This document shows, piece by piece, positions 1 to 64,000 of a DNA stretch of 64,000 nucleotides. A model generated the notes under the pieces. It searched no databases and was not told where the DNA came from. It saw nothing but the letters and a program-made list of their open reading frames with translations. Within the stretch, counting starts at the first letter, position 1. Each line of letters opens with the position of its first letter. The position numbers and the translations under genes were made by a program. This stretch comes from Eledone cirrhosa (taxonomy: Eukaryota), in contig OZ024748.1 in NCBI GenBank assembly GCA_964016885.1, forward strand, positions 26,164,001-26,228,000. Direction: 5' to 3'.

Positions 1-144
1 AATTATTTGCGTAGTACCATGAGTGAAGAGCGGTTGAATGCTCTGGCAATGATGTACATAGAGCGAGAACTGGCTGAAAAAATTGACTTCAGCATCGTGA
101 TTGAAAAATTTTCTAAAGTAAAACATCGCAAATTAGAACTGTAG
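1..144 (+). pseudogene. C-terminal dimerisation domain of a hAT-superfamily transposase (cut by window edge; intactness unknown)
   Basis: Frame +1 reads NYLRSTMSEERLNALAMMYIERELAEKIDFSIVIEKFSKVKHRKLEL*, matching the hAT motif YLRSTMxxERLxxLA; missed by the ORF track. Confidence 0.85.
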
Positions 145-490
145 AACAAGTGATATGCTCGAATGTGAAAGTAAAGTTTTAGATGGACGATTTGTTGCAC
201 ATACGAATTTTTGTTTGTGAATAATCGATTGCAAGACTAGTTTTACTGGATATTGTTTTGCTTTTTTCTGAAGATAGACCACCGTCTTTGCAGTTAATAA
301 AGTTTTCACGGAACATGCTAACTCTGTAATCTATGATGTATTCTACTCTATTATAAATTATCTATTCTAGACGCCCGTATGAACATATTTTCTTGCAGCT
401 GATGGAAATGAGCGTATGGAATTGGTGGGCCCCCTTTAGATCGGATTCCCCCCCCCCCCTCCCTGGCTTTAAAAGCTAGTTACGCCACTG
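1..490 (+). mobile_element. Right end of a hAT DNA transposon
   Basis: Transposase tail followed by ...GCTAGTTACGCCACTG ending at 490 (reverse complement CAGTGGCGTAACTAGC, a hAT-type TIR). Left TIR and TSD lie outside the window. Confidence 0.7.
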
Positions 491-676
491 CTTCTCACGA
501 CTCTGCATATTCGCCGCCTCCAATATTTTAAAATACACGTTAAATAAAAAAAAAAAAGGTTATATAGAACACGGCCATTTGTTAAAGTAGCAAATATTGT
601 TACGAAAACATATAAAATCGATTTTAAAAATCTTGGAAAACCAGATATAAGTTTCCTCAATCATATACTCCAAATA

Positions 677-855
677 TTGTTTCTACGTTTGGCACAAGGC
701 CAGCAATTCACCAGTGCATTACTGGTACTTTATTTTATCGACCCCGTAAGGATGAAAGGCAAAGTTAAACTCGGCGGGATTTGAACTCAGAATGGCAAGG
801 GCCGTAACTCTATACGTCAAAGCATGGCGCCCGACCCTCTACCGATACTGACATA
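677..855 (-). mobile_element. tRNA-derived SINE, family A
   Basis: Reverse complement of the 14145-14332 copy: A box, B box GAGTTCAAATCC, and body GCCTTTCATCCTTACGGGGTCGATAAAATAAAGTACCAG; >10 copies in window. Confidence 0.85.
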
Positions 856-1471
856 TTAAGAGTTGTAACCAGCAGATAGTATCAACAATGGAAAGATCAA
901 TAGAAATATTGTTTCCTTTGTCCAATCTGACTTCTTTTTCAAATATTTGTCAACATTGTTACTATTTGTGCTTTCTCTGTCCGACACTTTTTCTTCTTGC
1001 TTTGACTGAAGCTGGGGGGGGGGGGGGGGGGGGGGCGCACCTCTCAACCCGGCACGTAGGCCTGCTTGTTCTGTTACGAACTTTTGTTGCATTTCATCTG
1101 TGATTAAAGTGAAAGGGTATACTTATTAATTAATAGCTGATACACGCATAGCGGCTAATTGCTTTTGGTGTTGGAAACATTGACAAGTCGTTTCGCAAGC
1201 TAAGAAATACATATTTTGAGGACTATGAACACATTTTTTCGAATATACTTTGGAACGGTTACATTTACAATTGCCCCCAATGTTTATGTATAACACTCAC
1301 ACGTTTCCTTACACACCCCTAAATTAGCGAAAACAACACCACTTAAAATACAATTACAAAGTTAAATAAATTAGAATTAATAATTGTTTCCACTTTTTTT
1401 TTTATTCCCCTTTCAAAACTTCTTACTATAATTTAAACATCTCACTATTTATTAGCTACTATATATATATA

Positions 1472-1533
<62 letters not shown>

Positions 1534-1534
<1 letters not shown>

Positions 1535-2230
1535 TTCAATCAAGATTTTAACTTGTAATTTTTTAATTTCTAATTTTCAATCATAATTTCCACTGTGAAA
1601 CCATAATATCTAGAATCAAGTTTATACTCTCTTAGCGGCTGATGGTCAATTCTATTGTCCAATCATAACTTAGGGGTAGTATTGAGGCCTATTGAGAGTC
1701 ATACTCTGCCACCACCACTAGGTTTCGGTCAACTGCCACTGGCAGGGGGACTAGCAGTAAACTATAACCGTGTCATATTACAGACCTATATGGCTGATTG
1801 TTTCGTTGGGGTATGAGGGGACCTGCCTAGGCGAATTTCGTAGAGTTTTGGGGTAGTGGATGGTCAACTTCCTCCGGACTTGCGCCTGCGCAAACCGGTG
1901 GGGGTGAATTGGGACTCACAAGGGAACGGACGAAGGATTCAAGAACACCCGCTTTATCCGTTCCCCTGTCGATTCAATTTGGATTGTCCCGGGAACATCA
2001 CCTTATTATGAAAGAAGCTGTCTGATGATGTCACGGCACTGGGTACACCGAAGAGTGTGGCCACTGTTGTCATTGAAATATGTATCACAGCATTATCATT
2101 AAAGGACTTTAACATCTGAAACTACTTCGCATTTTCTTATTCTAAATATACTCCGTCACTCCTATGTGGGAAAAATACGCTGAGTGCTCGAATCGAATTG
2201 CAACAATATTTACCTTAAGTATATACTTAA

Positions 2231-2236
<6 letters not shown>
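1534..2236 (+). mobile_element. Non-coding Penelope-like/retrozyme-like unit bounded by (TA)n
   Basis: Flanked by TA tracts; contains a long hairpin (1907-1979, GGGAACGGA/TCCGTTCCC), a hammerhead (2017-2091), ATTAAA (2098) and a terminal palindrome TATTTACCTTAAGTATATACTTAAGGTAAATA. Confidence 0.6.
2017..2091 (+). ncRNA. Type I hammerhead ribozyme
   Basis: Stem I GCTGT/ACAGC; core CTGATGA (2022-2028); long imperfect stem II; GAAA (2075-2078); minimal stem III; UH = TC (2085-2086). Confidence 0.8.
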
Positions 2237-2261
<25 letters not shown>

Positions 2262-2385
2262 CACGATAAATTAACGGAGCCATAGAGCCTCGCCATTCCC
2301 TGTAAATAATGTGCTCAAAGGTTTTCCCCCTGTTTTATTGACAGCGCACTGTATATCTCTCCCTGGTGTGTTACCTTTTCAACAT

Positions 2386-2424
<39 letters not shown>

Positions 2425-2426
<2 letters not shown>

Positions 2427-2518
2427 CGAAGGAGGTGTGGTAAGGAACCAGATGGACCATAACGCACCAGAGCACTCAATATTTAGGGTAGTAGAGTGGG
2501 TAATAGCAAAACATTTTC

Positions 2519-2520
<2 letters not shown>
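2425..2520. mobile_element. Short TA-flanked repeat fragment (probable Penelope-like terminus)
   Basis: GTGGTAAGGAACCAGRTGGACCATAACGCACC...AGGGTAGTAGAGTGGGTAATA recurs at 11026-11108 and inverted at 11149-11202. Confidence 0.5.
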
Positions 2521-2560
<40 letters not shown>

Positions 2561-2562
<2 letters not shown>

Positions 2563-3153
2563 TGGCTGCCAACTCGTTTTCGAGTACGACCACTACTTTA
2601 TATCCATGTAGGAGGACCCCTACCGATGCGCTGAACAAGTGTTACTTTTTAGTCCAGCCAGCGACTTGAAAACTCTGGTACAAACACTACACTTGTGACA
2701 ATTATTGACACATAGTGCTGGGCCCATGGTACCATGTGACGACAAGTGCAGAGAGATCTCCTGATATAAAGCAATGCCTGTGCCGTGAAGCTTTTATAGT
2801 GAGCAAAGGCCTATCACAAAGCCAGTCCCACTCTCTTAACCAAGATGATATTTACCAAAAAGAAGAACATGTCAACATCATTGGATACCATCAGGGTTGC
2901 AGGTGTTATATCAGAGTTTTCCTTCTCCTAGAATTCTGCCTTGACAAAGGCTAAGGGGTCATCTCTCCCGGTGATTTTGGATGGCCATTGACTCTTAAGA
3001 GCTCCTTTGCCCTTTGACAGGTTTTGTTTTTAGTCCTGCAGTATGTCCAAAGTCACCCTCCTCACCAAGAAACCTTGGTGGGGTTGCCAGTTTAGTCGCC
3101 AACGGACCCGACCATGAGACAGGTTGTACTGGGATACATGTTACCAGTAGCAC
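2561..3153 (-). mobile_element. Non-autonomous RTE-derived retroelement, 5'-truncated copy
   Basis: Highly similar to 46781-47390. Minus strand has RTE 5'UTR-like TCTAGGAGAAGGAAAACTCTGA and RTE-like 3' end GTCGTACTCGAAAACGAGTTGGCAGCCACC abutting (TA)n; no recognisable ORF. Confidence 0.75.
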
Positions 3154-3439
3154 ACACACACGGTATATAAAAAAGGGTATATATCAATAGAGAAACAATT
3201 GGTAGTTTGTAGATATACAAAATAAATATATGTTAAGTAAATATTCTAACTTCAAGGTGGTAACAAGACTAAATAGATTTTTTTTTATTCAGAAACAATC
3301 GATATATGTAGTTCCTGCACGTTCTTTTCATGACAAAGCTTACGTTTGTTATACACACACATTTATAAAAACCTTATATATTTGCTAGCATAGGTATGCA
3401 TCTGTATATATATGTTGGTAGATATACTAATTCTTTATA

Positions 3440-3498
<59 letters not shown>

Positions 3499-3520
3499 CA
3501 TATATATATATATATATACA

Positions 3521-3570
<50 letters not shown>

Positions 3571-3596
3571 TATATATATATATATATATATATACA

Positions 3597-3671
<75 letters not shown>

Positions 3672-3675
<4 letters not shown>

Positions 3676-3780
3676 AAATTGGATGGAACGGAAACAAAAA
3701 CAGAAAGGCAGTACAAACAAAGGTTTATTAGTTTCACGCTCTTGAGAGTGAGGAGGGGGGGGGGGGACGTTTCGGGCATA
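3672..3780 (-). mobile_element. Penelope-like 3' terminal fragment with half hammerhead
   Basis: Minus strand reads CCCGAAACGTC (hammerhead 3' half), then AATAAA, ending TTTCAC-TA like the arms of the 4081-4411 palindrome. Confidence 0.45.
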
Positions 3781-3939
3781 CATATATATATATATGGAAT
3801 AACAAGTTATCGTTATAGGTTGTGAGTACTCTGTATTGTGGATAGTTCTAACGTACGGCGTTGTTTGACTCAACAAGAGGTTTCCTTAGTTAGGTGGCGA
3901 GTTCCCGGGAATTCCTATGCAGGTTATTCTTGGAGTAAT

Positions 3940-4080
3940 AATTGATTTTACTTTCGGCACAAGGCCTGCAATTATTCCAGTGCATTACTGGTACTTTATT
4001 TTATCGACCCCGTAAGGATGAAAGGCAAAGTTAACCTCGGCGGGATTTGAACTCAGAATGGCAAGGGCCGTAACTCTATA
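3940..4080 (-). mobile_element. SINE family A, truncated at the palindrome insertion
   Basis: Matches 677-810 up to CTCTATA, where the palindrome starts. Confidence 0.8.
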
Positions 4081-4407
4081 GTGAAAGATTGAAGAATAAC
4101 ATGGTCGGCTGTACAAAAAGGGTTTTATTTCTAGTATTAACAATTGTTTCATTGATCAGGTGAGTCTAAAGGCCGCTAATCAATCGAAGTTGCGTCACTC
4201 GACCTTAAATATAGTCTTTGCTTCTGATCATATCATCCGAATACTGAGTATTCCGATGATTTGATCAGAGGCAAACACTGTATTTAAGGTCGAGTGACGC
4301 AACTTCGATTGATTAGCGGCCTTTAGACTCACCTGATCAATAAAACAATTGTTAATACTAGAAATAAAACCCTTTTTGTACAACCGACCATGTTATTCTT
4401 CAATCTT

Positions 4408-4411
<4 letters not shown>
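4081..4411. repeat. 331-bp near-perfect palindrome of two head-to-head degenerate hammerhead units
   Basis: 4081-4245 is the reverse complement of 4247-4411 with few mismatches and no indels; 1-nt centre at 4246; TA on both sides. Confidence 0.92.
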
Positions 4412-4456
<45 letters not shown>

Positions 4457-4457
4457 A

Positions 4458-4645
4458 ATAATTGTTTCTACTTTTGGCACAAGGCCAGCAATTACCCAGT
4501 ACATTACTGGTACTTTATTTTATCGACCCCGTAAGGATGAAAGGCAAAGTTAACCTTGGAGGGATTTGAACTCAGTCCGTAAAGGGACGTAACTCTATGC
4601 CAGAAAGCATGGCGTCCGACCCTCTACTGATACTGCCAATCCACT
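4458..4645 (-). mobile_element. SINE family A
   Basis: Full-length match to other family A copies. Confidence 0.85.
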
Positions 4646-5000
4646 GTGTGTGTGTAATAATATGAAGAAGATATATAAGTATGTATGCATGCATTCGTGT
4701 GTGCAATTGTATGAAAATGTTCTTGTACACAAGCACATTTTAGTATATAAATACATATCAACAACTATTCTGCACCTAATAGAAAGGAGGGAGAGAAGAT
4801 TATGTTAATATTTATATTAAAGTTAAGGCGGATGTAAACAACTGAGGCAGAAACAAAAGAAAATCTCTGGCATAATACACATAAAAGTACGAACTTACAT
4901 CTATGTGTTTGTCTGTATACGTGTGTGTGTGTTTGCATGTGTCCGTATCTATGTGTTTGTATTTGCACGTGTCTGTATGCATGTGTTTGTATGCCTATGC

Positions 5001-5074
<74 letters not shown>

Positions 5075-5149
5075 AAGTATGTATATATGCGTGTAATGTG
5101 TACGTGTGCTTAACTTAGTTTGTAATACATATACTGTAATACAGTCTGT

Positions 5150-5475
5150 CGTGGCAGAATGGTTTACAAGTTCGCTTAGCAATCATTAGATCCCGGATTT
5201 GATCCAATTGCGTGGCATCTTGGGCAGTTGTCACTTCTCTTACGCTTGTTTCCACCCATACCCTGTTGAAGATATTGGATAGATAGAAACTGTTCGGTAG
5301 CCTGTCAGATCGACTGTACCTGTAATGTCACAGTGTCACATTCAATTTCCATGAGAATTCCGTTAACTGTACACGTGTTTGTGGAATGATCAGCCACTTA
5401 CACAGTAATTTCAGGAGCAGGCTGTTCAGTTGATTGAATAACTGGAACAATCATCGTCAAAATCGGCAGAGGCCC
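5150..5475 (+). mobile_element. Degenerate tRNA-derived CORE-like SINE (family C)
   Basis: A box TGGCAGAATGG, degenerate B box, CTTGGGCAGTTGTC; 3' module GAGCAGGCTGTTC...AACTGGAAC shared with 11625-11670. Confidence 0.6.
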
Positions 5476-5485
5476 AACAAAAATT

Positions 5486-5992
5486 CATGTGTGAATGTAT
5501 GGGTGTATGAATATGGAGGTGTGTATGTGTGTATGTGTGTATGAATATGGAGGTGTGTATGTGTGTACGTGTATGAATATGTATGTATGTATGGGTGTAT
5601 GAATATGGAGGTGTGTATGTGTGTATGAATATGTATGTATGTATGGGTGTATGAATATGGAGGTGTGTATGTGTGTACGTGTATGAATATGTATGTATGT
5701 ATGGGTGTATGAATATGGAGGTGTGTATGTGTGTACGTGTAGGAATATGTATGTATGTATGGGTGTATGAATATGGAGGTGTGTATGTGTGTACGTGTAT
5801 GAATATGTATGTATGTATGGGTGTATGAATATGGAGGTGTGTATGTGTGTACGTGTAGGAATATGTATGTATGTATGGGTGTATGAATATGGAGGTGTGT
5901 GTACGTGTATGAATATGGAGGTGTGTATGTGTGTATGAATATGGAGGTGTGTTTGTGTGTACGTGTATGAATATGTATGTATGTGTGTACGT
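5486..5992. repeat. GT-rich compound minisatellite (~58-bp unit)
   Basis: Repeated GTATGAATATGGAGGTGTGTATGTGTGTACGT blocks. Confidence 0.9.
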
Positions 5993-6218
5993 GAAATCGA
6001 ATAGAAATACATCTTCAAACTATTGTAGTTTTGAAGTATTTGAACGATTTCAAAGTTAAGCACAAGATCACATTTTTGACTAATTATGGTGACAATCGAT
6101 TTGATCGAAGCCAACCTTGATTGGTGCTTATTTTTCTCAGCCTTGGAATGATAAAAGGCTATGTCGATCTTTGCGAATTTTGAACTTAAAGATTAAAAGC
6201 GAGTAATTAAACACCCAA

Positions 6219-6595
6219 GCGGCCAAAATGGAGTTCCTCCAAAGTAGTAACGTTACTCGATAGAGTACGGAGTTCGGAGATAGGAGAGTCATTCCACGTA
6301 GAGTCCACTACTTCTGTTGACAGATAACAACTCCGATATCACGGGCATGTGATTAGAATATCTCAGGAAAGAATTGGTGGACAGATTTTACGGGAAAAAC
6401 CAACCGGCAGGAGACCTGGGGGTAGACCTCGAGCAATATGGTTGGATAACATCCATGAGCTTGTCTGGTCTCGCTTGGGGATCCAGTAGGATCAATTGGA
6501 GACAACTGCTTCTGAGTGGACTCGCTGGAAGGAGTGTTTGAGGACTCTGCCTCCACGATTCATAAAGGAATACGTGGGAGAAGAAGAAGAAAAAA
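6219..6595 (+). mobile_element. 3' fragment of RTE-clade (Expander/Rex3-like) LINE
   Basis: Translates with stops/shifts to QLRYHGHVIRISQER...KPTGRRPGGRPRAIWLDNI...RWKECLRTLPPR; (GAA)n tail; same family as 27668-29020. Confidence 0.8.
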
Positions 6596-8867
6596 ATTAA
6601 ATTAGTGAAGTTCTATTTACCTATTCTACCAATCCACCACCCAATATGAAGATGATAGTAAAAAAAATCTTTTACGTATTATCCACACTAATTAATTACG
6701 GTGATGTACGTAATTGTTTTTCATTCGTTCTTAATGAAATAGTTTTACTTTGACGACTTAAAAAAACATCATCCTTCTACTTAGAACTTGTTGCGCCACA
6801 TTTATTTCAGAATTCGGTGTTTAGGGAGGGGTTTACTTTCTGATCAAAATTTTGGACAAAAGACAAGAATATTCCAAGTAAAAGTTGATTAAAATATTAT
6901 CTTTATTTTATAATTTCGCAGTTATTATCAATTAAAAAATTAAAAAATAATTTTTTTTTCATCCCCCAAATTAAACAAATACAAAAGAGAGTAAGTAAGC
7001 CATGTTTATTACCGAAAATGTTTGTGTTGAAGCTTTTCAAAATATCTATATTCTCTTTATTTTTTTACCCTTTTCATAATTTTATATTTATAAAGAGAGA
7101 TGGAAGATAGATTAAAGCGAAAATTCCTGTTCAGCTAAATTGTGTTTGTATAATATTAAAAGAAAGCATAGTTAGAATAACATTTCCCTCTCTTAATGTT
7201 TGACTTTGTAGTGGATCCAATGAATTAAAAAGAATTTATTGTTGAACAGAAGTAGACAATACGAAAGTATTCTAAAAAAAATAAAAGGATTAAAATAATA
7301 AAGAGGAAGAGAGAAAAGGGAAGACAAAATTTAAATAATGAAAAAAGGGGTAAAGGAGAGGACATAAACATTATACTTGTGGCTAGGCAGTACATCTCAG
7401 CTATGTCCAGAAACAAGATGGCGAGGCCGCGGAGAAACGCCAGTGATACCTGGTGGGGTGGGGGTGGGCTCCATCCTTCTCCTGATTTTGCAGAGGTAAA
7501 CGGTAAACAGCAGTCCAATGAAGACCGACATGAAAATGGTAGAAGTCGGTCAAGACCCAGAATTTGGTAATCTAATGAATTAGTCTTTGACGTTAGTCTA
7601 GCCTGCGTTGTATCACAGAGTTCACCAAAATGAACTCAATAAACAGATCAGATAACAAAAAAAAATGAAATATGAGATTTCGACATTAATCCCGTTAATC
7701 CTGTTAATATTTCTACTGTAATCATTTATTTAATCTTAGTAAAGTTAATCAACCAGTCTCTTTTTACGCCGTTCACCACTCCCCCCCCCCCCAATAGGTA
7801 TTCTTCACACACTTTGAAAACTAATTTCTTTGAAAAGAGCTTTAAAATGTTTTAAAAACTTTTATTATTTTTCAAATCCTATCAAATTACTATATATTAG
7901 TAAAATTATAACCCAAACTCCACCCACTTTCTAGTTTACACAGACGCATATATATATATATATATATACACACATGTATTTATACACCCAAATATACATA
8001 CACATAAAACACGTCTTTCATATCACGCAAATACATAGAGACGATAGAAAGGTTTTTAAAATGTTAATATACATAATTTCCTCTTACCACCACTTTATAA
8101 TCACCGCCCCACTTGCTTTTTTTTTCTCTTTTCTCAAAATTGATCTCCAACCTAACTCAAAAAACAACTTTCACTTGTTCTTTTAACTCTATACTCACAA
8201 TATTTATTTCACTATTTTTTCTTTCTTCCCCTTCATTCCCCAAATAACAAAACAAAAAACAACAAATATATATTTTTGCTCTCCCAATGGTTTTATTACA
8301 AGATAGCTTTTCGCCCACAGTAAAATATTCTTAATGTATCAAGTAAAATATATAATTTGGGCGGCACCCAGATGTTTCCTGGCATACATGTTTGATTCAC
8401 AATTACCATCTTCTGTTACAGAATTTAGTGTCAGGTATCTTGCTTGGACATAAAACAATGTACGACAGACCTATCATAAGCCTGAAAATTCCAATTGACG
8501 AACGCCTAATTTCTCAAAAGCTGAAGACATCCACGGGGATTTGCTAAGATTTACCCAAAATTATAAACTTCCGAACTTCTCCTCTGTACAAGTTCTACAA
8601 GGATTTTATTCCCCGCCCAATTTAATATTCAAGAAATTCACTATTGGATATACTCAACGCGCGTGCAAAAAAAGAAAAGAAGAAAAGGGATTCGATTAAT
8701 ACATGTTTTAGTTTTAAATACGAATATCAATCTAAAGATTTGCTCAATCGATTTCGTCAAATCACACCTTATCTTTGCCTACATATTTTCTTTTCTTTAT
8801 TTTTCTTATATATCTTTTCTGTGATTTCAATTTCAAATTAATATTCCAACGTTCCTCTATTGGTTAG

Positions 8868-8905
<38 letters not shown>

Positions 8906-9371
8906 ACACTCACACACAAGAAAAGAATTTTAAAAAAGAAAAAAAAGAGTTCGATTAATACCTTTGTGTTGATTTCACCTACGAGATTCGCTCTATATAT
9001 TTCGTCGAATCACACCTTATCTTTTGCTCTCCAACAAAATATATTTTTTAAAATTTGATTTGTAATACTTTTAGTATTTTTCAAAGTTGCTTCTTATATA
9101 TATATATATATATATATATAGACAAACATACACACACCTGGGATTGACCGCTATACGCTGTGATCTGTTAATAATTATATAATTACCGTCTCGGCTATAT
9201 GAGATGTTTTTGAATCGAAAATATTTTCCATGTAATCTTCTGAATTCTTTGTGAATTTCATGGATTTTAAATTATAAATTTAATAAAAAAAGTAATAAAA
9301 TTTAAGAAGAATCTTCAAAATTATGCCTCATTTGGAATATAACCAGTCGACCATAACAGTTACATTGTAAA

Positions 9372-9437
9372 ATGCAGCCAACCGGCTCCACTATGCACGG
9401 GTATGTCTACATTCTTTGGATAGCATGGTCACTATTG
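9372..9437 (+). CDS. Candidate first coding exon (signal peptide) of a host gene
   Basis: AAAATG start, MQPTGSTMHGYVYILWIAWSLL, phase-0 consensus donor GTAAGT at 9438; unique sequence. Confidence 0.5.
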
Positions 9438-9589
9438 GTAAGTCATTAGTTGTTTTCTTTTTACATTTTTTTTTTATTCATTATATCTTTTGTTTTTCCT
9501 TTTTAATATTTTGGCTTCTTCGTTTTGTTAAACTGATATTTCTAAAACTCGCAACTTGCCTGGTTTAGGCCCTCTTCAACTAACGGTGA

Positions 9590-10146
9590 AGTCGTAGGGT
9601 GCTGTCATAACATACAACGTGTCGTAGGGGTGCTGTCATAACATACGTGTCGTAGGGGTGCTGTCATAACATACGTGTCGTAGGGGTGCTGTCATAACAT
9701 ACAACGTGTCGTAGGGGTGCTGTCATAACATACGTGTCGTAGGGGTGCTGTCATAACATACAACGTGTCGTAGGGGTGCTGTCGTAACATACAACGTGTC
9801 GTAGGGGTACTGTCATAACATACAACGTGTCGTAGGGGTGCTGTCATAACATACAACGTGTCGTAGGGGTGCCGTCGTAACATGCAGAGTGTCTTAGGGG
9901 TGCCGTCGTAACATACAACGTATCTTAGGGGTGCCGTCGTAACATACAGCGTATCTTAGGGGTGCTGTCGTAACATACAGCGCATCTTAGGGGTGCTGTC
10001 GTAACATACAGCGCATCTTAGGGGTGCTGTCGTAACATACAGCGCATCTTAGGGGTGTCGTCGTAACATACAGCGCATCTTAGGGGTGCTGTCGTAACAT
10101 ACAGCGCATCTTAGGGGTGCCGTCGTAACATATAGCGTTTCGTAGG
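9590..10146. repeat. 31/28-bp minisatellite, ~18 units
   Basis: Unit GTGTCGTAGGGGTGCTGTCATAACATAC(AAC), drifting to GCATCTTAGGGGTGCTGTCGTAACATACAG. Confidence 0.95.
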
Positions 10147-10273
10147 GATTTTAAACCCGCCAAGCCTATTCCTCTCTAAATCTGACTACAATCTATTTCT
10201 TTTAGAGAGAGAGAGAGAGAGAATCGACCATCGGTAATGGACTGGTACCTTATTGATCTCGAAAGGATAAAAA

Positions 10274-10590
10274 CGGCAGCACATTGGCAGAATCGTTAGA
10301 ACGTCGGTATATGCGGTATTCGTTCTGGCTTTCTGCTCCCTCAGTTTAAATCGGGCCCAGGTTAACTTTGCCTTTCATCCATTCGAGGTCGATAAAAAAA
10401 GTTACCTGTCTAGTCTCTAGTACTGAGGTTGATTCTTCCTCTAATCTCTTTCTCACTCTCTCTATCCTTCTTTGGAAGAAACCTGCTGTGTTCAGACCTG
10501 GATAGGAGATGGGTTCCGCCAGGTTTAAAAATACACAAGAAACACCCCATGTGTCAATATGACACCCCTACGACTTTATCAGGATTTACG
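10274..10590 (+). mobile_element. Family A-related SINE with extended 3' module
   Basis: A box TGGCAGAATCGTTAG, body CTTTGCCTTTCATCC...GGTCGATAAA; 3' module shared with 15685-15940. Confidence 0.7.
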
Positions 10591-10974
10591 GGTCCATACA
10601 TACATACAAAGAATAAAGGTCAAACTGTTTCGGTGCAATTTGAACTCGGGGCGTAGAGGGCTGGATGGGATTACGCAAGGTGTTCTATCTGACACTCTAA
10701 CGACACCACTTTCCATGTCTATATTTGTGTGGTTACCTGTATGTGCGGGCATATGTATGTCAGGTTGCACCTGTTTCTACACATGTATGTGTGCGCATGC
10801 GTGTGTGTTTGTTTAAGGATTCACCTGTTTGATATTTCTAACGCTACAGATAAGTGTTTGCCATTAATGTGTGAACGTGGGTGTGACTGGGCATTTACCG
10901 TTTTGTATACACGTACATGCGTGCGCTTGTTTACTATAATGTGCGCATGCGCATTATTAGAAGGGGTTTTCCTA

Positions 10975-11025
<51 letters not shown>

Positions 11026-11030
<5 letters not shown>

Positions 11031-11202
11031 GGAGGAAATGTGGTAAGGAACCAGGTGGACCATAACGCACCAAAGTACTCAATACTTAGGGTAGTAGAGT
11101 GGGTAATATATATATATAGGAACGAGTAGGACCCCGACGGCTGAGCTCCTATTACCCACTCTACTACCCTAAGTATTGAGTACTTTGGTGCGTTATGGTC
11201 CA
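11026..11202. repeat. Inverted duplication of a TA-associated repeat fragment
   Basis: 11056-11108 is the reverse complement of 11149-11202. Confidence 0.85.
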
Positions 11203-11203
11203 G

Positions 11204-11684
11204 TGAAGGCGTGTGGCTGAGTGGTTAGAGAATTTGATTCGCAATCGTAAGGTTGTGAGTTCGATTCCTGGACCAGGTGATGCGTTATGTCCTTGAGCAA
11301 GACACTTTATTTCACGTTGCTCCTTCTACCTGGAGTTGCGACCGATAGATAGTATTAGCAATTGGAAAGACCAACGGAAACATTGTTCCCTCGGTCCGAT
11401 TTGACGAAAGTCGATCGTTCCTTAAAAAATATATATATATAAAGGTCGTGAGTTCGATTCCCGTTGTGTCCTTGAGCAACACGCTTTATTTCACGTTACT
11501 CCAGTCCACTCAGATGGCAAAAATGGGTTGTACTTGTATTTCGAAGGAACAGCCTTGTCACATTCTGTGTCACGCTGTTGGGCGCGCGTGTTTGTGGTAT
11601 GCTTAGCCACTTGCACGTTAATTTCACGAGCAGGCTGTTCCGTTTATCGGATCAACTGGAACACTCGACGGAGTGCCTTCCATT

Positions 11685-11685
<1 letters not shown>
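11204..11685 (+). mobile_element. Two tandem tRNA-derived CORE-like SINEs (family B)
   Basis: A box TGGCTGAGTGG, B box GAGTTCGATTCC, CORE-like GTCCTTGAGCAAGACACTTTATTTCAC; second copy starts ~11443. Confidence 0.85.
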
Positions 11686-11731
<46 letters not shown>

Positions 11732-11877
11732 TGTATACATTGCTACATTGGAGGGAGGGGAATGGTGATTGCGGTAGTGGTGGAGGTTGTTGTTGTAGTG
11801 GTAAAGGAGGTAGGGTGTGGATGCAGCATGGTCGAATGGTTGAGGAATTCGCTTCGCAATCATTAAGTCCCGGGTTC

Positions 11878-13810
11878 GATTCCTCTGAAATGGAGGAGAT
11901 GACAACTCGGGATACTGAAAAATTAGAATTTCTTAACTCCCTTTCCTTTCTTCAGTACCATAAACCTCAACTTTGCAAGATTGAACTTCATCCTAGCCCA
12001 TGTGATCAGCTTGTAAGGTCCACATACTCTTTGGGAACCATGATGTTGTGATGATTAAGTCATCTATGTAAGCTTTTATCGAAGACTGACATACATCCAA
12101 CTTCGATAGATAGCCTCTATACTCCACCGGCTATTTTAACCATCCATCATGTCCTTGACAATGGCAAAAGGAATGATGGAGATGGTGTAACTTTTTATTA
12201 TTCTTTTCCCAAGATGGCATCAGCTTGCAATTACGGACCCAGAAGTGAGCCACATTATTGCAGTAATCCAGGATCAGGTTCTTCAGAAGTGAGCCACATT
12301 ATTGCAGTAATCTAGGATCAGGTTCTTCAGAAGTGAGCCACATTATTGCAGTAATCTAGGATCAGGTTCTTCAGAAGTGAGCCACATTATTGCAGTAATC
12401 TAGGATCAGGTTCTTCAGAAGTGAGCCACATTATTGCAGTAATCCAGGATCAGGTTCTTCAGAAGTGAGCCACATTATTGCAGTAATCTAGGATCAGGTT
12501 CTTCAGAAGTGAGCCACATTATTGCAGTAATCTAGGATCAGGTTCTTCAGAAGTGAGCCACATTATTGCAGTAATCTAGGATCAGGTTCTTCAGAAGTGA
12601 GCCACATTATTGCAGTAATCCAGGATCAGATTCTTCAGAAGTGAGCCACATTATTGCAGTAATCCAGGATCAGGTTCTTCAGAAGTGAGCCACATTATTG
12701 CAGTAATCCAGGATCAGGTTCTTCAGAAGTGAGCCACATTATTGCAGTAATCCAGGATCAGGTTCTTCAGAAGTGAGCCACATTATTGCAGTAATCCAGG
12801 ATCAGGTTCTTCTGAAGTGAGCCACATTATTGCAGTAATCCAGGATCAGGTTCTTCAGAAATGAGCCACATTATTGCAGTAATCCAGGATCAGGTTCTTC
12901 TGAAGTGAGCCACATTATTGCAGTAATCCAGGATCAGGTTCTTCAGAAGTGAGCCACATTATTGCAGTAATCCAGGATCAGGTTCTTCAGAAATGAGCCA
13001 CATTATTGCAGTAATCCAGGATCAGGTTCTTCAGAAGTGAGCCACATTATTGCAGTAATCCAGGATCAGGTTCTTCTGAAGTGAGCCACATTATTGCAGT
13101 AATCCAGGATCAGGTTCTTCAGAAATGAGCCACATTATTGCAGTAATCCAGGATCAGGTTCTTCAGAAGTGAGCCACATTATTGCAGTAATCCAGGATCA
13201 GGTTCTTCAGAAATGAGCCACATTATTGCAGTAATCCAGGATCAGGTTCTTCAGAAGTGAGCCATAGACATTTACTTGGTCTAGACAACTGGATCACCTC
13301 ATGGGCTTCTTTGATGACCTGTGATATTACAACAATGTGTTCCTAGAAACTAGATACTCCAGCAATCCCCAACCCATGCTGAACAGAGGGCCAATGGAAC
13401 TATTTCTGGGGATAAACTCAGTCAGCCTTCAGGATACAATGCTGAAATTGACCAACACTGAATTGATATTTGAGTTTTCCTCTTTGACGGTCTAAAACTC
13501 TTTCAGCCTGATGGTAAGTTAGAAGAGCGTGATGTGAGGAGTAACTGGGGCTCTGAGGAGTGAATCCTGGCCAAGATCCTTATGTGACTCATCAAGTTCA
13601 AGGCATGCGCTGCACCCCATTCTTTTGCTCCAAATATTTTACACTGGTACGGTGGGTTGTAAGGCTCCTTTTGTTCTTGCACAAGTTGCTGCTCGTGCAA
13701 TACGCAGTACTATTGCTTCCGTGTTCAGTTAACGTTTTACCCATCCTATTGGAGATCTTATCATCCCCACCCCTTACGGGATCTCCCGTGGGTGTCTTTA
13801 TCACATCCAT
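11878..13810 (-). mobile_element. Degraded, internally deleted HERO-clade non-LTR retrotransposon
   Basis: Minus strand gives N-terminal Zn-finger remnant NLCKNKRSLTTH and RT motifs FSIVS*RLTEF, EHIVVISQVIKEAHE, LDQVNVYGS, KNLILDYCNN, AYIDDLIITT, LITWARMKFNLAKLRFMVLKKGK, collinear with HERO RT as recalled. Confidence 0.8.
12240..13264. repeat. 44-bp minisatellite, 23 full units plus 13 bp, inside the HERO RT
   Basis: Unit CAGAAGTGAGCCACATTATTGCAGTAATCYAGGATCAGGTTCTT; period exactly 44 from 12240 to 13252. Confidence 0.97.
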
Positions 13811-13837
13811 GTTTATGTGTGTGTGTGTCTGTGTGTA

Positions 13838-13968
13838 CATGGCTTAGTGGTTAGAGCGTTGGACTTAGAATCGTGAGGTTGTGAGTTCGATTCCTGGACC
13901 GAGTAGTGTGTTGTCCTTGAGCAAGACACTTTATTACAGATTCCTTCAGTTCACTCGGCTGTAGAAAT
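13838..13968 (+). mobile_element. SINE family B
   Basis: A box TGGCTTAGTGG, B box GAGTTCGATTCC, CORE-like segment. Confidence 0.8.
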
Positions 13969-13980
13969 ATATATCCCCCC

Positions 13981-14024
<44 letters not shown>

Positions 14025-14144
14025 TGCATGTATGTGTGTACATGTTCATGTTATTTCTTTCTGCATGAGTACGAGGGACATATTTTAAAGGATTATTCAA
14101 AACATATTGATAGAGAAGGCACATTTTATTATCGTTATTAAATC

Positions 14145-14770
14145 TGTGGATTGGCAGTATCGGTAGAGGGTCGGACGCCATGCTTTCCAGCATAGTTACG
14201 TCCCTTCACGATCTGAGTTCAAATCCCGCCGAGGTTGACTTTGCCTTTCATCCTTACGGTGTCGATAAAATAAAGTACCAGTAATGCACTGGGTAATTTG
14301 CTGGCCTTGTGCCTAAAGTAGAAACAGTTATTAAATCTGAGGAAGGAAGGGTTGATGCAGCGGATGTAGCTGGCTGTTCTCCACGGCCAATGCTTTCATC
14401 TCGCTAACGGGACACATCTGACATATATCGCCCGGCCAAGGGTACAGAGCTTTCCCCCTCCTTTCTCCTTTTTTTATGACCTTTTTCGCTCTCCTCCTAT
14501 TTCTATTTCCTTGTTTATTATTTTAATTTTTTAAATGAATTCAAATCCCGCCGATGTTAACTTTGCCTTCCATCCTTACGGGGTCGATAAAATAAAGTAC
14601 CAGTAATGCACTGCAGTATATCGACTTTCCCCTCTCCCCAAATTGTTGGCTTTGTGCCTATCCCGCCGAGGTTAACTTTGCTTTTCATCCTTACAGGGTC
14701 GATAAAATGAAGTACCAGTAATACACTGAGATAATTGCTGGCCTTGTGCCAAAAGTAGAAACAATTATTG
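14145..14770 (+). mobile_element. Cluster of family A SINEs (full 14145-14332; two partial 14535-14770)
   Basis: TGGCAGTATCGG A box, GAGTTCAAATCC B box, conserved body and AGTAGAAACAATTATT tail. Confidence 0.85.
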
Positions 14771-14847
14771 TCTTACTTCTGTTCAACAATATATATTGAG
14801 AAAAATTTAAAAAACTGGAAAAAAATGTTTTAACTGTTTATAGACAG

Positions 14848-15000
14848 GGAGTTCACCCTTTAACAGTGGGATACATTCCACGGTATATAGAGATATTGGG
14901 TATCAATGTTAAAGCAGGTCATGGCGGGCTGGAAAGTGACAAATATTTGAATTTTGTAAACCACGCCAAAGTTATTCTAACAATTGACTTACTTCTGTAT
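14848..15000 (+). CDS. Candidate coding exon 2 of the host gene
   Basis: Acceptor TTTATAGACAG, 51 open codons GVHPLTVGYIPRYIEILGINVKAGHGGLESDKYLNFVNHAKVILTIDLLLY, donor GTAAGT at 15001; phase 0-0, in frame with exon 1 if the CAG rather than the TAG is used. Confidence 0.45.
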
Positions 15001-15684
15001 GTAAGTGTATGTGTTAAATGATTGATGTGTATGTTTGTGTGTCTGTGTCTGTGTTAATGAATTCATGTGTGTATATAAATGAATTTATGTGTGTATATGA
15101 ATGGGTGTATTACATGAACGTATATACTTGTTTGTTTTATGTGTTTTTTGTATGATAATGTGTGGGTGTGTATGGGTGGACGGGTGTAAGTATACACGCG
15201 TTTATATATTATGTGCATGACGTATATGTGTGAAAGGAGTTAAGTATAAACATGTGTATGTGCATGCATGCGTAGATGGGTGTGAGTAGACACATGTGTA
15301 TGTAAGTGTGTATACACCCATGTGTGAACCCGTTTGCTTGTAACAGCTATAGCTTTGCAATTCTTCAATATAATATTTTTGAAAATATTTCATTACGCCT
15401 GATTAACTCAGTAAAACAAGACAAACAAGCTCCTGGCGTGGTGATCCTCCGTGGCGGTTTCTATCCTAGGTTAAAGCCCTCAGATACATTGTTAACGACA
15501 CTGAAATAAAATATATGAATCTCTGTGGAAGAATGAAAAAAAAATAGTTCAAAACTTGCGAGAATGTTCCACTGAAGCCATAATTTATATGATAACCGTA
15601 ATAACAATATGACTGCGATATTTCAATAACAAGCGCAATACAATGGCCGCTGTATAGATTTTAGTAAAGGTGTATATAGTTGTA

Positions 15685-15940
15685 AGGCGGCGAATTGGCA
15701 GAGTTGTGAGAACGTCGGATAGAATGCTTTGCGGTATTCATTTCGGCTCTTTGAGGTCAACTTTACCTTTCATCCATTCGTGGTCGTTAAAAAAAAAGTA
15801 CCAGTTTATTACTGGGGTCGATTATTCTACTATATCTCTTTCTCACTTCCATTCTCTCACTCTCTATCTTTCTTTGGAGAAAATCTGCTGCATTCAGACC
15901 TGAAGATGAGATGGGCTCCGCCTGGTTTTAAAATGCTTTA
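15685..15940 (+). mobile_element. Family A-related SINE
   Basis: GGCGGCGAATTGGCAGAGTTG head, CTTTCATCCATTCGTGGTCG body, same 3' module as 10450-10535. Confidence 0.7.
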
Positions 15941-17037
15941 GAAATGTATATCAATACAACTCCCTCGGGAGTTACGGGACCAAGCATGCATTAATAGTTG
16001 TAGGGCTGCTAGGCCAAATGGTTAACAAGTTCCATTTGCAATCATTAGGTCCCAAGTTCGATCCCACTGCAAGGTACTTTGGGGTCGACCACCATGTTTT
16101 GTGAGTGAAATTGTGTAGAATGAAATTATTTGGATGTCCGTCAGATGGATCGTACATGTAATTTAAAGAGTCACTGCTTTCCTAATCTGGCTTTCTCCCA
16201 CCTGTTAAGGATCCTCTGAAGATGGTCATGAGCACTGCCTTTCCTCATCATATTGCAGAAAGAATCCATCCCACACTCCTAAATCCTTGTTTTCTAAACT
16301 GCTTTGTGTAGCATCACAACTTCCTGTTTTCGATTCAGTGAAAATTCATAGACTTAGCATAGGTTGTACAAAGGTGTATTTACTGACCTAATAAGTTGTC
16401 ATTAACTCAAATGTTTGTGGAACTCAATTTAGCTCAAATACAGTTGTATATTTGTTTACAAAACCCCCCAAAACGGTGCTTTACAGTCGAAGTCCCTTGA
16501 GATATTTGTTCTGTAACAAGTTATGAAGACTCTCTTATAACTGTGTACTGAATTAGGGATTGGTCTGCTGGAAACTTTTACCCAAACATTGCTATTGGAT
16601 AACAACTGCTATATAAACAAACATATAAGAATGGAATATATGTGTTTTCCTGATATCTTGTTAAGAAACAACGAAACAGTAAAATGTTTTAATACTAACC
16701 ACTGACTCCAAAGCAACAGAAAGCTGTTGCAAGTATAGCAAGTTGTAGGATATCATATAAAATACAGAATAAAATTGTTTTATGGAATTCCTGTTATTTC
16801 TGTTGATAAATGACAATCTTTCTTTCTCTTCTCCCCCTTTTCCTCTCCCGTGGTGTTGTAAGAAATGTAGACTGTATAATGTATAATGTATAATACATGT
16901 GTTGTCACAGTTGTGATATGTTAATCAAAGGTGATGAAGTCTGAAGGTAGAACAGATTGGGAAAGTTTGAGTCTGATTTGTTGGATGGGTTCCATGTGAG
17001 CATCAGAAAAGAACAATAAGAAAATATGCAGGTAGAA

Positions 17038-17435
17038 TCATGACAAAAAGCACCCAGTCCACCCTGTAAGGTGGTAGTACTGCTGTCATGACAAAAAGCA
17101 CTCAGTGCGCCATGTAAGGTGGTAGTACCAGTGTCATGACAAAAAGCACCTAGTCCACCTTGTAAGGTGGGTGTACTGCTGTCATGATAAAAAGCACTGT
17201 CCACCCTGTAAGGTGGTAGTACCAGTGTCATGACAAAAAGCACCCAGTCCACCCTGTAAGGTGGTTGTACCGGTGTCATGACAAAAAAGGTACCTAGTCT
17301 ACCCTGTAAGATGGGTGTACTGCCATGAGAAAAATAGCAGTTTTTTTCTACCCTGTAAGGTGGTTGTACTTGTGGCACAACAAAAATCACCCAGTCTACC
17401 CTGTAAGGTGGTTGTACTGGTGCCATGACAAAAGT
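17038..17435 (+). repeat. ~48-bp minisatellite, ~8 units, related to the RTE LINE 3'UTR
   Basis: Unit GTCATGACAAAAAGCACCCAGTCCACCCTGTAAGGTGGTAGTACTGCT; reverse-complement match to 17465-17510 and 56277-56322. Confidence 0.85.
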
Positions 17436-17439
17436 AGCA

Positions 17440-18030
17440 CACTTTTTGTCATGAGGCCTACAAGACCACTTTACAGTGTGGACTGGGTGCCTTTTGTCGT
17501 GACACCTACATGACCACTTTATAGTGGGAGGGAGGGGCATACTGTCTATATACTTCAGCTTTGGCCTGTGCCTGTGGGAAGCCGGGTCTTCTGTATTAGT
17601 GCATAACACCAGAGATCTTGGTTGTGTGTCATCACCTTTGAGAGGTGCAATTGGGCAAGGTCACCTTTTATAACCTCATCTCAAGTCTTCCTGGGTCTAC
17701 CCACTCCAAGGCTTCCATCGACTTTGAGTGCTCTGCACCTTTTTATGCTGCTGTCATCCTTCATACGCACATAGTATTTGATTCCTCTTATGTCTAGTTT
17801 CTCTCTGTTTGTTTATGCTTTGCCATTCACGTATATTACTATTACACATCCATTGGAGCATGCAAGCTTCATTTCTTTCCAATCTACACAAGTCTTCTGC
17901 ATACAGTGCCCAAGTCTCACCCTCATGCAACATTGCTGTTTGTATGCACGCATCGTACAGTCAACCCTTCATTTTGAGGGAAAAGCCTTTCATAACTTGC
18001 AGTGGTAGTAGCTCCCTGAATTTGTTCCAA
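17440..18030 (-). mobile_element. Degraded 3' fragment of the RTE LINE family at 56071-58232
   Basis: 17820-18030 aligns by eye to 56728-56940 (ACATCCAxxGGAGCATGCAAGCTTC); 3'UTR motif at 17465-17510. Confidence 0.8.
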
Positions 18031-18704
18031 TTGATTGTAAAATGTGTGTATTATTAAACTTTACCTCAGGTGTCAGGTTGACACCCGGCATGATTCAGGA
18101 AAGAAGCAGATTTCAAAGGAAGTTTTAAACAATAATCATAATAAAATAAAGAGAGGAGTGCGGGACTGTGTCCGGAATATATTTTTTTAATCCAGTTAGT
18201 AAAATAAGTTGGATTACTTTGAATAAATAATAAATGAATATTACATAATTTATGTACTAAATTTTGTAGCTGTTGATTAAACATAAATATTGTTATATAC
18301 AATGATTGCTTATTTTAAGATTCATTTCTTTTTAAATTTTCAAATGTCAACACTTCCAGTTATGATATAATGGACGCTATATCACATCGCTTATATAAAC
18401 GTTCATATATTTGCATCGTTATATCATAACGTTTATATTTCTCCTTTTTCGTTTTCATTACATTTCACCGTAATGCAGTTTATATATAATATTGTCTTTC
18501 TTAAATGTATCATGGATTACTTTACTGATTACAGAGGAGAGTGTAACACAGTCTCTCTTCAATTTCTGTGCATATTGTCAATTACGATTTTATTTGACGT
18601 GTCATATCTGCATGTATATATATTTGTGTATAATATCAATATGCATACTACACGTGCTAGCAGAAAACCACGCAAAGGGTGATTTTTCTGCTAGTAATAA
18701 TAAT

Positions 18705-18900
18705 AATTGTTTCTACTTTTGGCACAAAGCCAGCAATTACCCCAGTGCATTACTGGTACTTTATTTTATCGACGACCCCATAAGGATGAAAGGCAAAGTT
18801 AACCTTGGCGAGATTTGAACTCAGAATGGCAAGGGCCGTAACTCTATACATCAAAGCATGGCGTCCGACCCTCTACCAAAACTGCCAATCCACCGCCCCT
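18705..18900 (-). mobile_element. SINE family A (also partial copy at 19722-19822)
   Basis: Full-length reverse-complement match to 14145-14332. Confidence 0.85.
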
Positions 18901-19498
18901 AATAATAGTAATAATAATAATGGTGATGGTGGGAGTGATGATGATGGTTGTGATGACGATGATGATTATGAAAATGATACATTACAGGAAGACAAGATAT
19001 AAGCAGATGTTCCAATGAGCCTAGAACAACAGACAAATTCACTTGGTGACTACCAACATATTGTTTTACTTACATAACGCAGTAGTTTTCTTTAACAATG
19101 CTTATGTAAAACCAGTGAAGACTAGTTGACGAGTCATATTTCTAATAACAATGATATTCTTTTCCCAATTAGTCTCTCTCTATATCCTCCTCTCTCTCTA
19201 TCAGATCTCTCTTTCTCTCTCTGTTCGTTAAACCAGAATGTAATCTTATAGCTATATTCCTTTCTGTTGTCTGGTCACATTAAACAATACATGTATTGTT
19301 TATTATTCTATAGAAATTGTATGAGTCATAATCTTTTTTTTTTTCACTCTATTATACACATGTATAATATATACATCTACTTTTCTTATCAGATATGTAT
19401 TATTTCTCAACTTACAATTGCAGAATTTTGTAATGATATGGTTAAAAATGACAATCTTGCATTTATGGCAGTTGCTGTATCATATTCTTACATTTCAG

Positions 19499-19552
19499 CA
19501 AGAGGCCATCAGCTGCATTGAAATTTACAAATATCTTCAACATTTATTGAAA
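19499..19552 (+). CDS. Candidate coding exon 3 of the host gene
   Basis: Acceptor CATATTCTTACATTTCAG, QEAISCIEIYKYLQHLLK, donor GTAATT; 54 nt, phase 0-0. Confidence 0.35.
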
Positions 19553-20078
19553 GTAATTTTTTTTAAAGAATTGTCATTAGAGAAGTGAATATTAGAGATA
19601 GTAAGATGGTTGGATATAAGATGTCTGAAGGTGATCATTGTGTAGATGGAATCCACACATTGAGCTAAATGGCACACATTCACATGTTTACTATAGGTTT
19701 CCTGGTGCAAGCTTGACAATATAATTGTTTCTACATTATACAAGGCCACAATTACCCAGTGCATTACTGGTACTTTATTTTATCGACTCCGTAAGGATGA
19801 AAGGCAAAGTTAACCTCGGCAATATAATATCTTGATATCATTAAAATAGAATATATTATATTTTCTAACAATTTTTTTTCTATAAGACTTCTTCTGTATG
19901 TTTTAAAAAAAAAAATCTGCTTATGTTGTATCACCTCTCAAATGCAATCCCAAATGTATGGTAATATTAGTATGCATTTCAGCTAAGCATATGTCACCAG
20001 GTTGCAAACTGTCATATGGGTACATATATATATATATATAGAGAGAGAGATTTATATAAATGTGAGTGTGTGTGGGTG

Positions 20079-20110
<32 letters not shown>

Positions 20111-20871
20111 ATATTGGTGTGTGTGTATGAGTGTGCATGTCTGTATGTATGTAGGAATTCATGTCAAGACAATTGATACTAGGCGTCAGTGTGGTGAGGT
20201 AACTTTCTTCTATTCCAGTGCTGGGTGTGTTGTCAGTTGTAGTGTTATTTATCAATGGTGTTGATTGAGTTTCCTTAGTATTTGTCCTACATTTGGAATT
20301 GTATTGTTTCTTTTCTTTAGATGGTTTTGTCAAAAGGGATGGTCAATGCTCATGACATCTATATCATGGCATCTGCATCATGACATTTTTATCATGGCAT
20401 TTGTATTATGACATCTACATCGAGGCATCTGCATTAAGACATATGCATCAAGACATCTGTATCATTGTCAAAATTGAGATCAATGCTAGTCAACTGCTTA
20501 GATATATGTGTCAGGCAAGCTTCAGTGGAGGTTGTAAATAATTAACTATCTCTGAAGAGCAGAGACTGTTATAGTAGCAGTGGAAAAGTCAGATTGAGAA
20601 GACAGCAGATATGTGAACAGGGGACTGAAGTGTGTTGGTGTTAGGTGGCTTTCTTGTGGATACTATCTCAGACATTTGGGTATAGCAACAGCAGTAACAA
20701 CTTCCCAGCTGTTAAGTAACTACTCCAGTATATTACTTGAGCTTTATGTTTAGCAAGTATTTAGAACAGAAGTATTTGGGACAAGGTTTATTTGTTATGT
20801 AATCAATATAAGATCATTTGAGCTTTGAAGAAAATTAGTAAGTGTTTAGAATAGAAGTATTTGAGATGTGA

Positions 20872-22400
20872 TTTTTTTTTTATTGGCATCCGTCGGTCTC
20901 AAAAAACCGTGGATCTGCACTTGGAGAATTTTGTGTCAGCTGCTGATGGTGGTGCAGCATCTTCTGTGGCTGTACATGCCCACACAGGAGTGGCTGTCCT
21001 GTATACAGCAAGTGCATTTGAAAATTCTCTCCTCCAGTGCTACTGTGTTGTTCATTTTTCAAGCATGCTTTTCTTCAGAAGAAAGTTTCAGTTTCTCTTC
21101 CCCTCACTCCACCCCCTTATGTAGTACTCATCTTCACTGTGCCCAATCATCAGCAACCTTCTCCTATCTCTGGGTGTCCAGATCTATTAACTTTATATCC
21201 CTCCTGTAGATGTCTTTGAAATGGTGATGCTCTAGTGCCAGTGGCCAGTTCCCCATACAGTAGGTCTTTTGGTATCCTCCCGTCCAGCATACAATGTATG
21301 AGACCAAACCAACACAGACACTGCAGTTTGAACAGGGTGTATATGCTGGGTATCTTGGCATGGTTGAGGACTTCAGTATTGGTGACCCGGTCGGTCCATT
21401 TGATATCCAAAATGTATCCCAGGCAGAAGGTACAAAACATTGAGATGCTGCTTCTGTCCAGAGTAGAGGCTTCATGTCCCGCTGCCGTAAAGTAGTGTGC
21501 TGAAGACACACACCTTGTAGACAGCAATCTTGGTGTTTGTAGTTAGTTTTCTCTTCTCCCAGATTGTCTTCGTCAGCCTGGAAAATGTGGAGCTTGCTCA
21601 TCCAACTCTGCTGCTGATCTCGGGCTCCAGGGAAAGGTTGTCAATGATGGTAGAGCCGAGGTAGATGAATTCATGGATCACCTCCAGCTCGTACTTGTTG
21701 AAGGTGATGGTGGGAGGTGGGGTGCTTGACATTTTGGCTCAGTATGTTGGTTCTTCAGACTAATGGTTGGGCTGAATTCCTGGCAGGCCCTCGAGAGTTT
21801 GTTCATGAAGTGCTGCATTTGCTCCTGGGAGTGTGCTGCCAATGCTGCGTCATCCACAAACAGCATTTCTCTGATGAGCACTTGATGAACCTTGGATTTC
21901 TCTTACAGTCTTGACAGATTAAACAGCTTCCCGTCTGATCTGGTGTGGAGGTAGACACCATCAGTTGATGTTCCAAATGTATGTTTTAGCATGACTGCGA
22001 AAAAGATGCCAAACAGGGTAGGAACTAGCACACAGCTCTGCTTCACACTGCTGCATATGTTAAATGCCTCCAAAGAAGACCCACCAAATTGAAAGACACC
22101 TTTCATATTTGAATTAAACAATTGGACTATCCTAAGAAGTCTTGAAGGACAACAAATCCTGGCAAGGATTTTGAACAGGCCATCTCTACTAATTAGGTTG
22201 AATTCCTTCATGAGGTTGATGAAGGTGATGTAGAGTGGTTGCCTTTGCTTTTGGCACTTCTGTAGCTGTCGAAGGGAGAAGATCATGTCAAAGGTTGAAC
22301 GTTCTGACCTGAAACCACACTGAGATTCGGGGTATACCCTTTCAGAGAGTTTCTGTAGTTTGTTCAGGACCACACAGGCAAAGACCTTCCCAACGATAAT
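20872..22400 (-). mobile_element. 5'-truncated RTE (BovB-like) LINE with frameshifted RT
   Basis: PESQCGFRSERSTFDMIFSLRQLQ, VKQSCVLVPTLF, EMLFVDDAAL, GRIPKDLLYGEL; 3' end GAGACCGACGGATGCCAATA + A tail; possible ATGTG TSD. Confidence 0.9.
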
Positions 22401-22944
22401 ATGTGGTTTATTTGCTATGTAATCAATATACGATGGTGAGGACATAACTTCAGTGATATTGAGACCTAGCATTTGTTCACCAAATTGTTATAAAATAAAT
22501 AACATGTAATTTGGAATAGGAATTACAATTTTTTTCTTTCAAACTTTCTGGGTTTCTTACAATAATAGTTACTTTCTAGGGCATGTATGGGGAAAAGGGT
22601 GGGGGTGGACCTAATTAAATTCTTTAAGAGAATGGGAGAAAAAGAAACAGAAAGATGGAGTGGTTGATCCAGTGAAAAGCTATTTATATCGAGTAACAGG
22701 AAAAGAGTGAAGAGATTCGAAGTAGTTATCACTTGTTGACACCTTCAAGAGATCTTTGACCTTTGCATGCATGAGACTCCTGGGACTTCTATATGGGAGG
22801 AAATATTATAGTTAACTAAATTAATAAATGTAGGTGAATTCTGAAGAAGTGAGTGTGTCACTGTTTAAAGAAGAACAACAGAAACTTGGGGGAATTAATA
22901 ATTTTGGAGATGATCTGAGAACATGTGTTGAAACTAAAACAATT

Positions 22945-23225
22945 TAGCCTGCTCCTGAAATTAAAGTGGCCGAGCATTCCACAAACATATGCACCATTAA
23001 GATTTTTCATAGAGATTTGTGTGACAAGGCTAGCCATTTGAATAACAGGTACAGTCCATCTGACAGGCTTCCAAACAGTTTCTATCTACCCAATTTCACT
23101 CACAAGGCATAGGTCAACCCAAAGCTATGATAGATGACATTTGCTCCAGATGCCATGCAGTGGGATTGAACCTGAGAATGGATAATTACAAAGCAAACTC
23201 TTTAACCATTTAGCCAAGTTGCATC
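22945..23225 (-). mobile_element. Degenerate family C SINE
   Basis: Minus strand TGGCTAAATGGTTAAAGAGTTTGC...GGTTCAATCCCACTG head; body related to 5150-5475. Confidence 0.6.
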
Positions 23226-23269
23226 CACATGTCTACATACATGGGAGGTAGAGGTTGAAAGGAACTCCC

Positions 23270-23700
23270 TATATAAAATTGTTAATACATTTATTAATTA
23301 TTGGTTGATTTTCATAAAACATGTTTTATTTTGACCAGCATAATGGTAGAAGTACAGTACAGTGTTAAAATTTTACACAGCGTTGTCCACCAGTGTTTGT
23401 AATTTTCTGGGTATATCCTCGATTGACTTCATCAGGAACTCAGGCGGTATGTTGGTTGAATGCATTCCTCCAATTAAGTGAGGGCTTTTTGCTGGTCATT
23501 CCTGTGGACCCCAACAACCCAGCCAATGTCCTGGAAATTGGACATCAAGCCACCCACTGACAGTGCGTGTAAAATGAGGAGGGTTAGGGTTGCAAGAATA
23601 TGAGATCATTGATGTACCAAGTGGTCACAGTAGACCAAAAATTATAAGTAATTTTCAATAGGAAGTGTCTTTCCATCCACTCTGTACATCTGTATAGACA
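23270..23700 (-). mobile_element. Remnant of a DD41D (rosa-like) Tc1/mariner transposase
   Basis: Minus strand PPHFTRTVSGWLDVQFPGHWLGCWGPQE*PAKSP...IPPEFLMKSIEDIPRKLQTLVDNA; third catalytic residue region deleted, so family is assigned from motif style only. Confidence 0.65.
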
Positions 23701-24122
23701 TATATTTAATATGGAGTAAATGAAACAAGGTTAACTAGACTAACAACTAAATTCTTTATGTAGAAAGAAGAGATAGTTGGTCTTGAAGCTGATGAACAAA
23801 CTTGATAAAATATGGAAAGATGAAATCATTTGTGGAAGTTTGTTGAACTTCCTGACTGATTTATAGATGCTATCTTCCTAATCTCTCTCTACCCACACAT
23901 ACACACACCCTTTCATTTCCATACATCTCTCTTATCTTTCATGGTCGCTCATTTCCTTTCCTCCTCGCTCCTCTTTCCTTCTTATATCTAGCTCAGTGTG
24001 TACACACACACACACACACATAAATATATACATATATACACATACACATATATATACACATATATATATAATATATATAATATATATACATATATACACA
24101 TATATATATATATATATATATA

Positions 24123-25416
24123 CAGGGTGTGGACGATATTTGTTCGCTAATTTTATGCACATTTTTTTTACTTCCGTTGTCACTCTTGTCTTCATAAAAA
24201 CAGTGACTATATTTCCATTATTTATTTTCAGAATAATTGATTATGAATAATTTTGAACCTCCAAATTTGTGGAAGAGATACGGAGTTCTTCTTGGAATCC
24301 GTGCCGGGAGGATAAATAAGGAAATTTCAGACTTTCTCAGCGTCAGCAGGAGAATGGTGGAAAAGGTCAGAAAGGAATTGGAAGATTCAGGATTCGACTA
24401 CGAAGCAACATCAGAGAGGAAAACACATGATCGACAATCTGACGCCTTCAGAACGCCCGAGTTCGTCGCTGAAGTTCAGGATATCATCAACAATGAACCT
24501 AGCAAGTCAATGCGTGCCATTGCAAGGGAGAAAGGCGTGGATGAAAAGCTCATTAGGCTGGAGGTACATGAAGACATTTGCTACGTTTCATACAAGATGA
24601 GGAAAGGACAATTTCTGTCAAAGGCGATGCAAGAAAAGCGACTGAAGCATGCAAAGAAGCTGATCAACAAGTTGAAACACCCACTGGAGCCAGACATGCT
24701 GTTGTTTTTCTCCGATGAGAAAAACTTCTGCCAAGACCAGAAGATCAATTCCCAGAACAACAGGTGGCTCGCTGTCTCATCCAAAGACGTGCCCAGAGTC
24801 ATGCAGACAAAGTTTCCAGCGACAACATTGGTCTTAGGTGTCGTCAGCAGTCAAGGTGACGTCATGCCACCTCACTTCTTCCCTAAGGGCCTCAAGCTGA
24901 ACAAAGATGGCTACATCCGCATTCTGAGCGAGGTAGTAAAGCCCTGGATCAACCAGGTAGCTGCAGGTAGGGCGTACGTATAGCAGCAAGACTCAGCGCC
25001 CTGTCATACCAGCCGAAAGACCCAAGCCTGGCTGTCAGAGAACTTCGTTGACCACACTTCACCTGACATCTGGCCTCCCAACTCGCCTGACTGCAACCCC
25101 CTCGACTTCTTTGTGTGGGGTGCAGTGTAACAAGACACCAACAGATCTAGCTGCAATAGGAAAGACGATCTGAAGGCCAGGATCACAAGTGCCTTTAGGG
25201 GCCTAAGTCGGGGGACAGTGACGAAGGCCTGTAGCCGGTTCCGAGGCCGCCTTGGGGCCGTCATCAAAGCCAATGGCGGGTTTATCGAGCGAGATCGAAA
25301 GAACAAGTCATGAAGACAAACTGACCCAAGTTTGATAAATATATCTTAAAAAATAAAACTACTCTGTTATTTTTTCCTAGACAGTAATCTTGCGAACAAA
25401 TATCGTCCGCACCCTG
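24123..25416 (+). mobile_element. Full-length Tc1/mariner transposon, maT (DD37D) family, 1294 bp
   Basis: 25-bp TIRs CAGGGTGYGGACGATATTTGTTCGC (1 mismatch), TA on both sides, single transposase frame. Confidence 0.95.
24243..25313 (+). pseudogene. maT transposase, 356 codons, two premature stops, no frameshift
   Basis: FSDEK, QQDSAPCH, WPPNSPDCNPLDF with 37 residues between 2nd and 3rd Asp; stops TAG 24981-24983 and TAA 25128-25130; terminal TGA 25311-25313. Confidence 0.93.
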
Positions 25417-25460
25417 TATATATATGTGTGTGTGTGTATATACATACATATATATATATT

Positions 25461-25513
<53 letters not shown>

Positions 25514-26136
25514 GCTAGCAGGGAAACTTAGCCATTAATTGATGATATATATATGTATGTGTGTGTGTATGTATATATATGTGCGTGTGTGTATGTATGC
25601 ATATATGTGTGTGTATATATATATGTGTATGCGTGTATGTATATATGTGTTATGGAAATTTTCCATCATCAGCCTTTTCCTTTTTTGTATCAGTCATACT
25701 GTGTGTACATGCATGCGTGTGTGTACATGCATGTGTGTGTGTATATATATATATATGTGCGCGTATATATAAATGTGTGCATATATATAAATATGTGCGC
25801 ATATATAAATATGTGTGTGTGCATGTTCCAAATATGTGACCAAATAAGTAAGGAACAAAATATTTTTCATATTCCTTCCTCCGCTACATGAACAATGGGT
25901 GGACCAATAAGCAAACTATTTATTCTTTTACTGGTTTCCGTCGTTAGACTGTGACCATGCTGGGGCAAGACTTCAAAAGAATTCAGTATTTATTTTTCAA
26001 GTCTAGTATTATTTGTTGAACTACTAAGTTCCAGGACATATAAACATAGACTCTCCCCAACACACACACATACACATATGTCTCTGAACACATGTATATG
26101 TATGTATGTATACATATATATGCCTGCATATGTGTG

Positions 26137-26375
26137 TGAAGGCGCATGGCTTAGTGGTTACAGAATTGGATTCACAATCGTGAGGTTGCAAGTTCAGTTC
26201 TGAGAACAGGCAATGCATCTTTGAGGAAAAACACTTTATTTTATGTTACTCTTTCTGCCAGGAGTTGCAACTGGTAGATAGTATCAGCAATGGAAACATT
26301 GTTTCCTTGGTCTGATTTGATGAGTTCCACCCAACTCGGTGAATGAAGTCTGGAATCTTGTCGATTGATTTGATT
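26137..26375 (+). mobile_element. SINE family B
   Basis: GAAGGCGCATGGCTTAGTGG head; body module CCAGGAGTTGC...GATAGTATCAGCAATGGAAAC shared with 11330 and 33880. Confidence 0.8.
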
Positions 26376-26619
26376 GATAAAGGTGTGTGTGTAACCTAAC
26401 CATAATTGCTTTCTACAGGGACCCTCAAACGTCTCTGCTGTACTTCCAAGAGTGTTTCAACAACATCAATTTCTTTATAAAAAAATGTATTTCTGGAAGT
26501 ATATATTAATGTTAGGTGACTTAAACATTCCTTAGAATGACTGACCCACAACTACTTTGAAACCAGACAATTGTATCTCAACAACAAACAAATCAATAGT
26601 AGAAATGGTGCTTTACATT

Positions 26620-27200
26620 CAGTTCAGTTTTACCTTGGGACCCTCTCTGGAGCACAGACCACCACCAAGTGTTCTCCACCCACCAGTCCTAAGCAAGTCA
26701 TTCCCTCTGGAACATATACCACCATCATGTTTTCTCTAACCATCACAATCCAACTATTCTCCAGGAATGTTTCAAATTTTCTGCTTGTGCCTCCAGATCA
26801 TGGCACTACATATTCCAAGGCCATCCTCTTTTCTTTTTTCCTTGTGGGCTGCAGGTCAGGGCTTGTCTTGTGGTATTAGATGAAGATTTTTGGAGGATGT
26901 AACCAATCCATTTTCCATCACTTATGGATAATTTCATCATAGATAGGCTATTGATCAGTTTTCTGAGCACAATTTCTGGTTACTAACTATGTTTGGCTAG
27001 CAAATCCATTGATTATTCTTTTCTGTGTTTGGGCCAAAGTGTTCTGCTCCTAATGTTAAGCAATCACTCTATCACTATCCATAATAATTCAGTTGACAAA
27101 ACTATTCTCTCAAATCAAAGCATGGTACACTGTAATCTTAGCTTGCAGCATTCCATGACTAAACCAAATACATTCACCCTGCACACCCATTTTCTAATAT
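26620..27200 (-). mobile_element. Highly degraded RTE-clade LINE 3' fragment
   Basis: Minus strand remnants of the WKWIGxIL...TRQALT.PQGKRKRGxP C-terminal pattern. Confidence 0.55.
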
Positions 27201-27667
27201 GGATCTCTACAGAGCAAAGAGGGAAACAATTATGATGACCTGTCATTTGTTGACTAGTCTTTTACACATACCCACCATTTTTCTGACATCAAAGCCACTT
27301 AGCAAATGTTTGAGGATTTAGTTACCAACACAGGCTCAAACCACACCCCAACACAACTTGTGAATAAAAATAGTAGTAGACTCCCAAAAGTCAACATTCC
27401 TCATTAGAAAAATCAAGAGATGAAATGAAAAATGAATTCAACTCCAATACCACCATCGACAGTAATGATGACACAAATTGAATAAATATTTTTGACACAG
27501 CATCAATCCTATCACCAACAATTGACAGTAATAACGACATTTGAATTGAAACAATATCTTCGAAACAACATTAAAACTTTCACCAACAATCAAAGAGTAA
27601 TGACACTGGAATTGAAAGAAAAATATTTTCTACAATATCACAAACAATAAAAGAGCCTTGGAAGAAG

Positions 27668-29020
27668 GGCTTCTTCGTCTTCGCCCACTTATTCCTGAGA
27701 AGGTTGTGGGACCAGAGTCCTCAAACACTCCTTCCAACGGGTCCTGTCAAGTAACTGTCTCCAACTGATCTGGCTGGATCCCCAAGCGAGACAAGCCAAG
27801 TTCATGAATGTTATCCAACCATCTTTTCTACCCCTGGGTCTGTTGGGTTTTCCCATAAAATCTGTCCAGTGATTCTTTCCTGAGACATTCTAATCAAATG
27901 TCCATAGTATTGGAGCTGTATCTCTCAATTCGGAGAAGTAGCAGCTCTACATGGAATGACACGTTCATCTCCAAGTTATGCACTCTATTGAATAACACTA
28001 CTCCAAAGACCCTTCGGAGGAACCCCATTTCGGCTGCTTGTATTCGTGATCATATTCTTTTAGTCATTACCCAAGATTCATGACCATAGGTAAGGGTTGG
28101 CACGAATACCGAATTGAAGATAGTACATCTGGCTTTTACACCTATCTCCCTTCTTCTGATTACTGACTGCTGAAGCTGGTGCATTACTGCACCAACTCCA
28201 ATTCTTGCACTTAATTCAACTTCCTGCCTTCCATCATATGTGAACACGGCCCGAGATACTTGAACTTCTCTACCTGCTTCAGTCGAACTCCATTTACATG
28301 TAGAGTGCACTGCACAGGCTTCCTTGGGAAGATGAACGTCTCAGTTTTCGCAGCCCTGATTTTTATTCCAGCCAAGCAGCTCTCAGCATCAAACCTATCG
28401 AGTGCAAGTCAGAGATCACCTTCTGTCAAGTTAAGTAACACCATGTCATCTGCAATTCCAGCCAACTGATTTTACACCCTCCAGTTGTGATACCAGCTGC
28501 ACATGTCAATCCTGTTCATGAAAATAATGAACAGGAGAGGTGGCAGATGCACCCTAGGTGGAGTCAAACTCCCACATTGAATGGTTTCGATTTAGCACCA
28601 TTTTTCTGAACACAAATATTTGGGCATTCGTATAGAGACATCAAGGTAAGCAAGAAGCTGACCATCAATCCCATACTCCTGCACAGCCTTCCACAGCACG
28701 TCCCGAGGAACATGGTCATATGCCTTTTCAAGGTTGGCAAAACAAGACTTGCTGCAGTGTGAATATTTCGTTGACTGTGTTGCGTCCGGGGCAAAAACCA
28801 CACTGTTCATCAGCTAGCTTGGACTTGACAATCTCCCTGCATCTCTTTGCCGGACGCTTAGCATAGACTTTACCAAGGTGGTTTAACAAGGAGAAATCTC
28901 TGTAATTGGAATAATTTCTCTTGTCTTTCTTTTTGAAAATTGGGATTATCACTCCCGATTGCCATTGCTTAGTGCCTTTCCAGAGATCCAGGCCACCCAG
29001 CACACATGAGTCAGCCAGAG
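27668..29020 (-). mobile_element. 5'-truncated RTE-clade (Expander/Rex3-like) LINE, degraded
   Basis: WQSGVIIPIFKKKDKRNYSNYR, EQCGFCPGR, NLEKAYDHVPR, VFVPTLTYGHESWVMT; 3' end matches 6520-6590. Confidence 0.88.
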
Positions 29021-29864
29021 AAGAAGGGCAATTGATAAAATCAATCACAACCTAAAAGTGTTCTATTTGCCAAACATCCTTCCATTGATTAATGTAAACA
29101 GCATTCCCACCAATGATGTTAAAGAAATGTGGGAGAGGATTCAACAAAAAATTCTACAAAAACAATGTTGCTCTGTCTTCAGTGATTAAACTGAATTTGA
29201 CTGAGTGTCAGTGGCGACAAATACTAACATTACATTCTTATATCAACTGCTAACATATTGTACCTAACATTACATTCTTATGGTGTGGTATGGTCCTGTA
29301 ACTTTTAAGAGAGTCATAGTGGTATCATAGTGACCTACAGCATTTCTTGGGCATTTTACCTGGTGGAGTGCATCTCCTCTCCAGGGCTAAATACAGCAGA
29401 TTTCTTCTAGAGAAGGCTAGAGAATGAGAGAATGGAAGTGAGAAAGAGGCATAGAGGAAGAATCGACCCCAGTCCTAAACTGGTACTTTTTTATTGACCT
29501 CTGTGGGATTTGAACTCAGAGAGCAGAGAGTCAGATTAAATGTTTCCTGGTAAACAGAACCCAGAGTGTTGTGAATGTATCTACTTCAGCTCAGCAAAAG
29601 AAATTAGTTCCTGAAGATACTGTGTTCGACACATTTCTCTATATAATATATATATAAATGACCTCACAGTTGTCATTAAACACAGCCAAATAACGTTTTT
29701 TTTTTATGACTATAAGATCTAGAAAGTTATTAATGGAATAGATAACCAGATAAAAATCAATCTGTTTGGTCTATTTCTGTTGTCATGTTTGTTTCAGTGA
29801 TGTAGTACAGGGGGAAGAGGAACATAGCTCACCTCTTAAGAACTGGCCCCATTTTTATTAACTA

Positions 29865-30512
29865 CTAGCAGTAAAGCCCGGCGTTGCTCGGGGTCGCTCA
29901 GTAGCTGTGTTAATGTTACAATGTTAAGTTTCTTTTTTGGCTTAAAGTCTGTCTGCACGACTGTCTGTCTGCAGGCCTAACGAAATTTACAGATACATAT
30001 ATTTTAAATAAACTTATATAATTTTTGCTTTTTTTTACGAAATATTTGCTTGTTTTACGTAGTCTTGTTTTCAAGTAAAAATATTGTTTTAAAAGGCTTT
30101 TAAATGGAAATGAAGCAAAACGGAAGCTTAGTGTTCGAACTGATGAATTTTGCAGGTCAAAATTTTGCTGGCTCGACAACTGTTCGTGTATTGTGTTAAT
30201 GTCATTTTAAACGCTGAGAAATCCAGCGTAATATTTTTAATTTTTGCACGCAGAAAATGTAAACAGAACGTAAGACGCTCAATGTAAACAGAACAAAGGG
30301 AAATAACTCGTCACTTACGCTCAAAAATCGATACATTAGATTCGATTTCGTCACATAGGGTGGGTCAATTTGAAATATTTTTTTCCGATGTCTTCGCTAG
30401 GGCTCAATGTACAAGTATAGCAATTTCGGTGCAATTCCGTCAGAGATTCTAAGAGGAGATATGTGCCAAAAATCGATAGACAGACAGACAACCACAGCTT
30501 TATATATATAGA
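29865..30512 (-). mobile_element. Non-autonomous Helitron, 648 bp
   Basis: Minus strand A|TCTATATATATAAAG...(GTCT)n...CCCGAGCAACGCCGGG hairpin...CTAG|T; no TSD. Confidence 0.85.
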
Positions 30513-30919
30513 TAGATTATTCATTTTTTTCTATAAAAACTGATGATACTCCAAATATATTTAGTTCAAACCATAAAAACAACATCAAGAATCCACTAAC
30601 TTCTGATGTTTCTATTCAGAGTTACAGCACATGTTCTAAGTGATCCCATTTGAATCCATGCATTTTTCAAGGTACACGGTGAAGTTTAGTATAATGTCTT
30701 TATAAACAGACTTAGGGATGGCTCTGATAATTAACCAATACTTTGAATTAGATAATATTTTTCGTCTTTTTTATTTGATTCTTTCTAAATTCTTTACACA
30801 TGAAATATATCTAGCTATTCTGAAAAATTGTATTTCAGCATTAATTTATGCATGCATACACATATGTATGTATAATAATTTTATGTCTATATGATGATGC
30901 ATATACATGTTTATATATA

Positions 30920-31221
30920 CACATGCATACATACACCTATATATACACACATACATTTATATGTATGTATATATTATTTTATTTATACATATATATATAT
31001 GTGTGTGTATATATGTGTGTGTGTGTGTGTATATATGTGTGTGTGTGTATATATGTGTGTGTGTATATATGTGTGTGTGTGCGTATATATGTGTGTGCGT
31101 GTATATATGTGTGTGTGTGTGTATATATATATATGTGTGTGTGTGTATATATATATGTGTGTGTGTGTGTGTGTATATATATGTGTGTGTGTGTGTATAT
31201 ATATATGTGTGTGTGTGTGTA
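30920..31221. repeat. Compound (TA)n(TG)n microsatellite
   Basis: Direct inspection. Confidence 0.95.
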
Positions 31222-32374
31222 TTTTAGTATAAGTAATTTAATACTTAAGTTTATTAAAAGGTTCACTATTACTGTATTAAAGATGTGATAAAATATATTC
31301 AGTTCCTCAACTAATTTGTAAGTCACAGCTGGGGGTTGTGAAGTAAAATAGCTTTAACTACAACAGCAACAACAGCAACAACAGCCACAACAACTGTATT
31401 TCTAATGAAATGCTGTATTCTGATTTATTAATAAATAATTTGGAGGGATTTAGTAACATTATTAATTATTTAATTAATAAGGTTGTATTTGTAACATAGT
31501 TTTCATATAAAATTCTGTTGGAATGTTTTAATTTAAATAGAAACCTTTTAAAATGAGTTATTTTGTTTCATAGAACGAGAGCCAGTTCGTGGCAGGGATG
31601 GTATCGAAAGGGTTAAATAGGAACCTTTTAAAATAGGTATTTTTGTTTCATAGAACTAGAGCAGGTTTGAGGCATAGTTGGTGTGAAAAGGGTGAAGTGT
31701 CTCTAGTGTTGAACATTAAGGTTATTGAACAAGAAAGAGATTTGTATGACATCAATACAAACTCCCTCGTTTCCAGAGAACAATCACCAGAGACCAATTA
31801 GCTGATGATATTACAGTCACAATCCTGAACAAATCATTCAAGTTAGTTTCTACCAATAATAAACGACTGTATATAAACAATATATATTCCCAATGAGATG
31901 AAACGACCTATGAAATCAGATTTAATCTCAAAATTAAAACACATACATAAAAATGATATTTACAAATAATTTATTTAAAGTTTGTTCATTTCCTCCTCTT
32001 TACAGATAGAGGTAAATTCCCTCCAATAAGCCTTTTGTTACAGACATTCCCTTGTTACTGTTGCTGACAGAAATATGGTGGACCAGAGATTGGGCTGTTA
32101 GAAAGCTGTAACCAGCAATGCTATTGTTTACCAATTGTGATATAAAATAAATAAATAATAAATAAATACTTCAATTGACTGTTTTCTCCTAGAAAGTTGA
32201 TCTTTTACCAAATCAAAAAGAATTTTTTTTATGTGGCAAGTATTGTAAAATAAAAGTAAGCTACCAACATAAAATAGAAGTTCTAATTGATGTTTAGCCA
32301 CGTTACAAACCTGATCAAGCAGACCTATGAGTAAAAGACATCCAAGCTGTCACCATTTTAAGGCATAGTGTGTT

Positions 32375-32720
32375 CATCATTGTTTTTATGTCCGTTTTTC
32401 CATGCTTACATGGGTAGGACAACATCTCTCCACATGTGATCCTTCATCATCTCCACTGTGAGTCTCTCACCACCACTGCCCCTTCTTTGGCATTCCTCTA
32501 GTGTGGCTTCCTTCCATTCGGATTTCTTGGCAGTTCTTCATTCAAAGATCACGATCCATGTGCATCACATGTCTACACCAACACAGTCTCTTGCACACTA
32601 TTTCTGATTCCTTTTATACTCAGTTTTTCTCTCAGTTCATCCAAGTTCTGTCGTTCTCTTACATTAACATTTCACATGCATTGAAGCATCCTTACTTCAT
32701 TTCTCTCCAACCTCAGGACA
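32375..32720 (-). mobile_element. Degraded RTE 3' fragment/tail
   Basis: TGTCCGTTTTTCCATGCTTACATGGG resembles the LINE tail at 56098-56130; WCRHVMHMD-like remnant on minus strand. Confidence 0.55.
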
Positions 32721-33665
32721 ATTTTATTATTTCACATATCCTCGGGACAACTTTATTCAATGTGTCATATTTTGTAGACATTAGTGTTTGATTGAGAGAA
32801 ATTTTACAGCTATTTCTAGCAGGTCAAGTGACTGTATAGAGGTTCTCTCACTGACTCATAGAATAAAGGTAAAGAATTGATGCAGAGGTAAGTTATCAGT
32901 GAACCAAACTAAGGATGGGTTGGAAGAATCTTTAGAAAGTAGGATGAAATGCTCTCTTGGGATATTGTGTGGGTGTGCGGGTGGGGGTGGGGTGGGGGTG
33001 ACAGGGCTGGTAACAGGATTTGGTACTCAGTTGGGAAGGAAGTAGGGGAGTTCAGAACAGTCAGGGAGGTGGGAACACTTTCACAAGGAACATATTCAGG
33101 TTTCTTTTATAAACTCTATTTTCTAAATTTGAGGGTGCACCATTTAAATGCAGGGGCAGTGCCATCTAATGCTCACACCTTCACCCTTGGCAATGGGTTT
33201 GGTTGCAAGGGATGGGGATGGGTGAAATAATATATCACAAAGAGTATATTTCTTGAAGTAGTATTGGTGGTGAAATGATATGTTAGGAAGAGAATGTTCT
33301 GCCTTCTTTCCAGATACTGTCATGGGTTTGTTTTAAAATGAAACCAGACAGGCAGAAAAAGTTGAATTCCTAAATATGTGAGGTTCTATTAAGTAGGGGG
33401 GGGGGGGAGAAGAGACAAGGAAAGAGTGAGAGCAGTGATTAATATAATCTGATGTTGATAATAGTATTTCTGGGACTAATTCGTAGAAAGGAAAATAGAC
33501 TTAAGAAAAGTTTATAAAACAGCTCCAGAGAAATTAATATTTCAGGGATATTCAGATATAAAAGATAGTGAAAAGGGGCCAGGAGATAATTTGTTTTGAG
33601 GCAGTGTAATTGTTGACAATATTACCATTATGGATTATGCTAGTTTGTAAATATATATTCCTTCT

Positions 33666-33990
33666 GAGGCTTGTGGCTTAGTAGTTAGAGCATTGGGCTC
33701 ACAATTATGAAGTTGTGAGTTTGATTCCCAGAATGCTCATAATTGTCCCAGTAATATTTTTTAATGTGTATAAGGGTCCCAGTAAGGGATTTACAATTGT
33801 GAGGTTGTGAGTTAGATTCCCCGAGCGGGTGATGTGTTATGTCCTTCAACAAGACACTTTATTTCACGTTACTCTTTTTACCAGGAGATGCGACCATTAG
33901 ATAGTATCAGCAATGGAAAGATGATGAAAACATTGTTTCCTTGGTCTGATCTGACGAGTTCCACCCCCTCTTGGTAAGCAAATGAGGTCT
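33666..33990 (+). mobile_element. Family B SINE with duplicated head
   Basis: TGGCTTAGTAG A box, second B-box segment at 33795-33825, CORE-like segment and shared body module. Confidence 0.75.
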
Positions 33991-36049
33991 GGAATCTTGT
34001 TGATCCTTAATGAAGGAGAAAAAGAGTAATATCTCTAATGTTTATAAGGGTTCCAGTAATATCTCTAATATTTATAAGGATACCAGTAATGTATTTAATG
34101 TTTAAAGGGTCCCAGTAATTAATATTTATATATAAGGGTACCAGTAATTAATATTTATAAGGGTACCAGTAATGTATTTAATGTTTATACAAGGACTTCA
34201 GAGAAATGTGAAATGATGAATGAAACAGACAAACTGCAGCAGTACAGGGTTAAATACAATTTCAGCATGTATACTAATCCCTCTCATCATCTAGAGTTAG
34301 AAGTTTTATTGATGGGGTAAACAACAACAACAGAGGCACCACACTTTTCCCTGACATCACATAAATTATGTGTATTTGTAGTTTAATTGTTAAAAATTAA
34401 TGTTTTGTCTCTTGTCTCTTACTCCACTGCACAACATTTGGCTTGTGTCAGACACTGTGACTCTGGAGTTCTGTGCCCTTTGTAATTTCATTTTGAAAAA
34501 ATAATTTTTTAGGGTTTTCCCTTAAAAAAATGTTTTTCATTTTGCCTTGTTTTCATTTGTTATCTTTTCCTCTCTTTGTTAATTTTCTTAAGTTTTTTTA
34601 ATAATATTACACCCTTTCATCATAGGTTTGCTCAGCCAAGCCTGACTTAACAACAACAACAGTCTTACAATACTACTTTCCTTGCAACAACATAGTTTTC
34701 TGGCTTTATTCCATGGGAAAGTGTTGTCCACCACCTCAAGACAACCAAAGTTTTGTGAATGTGAAGGAAATATTGCCTAAAGAGCTTGGGGCCCCATTCC
34801 TGTTTTGGATGTATTCTATAATATCAATATAAGTAATATTACTTCCTTTGTACCAACAAAACAACAGGCTTTCCTGGTTCAATCTTATTCCGTGGCACCT
34901 TGGCTAAGTATTTTCAACTCTAGTCTCAAGTCTTGAAGATGAAATTTAGGAAAGAAGACCATTAGAAGTTTTTGAGTGGTAAAATATAATCAGTCTCTCA
35001 GTTTAACACTGCCATTTCACCATTGAGTCTCTTTAATGGAATCCACTCTATTGTAAGGCTACTGGATAGCTGTTCGAGCAGAGGATAACTCCTTTCTCCC
35101 CACTCTTGACCCAGTCTAAGGAGAGCCTGAAAATAATTATAAGCACTGCACTTACTCCCATAAAAACAATATGATAAATTAGTTTAACAATTATAGAATC
35201 TGCTAGAATAACATTTCTATTGACTTGGGAGCCTTTCTTATGTTTTTGGATCTTTTGTATGTATTTGTTATTCATTTTCTTACATATTCATGTAATCACT
35301 TTTATTGTGCCCCCTCCCCACTCCTGCTGAGAATCATCCCATTTCTAACGTTCAAGCTCATAAATCTTATTTTTATTGCTGTTCTAAATGACACTTGACA
35401 AATTCTGTATTTTCTAAATCAAGAATAACTTTACTGACCCTCTCTTTCAACTCACAAATATTTTAATATGGTGTCTTATGAAGAAACCTACCACATTCTT
35501 ACTTCCGTTAAAAAGAAAAAAAATATATTTCATACTAGAAAAAAACAAAACAAATTTTATAAGCATGTTTGTTACATCAAGTCTCCTGCTCTATCTCCAT
35601 TTGCTTCTATTTCTTCTGCTACATTTACCTCCCTTCTTTCTTTATTTCTCATTTTTCTGTCTATTAGATAACACTATTCTTTATCTGTTTTGTTGGCAAT
35701 ATCTCCACTCACCCCCAGCTTCTTTCTTGTCATATCTTGTACACTGCTTATTCCTCATATTTCCTCTGTTTCCTTATTTAGAGTTCTTATCTCCAAAATT
35801 ATTCCTGTTGATTGGCTTACATCCTACACTGTCTTTGTGGACACAGTATTATAGCTGAATGGTTAAGAAGTTTGCTTTGCAGTTATTAGGTCTAAGTTTG
35901 ATCCCACTGTGAGACATCTTGGGTGTTATTCACCATAGTCATGAGTCAGATCATGTCTTTGTGAGTCAAAATGGGTAGACAGAAACTGTTTGTCCAGACA
36001 TGTGGTCAGTCAGCCATAGGTATATAACTAAGTCTAAAGTCTGTCTCAT

Positions 36050-36295
36050 CAGCCTAGTGCTTATCCCAGTTTCTGTGGCATGAAGTAACTGAGAGTACAA
36101 GACTTCCCTCAGGACAGGATGCCAGTCCATCACAAAGTTAAACCCCCAGCTATTACTGGTACTCATTTTCAGCAGAGTATACTGGAGCACTGCAAAATGA
36201 ATTGTTTTGCTCAAGAACACAACACACAACCCAGTCCAGGAATCGAACCTATGATATTATGTTTGTATGTCCAACACTGTTACCACTAGGTACAA
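36050..36295 (-). mobile_element. Family B-related SINE
   Basis: Minus strand GGTTCGATTCCTGGAC B box, GTTCTTGAGCAAAACA CORE-like segment, GATGGACTGGCATCC 3' module. Confidence 0.7.
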
Positions 36296-36789
36296 AACCC
36301 ATGCTCAATTATTATCAAAGGAGGTCCCTTCTTTCTTTTCTTCCTTCTATTCTATTCCTGTTCTTCCCATATTTATTCCTTCATGTTCTTACTTCCCGCC
36401 TTCAAGATTAGAGAGCTGCAGAGTAAATCTCTCTTTGCTATATGGTAAACCTCTTTTTACTACATGATAAACCTTTTTGCTACATGATAAACCTCTTTAC
36501 TACATGATGAACCTCTTTACTACTTGATAACCTACTTTACTACATGATAAACCACTTTACTACATGATAAACCACTTTCCATCATTCATGAATGATATTC
36601 ATTTTAGTTCACATGAATAAAAAAAATATTTCTTTGTTGTTGAGAAATACTGAAAATAGAAGAAAGGTCATTTTTTTCTAGTGTAGAATTTGCTAATAAT
36701 CTGCGTTTTTTCCCTGTAGAAAGTAAATTAAATTATACAAATTTTGTTTTATACACATACATACACACAGATGCATGTGTGTGTATGTA

Positions 36790-36820
<31 letters not shown>

Positions 36821-37999
36821 CTGTATCCACAAAAGGCGAAACTTGAAATGAGCAAGAATGGAATTAAGAGAGAGAGAGAATAGAAGGAAAGTATGAGAGT
36901 AGAAGAGGAGAGAGGGGTGGGGGAGAAGATAGAAAGAATATGTGACATGATGTCCCAATGGTTTCTTATAGAAGTGCTGACTTTCAAGAATGAGATTCAA
37001 TGTCAAAATGAGAGCAAAGTCATTAAATAACAGACTCTCTAACAACTGATAATGAAGAAAATAGTGAAGCTGGCCAGTCTCACACACACTAGAACATTTT
37101 TACAACTAGATGATGTCAGCTAATTTATTACACAACAAAAACACAAGGCATGGTCTATCATATAGAAATTGAAATGGGTTGGGTATATTTAGTTTCTTAA
37201 TGCCCGGAAATATTCTCACAGAGGAATTACAGATTCATAAACAATCTCAATAACGGACTAAACGAATCGAAAATAGCAGACATTTCAAAATTAAATAGAC
37301 ATTTCAAAAGGTGTAGGTGTGGTTGTGTGGTTAAGGAGTTTACTCTATATAGTATAGGTGTAGGTATGTTTGTGTGGTTAAGGAGTTAGTATTGTATAGT
37401 ATAGGTTAGAGGCTGGCAACCCCCAGCCCATGAGCCACATCCGGCCTGTGCAGGATTTTTGCCTGGCCAACTAATAGGTTTCAATCTTAGGCCAAGCAAT
37501 CCCGGAAAAAGTGCTCTGAATCATTTTGGATTAGAATACTGACTAGAGAACAAGTCTAGCTACAAGGCTCATTTAACTGAAGGTAATTTTTTGCTTGACA
37601 GTAACAAACAATCAAACTTAGACAGATAGAATAGTCAGATATCGAGGTCAAGGGGACTGTGTATTCATGCAAGGATGTGGAATGACCCAGACTTACTTAA
37701 AAAGTTAGCATGTCTGACATACAGTTATTTCATTTCATCCTCAAAATCTTTCATTTGATTTTGCTGTCTGGTAGTAAAACATATGTAAGTGACTGTATTC
37801 GATAATAATCAATGTTTATTTATTTTTCTATGCTGAAAATGTTCAGTATTAGAAGTAAATTTTTCATTGAACAAATGGTAACCCTGATCTAAATACACCG
37901 CCAGGTATCGTGGTTTTGTCACACTTTATTAAAAATGTCAGAGTATTTTATTGTATTACTGTATTCATTTTATATATGTTCTCATTACTTATTTGATAT

Positions 38000-39555
38000 A
38001 GCTGCATAGCTACATGGCATGAATGTTGAGACACAGCATAGCTACATGGCCTGCTGTTGAGACACTGCATAGCTACATGGCCTGCTGTTGACACTGCATA
38101 GCTACATGGCCTGTTGTTGAGACACTGCATAGCTACATGGCCTGCTGTCAGGACACAGTATAGCTACATGGCCTGCTGTTGAGACACTGTATAACTACAT
38201 GGCCTGCTGTTGAGACACTGTATAACTACATGGCCTGCTGTCAAGACACTGTATAGATACATGGCCTGCTGTCAAGACACTGTATAATTACATGGCCTGC
38301 TGTCAAGACACTGTATAGATACATGGCCTGCTGTCAAGACACTGTATAATTACATGGCCTGCTGTTGAGACACTGTATAGCTACATGGCCTGCTGTTGAG
38401 ACACTGTATAACTACATGGCCTGCTGTCAAGACACTGTATAGCTACATGGCCTGCTGTCAAGACACTGTATAATTACATGGCCTGCTGTTGAGACACTGT
38501 ATAACTACATGGCCTGCTGTTGAGACACTGTATAGCTACATGGCCTGCTGTTGAGACACTGTATAACTACATGGCCTGCTGTCAAGACACTGTATAGCTA
38601 CATGGCCTGCTGTCAAGACACTGTATAATTACATGGCCTGCTGTTGAGACACTGTATAATTACATGGCCTGCTGTTGAGACACTGTATAACTACATGGCC
38701 TGCTGTCAAGACACTGTATAACTACATGGCCTGCTGTCAAGACACTGTATAGCTACATGGCCTGCTGTCAAGACACTGTATAACTACATGGCCTGCTGTC
38801 AAGACACTGTATAGCTACATGGCCAGCTGTCAAGACACTGTATAATTACATGGCCTGCTGTCAAGACACTGTATAGCTACATGGCCTGCTGTCAAGACAC
38901 TGTATAGCTACATGGCCTGCTGTCAAGACACTGTATAATTACATGGCCTGTTGTTGAGACACTGCATAGCTACATGGCCTGCTGTCAGGACACTGTATAG
39001 CTACATGGCCTGCTGTCAGGACACTGTATAGCTACATGGCCTGCTGTCAAGACACTGTATAGCTACATGGCCTGCTGTCAAGACACTGTATAGCTACATG
39101 GCCTGCTGTCAGGACACTGTATAGCTACATGGCCTGCTGTCAGGACACTGTATAGCTACATGGCCTGCTGTCAAGACACTGTATAATTACATGGCCTGCT
39201 GTCAAGACACTGTATAGCTACATGGCCTGCTGTCAAGACACTGTATAATTACATGGCCTGCTGTCAAGACACTGTATAGCTACATGGCCTGCTGTCAAGA
39301 CACTGTATAGCTACATGGCCTGCTGTCAAGACACTGTATAATTACATGGCCTGCTGTCAAGACACTGTATAGCTACATGGCCTGCTGTCAAGACACTGTA
39401 TAATTACATGGCCTGCTGTCAAGACACTGTATAGCTACATGGCCAGCTGTCAAGACACTGTATAATTACATGGCCTGCTGTCAAGACACTGTATAGCTAC
39501 ATGGCCTGCTGTCAAGACACTGTATAGCTACAAGGCCTGCTGTTGAGACACTGTA
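38000..39555. repeat. 31-bp minisatellite, ~50 units
   Basis: Unit ATAGCTACATGGCCTGCTGTCAAGACACTGT with two recurrent variable sites. Confidence 0.97.
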
Positions 39556-42500
39556 GTTAAGGTGTTAGTATAGTATGGTATAGGTATGGCTGTGTGGTTA
39601 AGGTGTTAGTACTGTATTGTATAGTATAGGTGTAGGTATGGCTGTGTGGTTAAGGTGTTAGTATTGTATAGTATAGGTGTAGGTATGCTGTGTGGTTAAG
39701 GTGTTAGTATTGTATAGTATAGGTGTAGGTATGGCTGTGTGGTTAAGGTGTTAGTATAGTATAGGTATAGGTATGGCTGTGTGGTTAAGGTGTTAGTATT
39801 GTATAGTATAGGTGTAGGTATGGCTGTGTGGTTAAGGTGTTAGTATTGTATAGTATAGGTGTAGGTATGGCTGTGTGGTTAAGGTGTTAGTATTGTATAG
39901 TATAGGTGTAGGTATGGCTGTGTGGTTAAGGTGTTAGTATTGTATAGTATAGGTGTAGGTATGGCTGTGTGGTTAAGGTGTTAGTATTGTATAGTATAGG
40001 TGTAGGTATGCTGTGTGGTATAGGTCTAGGTATGGCTGTGTGGTTAGGGTGTTAGTATTGTATAGTATAGGTATAGGTATGGCTGTGTGGTTAAGGTGTT
40101 AGTATAGTATAGTATAGGTATAGGTATGGCTGTGTGGTTAAGGTGTTAGTATTGTATAGTATAGGTGTAGGTATGGCTGTGTGGTTAAGGTGTTAGTATT
40201 GTATAGTATAGGTATAGGTATGGCTGTGTGGTTAAGGTGTTAGTATAGTATAGGTGTAGGTATGACTGTGTGGTTAAGGTGTTAGTATTGTATAGTATAG
40301 GTGTAGGTATGCTGTGTGGTTAAGATGTTAGTATAGTATAGGTATAGGTATGGCTAAGGTGTTAGTATTGTATAGTATAGGTGTAGGTATGGCTGTGTGG
40401 TTAAGGTGTTAGTATAGTATAGTATAGATGTAGGTATGGCTGTGTGATTAAGGTGTTAGTATAGTATAGTATAGGTGTAGGTATGGCTGTGTGATTAAGG
40501 TGTTAGTATTGTAAAGGTGTAGGTATGGCTGTGTGGTTAAGGTGTTAGTATTATATAGTATAGGTGTAGGTATGGCTGTGTGGTTAAGGTGTTAGTATTG
40601 TATAGTATAGGTGTAGGTATGGGTGTGTGATTAAGGTGTTAGTATTGTATAGTATAGGTATAGGTATGGCTGTGTGGTTAAGGTGTTAGTATTGTATAGT
40701 ATAGGTATAGGTATGGCTGTGTGGTTAAGGTGTTAGTATTGTATAGTATAGGTATAGGTATGGCTGTGTGGTTAAGGGGTTAGTATTGTATAGTATAGGT
40801 GTAGGTATGGCTGTGTGGTTAAGGTGTTAGTATTGTATAGTATAGGTGTAGGTATGGCTGTGTGGTTAAGGTGTTAGTATTGTATAGTATAGGTGTAGGT
40901 ATGGCAGTGTGATTAAGGTGTTAGTATTGTATAGTATAGGTATAGGTATGGCTGTGTGATTAAGGTGTTAGTATTGTATAGTATAGGTATAGGTATGGCT
41001 GTGTGGTTAAGGTGTTAGTATTGTATAGTATAGGTATAGGTATGGCTGTGTGGTTAAGGTGTTAGTATAGTATAGGTGTAGGTATGGCTGTGTGGTTAAG
41101 GTGTTAGTATGGTATAGGTATGGCTGTGTGGTTAAGGTGTTAGTATAGTATAGTATAGGTGTAGGTATGGCTGTGTGGTTAAGGTGTTAGTATAGTATAG
41201 TATAGGTGTAGGTATGGCTGTGTGGTTAAGGTGTTAGTATTGTATAGTATAGGTATAGGTATGGCTGTGTGGTTAAGGTGTTAGTATAGTATAGGTATAG
41301 GTATGGCTGTGTGGTTAAGTTGTTAGTATAGTATAGTATAGGTGTAGGTATGGCTGTGTGGTTAAGGTGTTAGTATAGTATAGTATAGGTATAGGTATGG
41401 CTGTGTGGTTAAGGTGTTAGTATTGTATAGTATAGGTGTAGGTATGGCTGTGTGGTTAAGGTGTTAGTATTGTATAGTATAGGTATAGGTATGGCTGTGT
41501 GGTTAAGGTGTTAGTATAGTATAGGTATAGGTATGGCTGTGTGGTTAAGTTGTTAGTATAGTATAGTATAGGTGTAGGTATGGCTGTGTGGTTAAGGTGT
41601 TAGTATAGTATAGGTATAGGTATGGCTGTGTGGTTAAGGTGTTAGTATTGTATAGTATAGGTGTAGGTATGGCTGTGTGGTTAAGGTGTTAGTATTGTAT
41701 AGTATAGGTGTAGGTATGGCTGTGTGGTTAAGGTGTTAGAATTGTATAGTATAGGTGTAGGTATGGCTGTGTGGTTAAGGTGTTAGTATTGTATAGTATA
41801 GGTGTAGGTATGCTGTGTGGTTAAGGTGTTAGTATTGTATAGTATAGGTATAGGTATGGCTGTGTGGTTAAGGTGTTAGTATAGTATAGTATAGGTATAG
41901 GTATGGCTGTGTGGTTAAGGTGTTAGTATAGTATAGGTATGGCTGTGTGGTTAAGGTGTTAGTATAGTATAGGTATAGGTATGGCTGTGTGGTTAAGTTG
42001 TTAGTATAGTATAGTATAGGTGTAGGTATGGCTGTGTGGTTAAGGTGTTAGTATAGTATAGTATAGGTATAGGTATGGCTGTGTGGTTAAGGTGTTAGTA
42101 TTGTATAGTATAGGTGTAGGTATGGCTGTGTGGTTAAGGTGTTAGTATTGTATAGTATAGGTGTAGGTATGGCTGTGTGGTTAAGGTGTTAGAATTGTAT
42201 AGTATAGGTGTAGGTATGGCTGTGTGGTTAAGGTGTTAGTATTGTATAGTATAGGTGTAGGTATGCTGTGTGGTTAAGGTGTTAGTATTGTATAGTATAG
42301 GTATAGGTATGGCTGTGTGGTTAAGGTGTTAGTATAGTATAGTATAGGTATATGTATGGCTGTGTGGTTAAGGTGTTAGTATAGTATAGTATAGGTATAG
42401 GTATGGCTGTGTGGTTAAGGTGTTAGTATAGTATAGTATAGGTATAGGTATGGCTGTGTGGTTAAGGTGTTAGTATAGTATAGTATAGGTATAGGTATGG

Positions 42501-42760
42501 CTGTGTGGTTAAGGTGTTAGTATAGTATAGTATAGGTATAGGTATGGCTGTGTGGTTAAGGTGTTAGTATAGTATAGGTATGGCTGTGTGTTTAAGGTGT
42601 TAGTATAGTATAGGTATAGGTATGGCTGTGTGGTTAAGGTGTTAGTATAGTATAGGTATGGCTGTGTGGTTAAGGTGTTAGTATAGTATAGGTGTAGGTA
42701 TGGCTGTGTGGCTAAGGTGATTGCTTTCTAACCCTGTGGTCTTAGGTTCAGGTTGACACC
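39556..42760 (+). repeat. ~42-47-bp minisatellite (~68-70 units) built from a SINE 5' head, ending in one SINE head with B box
   Basis: Unit TAGGTGTAGGTATGGCTGTGTGGTTAAGGTGTTAGTATTGTATAGTA; last unit continues TTGCTTTCTAACCCTGTGGTCTTAGGTTCAG. Two diverged units also at 37310-37408. Confidence 0.92.
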
Positions 42761-44044
42761 CTGATAAATGAAGTCATTTCCTGTATTAACAAAAAGAATG
42801 TCTCTCAATTCATTACGCCCTTTGTCATCATCATCATCATAATCATATTTACATCCACTTTTCCATGTTGGTTGTCATGGGTTGGATGGTTTGAGGCAAC
42901 AACATACAGCTGGATGCCAGCCCATCCTGATGCCAACCCTTTTTAATCACATTTTACAACTTAACAGGGATACAACGTTCCTATGCTAAAAACTGGGGTA
43001 CATATACCCTTCAGAAATAGTAGTTGTTATATTTGAGGGGAAATTGAATTGGTAACATTGAGAGTATGGCTACTATAGCTACTATTACATGGGGCGGCAA
43101 CCTTTGTAACTTCTACATAATCTATAGATGCTATTACTTGTTTTCCAACACATAAGATGACATATTTCTAAAGAATGTTCCATTAAAAGTAATTGATATC
43201 ACTTCATTTCTCAAACTAAGTAAAAAGAGTTAACTGAGAAATAAAGTGGTTTCATTTAATTATCTGGAATAAAATCTTACTAAATCAACTAATGAAATGC
43301 TGTGTAAAATTTCAAAAATATTCTTTGGTTTGCCAACCATGTGTACACAGAAGTGTTAGGTAGGGTGGTGTCTCTGTATTTTTGTTTTACCATCTAGATT
43401 GATATAAAATCCAACTCTCTCACTCCCACCCCCAATGAAATAATGGATATAAGATGAATGCAGGCCAATCTATAAAGTGGTATGACTACTGCAATTTGCT
43501 CATTATGTAAAAAAAAGTGTTGATCAAACTGTTTATTGCTTCTAGGATTTCAAAATCATCACACATTTGCTCTTCCTGTAATGCAGAGTGTTAACATACA
43601 AGCTTGGTGAATTAAACCAAATGTTTTTAAAAAATCTTCTAATGAGTGGTGTGTGTTGGAGTTGCATAAGTGTGAGCAAAGTAGAGTAGATCCAACAGCA
43701 GATTGGTTTTAAGTATGTTCAGTTGATTTGGATACAAGATGAGCAATAAAAACGATTAATTATCTGCCTAAGGTTTAAAATAGAGCACAGGAAGATTTAG
43801 GAAGTTGATTGATATCAATTTTGCAAGGCTAAATGTTGTTCACTTGTGTGAGTACGTTTTGAAAACAAATCCTTCTAAGTGGGCATTAGTGTTTTTAATT
43901 GACAAATACATGGTTGAGAACTCCTAGGATATATTTAGATTAATAATTTCAAAGTTTTATGAATGTGTATGTAACTGATGAAGAAATGTATTGCTGAGCA
44001 AAAGTATACAATGATGAAAGAATTAAAAAAACACATTAAAATAA

Positions 44045-44205
44045 TGGGTTCTGATTTTGGCATAAGGCCAACAATTTTAGGGGAGATGAAAGTTGATTAA
44101 ATTAACCCCAATGCATTACTGGTGCATTATTTTATCAGCCCCTGTAAGGATGAAAGGCAAAGCTAACCTCGGTGGGATTTGAACTCAGACTGCCAATCCA
44201 CCATC
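44045..44205 (-). mobile_element. SINE family A, internally deleted
   Basis: GTAAGGATGAAAGGCAAAGCTAACCTCGGTGGGATTTGAACTCAGA core. Confidence 0.8.
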
Positions 44206-44785
44206 TTTTCTAAAATATAGTAATGGTTTCTGATTTAAGTACATTAAAATAATAAACAGGAAAAGAGAAAAAAGGGGATGGAAAATAAATAATGAAAAAA
44301 AGGAGGAAAGGAGCAGACAAACTCTATACCTTTGTTGCAATATTTCATTATCATCATGATTTAATGTCCATTATCCCTAACTAGCAAGGGTTGGATGGTT
44401 CATTACAGACCGAGTCAGTATTTAATCACTGTTTAATCACTCTCAGATGGACCGGGGGTCAACATCTTCCATACATACATAATTGCACTCTAAGTGCATA
44501 GGGTGCATTTTATTGTGACACGAGCACAAAGGAGGTTGCCATATGTTTGATGCATCTGAAGTGTCCTCCAGATCCTTTCCTAAATAACTATAAGCTTGTA
44601 GTTTTGTTATTGATTCATCAGACATATCTTGCTTTAAGAGAATCAATTTGCCAGGAGTTGCGATCTGTAGACAGTGTCAGCAATAGAAAGCATGAGCTCT
44701 TAAAAATAAGAGAAAAAAACAAAATGTAGTGTAAATTCAGCTTACAGGATCTTTAACTTTTGATATGTTTAGCCACATTTTCAAT

Positions 44786-44925
44786 CAGTCATGGGCAAAC
44801 TGTGGCCTATTTGGCTTTCTGAATGGCACACCTAAAATTGCTTTGAATTTTTTAGTAGTGCGGCCTGTCTTATGATGAGCCACATCCTATGTGACCCACT
44901 GCTTGAAAAAGGTTGCCCATGCCTG
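44786..44925. mobile_element. hAT-type MITE, 140 bp
   Basis: Imperfect TIRs CAGTCATGGGCAAACT / AGGTTGCCCATGCCTG; 8-bp TSD TTTTCAAT/TTTTAAAT (1 mismatch). Confidence 0.8.
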
Positions 44926-45392
44926 TTTTAAATCATGCAAAATGTAATATTGTTTTTAACACTACAGAGTATTAGTGCAGATGTATTAAAGTGTTATGAA
45001 GTGAAAGATGTAGTACACAAGATTTATAGTTAAAAAAGGACAGCTAGAGTTTTAGTGCTCCATTAATAAGTAAACATTATGTTACCAGCCAAACATAACA
45101 ACTAACAAAGACTATTTATTACCATTGATAGTATGTTGTTTTGTATAATTTTTGCATAATATCATTTGAGGTTCCCATTTTTGTTTTTATTTTACACTTA
45201 AAAGTATTTGGTTTATTAAAGAATCCACTTTAACATATGTCTAAAGAAATCCAATATCAATATCACAATCTATGTATGCAGCTATTTTTAACATGTTTGT
45301 AAATAATGTTTTTAGATGCATACGCATATAAACAAAAGAAAGACATAACAGAATATAATAATATAAATATGGTATTATGTATATATATATAT

Positions 45393-45735
45393 GACACATG
45401 GCTTAGTGGTTAGAGCATTGGCCTTGCAATCGAAAAGTTGTGAGTTCAATTCTCAGACCGGGTTATGTGTTGTTTCCTTGAGCAAGACACTTTATTTCAC
45501 ATTGCTCCAGTTTACTCAGCTGTAGAAATGAGATGATAGGGACAGGGTTCCCTATCATTCCACTGCAAAGTGGACGTGTAGGCGCCACGGCAAAAAAGCA
45601 CCCAGCACTCACTGTAAATGAGGTTGGTGTTAAGAAGGGCATCCAGCTGTAGAAATCAAGCCAGAATCAGTTCCTGTCCCACCCTTGCAAGCAGGGAAAA
45701 GCGGATGTAAAATGAAATGATGAAATGATGATGAC
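45393..45735 (+). mobile_element. Family B SINE with RTE-derived 3' tail
   Basis: A/B boxes, CORE-like segment, then GGTGTTAAGAAGGGCATCCAGCTGTAGAAA...GCGGATGTAAAATG(ATG)n matching LINE 3' end 56071-56235. Confidence 0.8.
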
Positions 45736-46014
45736 AGTAAATAGAGAACAGTACATAAAGAGATGTGTGTTCAATTATAGGGGACATAATACCACTGGAG
45801 TGAAAATCATATAATCTACGAACAGAATGGAAAATGCACAAGATTTAAAAAGATAAATTAAAGTGCACAGACCATTGTTTATAAATATATCTCCTGGACA
45901 TGCTGGAAGTATGTTTCCCCACAAATTAAGTGTAGAATCATACCACTGAGGCTTATCAACAGGAGAAACAAATATGTTCCACACTTCTAAACTCATATTA
46001 GATGAATGGCACGA

Positions 46015-46055
<41 letters not shown>

Positions 46056-46284
46056 TATATATACATATATATATATATATATACATATATACATATATAT
46101 ATATATACATATATATATACATATATATATACATATATATATATATACATATATATACATATATATATACATATATATACATATATATATACATATATAT
46201 ACATATATATACATATATATTTACATATATATATACATATATATATATACATATATATATATACACATACACATATATATACAC

Positions 46285-46319
<35 letters not shown>

Positions 46320-46780
46320 CATACACATATATATATATATATATACATACATATATATATACAAACATATATATATACACATATATATACATATATATAA
46401 ATACATATATATACATACATATATATATACATATATATACATACATATATATATACATATATATACATACATATATATATATACATATATATATATACAT
46501 ATACATATACACATATACATATATACATATACATATATATATATATACATATATATATATACATATATATATATATACATATACATATATATATATACAT
46601 ATATATATATACATATATATATATACATATATATATACATATATATATATACATATATATATACATATATATACATATATATACATATATATATACATAT
46701 ATATACATATATATACATATATATATACATATATATACATATATATATACATATATATACATATATATATACATATATAT

Positions 46781-47390
46781 GGTGGCTGCCAACTCGTTTT
46801 CGAGTACGGCCACTACTTTATATCCATGTAGGAGAACTCCTACTGATGCGCTAAACAAGTGTGACCCTTTAGTCCAGCCAGCGACTTGAAAACTCTGGTA
46901 CAAACACTACACTTGTGACAATTATTGACACATAGTGCTGGGCCCATGGTACCATGTGATGACAAGTGCAGAGAGATCTCCAGATATAAAGCAATGCCTG
47001 TGCTGTGAAGCTTTTATAGTGAGGAAAGGCACTGCACAAAGCCAGTCCCACTCTCTTAACCAAGATGATATTTACCAAAAAGAAGAACAAGTCAACATCA
47101 TTGGATACCATCAGGGTTGCAGGTGTTATATCAGAGTTTTCCTTCTCCTAGAATTCTGCCTTGACAAAGGCTAAGGGGTCATCTCTCCCGGTGATTTTGG
47201 ATGGCCATTGACTCTTAAGAGCTCCTTTGCCCTTTTGACAGGTTTTGTTTTTAGTCCTGCAGGATGTCCAAAGTCATCTTCCTCACCAAGAAACCTTGGT
47301 GGGGTTGCCAGTTTAGTCGCCAACGACCCGACCATGAGACAGGTTGTACTGGGATACATGTTACCAGTAGCACCAACTGGTGACCTGACC
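46781..47390 (-). mobile_element. Non-autonomous RTE-derived retroelement, apparently full length (610 bp)
   Basis: Near-identical to 2561-3153 with 17 extra 5' nt; same 3' junction with (TA)n. Confidence 0.8.
47308..47390 (-). ncRNA. Candidate HDV-like ribozyme at element 5' end
   Basis: Order P1 GGTCA...P2 CCAGT...L3 ACCTGTC...P1' TGGTC, GG (P1.1), P4 TCG-TTGG-CGA, J4/2 CTAA, P2' ACTGG; P3 pairs poorly and P1 relies on G-U pairs. Confidence 0.5.
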
Positions 47391-47631
47391 TAAACATACA
47401 TACATACATACATACATACATACACATACATACATACATATACATACATATACATGCACACATACACATACATATATATACATATATATATACATATATA
47501 TACATATATATATACATATATATACATATATATATACATATATATACATATATATATACATATATATATACATATATATATACATATATATATACATATA
47601 TATATACATATATATATACATATATATATAC

Positions 47632-47813
<182 letters not shown>

Positions 47814-47895
47814 GTGTATATATATATATATACATATATACATATATATATATACATATATACATATATATATATACATATATACATATATATAT

Positions 47896-48010
<115 letters not shown>

Positions 48011-48025
48011 TACATATATATATAT

Positions 48026-48068
<43 letters not shown>

Positions 48069-48895
48069 TACATATATATATATACATATATATATACATA
48101 TATATATACATATATATATACACATATATATATACATATATATATACATATATATATACACATATATATATACATATATATATACATATATATATACACA
48201 TATATATATACATATATATATACACATATATATATACATATATATATACACATATATATATACATATATATATACACATATATATATACATATATATATA
48301 CATATATATATACATATATATATACATATATATATACATATATATATACATATATATATACATATATATATATACATATATATATATACATATATATATA
48401 TACATATATATATATACATATATATATATACATATATATACACACATATATATATACACATATATATATACACATATATATATATACACATATATATATA
48501 CACACATATATATATATACACACATATATATATACACACATATATATATATATATATATACACATTATATATACATACACATATATATACATATACATAT
48601 ATACATATACATATATACATATACATATATACATATACATATATACATATACATATATACACATATATATATATACACATATATATATATACACATATAT
48701 ATACACATATATACATATATACACATATACATATATACACATATACATATATACACATATACACATATACATATATACACATAATATATATATACATAAA
48801 TATATATATACATAAATATATATATACCCCTATATATATAGTACATATATATATATATATATACACATATATATATATATACATATATATATATA

Positions 48896-50204
48896 CTAGC
48901 AGAAGTGCCCGGCGTTGCTCGGGGCTGAGGAACTGATGTATTATAATGAATATTCCATCTCGTTTGGTTTGCAGGCCTGGTGTGTCATGGTCTCTGTTAA
49001 CTACGGTATATATAATCTGGTTGCAGCTAGAAAAATAGACATACCGCAGCAGGGTTTGTACCTACATAGGTGATCCCCTGTCTATTTGACTTTCGCCTGA
49101 CCTAACTGAGGTCGTAGGTGAAAGGGATAGGATCAATCACTTTTTGACAGGACAAAGAAAACATTTGTTGGTGCCTGTTTATGTCGTGGTTTTGGGTTCA
49201 ATCCCTAATTTTGTTATTCCTTACTGAAAGTACTTAATGAACCTGTGAACGTCCCTAGCAGTTAAGAATGAGAAATTGAATTGTTTCTGGCGCGATTGTA
49301 CTCTCGTCATTGTTAACGAAAACTACATTGAAACACGCACACACACACGTGTGTATTGACGGTAATACACACACACACACATGCTAACGGCGACATAACA
49401 TTTACCGGTTATATAAACTTTTCATGCTATATAACATCGTACTGACTACATAGCCTTTTACCGGCTACATAGCTTTACCGGCTACATAATGAATACCGGC
49501 TACGCAATTGATCTTGTTTTTTAAGGAAGTCTGCGAATAGTGTTTTAAAAAATTATTTGTTAACTCACATGATGTGAAATGGAAGGGTAGTATTATCGCC
49601 ATGAAGATTAACAACCGAAAATGAAAATAATTATGTCGTTTGATTTTACGATTGAAAGAAAATAATTGTCATAAATTAGAATTTTTATTTGTTAATGAAG
49701 TGTGTATGTGTGGTTAGAAATCCGGCACGTGGTTAAATTGATTTAAAGTTTAATTATTCATTTGATGTGAGTGTGTGTTTGTATGTGTTTGCAAATAAAT
49801 AAATCAGTTTGAAGATTCACATTTAGAATAAACGAAATTGTACGTTAATGTGGCTAATGTTTTTTTTTGTTTAGTCTGTAAAGTGTATGAGTGAGAGAGT
49901 AAAACGGACAGTATCACCATCAACATGAACAATGTAAAATGAAAAGAATAGTTGTTTCAGCTTGGAAAGAGAAAGTAGCAGAAAGTATGAAGTTGTATAG
50001 ATTTTGAAGGGTAATGAGAGGAACATCGTAAAATATTGAGTTTTATCGATTTTTTGCGTAATTTTGGGTGAAATTGAAAAAAATATATATGCCATGACCC
50101 AATCGAAGATATTTCAAATACGGAGTTGTAAATTTCAATTAAAGAAATTCTATATCGTAGATTTCTATAACAAAGAAATGTGACCATACACTGAGCTTTA
50201 TAGA
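48896..50204 (-). mobile_element. Non-autonomous Helitron, ~1.3 kb
   Basis: Minus strand A|TCTATAAAGCT...CCCGAGCAACGCCGGG...CTAG|T; termini shared with 29865-30512. Confidence 0.8.
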
Positions 50205-50213
50205 TTATGATAC

Positions 50214-50244
<31 letters not shown>

Positions 50245-50342
50245 CATATATATACATACATATACATATATATATATATATATACATATATATATACATA
50301 TATATATACATATATATATATACATATATATATGCATATATA

Positions 50343-50392
<50 letters not shown>

Positions 50393-50616
50393 TATATGCA
50401 TGTATATGCATATATATATATATATGCATATATATGCATATATATATATATATACATATATATATATGCATATATATGCATATATATATATATACATATA
50501 TATATATACATATACATATGCATATATATACATATATATATACATATATATATATACATATATATATATACGTATATATATGCATATATATATATACATA
50601 TATATCTGCATATATA

Positions 50617-50662
<46 letters not shown>

Positions 50663-50913
50663 TATATATATGCATATATATATACATATATGCATATATA
50701 TATGCATATATATATGCATATATATGCATATATATGCATATATATATGCATATATATATGCATATATATATACATATATATATGCATATATATATACATA
50801 TATATATACATATATATATGCATATATATATACATATATATATATATACATATATATATATACATATATATATACATATATATATATACATATATATATA
50901 CATATATATATAC

Positions 50914-50946
<33 letters not shown>

Positions 50947-50987
50947 CATATATATATACATATATACATATATATATACATATATAC

Positions 50988-51018
<31 letters not shown>

Positions 51019-51242
51019 CATATATATATACATATATACATATATATATACATATATACATATATATATACATATATACATATATATATACATATATACA
51101 TATATATATACATATATACATATATATATACATATATACATATATATATAATACATATATATATATATACATATATACATATATATATATTACATATACA
51201 TATATATACATATATAATATATATACATATATATATATATAC

Positions 51243-51275
<33 letters not shown>

Positions 51276-51308
51276 CTTATATATATATATACATATATAT
51301 ATATATAC

Positions 51309-51413
<105 letters not shown>

Positions 51414-51414
51414 T

Positions 51415-51505
<91 letters not shown>

Positions 51506-51512
51506 TACATAT

Positions 51513-51563
<51 letters not shown>

Positions 51564-51616
51564 CATATATACATATATACATATACATATATACATATAT
51601 ACATATATATATATAT

Positions 51617-51836
<220 letters not shown>

Positions 51837-51842
51837 CATATA

Positions 51843-51912
<70 letters not shown>

Positions 51913-52271
51913 TATATACATATATATATACATATATATATACATATATATATACATATATATACATATATATACACATATATATACATATATATATACA
52001 TATATATATACATATATATATATACATATATATATATACATATATATATATACATATATATATATACATATATATATATACATATATATATACATATATA
52101 TATACATATATATATATACATATATATATATACATATATATATATACATATATATATATATACATATATATATACATATATATATACATATATATATACA
52201 TATATATATATACATATATATATACATATATATATACATATATACATATATATATACATATATATATACAC

Positions 52272-52508
<237 letters not shown>

Positions 52509-52528
52509 CATACATATAATATATATAT

Positions 52529-52593
<65 letters not shown>

Positions 52594-52610
52594 CATATAT
52601 ATATACATAC

Positions 52611-52651
<41 letters not shown>

Positions 52652-52661
52652 CATATATATA

Positions 52662-52987
<326 letters not shown>

Positions 52988-52991
52988 ATAC

Positions 52992-53200
<209 letters not shown>

Positions 53201-53216
53201 CATATATATATAATAC

Positions 53217-53417
<201 letters not shown>

Positions 53418-53436
53418 CATATATATACATATATAC

Positions 53437-53489
<53 letters not shown>

Positions 53490-53498
53490 CATATATAC

Positions 53499-53663
<165 letters not shown>

Positions 53664-53715
53664 CATATATATACATATATATATATAATATATATATATA
53701 TACATATATATATAC

Positions 53716-53901
<186 letters not shown>

Positions 53902-53902
53902 C

Positions 53903-54459
<557 letters not shown>

Positions 54460-54464
54460 CATAC

Positions 54465-54678
<214 letters not shown>

Positions 54679-54721
54679 TTTTATATATATATATATGTAT
54701 ATACATATATATATTTTTATA

Positions 54722-54869
<148 letters not shown>

Positions 54870-54890
54870 TATACATATATATATATATAT

Positions 54891-54926
<36 letters not shown>

Positions 54927-55349
54927 CATATATATATACATATATATATACATATATATATACATATATATATACATATATATATACACATATATATATA
55001 TACATATATATATACATATATATATATACACATATATATATATACATATATATATACATATATATATATACACATATATATATACATATATATATATACA
55101 CATATATATATACATATATATATATACATATATATATATACATATATATATATACATATATATATACATATATATTATACATATATATATATACATATAT
55201 ATATATACATATATATATACATATATATATACATATATATAATACATATATATATACATATATATATACATATATATATATACATATATATATACATATA
55301 TATATATACATATATATATATACATATATATATACATATATATATATAC

Positions 55350-55380
<31 letters not shown>

Positions 55381-55381
55381 C

Positions 55382-55448
<67 letters not shown>

Positions 55449-55759
55449 CATATATATATATACATATATATATATACATATATATATATACATATATATA
55501 TACATATATATATATACATATATATATACATATATATACATATATATATATACATATATATATACATATATATATATACATATATATATACATATATATA
55601 TATACATATATATATACATATATATATATATACATATATATATACATATATATATATACATATATATATACATATATATATACATATATATATACATATA
55701 TATATATACATATATATATACATATATATATACATATATATATACATATATATATATAC

Positions 55760-55790
<31 letters not shown>

Positions 55791-56070
55791 CATATATATA
55801 TACATATATATATACATATATATATATATACATATATATATACATATATTATATATACATATATATATATACATATATATATACATATATATATATATAC
55901 ATATATATATACATATATATATACATATATATATATACATATATATATACATATATATATATACATATATATATACATATATATATACACATATATATAT
56001 ACATATATATATACATATATATATATACATATATATATACATATATATATACACATATATATATACATAT

Positions 56071-58232
56071 ATCATCATCATCATCATCATCAACGTTTAA
56101 CGTCCGTGTTCCACGCTTGCATGTGTTTGGACGGGGGGTAGTCCCACTTGAGGCAAGAGTGATTGTCTTGCTCGCATAGGACTGTCTGGCAGGTTTTCTA
56201 CAGTTGGATGCCCTTCCTAACACCAACCACATTTACAGTGTGGGTCTGGGAGGTTTTTACCGTGTTGCCTACACGGCCACATTACAGCGTGGACTGTGTT
56301 TTTTTTTTGTCGTGACACCTACGCGATCTCATTTGTTTCGGCCTGGATGGCGCGGCACCAACATAACTTTACATAGAACGGGGGTGGTGTGGATGGGGTG
56401 GGGGTGGTGGCGGGACAGGGTGTATTTTGTTAGAGATGCCTACTGGCAAGGCGGGTCTTCTCTGTTACTGAGTACCGCCAAAGGTCTCGGTCCAGTGACA
56501 TTGTCTTGGATAGGTGTAATTGTGTGAGGTCGGAGTTTATCAGCTCATCCCATGTTTTTCTAGGTCTGCCTATTCCGTGGCTACCGTCTATCTTTATTGC
56601 CCTGCACTTTGTAATACAGCTATCGACTTTCATGCGCATCACGTGTCCATACCAACGCAGCCTTCTCTCGAGTAAACAACATCTGATCCCTCTTATCTCT
56701 AATTTTTTCCTTAGTTCGTTTATGCTTTGCCGTTCACGTATATTACTGTTACACATCCAGCGGAGCATGCAAGCTTCGTTCCTCTCTAGTCTGCGTATAT
56801 CCTCTGCACACAATGCCCAGGTCTCACTACCATGCAACATTGCTGTTCGTATGCAGGCATCGTACAACCTGCCTTTCATTTTTAGGGAGAACCCTTTAGC
56901 AGCTAATAGTGGTATAAGCTCTCTGAACTTTTTCCAACCAGTTCTGACTCTAGCTACAGTACTTTCAGAGCACCCTCCCCCACTGCTGATTTTATCGCCC
57001 AGGTAACGGAAGCTGTCCACTATTTCTATAGAACCCTCTGCGCAATTGAAAGAGCTAGTATTTTGTGGGCACTTGCTGCTATTTATTGCACCAGAACACT
57101 GGCCACATGTAAAGTCTATGTTCTTAGTTAGCTTACCTGTGATCCCACTACATCTTTTATGCACCCATACTTTGCATTTAGGACATAAGATGGAGTTTCT
57201 ACCTACGCCTTTCCTACATACCGAGCACGACCATTTCCCAGAAGGGACCGCCGCCTTGTTTTCTTTCCTACAAACTAGAACTTTGGTCTTAGCCAGGTTA
57301 ATTTTAAGTCCTTTTGACTCTAGGCCGTGCTTCCATGTTTGGAATTTCTTCTCTAGCTCGGCCATTGATTCCGCTATGAGTGTCAGGTCGTCTGCGTATA
57401 GGAGTTCCCATGGGCAGCCTGTCTTGAACTCCTCTGTTATAGCCTGAAGGGCAATAATAAATAGTAGGGGGCTGAGAACAGAGCCCTGATGGACGCCAAC
57501 TTTTACGCTAAACTCTTCACTATATTCGTTGTTAATTCTAACCTTGCTGACTGTTTCTTTATACATGGCTTGTATAGCCCTCACAAGCCATTCGTCAACG
57601 CCTAGTTTTCTAAGAGCCCACCAGATAATGGAGCGGGGGACTCTGTCGAAGGCTTTCTCCAGGTCGACAAAAGCTAAGTAGAGGGGTTTACCTTTAGCTA
57701 GGTACTTCTCCTGTAGTTGTCGTACTATGAAATCAGGTCAATTCTCTCTCTGATTAGTTGCGCTATTACTTTTTCCGTGACCTTCATGACCTGGTCGATT
57801 AATTTAATGCCTCTATAGTTACTCCTATCTAGGGCGTCTCCTTTACCCTTATAACAGTTAACGATGATGCTGCTATGCCAGTCCTTCGGAACAACCCCAT
57901 TCTGTACGACTTGGTTAACTATGCGGGTGACCATGGTGTGTCCCACCGTGCCAGATGCCTTCAGCATCTCAGCAACTATTTCCGAAGGCCCAGCCGCCTT
58001 ACCCGTCTTCATATCCTTGATTGCCTTACTTATTATACTCCCCTCGACTAACACTGCTGGTCCCTCTATCGGGTCGATATGGGGGAGACTGTCTTTCTCC
58101 CATTTATTCTCCTCATTTAGTAGCCTTTCATAGTGACACTTCCAAGCTACCTTCTTATCAGTGTCGGTGATGGCAAGTATGCCATCATCGTTAAGTACAC
58201 ACTTCTCCCCGACAATATCACGGTTTTCCTTG
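56071..58232 (-). mobile_element. Young 5'-truncated RTE-clade LINE
   Basis: [75 protein letters not shown]; (GAT)n tail. Confidence 0.95.
56430..58232 (-). pseudogene. RTE reverse transcriptase, open except one frameshifting deletion near 57730
   Basis: ...IRERIDL joins [12 protein letters not shown] with the expected QxGF motif missing; then open to TAA at 56430; contains a Cys/His finger. Confidence 0.9.
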
Positions 58233-58507
58233 ACATATATATACATATATATATACATATATATATACATATATATATACACATATATATATACATATAT
58301 ATATACATATATATATATACATATATATATATACATATATATATATACATATATATATATACATATATATATATACATATATATATATACATATATATAT
58401 ATTACATATATATATATACATATATATATATACATATATATATACATATATATATATACATATATATATACATATATATATACATATATATATACATATA
58501 TATATAC

Positions 58508-58538
<31 letters not shown>

Positions 58539-58539
58539 C

Positions 58540-58572
<33 letters not shown>

Positions 58573-58626
58573 CATATATATATACATATATATATATATA
58601 TTATACATATATATATATATATATAT

Positions 58627-58699
<73 letters not shown>

Positions 58700-58741
58700 T
58701 ATATGCATACATATATATATGCATATATATATATATGCATA

Positions 58742-59879
58742 TACTCTTTTACTCTTTTACCTGTTTCAGCCATCCGGCTGAGGCCATGCTGGGGCACCGC
58801 CCTTGTTGCTACACATTTTATCTCCAGCCTGTATAGGTTGGCCACTGGTGTAGGAGGGAGTTTGTTGCTGCTGCCCTTAGGTTTCCCTCATGTCTTGCTG
58901 TGGGCTCATCCGGGATCCTGGATAACAAGGTGTCGAGATGTTTCTTAAAGACATCCACCTCCACGTCATGCAAGTCTCGCAGATGCCTCGGCAGCCTGTT
59001 GAAGAGTTGAGGGCCCTTGAATCCCAGGTTATTGCAATACCTGCTCCTTATTCTAGATGTGGAAGACGGGACCTTTGGCACCACACAGTGACGTCCTGTT
59101 CGACGGTTGGTCCAGCTCCCAATGCCAAAGTTTGGTGCTAGTCCCTCCATGATTTTCCACATGTAGATCACTGCGTATCTCTCCCGTCTTCGCTCCAAGG
59201 AGTAGAGGTTCAGTTCCTTCAGCCTCTCCCAGTAGCTTGTCTCCCTCATCTTGGCAATCCTCTTGGTGTAGCTTTGCTGGATTGCCTCAAGCTCTGTGGT
59301 TAGTTTGACACTATNNNNNNNNNNNNNNNNNNNNNNNNNNNNNNNNNNNNNNNNNNNNNNNNNNNNNNNNNNNNNNNNNNNNNNNNNNNNNNNNNNNNNN
59401 NNNNNNNNNNNNNNNNNNNNNNNNNNNNNNNNNNNNNNNNNNNNNNNNNNNNNNNNNNNNNNNNNNNNNNNNNNNNNNNNNNNNNNNNNNNNNNNNNNNN
59501 NNNNNNNNNNNNNNCTTTCTGACGACTCGCTCCATGACCTTACTGATATGCGATGTCAGGGAGACTGGCCTATAGTTCTTGGCCTCCGCTCTACTACCTC
59601 CTTTATGGATAGGGCATATTGTGCCTTCTTTCAGCTCCCTGGGTAGTACACCGCTAGCCAAGGAGCTTCTGAAGAGCATCTTCAGTGGAGTTGCTAAGGC
59701 CCGCTTACATATTTTTAGGAGAACTGCTGGGAATCCATCAGGTCCAGCAGCCGAGTCTGTTCTAATTTCATCAATGGCGTACACCACATCCTCCTCCATT
59801 ATGTCTATGTGGTTGATGGTTGCCATTTCTTGATGTAGTGTTGTGGCATCAAAGAACTCCTCTGGCTTCGTTATTTGCA
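58742..59879 (-). mobile_element. Young 5'-truncated CR1/L2-group LINE spanning an assembly gap
   Basis: [71 protein letters not shown]; (AAAAGAGT)n tail; no stops in visible parts. Confidence 0.9.
59315..59514. other. Assembly gap (200 N)
   Basis: Direct inspection. Confidence 1.
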
Positions 59880-59929
59880 TATATATATATATATGCATAT
59901 TATATATATGCATATATATATATATATGC

Positions 59930-59963
<34 letters not shown>

Positions 59964-59980
59964 GCATATATATATATATA

Positions 59981-60062
<82 letters not shown>

Positions 60063-60110
60063 TATATATATATATGCATATATATATATATATGCATATA
60101 TATATATATA

Positions 60111-60150
<40 letters not shown>

Positions 60151-60264
60151 TATATATATATATGCATATATATATATATATGCATATATATATATATATA
60201 TATGCATATATATATATATATGCATATATATATATATATATATATATGCATATATATATATATA

Positions 60265-60348
<84 letters not shown>

Positions 60349-60373
60349 TATATATATATATATATATATATAA

Positions 60374-60450
<77 letters not shown>

Positions 60451-60498
60451 TATATATATATATATATATATATGCATATATATATATATATATATATA

Positions 60499-60588
<90 letters not shown>

Positions 60589-60822
60589 TATATATATATA
60601 TATATATATATGCATATATATATATATATATATATATGCATATAGATATATATATATATATATGCATATATAGATATATATATATATATATGCATATATA
60701 GATATATATATATATATATGCATATATATATATATATATATATATGCATATATATATATATATATATATATGCATATATATATATATATATATATATGCA
60801 TATATATATATATATATATATA

Positions 60823-60856
<34 letters not shown>

Positions 60857-60960
60857 TATATATATATATATATATATATGCATATATATATATATATATA
60901 TATATGCATATATATATATATATATATATATATGCATATATATATATATATATATATATA

Positions 60961-61018
<58 letters not shown>

Positions 61019-61040
61019 TATATATATATATATATATATA

Positions 61041-61204
<164 letters not shown>

Positions 61205-61235
61205 CATATATATATATATATATGTATATATATAC

Positions 61236-61272
<37 letters not shown>

Positions 61273-61330
61273 TATGCATGTATATATATATATATATATA
61301 TATGCATATATATATATATATATATATATA

Positions 61331-61670
<340 letters not shown>

Positions 61671-61678
61671 TATATATA

Positions 61679-61778
<100 letters not shown>

Positions 61779-61842
61779 TATATATATATATATATATATA
61801 TATGCATATATATATATATATATATATATGCATATATATATA

Positions 61843-61986
<144 letters not shown>

Positions 61987-62028
61987 TATATATATATATA
62001 TATATGCATATATATATATATATATATA

Positions 62029-62135
<107 letters not shown>

Positions 62136-62159
62136 TATATATATATATATATATATATA

Positions 62160-62316
<157 letters not shown>

Positions 62317-62332
62317 GCATATATATATATGC

Positions 62333-62368
<36 letters not shown>

Positions 62369-62370
62369 GC

Positions 62371-62503
<133 letters not shown>

Positions 62504-62525
62504 TATATATATATATATATATATA

Positions 62526-62561
<36 letters not shown>

Positions 62562-62685
62562 TATATATATATATATATATATATGCATATATATATATAT
62601 ATATATATATGCATATATATATATATATATCTATATGCATATATATATATATATATATGCATATATATATATATATATATATATA

Positions 62686-62723
<38 letters not shown>

Positions 62724-62847
62724 TATATATATATATATATATATATGCATATATATATATATATATATATATGCATATATATATATATATATATATATAT
62801 GCATATATATATATATATATATATGCATATATATGCATATATATATA

Positions 62848-62979
<132 letters not shown>

Positions 62980-63133
62980 TATATATATATATATATATAT
63001 ATGCATATATATATATATATATATATATGCATATATATATATATATATATATATGCATATATATATATATATATATATATGCATATATATATATATATAT
63101 CTATATATGCATATATATATATATATATCTATA

Positions 63134-63169
<36 letters not shown>

Positions 63170-63191
63170 TATATATATATATATATATATA

Positions 63192-63281
<90 letters not shown>

Positions 63282-63306
63282 TATATATATATATATATAT
63301 ATAAGC

Positions 63307-63339
<33 letters not shown>

Positions 63340-63350
63340 GCATATATATA

Positions 63351-63417
<67 letters not shown>

Positions 63418-63437
63418 TATATATATATGCATATATA

Positions 63438-63471
<34 letters not shown>

Positions 63472-63493
63472 TATATATATATATATATATATA

Positions 63494-63567
<74 letters not shown>

Positions 63568-63667
63568 TATATATATATATATATATATGCATATATATAT
63601 ATATATATATATGCATATATATATATATATATATGCATATAGATATATATATATATATGCATATATA

Positions 63668-63702
<35 letters not shown>

Positions 63703-63757
63703 GCATATATATATATATATATATATATATGCATATATATATATATATATATATATA

Positions 63758-63793
<36 letters not shown>

Positions 63794-63867
63794 TATATAT
63801 ATATATATATATGCATATATATATATATATATATATATATGCATATATATATATATATATATATATA

Positions 63868-63905
<38 letters not shown>

Positions 63906-64000
63906 TATATATATATATATATATATATGCATATATATATATATATATATATATATGCATATATATATATATATATATATATATGCATATATATATATAT

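What the first reader, a model, noticed from the sequence alone, without database searches (positions are those of the whole stretch)
1534..2236. Non-coding, structured unit with an intact hammerhead ribozyme (retrozyme/Penelope-like)
Seen: complete type I core (GCTGT-CTGATGA-stem II-GAAA-TATGTA-TC-ACAGC; predicted cut after C2086), an unusually long ~46-nt stem II, an upstream 70-nt hairpin, ATTAAA just downstream and a 32-bp terminal palindrome, with no ORF. Known: Penelope-like pseudo-LTRs and retrozymes carry minimal hammerheads with tiny stem III, often acting as dimers. Inference: a possibly undescribed ribozyme-bearing non-autonomous family mobilised by a Penelope-type RT.
Basis: partly seen in the sequence, partly recalled or inferred. 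Interest (0 to 1): 0.75.

Follow-up and report, generated by a model that had tools for sequence, protein, structure and literature searches.

The report
Hammerhead repeat riding Hydra-type retrotransposons
This is the cut-off tail of a 1.3-kb protein-free repeat with over a thousand copies in this animal genome; it carries an oversized hammerhead (self-cutting RNA) motif and shares its end signals with a protein-coding Penelope-type jumping gene that likely copies it, probably from a circular RNA, but cutting is untested.

Summary
The hammerhead motif is real: 1 hit in the window, 0 in 300 shuffles, the core is the most conserved part of the copies, and stems covary across six families. The unit is the 3' ~750 nt of a ~1.33-kb ORF-less repeat (1,151 exact copies of a 19-mer) inserted in (TA)n, with Penelope-like (PLE) anatomy: 5' truncation, partial tandems, inverted partners, two fixed 3' ends. 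I found the likely helper lineage, a 4.0-kb PLE with a 738-codon open frame and Hydra-clade motifs. It has the same AUAUGUAU stem III, the same C·C in stem II, and the same small hairpin just after each 3' end; two other PLE families lack these. Corrections: the element starts near 1401, the palindrome (34 bp) is almost private to this copy, the 703 nt do not fold better than shuffles, and stem II opens U·U/G·U, so 'intact' is unproven. It is not a tandem retrozyme array. Insertion ends favour a circular or uncut template over a cut linear one. No RNA data. The scan noted similar elements, the C·C and the Hydra link on other DNA of this genome.

The parts
1401..2219 (+). 5'-truncated copy (about the 3' 750 nt) of a ~1.33-kb ORF-less Penelope-like element, subfamily A; 8.2% from the majority of copies
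1459..1533 (.). (TA)n run inside the element, an expansion of a short internal TA stretch; in other copies this spot holds nested insertions of other PLEs
1881..1892 (+). TGCGCCTGCGCA, NRF1-like box (name recalled); possible internal promoter element 129 nt before the core
   Evidence: kept with at most 1 mismatch in 77 of 94 copies; similar box 89 nt before the hammerhead of another PLE family
1918..1969 (+). Conserved hairpin upstream of the ribozyme; arms kept, loop variable
   Evidence: 17 pairs, 88.6% of cells paired, 5 pairs with two-sided change in 19 diverged copies chosen for having both arms
2017..2091 (+). Type I hammerhead motif: stem I 2017-2021/2087-2091, core 2022-2028 and 2075-2078, predicted cut after C2086
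2029..2074 (+). 46-nt stem II: U·U, G·U, U-A, C·C, six pairs, second C·C, distal helix
2078..2085 (+). Self-complementary AUAUGUAU stem III/loop, predicted dimer contact (self-duplex -2.2 kcal/mol)
   Evidence: same octamer in the autonomous element
2098..2103 (+). ATTAAA (AATAAA in sister families), poly(A)-signal-like hexamer kept across the clade
2132..2142 (+). First fixed 3' end (end 1, about 56 nt after the cut site); other copies join (TA)n here
2150..2188 (+). Tail hairpin 1 (ACUCC...UGAGUGCU), starting about 8 nt after end 1; shared with the Hydra-type element; inferred RT docking signal
2209..2219 (+). Second fixed 3' end (end 2, about 133-138 nt after the cut site), used by this copy; in tandem copies it reads on into hairpin 2 (GCUCC...UUGAGCGCU), which is absent here
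2206..2239 (.). 34-bp palindrome: end 2, TATATA and a 14-nt inverted copy of end 2; insertion by-product, not a family terminus
2239..2260 (.). (TA)n target microsatellite

Best explanation
This is a dead, 5'-truncated copy of a ~1.33-kb non-coding Penelope-like element that is likely copied by the reverse transcriptase/endonuclease of a Hydra-clade Penelope-like retrotransposon, probably from a circular RNA that its hammerhead is predicted to make. Steps: (1) a partial-tandem master copy with two hammerheads is transcribed (inferred); (2) the two motifs pair through AUAUGUAU and cut as a dimer, and the monomer is ligated to a circle (inferred from published PLE/retrozyme work, untested); (3) the Hydra-type protein binds one of two small RCUCC...UUGAGYGCU hairpins, nicks (TA)n and starts cDNA about 6-9 nt 5' of the hairpin, which gives the two fixed 3' ends (ends and shared hairpins shown, binding inferred); (4) RT stops early, or runs more than once round, or two cDNAs primed on opposite strands join head to head, giving truncated, partial-tandem and inverted insertions (products shown). 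Identity as a non-autonomous Hydra-type PLE: about 0.85. The whole mechanism with the circle: about 0.55.
For: Copy number: 1,151 exact 19-mers, control 0. Anatomy: of 30 loci chosen by the body, 25 have a partial tandem upstream, 16 an adjacent inverted copy, 17 end at end 1 and 6 at end 2; of 100 consecutive copies on contig C1 (99 mapped), 31 have an inverted partner and 4 are near full length; ends join (TA)n. This matches EN+ PLEs (PMC8557442 Fig. 2 text) and the two internal RT start sites of PAc (PMC11167929). Ribozyme under selection: core+stem III mismatch 12/656 and 18/828 against 0.039-0.072 in flanks; 0 and 43 of 5,000 19-column windows are as low. Across six families 70 of 78 modal pairs pair, 61 Watson-Crick against 36.5 by permutation, 0 of 20,000 (A and A' are kin). 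Helper: 738-codon open frame with RWR, DKT, CNCRNKSNC and no CCHH, as Hydra is defined in PMC8557442 section 11; 13 of 16 such loci carry this hammerhead type downstream, C·C at stem II position 4 in 18 of 20 motifs, hammerhead spacing 3.9-4.3 kb in five loci. The 200 nt after the cut site align with score 112 against 86.6 shuffled (1 of 1,000), and both hairpins are present; two other PLE families score at chance (879 and 872 of 1,000) and lack the motif. Template not a cut linear monomer: 0 of 25 upstream repeats start within 5 nt of the cut, 16 extend past it, 6 past the promoter-like box; 2 copies begin at the cut against 4 at a control site. Hairpin 2 lies beyond end 2, yet 6 full-length copies end at end 2 and none of 54 exact junctions lie one monomer apart, which a circle explains. 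U·U at the stem II base is in 14 of 26 Hydra rows of PMC8557442 File S2, and an axolotl motif with it cleaves as a dimer (PMC7229834 section 15).
Against: No cleavage, expression or circle was observed. In subfamily A the active fold is disfavoured (+6.7 kcal/mol; +3.3 with stem III open; core paired), more so than in two A' copies (+1.6 with stem III open), and an unconstrained cofold of two copies did not give the dimer hammerhead. In PAc the ribozyme was not needed for insertion in vitro and uncut RNA was the main substrate (PMC11167929); 8 of 9 Xenopus retrozyme dimers did not cleave in vitro (Li et al. preprint). No long homology and no coding remnant link the body to the Hydra-type element (tblastn best E 1.1), so the actual helper may be an older relative. 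Pfam gave no hit for the 738-codon frame; the Hydra label rests on motifs read by eye, with no tree. Only 2 of 99 unbiased copies are partial tandems. Covariation within the A group alone is modest (8 pairs with two-sided change, 94 of 500 shuffles as high). The circle argument assumes hairpin 2 is required and that no array escaped an exact-match search.
Confidence: 0.55

Rival explanations
1. Same element and same helper, but the template is an uncut, longer-than-unit linear transcript (or template jumping), and the subfamily A hammerhead is weak or vestigial.
For: PAc uses uncut RNA in vitro and no RNA ends were seen at its cut site (PMC11167929). Subfamily A fixed U·U (57 of 59) and G·U (59 of 59) where A' has G·U or G-C and A-U; its core is predicted paired. 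No 5' ends pile up at the cut, which fits uncut RNA as well as a circle.
Against: The core and stem III stay more conserved than flanks among A copies. Full-length copies ending at end 2 need sequence beyond end 2, and no multi-monomer arrays were found. U·U is common in Hydra hammerheads.
Confidence: 0.27
2. It is the decayed or internally deleted remnant of a formerly autonomous PLE rather than a family that spread in ORF-less form.
For: The sequence just after end 2 aligns with the leader of the Hydra-type ORF, with GTG where the helper has its ATG, so the element probably descends from a pLTR of that lineage.
Against: Full-length copies share the same ~1.33-kb ORF-less body at 82-95% identity with fresh PLE-type ends; no Pfam or tblastn trace of RT or GIY-YIG; none of the 19 A'-type loci among 59 read 4.5 kb upstream had a joined PLE ORF by my reading of the tblastn hits.
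Confidence: 0.08
3. The helper is one of the other two PLE families in this genome (a Neptune-like 775-codon family or a third family).
For: Both also insert in (TA)n with two 3' ends; the Neptune-like one shares TCTTATT and ATATTTACCT near its ends and has U·U at its stem II base.
Against: Their stem III differs, they lack the RCUCC/UUGAGYGCU hairpins, and their 3' regions align at chance (879 and 872 of 1,000).
Confidence: 0.06
4. A classical tandem non-LTR retrozyme or satellite amplified locally.
For: Type I hammerhead, no ORF, seamless head-to-tail junction.
Against: Monomer 1.33 kb, above the 170-400 nt (PMC7229834) and 51-972 bp (Li et al.) reported; dispersed, mostly 5'-truncated; no two of 54 junctions one monomer apart.
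Confidence: 0.04

Closest known systems
Hydra-clade Penelope-like elements (Craig et al. 2021, PMC8557442; passages, section 11, File S1/S2 part 2 and supplement search hits read)
   Same: Type I hammerhead in the pLTR, often with U·U at the stem II base (14 of 26 rows); (TA)n targeting; partial tandem and inverted insertions. The coding element found here has the listed Hydra motifs.
   Different: No ORF; stem II is 46 nt against at most about 26 nt in the listed Hydra motifs; a C·C at stem II position 4 and the paired tail hairpins are not mentioned in what I read; the helper here is about 4.0 kb against 'generally <3 kb'.
Animal non-LTR retrozymes (Cervera & de la Pena 2020, PMC7229834, passages and section 15 read; Li, Clavereau & Pollet, bioRxiv 10.64898/2026.07.22.740005, parts 1-3 of 5 read)
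   Same: ORF-less, type I hammerhead, proposed PLE dependence, weak helix III implying dimer action; axolotl HHR_Amex2 also has U·U at the helix II base.
   Different: Monomer 1.33 kb, dispersed and mostly 5'-truncated, no multimer arrays, two fixed PLE-type 3' ends; RNA circles not shown.
Minimal hammerheads of metazoan PLE pLTRs (Cervera & de la Pena 2014, PMC4209133, parts 1-2 of 4 read)
   Same: 5-bp helix I, palindromic helix III, larger helix II, predicted dimer, low expected activity; their circle model fits the insertion pattern here.
   Different: They report a conserved G10.1-C11.1 pair and an extra base after A9; subfamily A has U·U and no extra base, and helix II is far longer than their 7-8 bp.
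PAc (Poseidon, Anolis) internal RT initiation (Frangieh et al. 2024, PMC11167929, parts 1-2 of 4 read)
   Same: Two RT start sites downstream of the hammerhead bounding a 'tail'; a stem-loop at the start sites; both strands primed.
   Different: Different clade. Here each start site has its own copy of one hairpin motif, and the start sites are UA-rich like the target, whereas PAc starts were reported as non-homologous to the target.
MRC1 and other non-autonomous Chlamys PLEs (PMC8557442 passage)
   Same: Non-autonomous PLE forming pLTRs and sharing its 3' end with autonomous families.
   Different: Green algae, a clade mostly without hammerheads; often multicopy head-to-tail.

Membership tests
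Type I hammerhead ribozyme | CUGANGA and GAAA core with NUH site in type I order | tested here: met
   columns 93-100% conserved in 86 copies (some of these loci were picked by the 3' 19-mer)
Type I hammerhead ribozyme | Stems I and II supported by compensatory change | tested here: met
   70 of 78 modal pairs over six families, 0 of 20,000 permutations; weaker within the A group
Type I hammerhead ribozyme | G10.1-C11.1 (or other standard pair) at the base of stem II | tested here: not met
   U·U in 57 of 59 subfamily A motifs; precedent in 14 of 26 Hydra rows and axolotl HHR_Amex2
Type I hammerhead ribozyme | Short palindromic stem III allowing a dimer | tested here: met
   AUAUGUAU self-duplex -2.2 kcal/mol; the dimer fold was not the cofold MFE
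Type I hammerhead ribozyme | Self-cleavage | not testable with these tools
   needs in vitro transcription
EN+ Penelope-like element | Partial tandem (pLTR) and 5' truncation | tested here: met
   25 of 30 body-selected loci; 4 of 99 unbiased copies near full length
EN+ Penelope-like element | Inverted 5'-truncated copy next to the insertion | tested here: met
   16 of 30 and 31 of 99
EN+ Penelope-like element | Optional tail, i.e. two fixed 3' ends, downstream of a pLTR hammerhead | tested here: met
   tail about 80 nt, longer than the 30-40 bp described
EN+ Penelope-like element | RT plus GIY-YIG open reading frame | tested here: not met
   hence non-autonomous
Hydra clade (for the helper element) | RWK-like and DKT motifs, CxCX5C linker, no CCHH, C-terminal endonuclease | tested here: met
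   RWR, DKT, CNCRNKSNC read against section 11 and supplement alignments; by eye; Pfam blank
Hydra clade (for the helper element) | Phylogenetic placement with published Hydra RTs | not tested
Non-LTR retrozyme | No ORF, type I hammerhead | tested here: met
Non-LTR retrozyme | Short monomer (170-400 nt; up to 972 bp) | tested here: not met
   about 1.33 kb
Non-LTR retrozyme | Tandem arrays of complete units | tested here: not met
   none of 54 exact junctions one monomer apart; 10 of 25 partial tandems do hold two whole hammerheads
Non-LTR retrozyme | Expressed as linear and circular monomer RNA | not testable with these tools
   no RNA run was available

The most novel reading that the evidence does not exclude
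Hydra-clade PLE reverse transcriptases recognise a duplicated RCUCC...UUGAGYGCU hairpin that sets each of the two start sites, and the insertion record shows that full-length cDNA is made on a ribozyme-generated circle. This 1.33-kb parasite keeps only those signals plus an oversized hammerhead whose stem II carries a clade-wide C·C and a built-in anti-core strand, an off-switch released by dimer formation or by the RT protein.
Probability: 0.3. Interest if true: 0.7.

Novelty: new variant of a known kind. Interest (0 to 1): 0.45.

Why it matters
What hammerheads do in Penelope-like elements, and how their telomerase-related RT picks its RNA and start site, are open questions (PMC8557442, PMC11167929). 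A non-coding passenger and its coding helper in one genome reduce the cis-signals to a short list: AUAUGUAU stem III, C·C in stem II, a hexamer, and two copies of one hairpin 6-9 nt after each 3' end. Each can be mutated in an in vitro priming or cleavage assay. The oversized stem II also shows a form that Rfam's gathering thresholds miss. This copy itself is a dead fragment with no sign of host function.

Tried and rejected
No RNA holder listed; the three runs found are contig sets of one sample, and laying them neither bridged nor contradicted the palindrome. First guess of a Neptune-like helper from shared TCTTATT/ATATTTACCT was dropped. Reading the body as a GIY-YIG or RT remnant failed. 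An extra unpaired base after A9, as in published minimal motifs, gives no stem II here; the direct register does. A pile-up of 5' ends at the upstream hairpin looked strong in A' copies, but in 99 unbiased copies it was modest (15 in the bin -175 to -151) and absent in subfamily A; part is a homology boundary. Two same-strand hits 3.46 kb apart were a local duplication, not an autonomous element. Upstream reads of 59 loci of sister families found no directly joined ORF; the helper was found only by a protein search. The in-window hammerhead scan was faulty (it missed the real site) and was redone with a positive control. ESM Atlas did not hold the helper protein. The Lunse et al. 2017 paper on dimeric PLE hammerheads was not held and is recalled only. 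Literature searches found no description of this family, the C·C or the tail hairpins; Repbase, Dfam, the library of PMC13282606 (passages only), the Li et al. supplements and most of the PMC8557442 supplement were not seen and may hold it. 'Octopus' in the searches was my guess from genome size and TA content, not a result.

Full report
Observation. A descriptor for core, stem I and stem III hits only this site in the window and nothing in 300 shuffles; Rfam reports nothing. The upstream hairpin is real (z -3.56). The 703-nt unit and the 101-nt ribozyme region do not fold better than shuffles. The palindrome is 34 bp and occurs at only 2 places in the genome. The element begins near 1401, upstream of the TA run.

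What it is. The window lies in a 3.0-Gb animal genome. The unit has 3,769 first-look candidates, of which 40 were scored, and a 19-mer from the ribozyme occurs exactly 1,151 times, control 0. Full-length copies define a ~1.33-kb monomer with no coding trace. Segments differ from the majority by a median 6.6%, this copy by 8.2%. Copies end at two fixed places, about 56 and 138 nt after the predicted cut, and join (TA)n; tandem copies read on seamlessly from the second end into the body. Among 30 loci chosen by the body, 25 carry a 5'-truncated repeat of the 3' region upstream and 16 an adjacent inverted copy. Among 100 consecutive copies on one contig (99 mapped), 4 are near full length, 2 are partial tandems and 31 have an inverted partner. 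This is the anatomy described for endonuclease-bearing Penelope-like elements (PMC8557442), and the two ends match the two internal RT start sites shown for PAc (PMC11167929).

The ribozyme motif. In loci not picked by the ribozyme pattern, core plus stem III show 12 of 656 and 18 of 828 mismatches against 3.9-7.2% in flanks. Pattern searches found 462 long-stem motifs with G at 10.1 and 174 shorter ones sharing the same 3' half. Grouped into six families, 70 of 78 modal stem pairs pair, 61 Watson-Crick against 36.5 expected, 0 of 20,000 permutations; stem II position 4 is C·C in five families and C·A in the sixth. Families were assigned by my own rules, some have only 2-6 members, 9 of 116 motifs were left out, and A and A' are kin. 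Subfamily A, to which this copy belongs, has U·U then G·U at the stem II base; its hammerhead fold lies 6.7 kcal/mol above an MFE in which the core is paired. U·U at that place is common in published Hydra-clade motifs (14 of 26 rows) and occurs in an axolotl motif that cleaves as a dimer, so it does not rule out activity. Those motifs follow it with stronger pairs than this one does.

The helper. Three coding PLE families were found. Two have different hammerheads, and their 3' regions align with this element only at chance. The third has a 738-codon frame with RWR, DKT and CxCX5C motifs and no CCHH, the published marks of the Hydra clade; Pfam gave it no hit and no tree was built. In 13 of 16 loci its hammerhead follows the ORF, with the same AUAUGUAU stem III and C·C in 18 of 20 motifs. 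It has two 3' ends in (TA)n, and in both elements each end is followed within about 6-9 nt by a hairpin of the form RCUCC...UYGAGYGCU. The 200 nt after the cut align at 112 against a shuffled mean of 86.6 (1 of 1,000), up to the helper's start codon, where the passenger has GTG. Hairpin 1 is also seen in most sister families: 20 of the 22 loci that keep its 3' arm have a 5' arm match, allowing one mismatch. No longer homology links the two bodies, so the true helper may be a relative of this family.

Mechanism. Shown: the insertion products, the two ends, the shared signals, selection on the core. Inferred: transcription from partial-tandem masters, dimer cleavage, RT docking on the hairpins. 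On the template: a cut linear monomer would leave copies starting at the cut, and these are not enriched (2 against 4 at a control site; 0 of 25 tandem starts within 5 nt, 16 beyond it). Hairpin 2 lies past end 2, so a full-length copy ending at end 2 needs a template with a whole monomer upstream of hairpin 2. Six such copies were seen, while none of 54 exact junctions lie one monomer apart. A circle made by the hammerhead, as proposed in PMC4209133, explains this. Uncut read-through RNA or template jumping remains a serious rival, given PAc and the 8 of 9 inactive Xenopus dimers in Li et al..

Comparison and novelty. It works like an animal retrozyme or non-autonomous PLE, a kind already described. 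It fails retrozyme membership on monomer size and on arrays, and fails autonomous PLE membership on the ORF. I found no published description of this family, the C·C or the paired tail hairpins, but did not see repeat databases or several supplements. Unreviewed notes of this scan report a 1.35-kb ORF-less element with oversized hammerheads, the C·C with a Hydra link, and two shared hairpins on other pieces of this genome; these are not independent support. Verdict: a new variant of a known kind, interest 0.45, valued for the testable cis-signals rather than for this dead copy.

Noticed in passing
window 1-144: C-terminal end of a hAT-like transposase frame (Pfam Dimer_Tnp_hAT E 0.063, below cutoff).
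   Followed up: partly
window 676-860, 3941-4087, 4461-4638, 14152-14326, 18706-18887 and others: A ~185-bp SINE-like repeat with 9 further hits in the window and an exact 21-mer in 60 of 364 fetched loci.
   Followed up: no
L135, L163-L170: A very young Neptune-like PLE: 775-codon RT plus GIY-YIG frame, 4.2-kb monomer, copies 97-99% identical, many intact frames, short hammerhead with U·U at the stem II base.
   Followed up: partly
L233-L262: A third abundant PLE family with a canonical G-C hammerhead, two 3' ends in (TA)n and a GCGCATGCGCA box upstream.
   Followed up: partly
L349-L364: The Hydra-type helper has a 1.5-1.9-kb AT-rich 3' UTR with internal duplications, and its main form cleaves after UA rather than UC.
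   Followed up: partly
L361 near 1622, L354 near 1210 (oriented): Another hammerhead family with stem III palindrome AUGCGCAU, C·U at stem II position 4 and the same ACUCC...GAGUGCU tail hairpin.
   Followed up: no
window 2023-2030 with 2066-2074; alignment A1: In all 19 diverged A-group copies the 3' strand of stem II is also complementary to the catalytic core, and this anti-core helix is the consensus fold; a possible off-switch or simply a misfold.
   Followed up: partly
L064, L070, L084, L124, L221: The loop of the upstream hairpin appears inverted or is the junction of head-to-head copies, suggesting cDNAs fold back or anneal through its arms.
   Followed up: no
end 1 of many copies, e.g. 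L026, L067, L078, L086: (CT)n runs often sit between end 1 and the (TA)n target, as if the last bases were copied repeatedly.
   Followed up: no
L062, L069: Other PLE families have inserted into the element's internal TA stretch.
   Followed up: partly
window about 45800-56000 and 59800-63700: Several kb of TA-rich low-complexity arrays with GC down to 5%.
   Followed up: no
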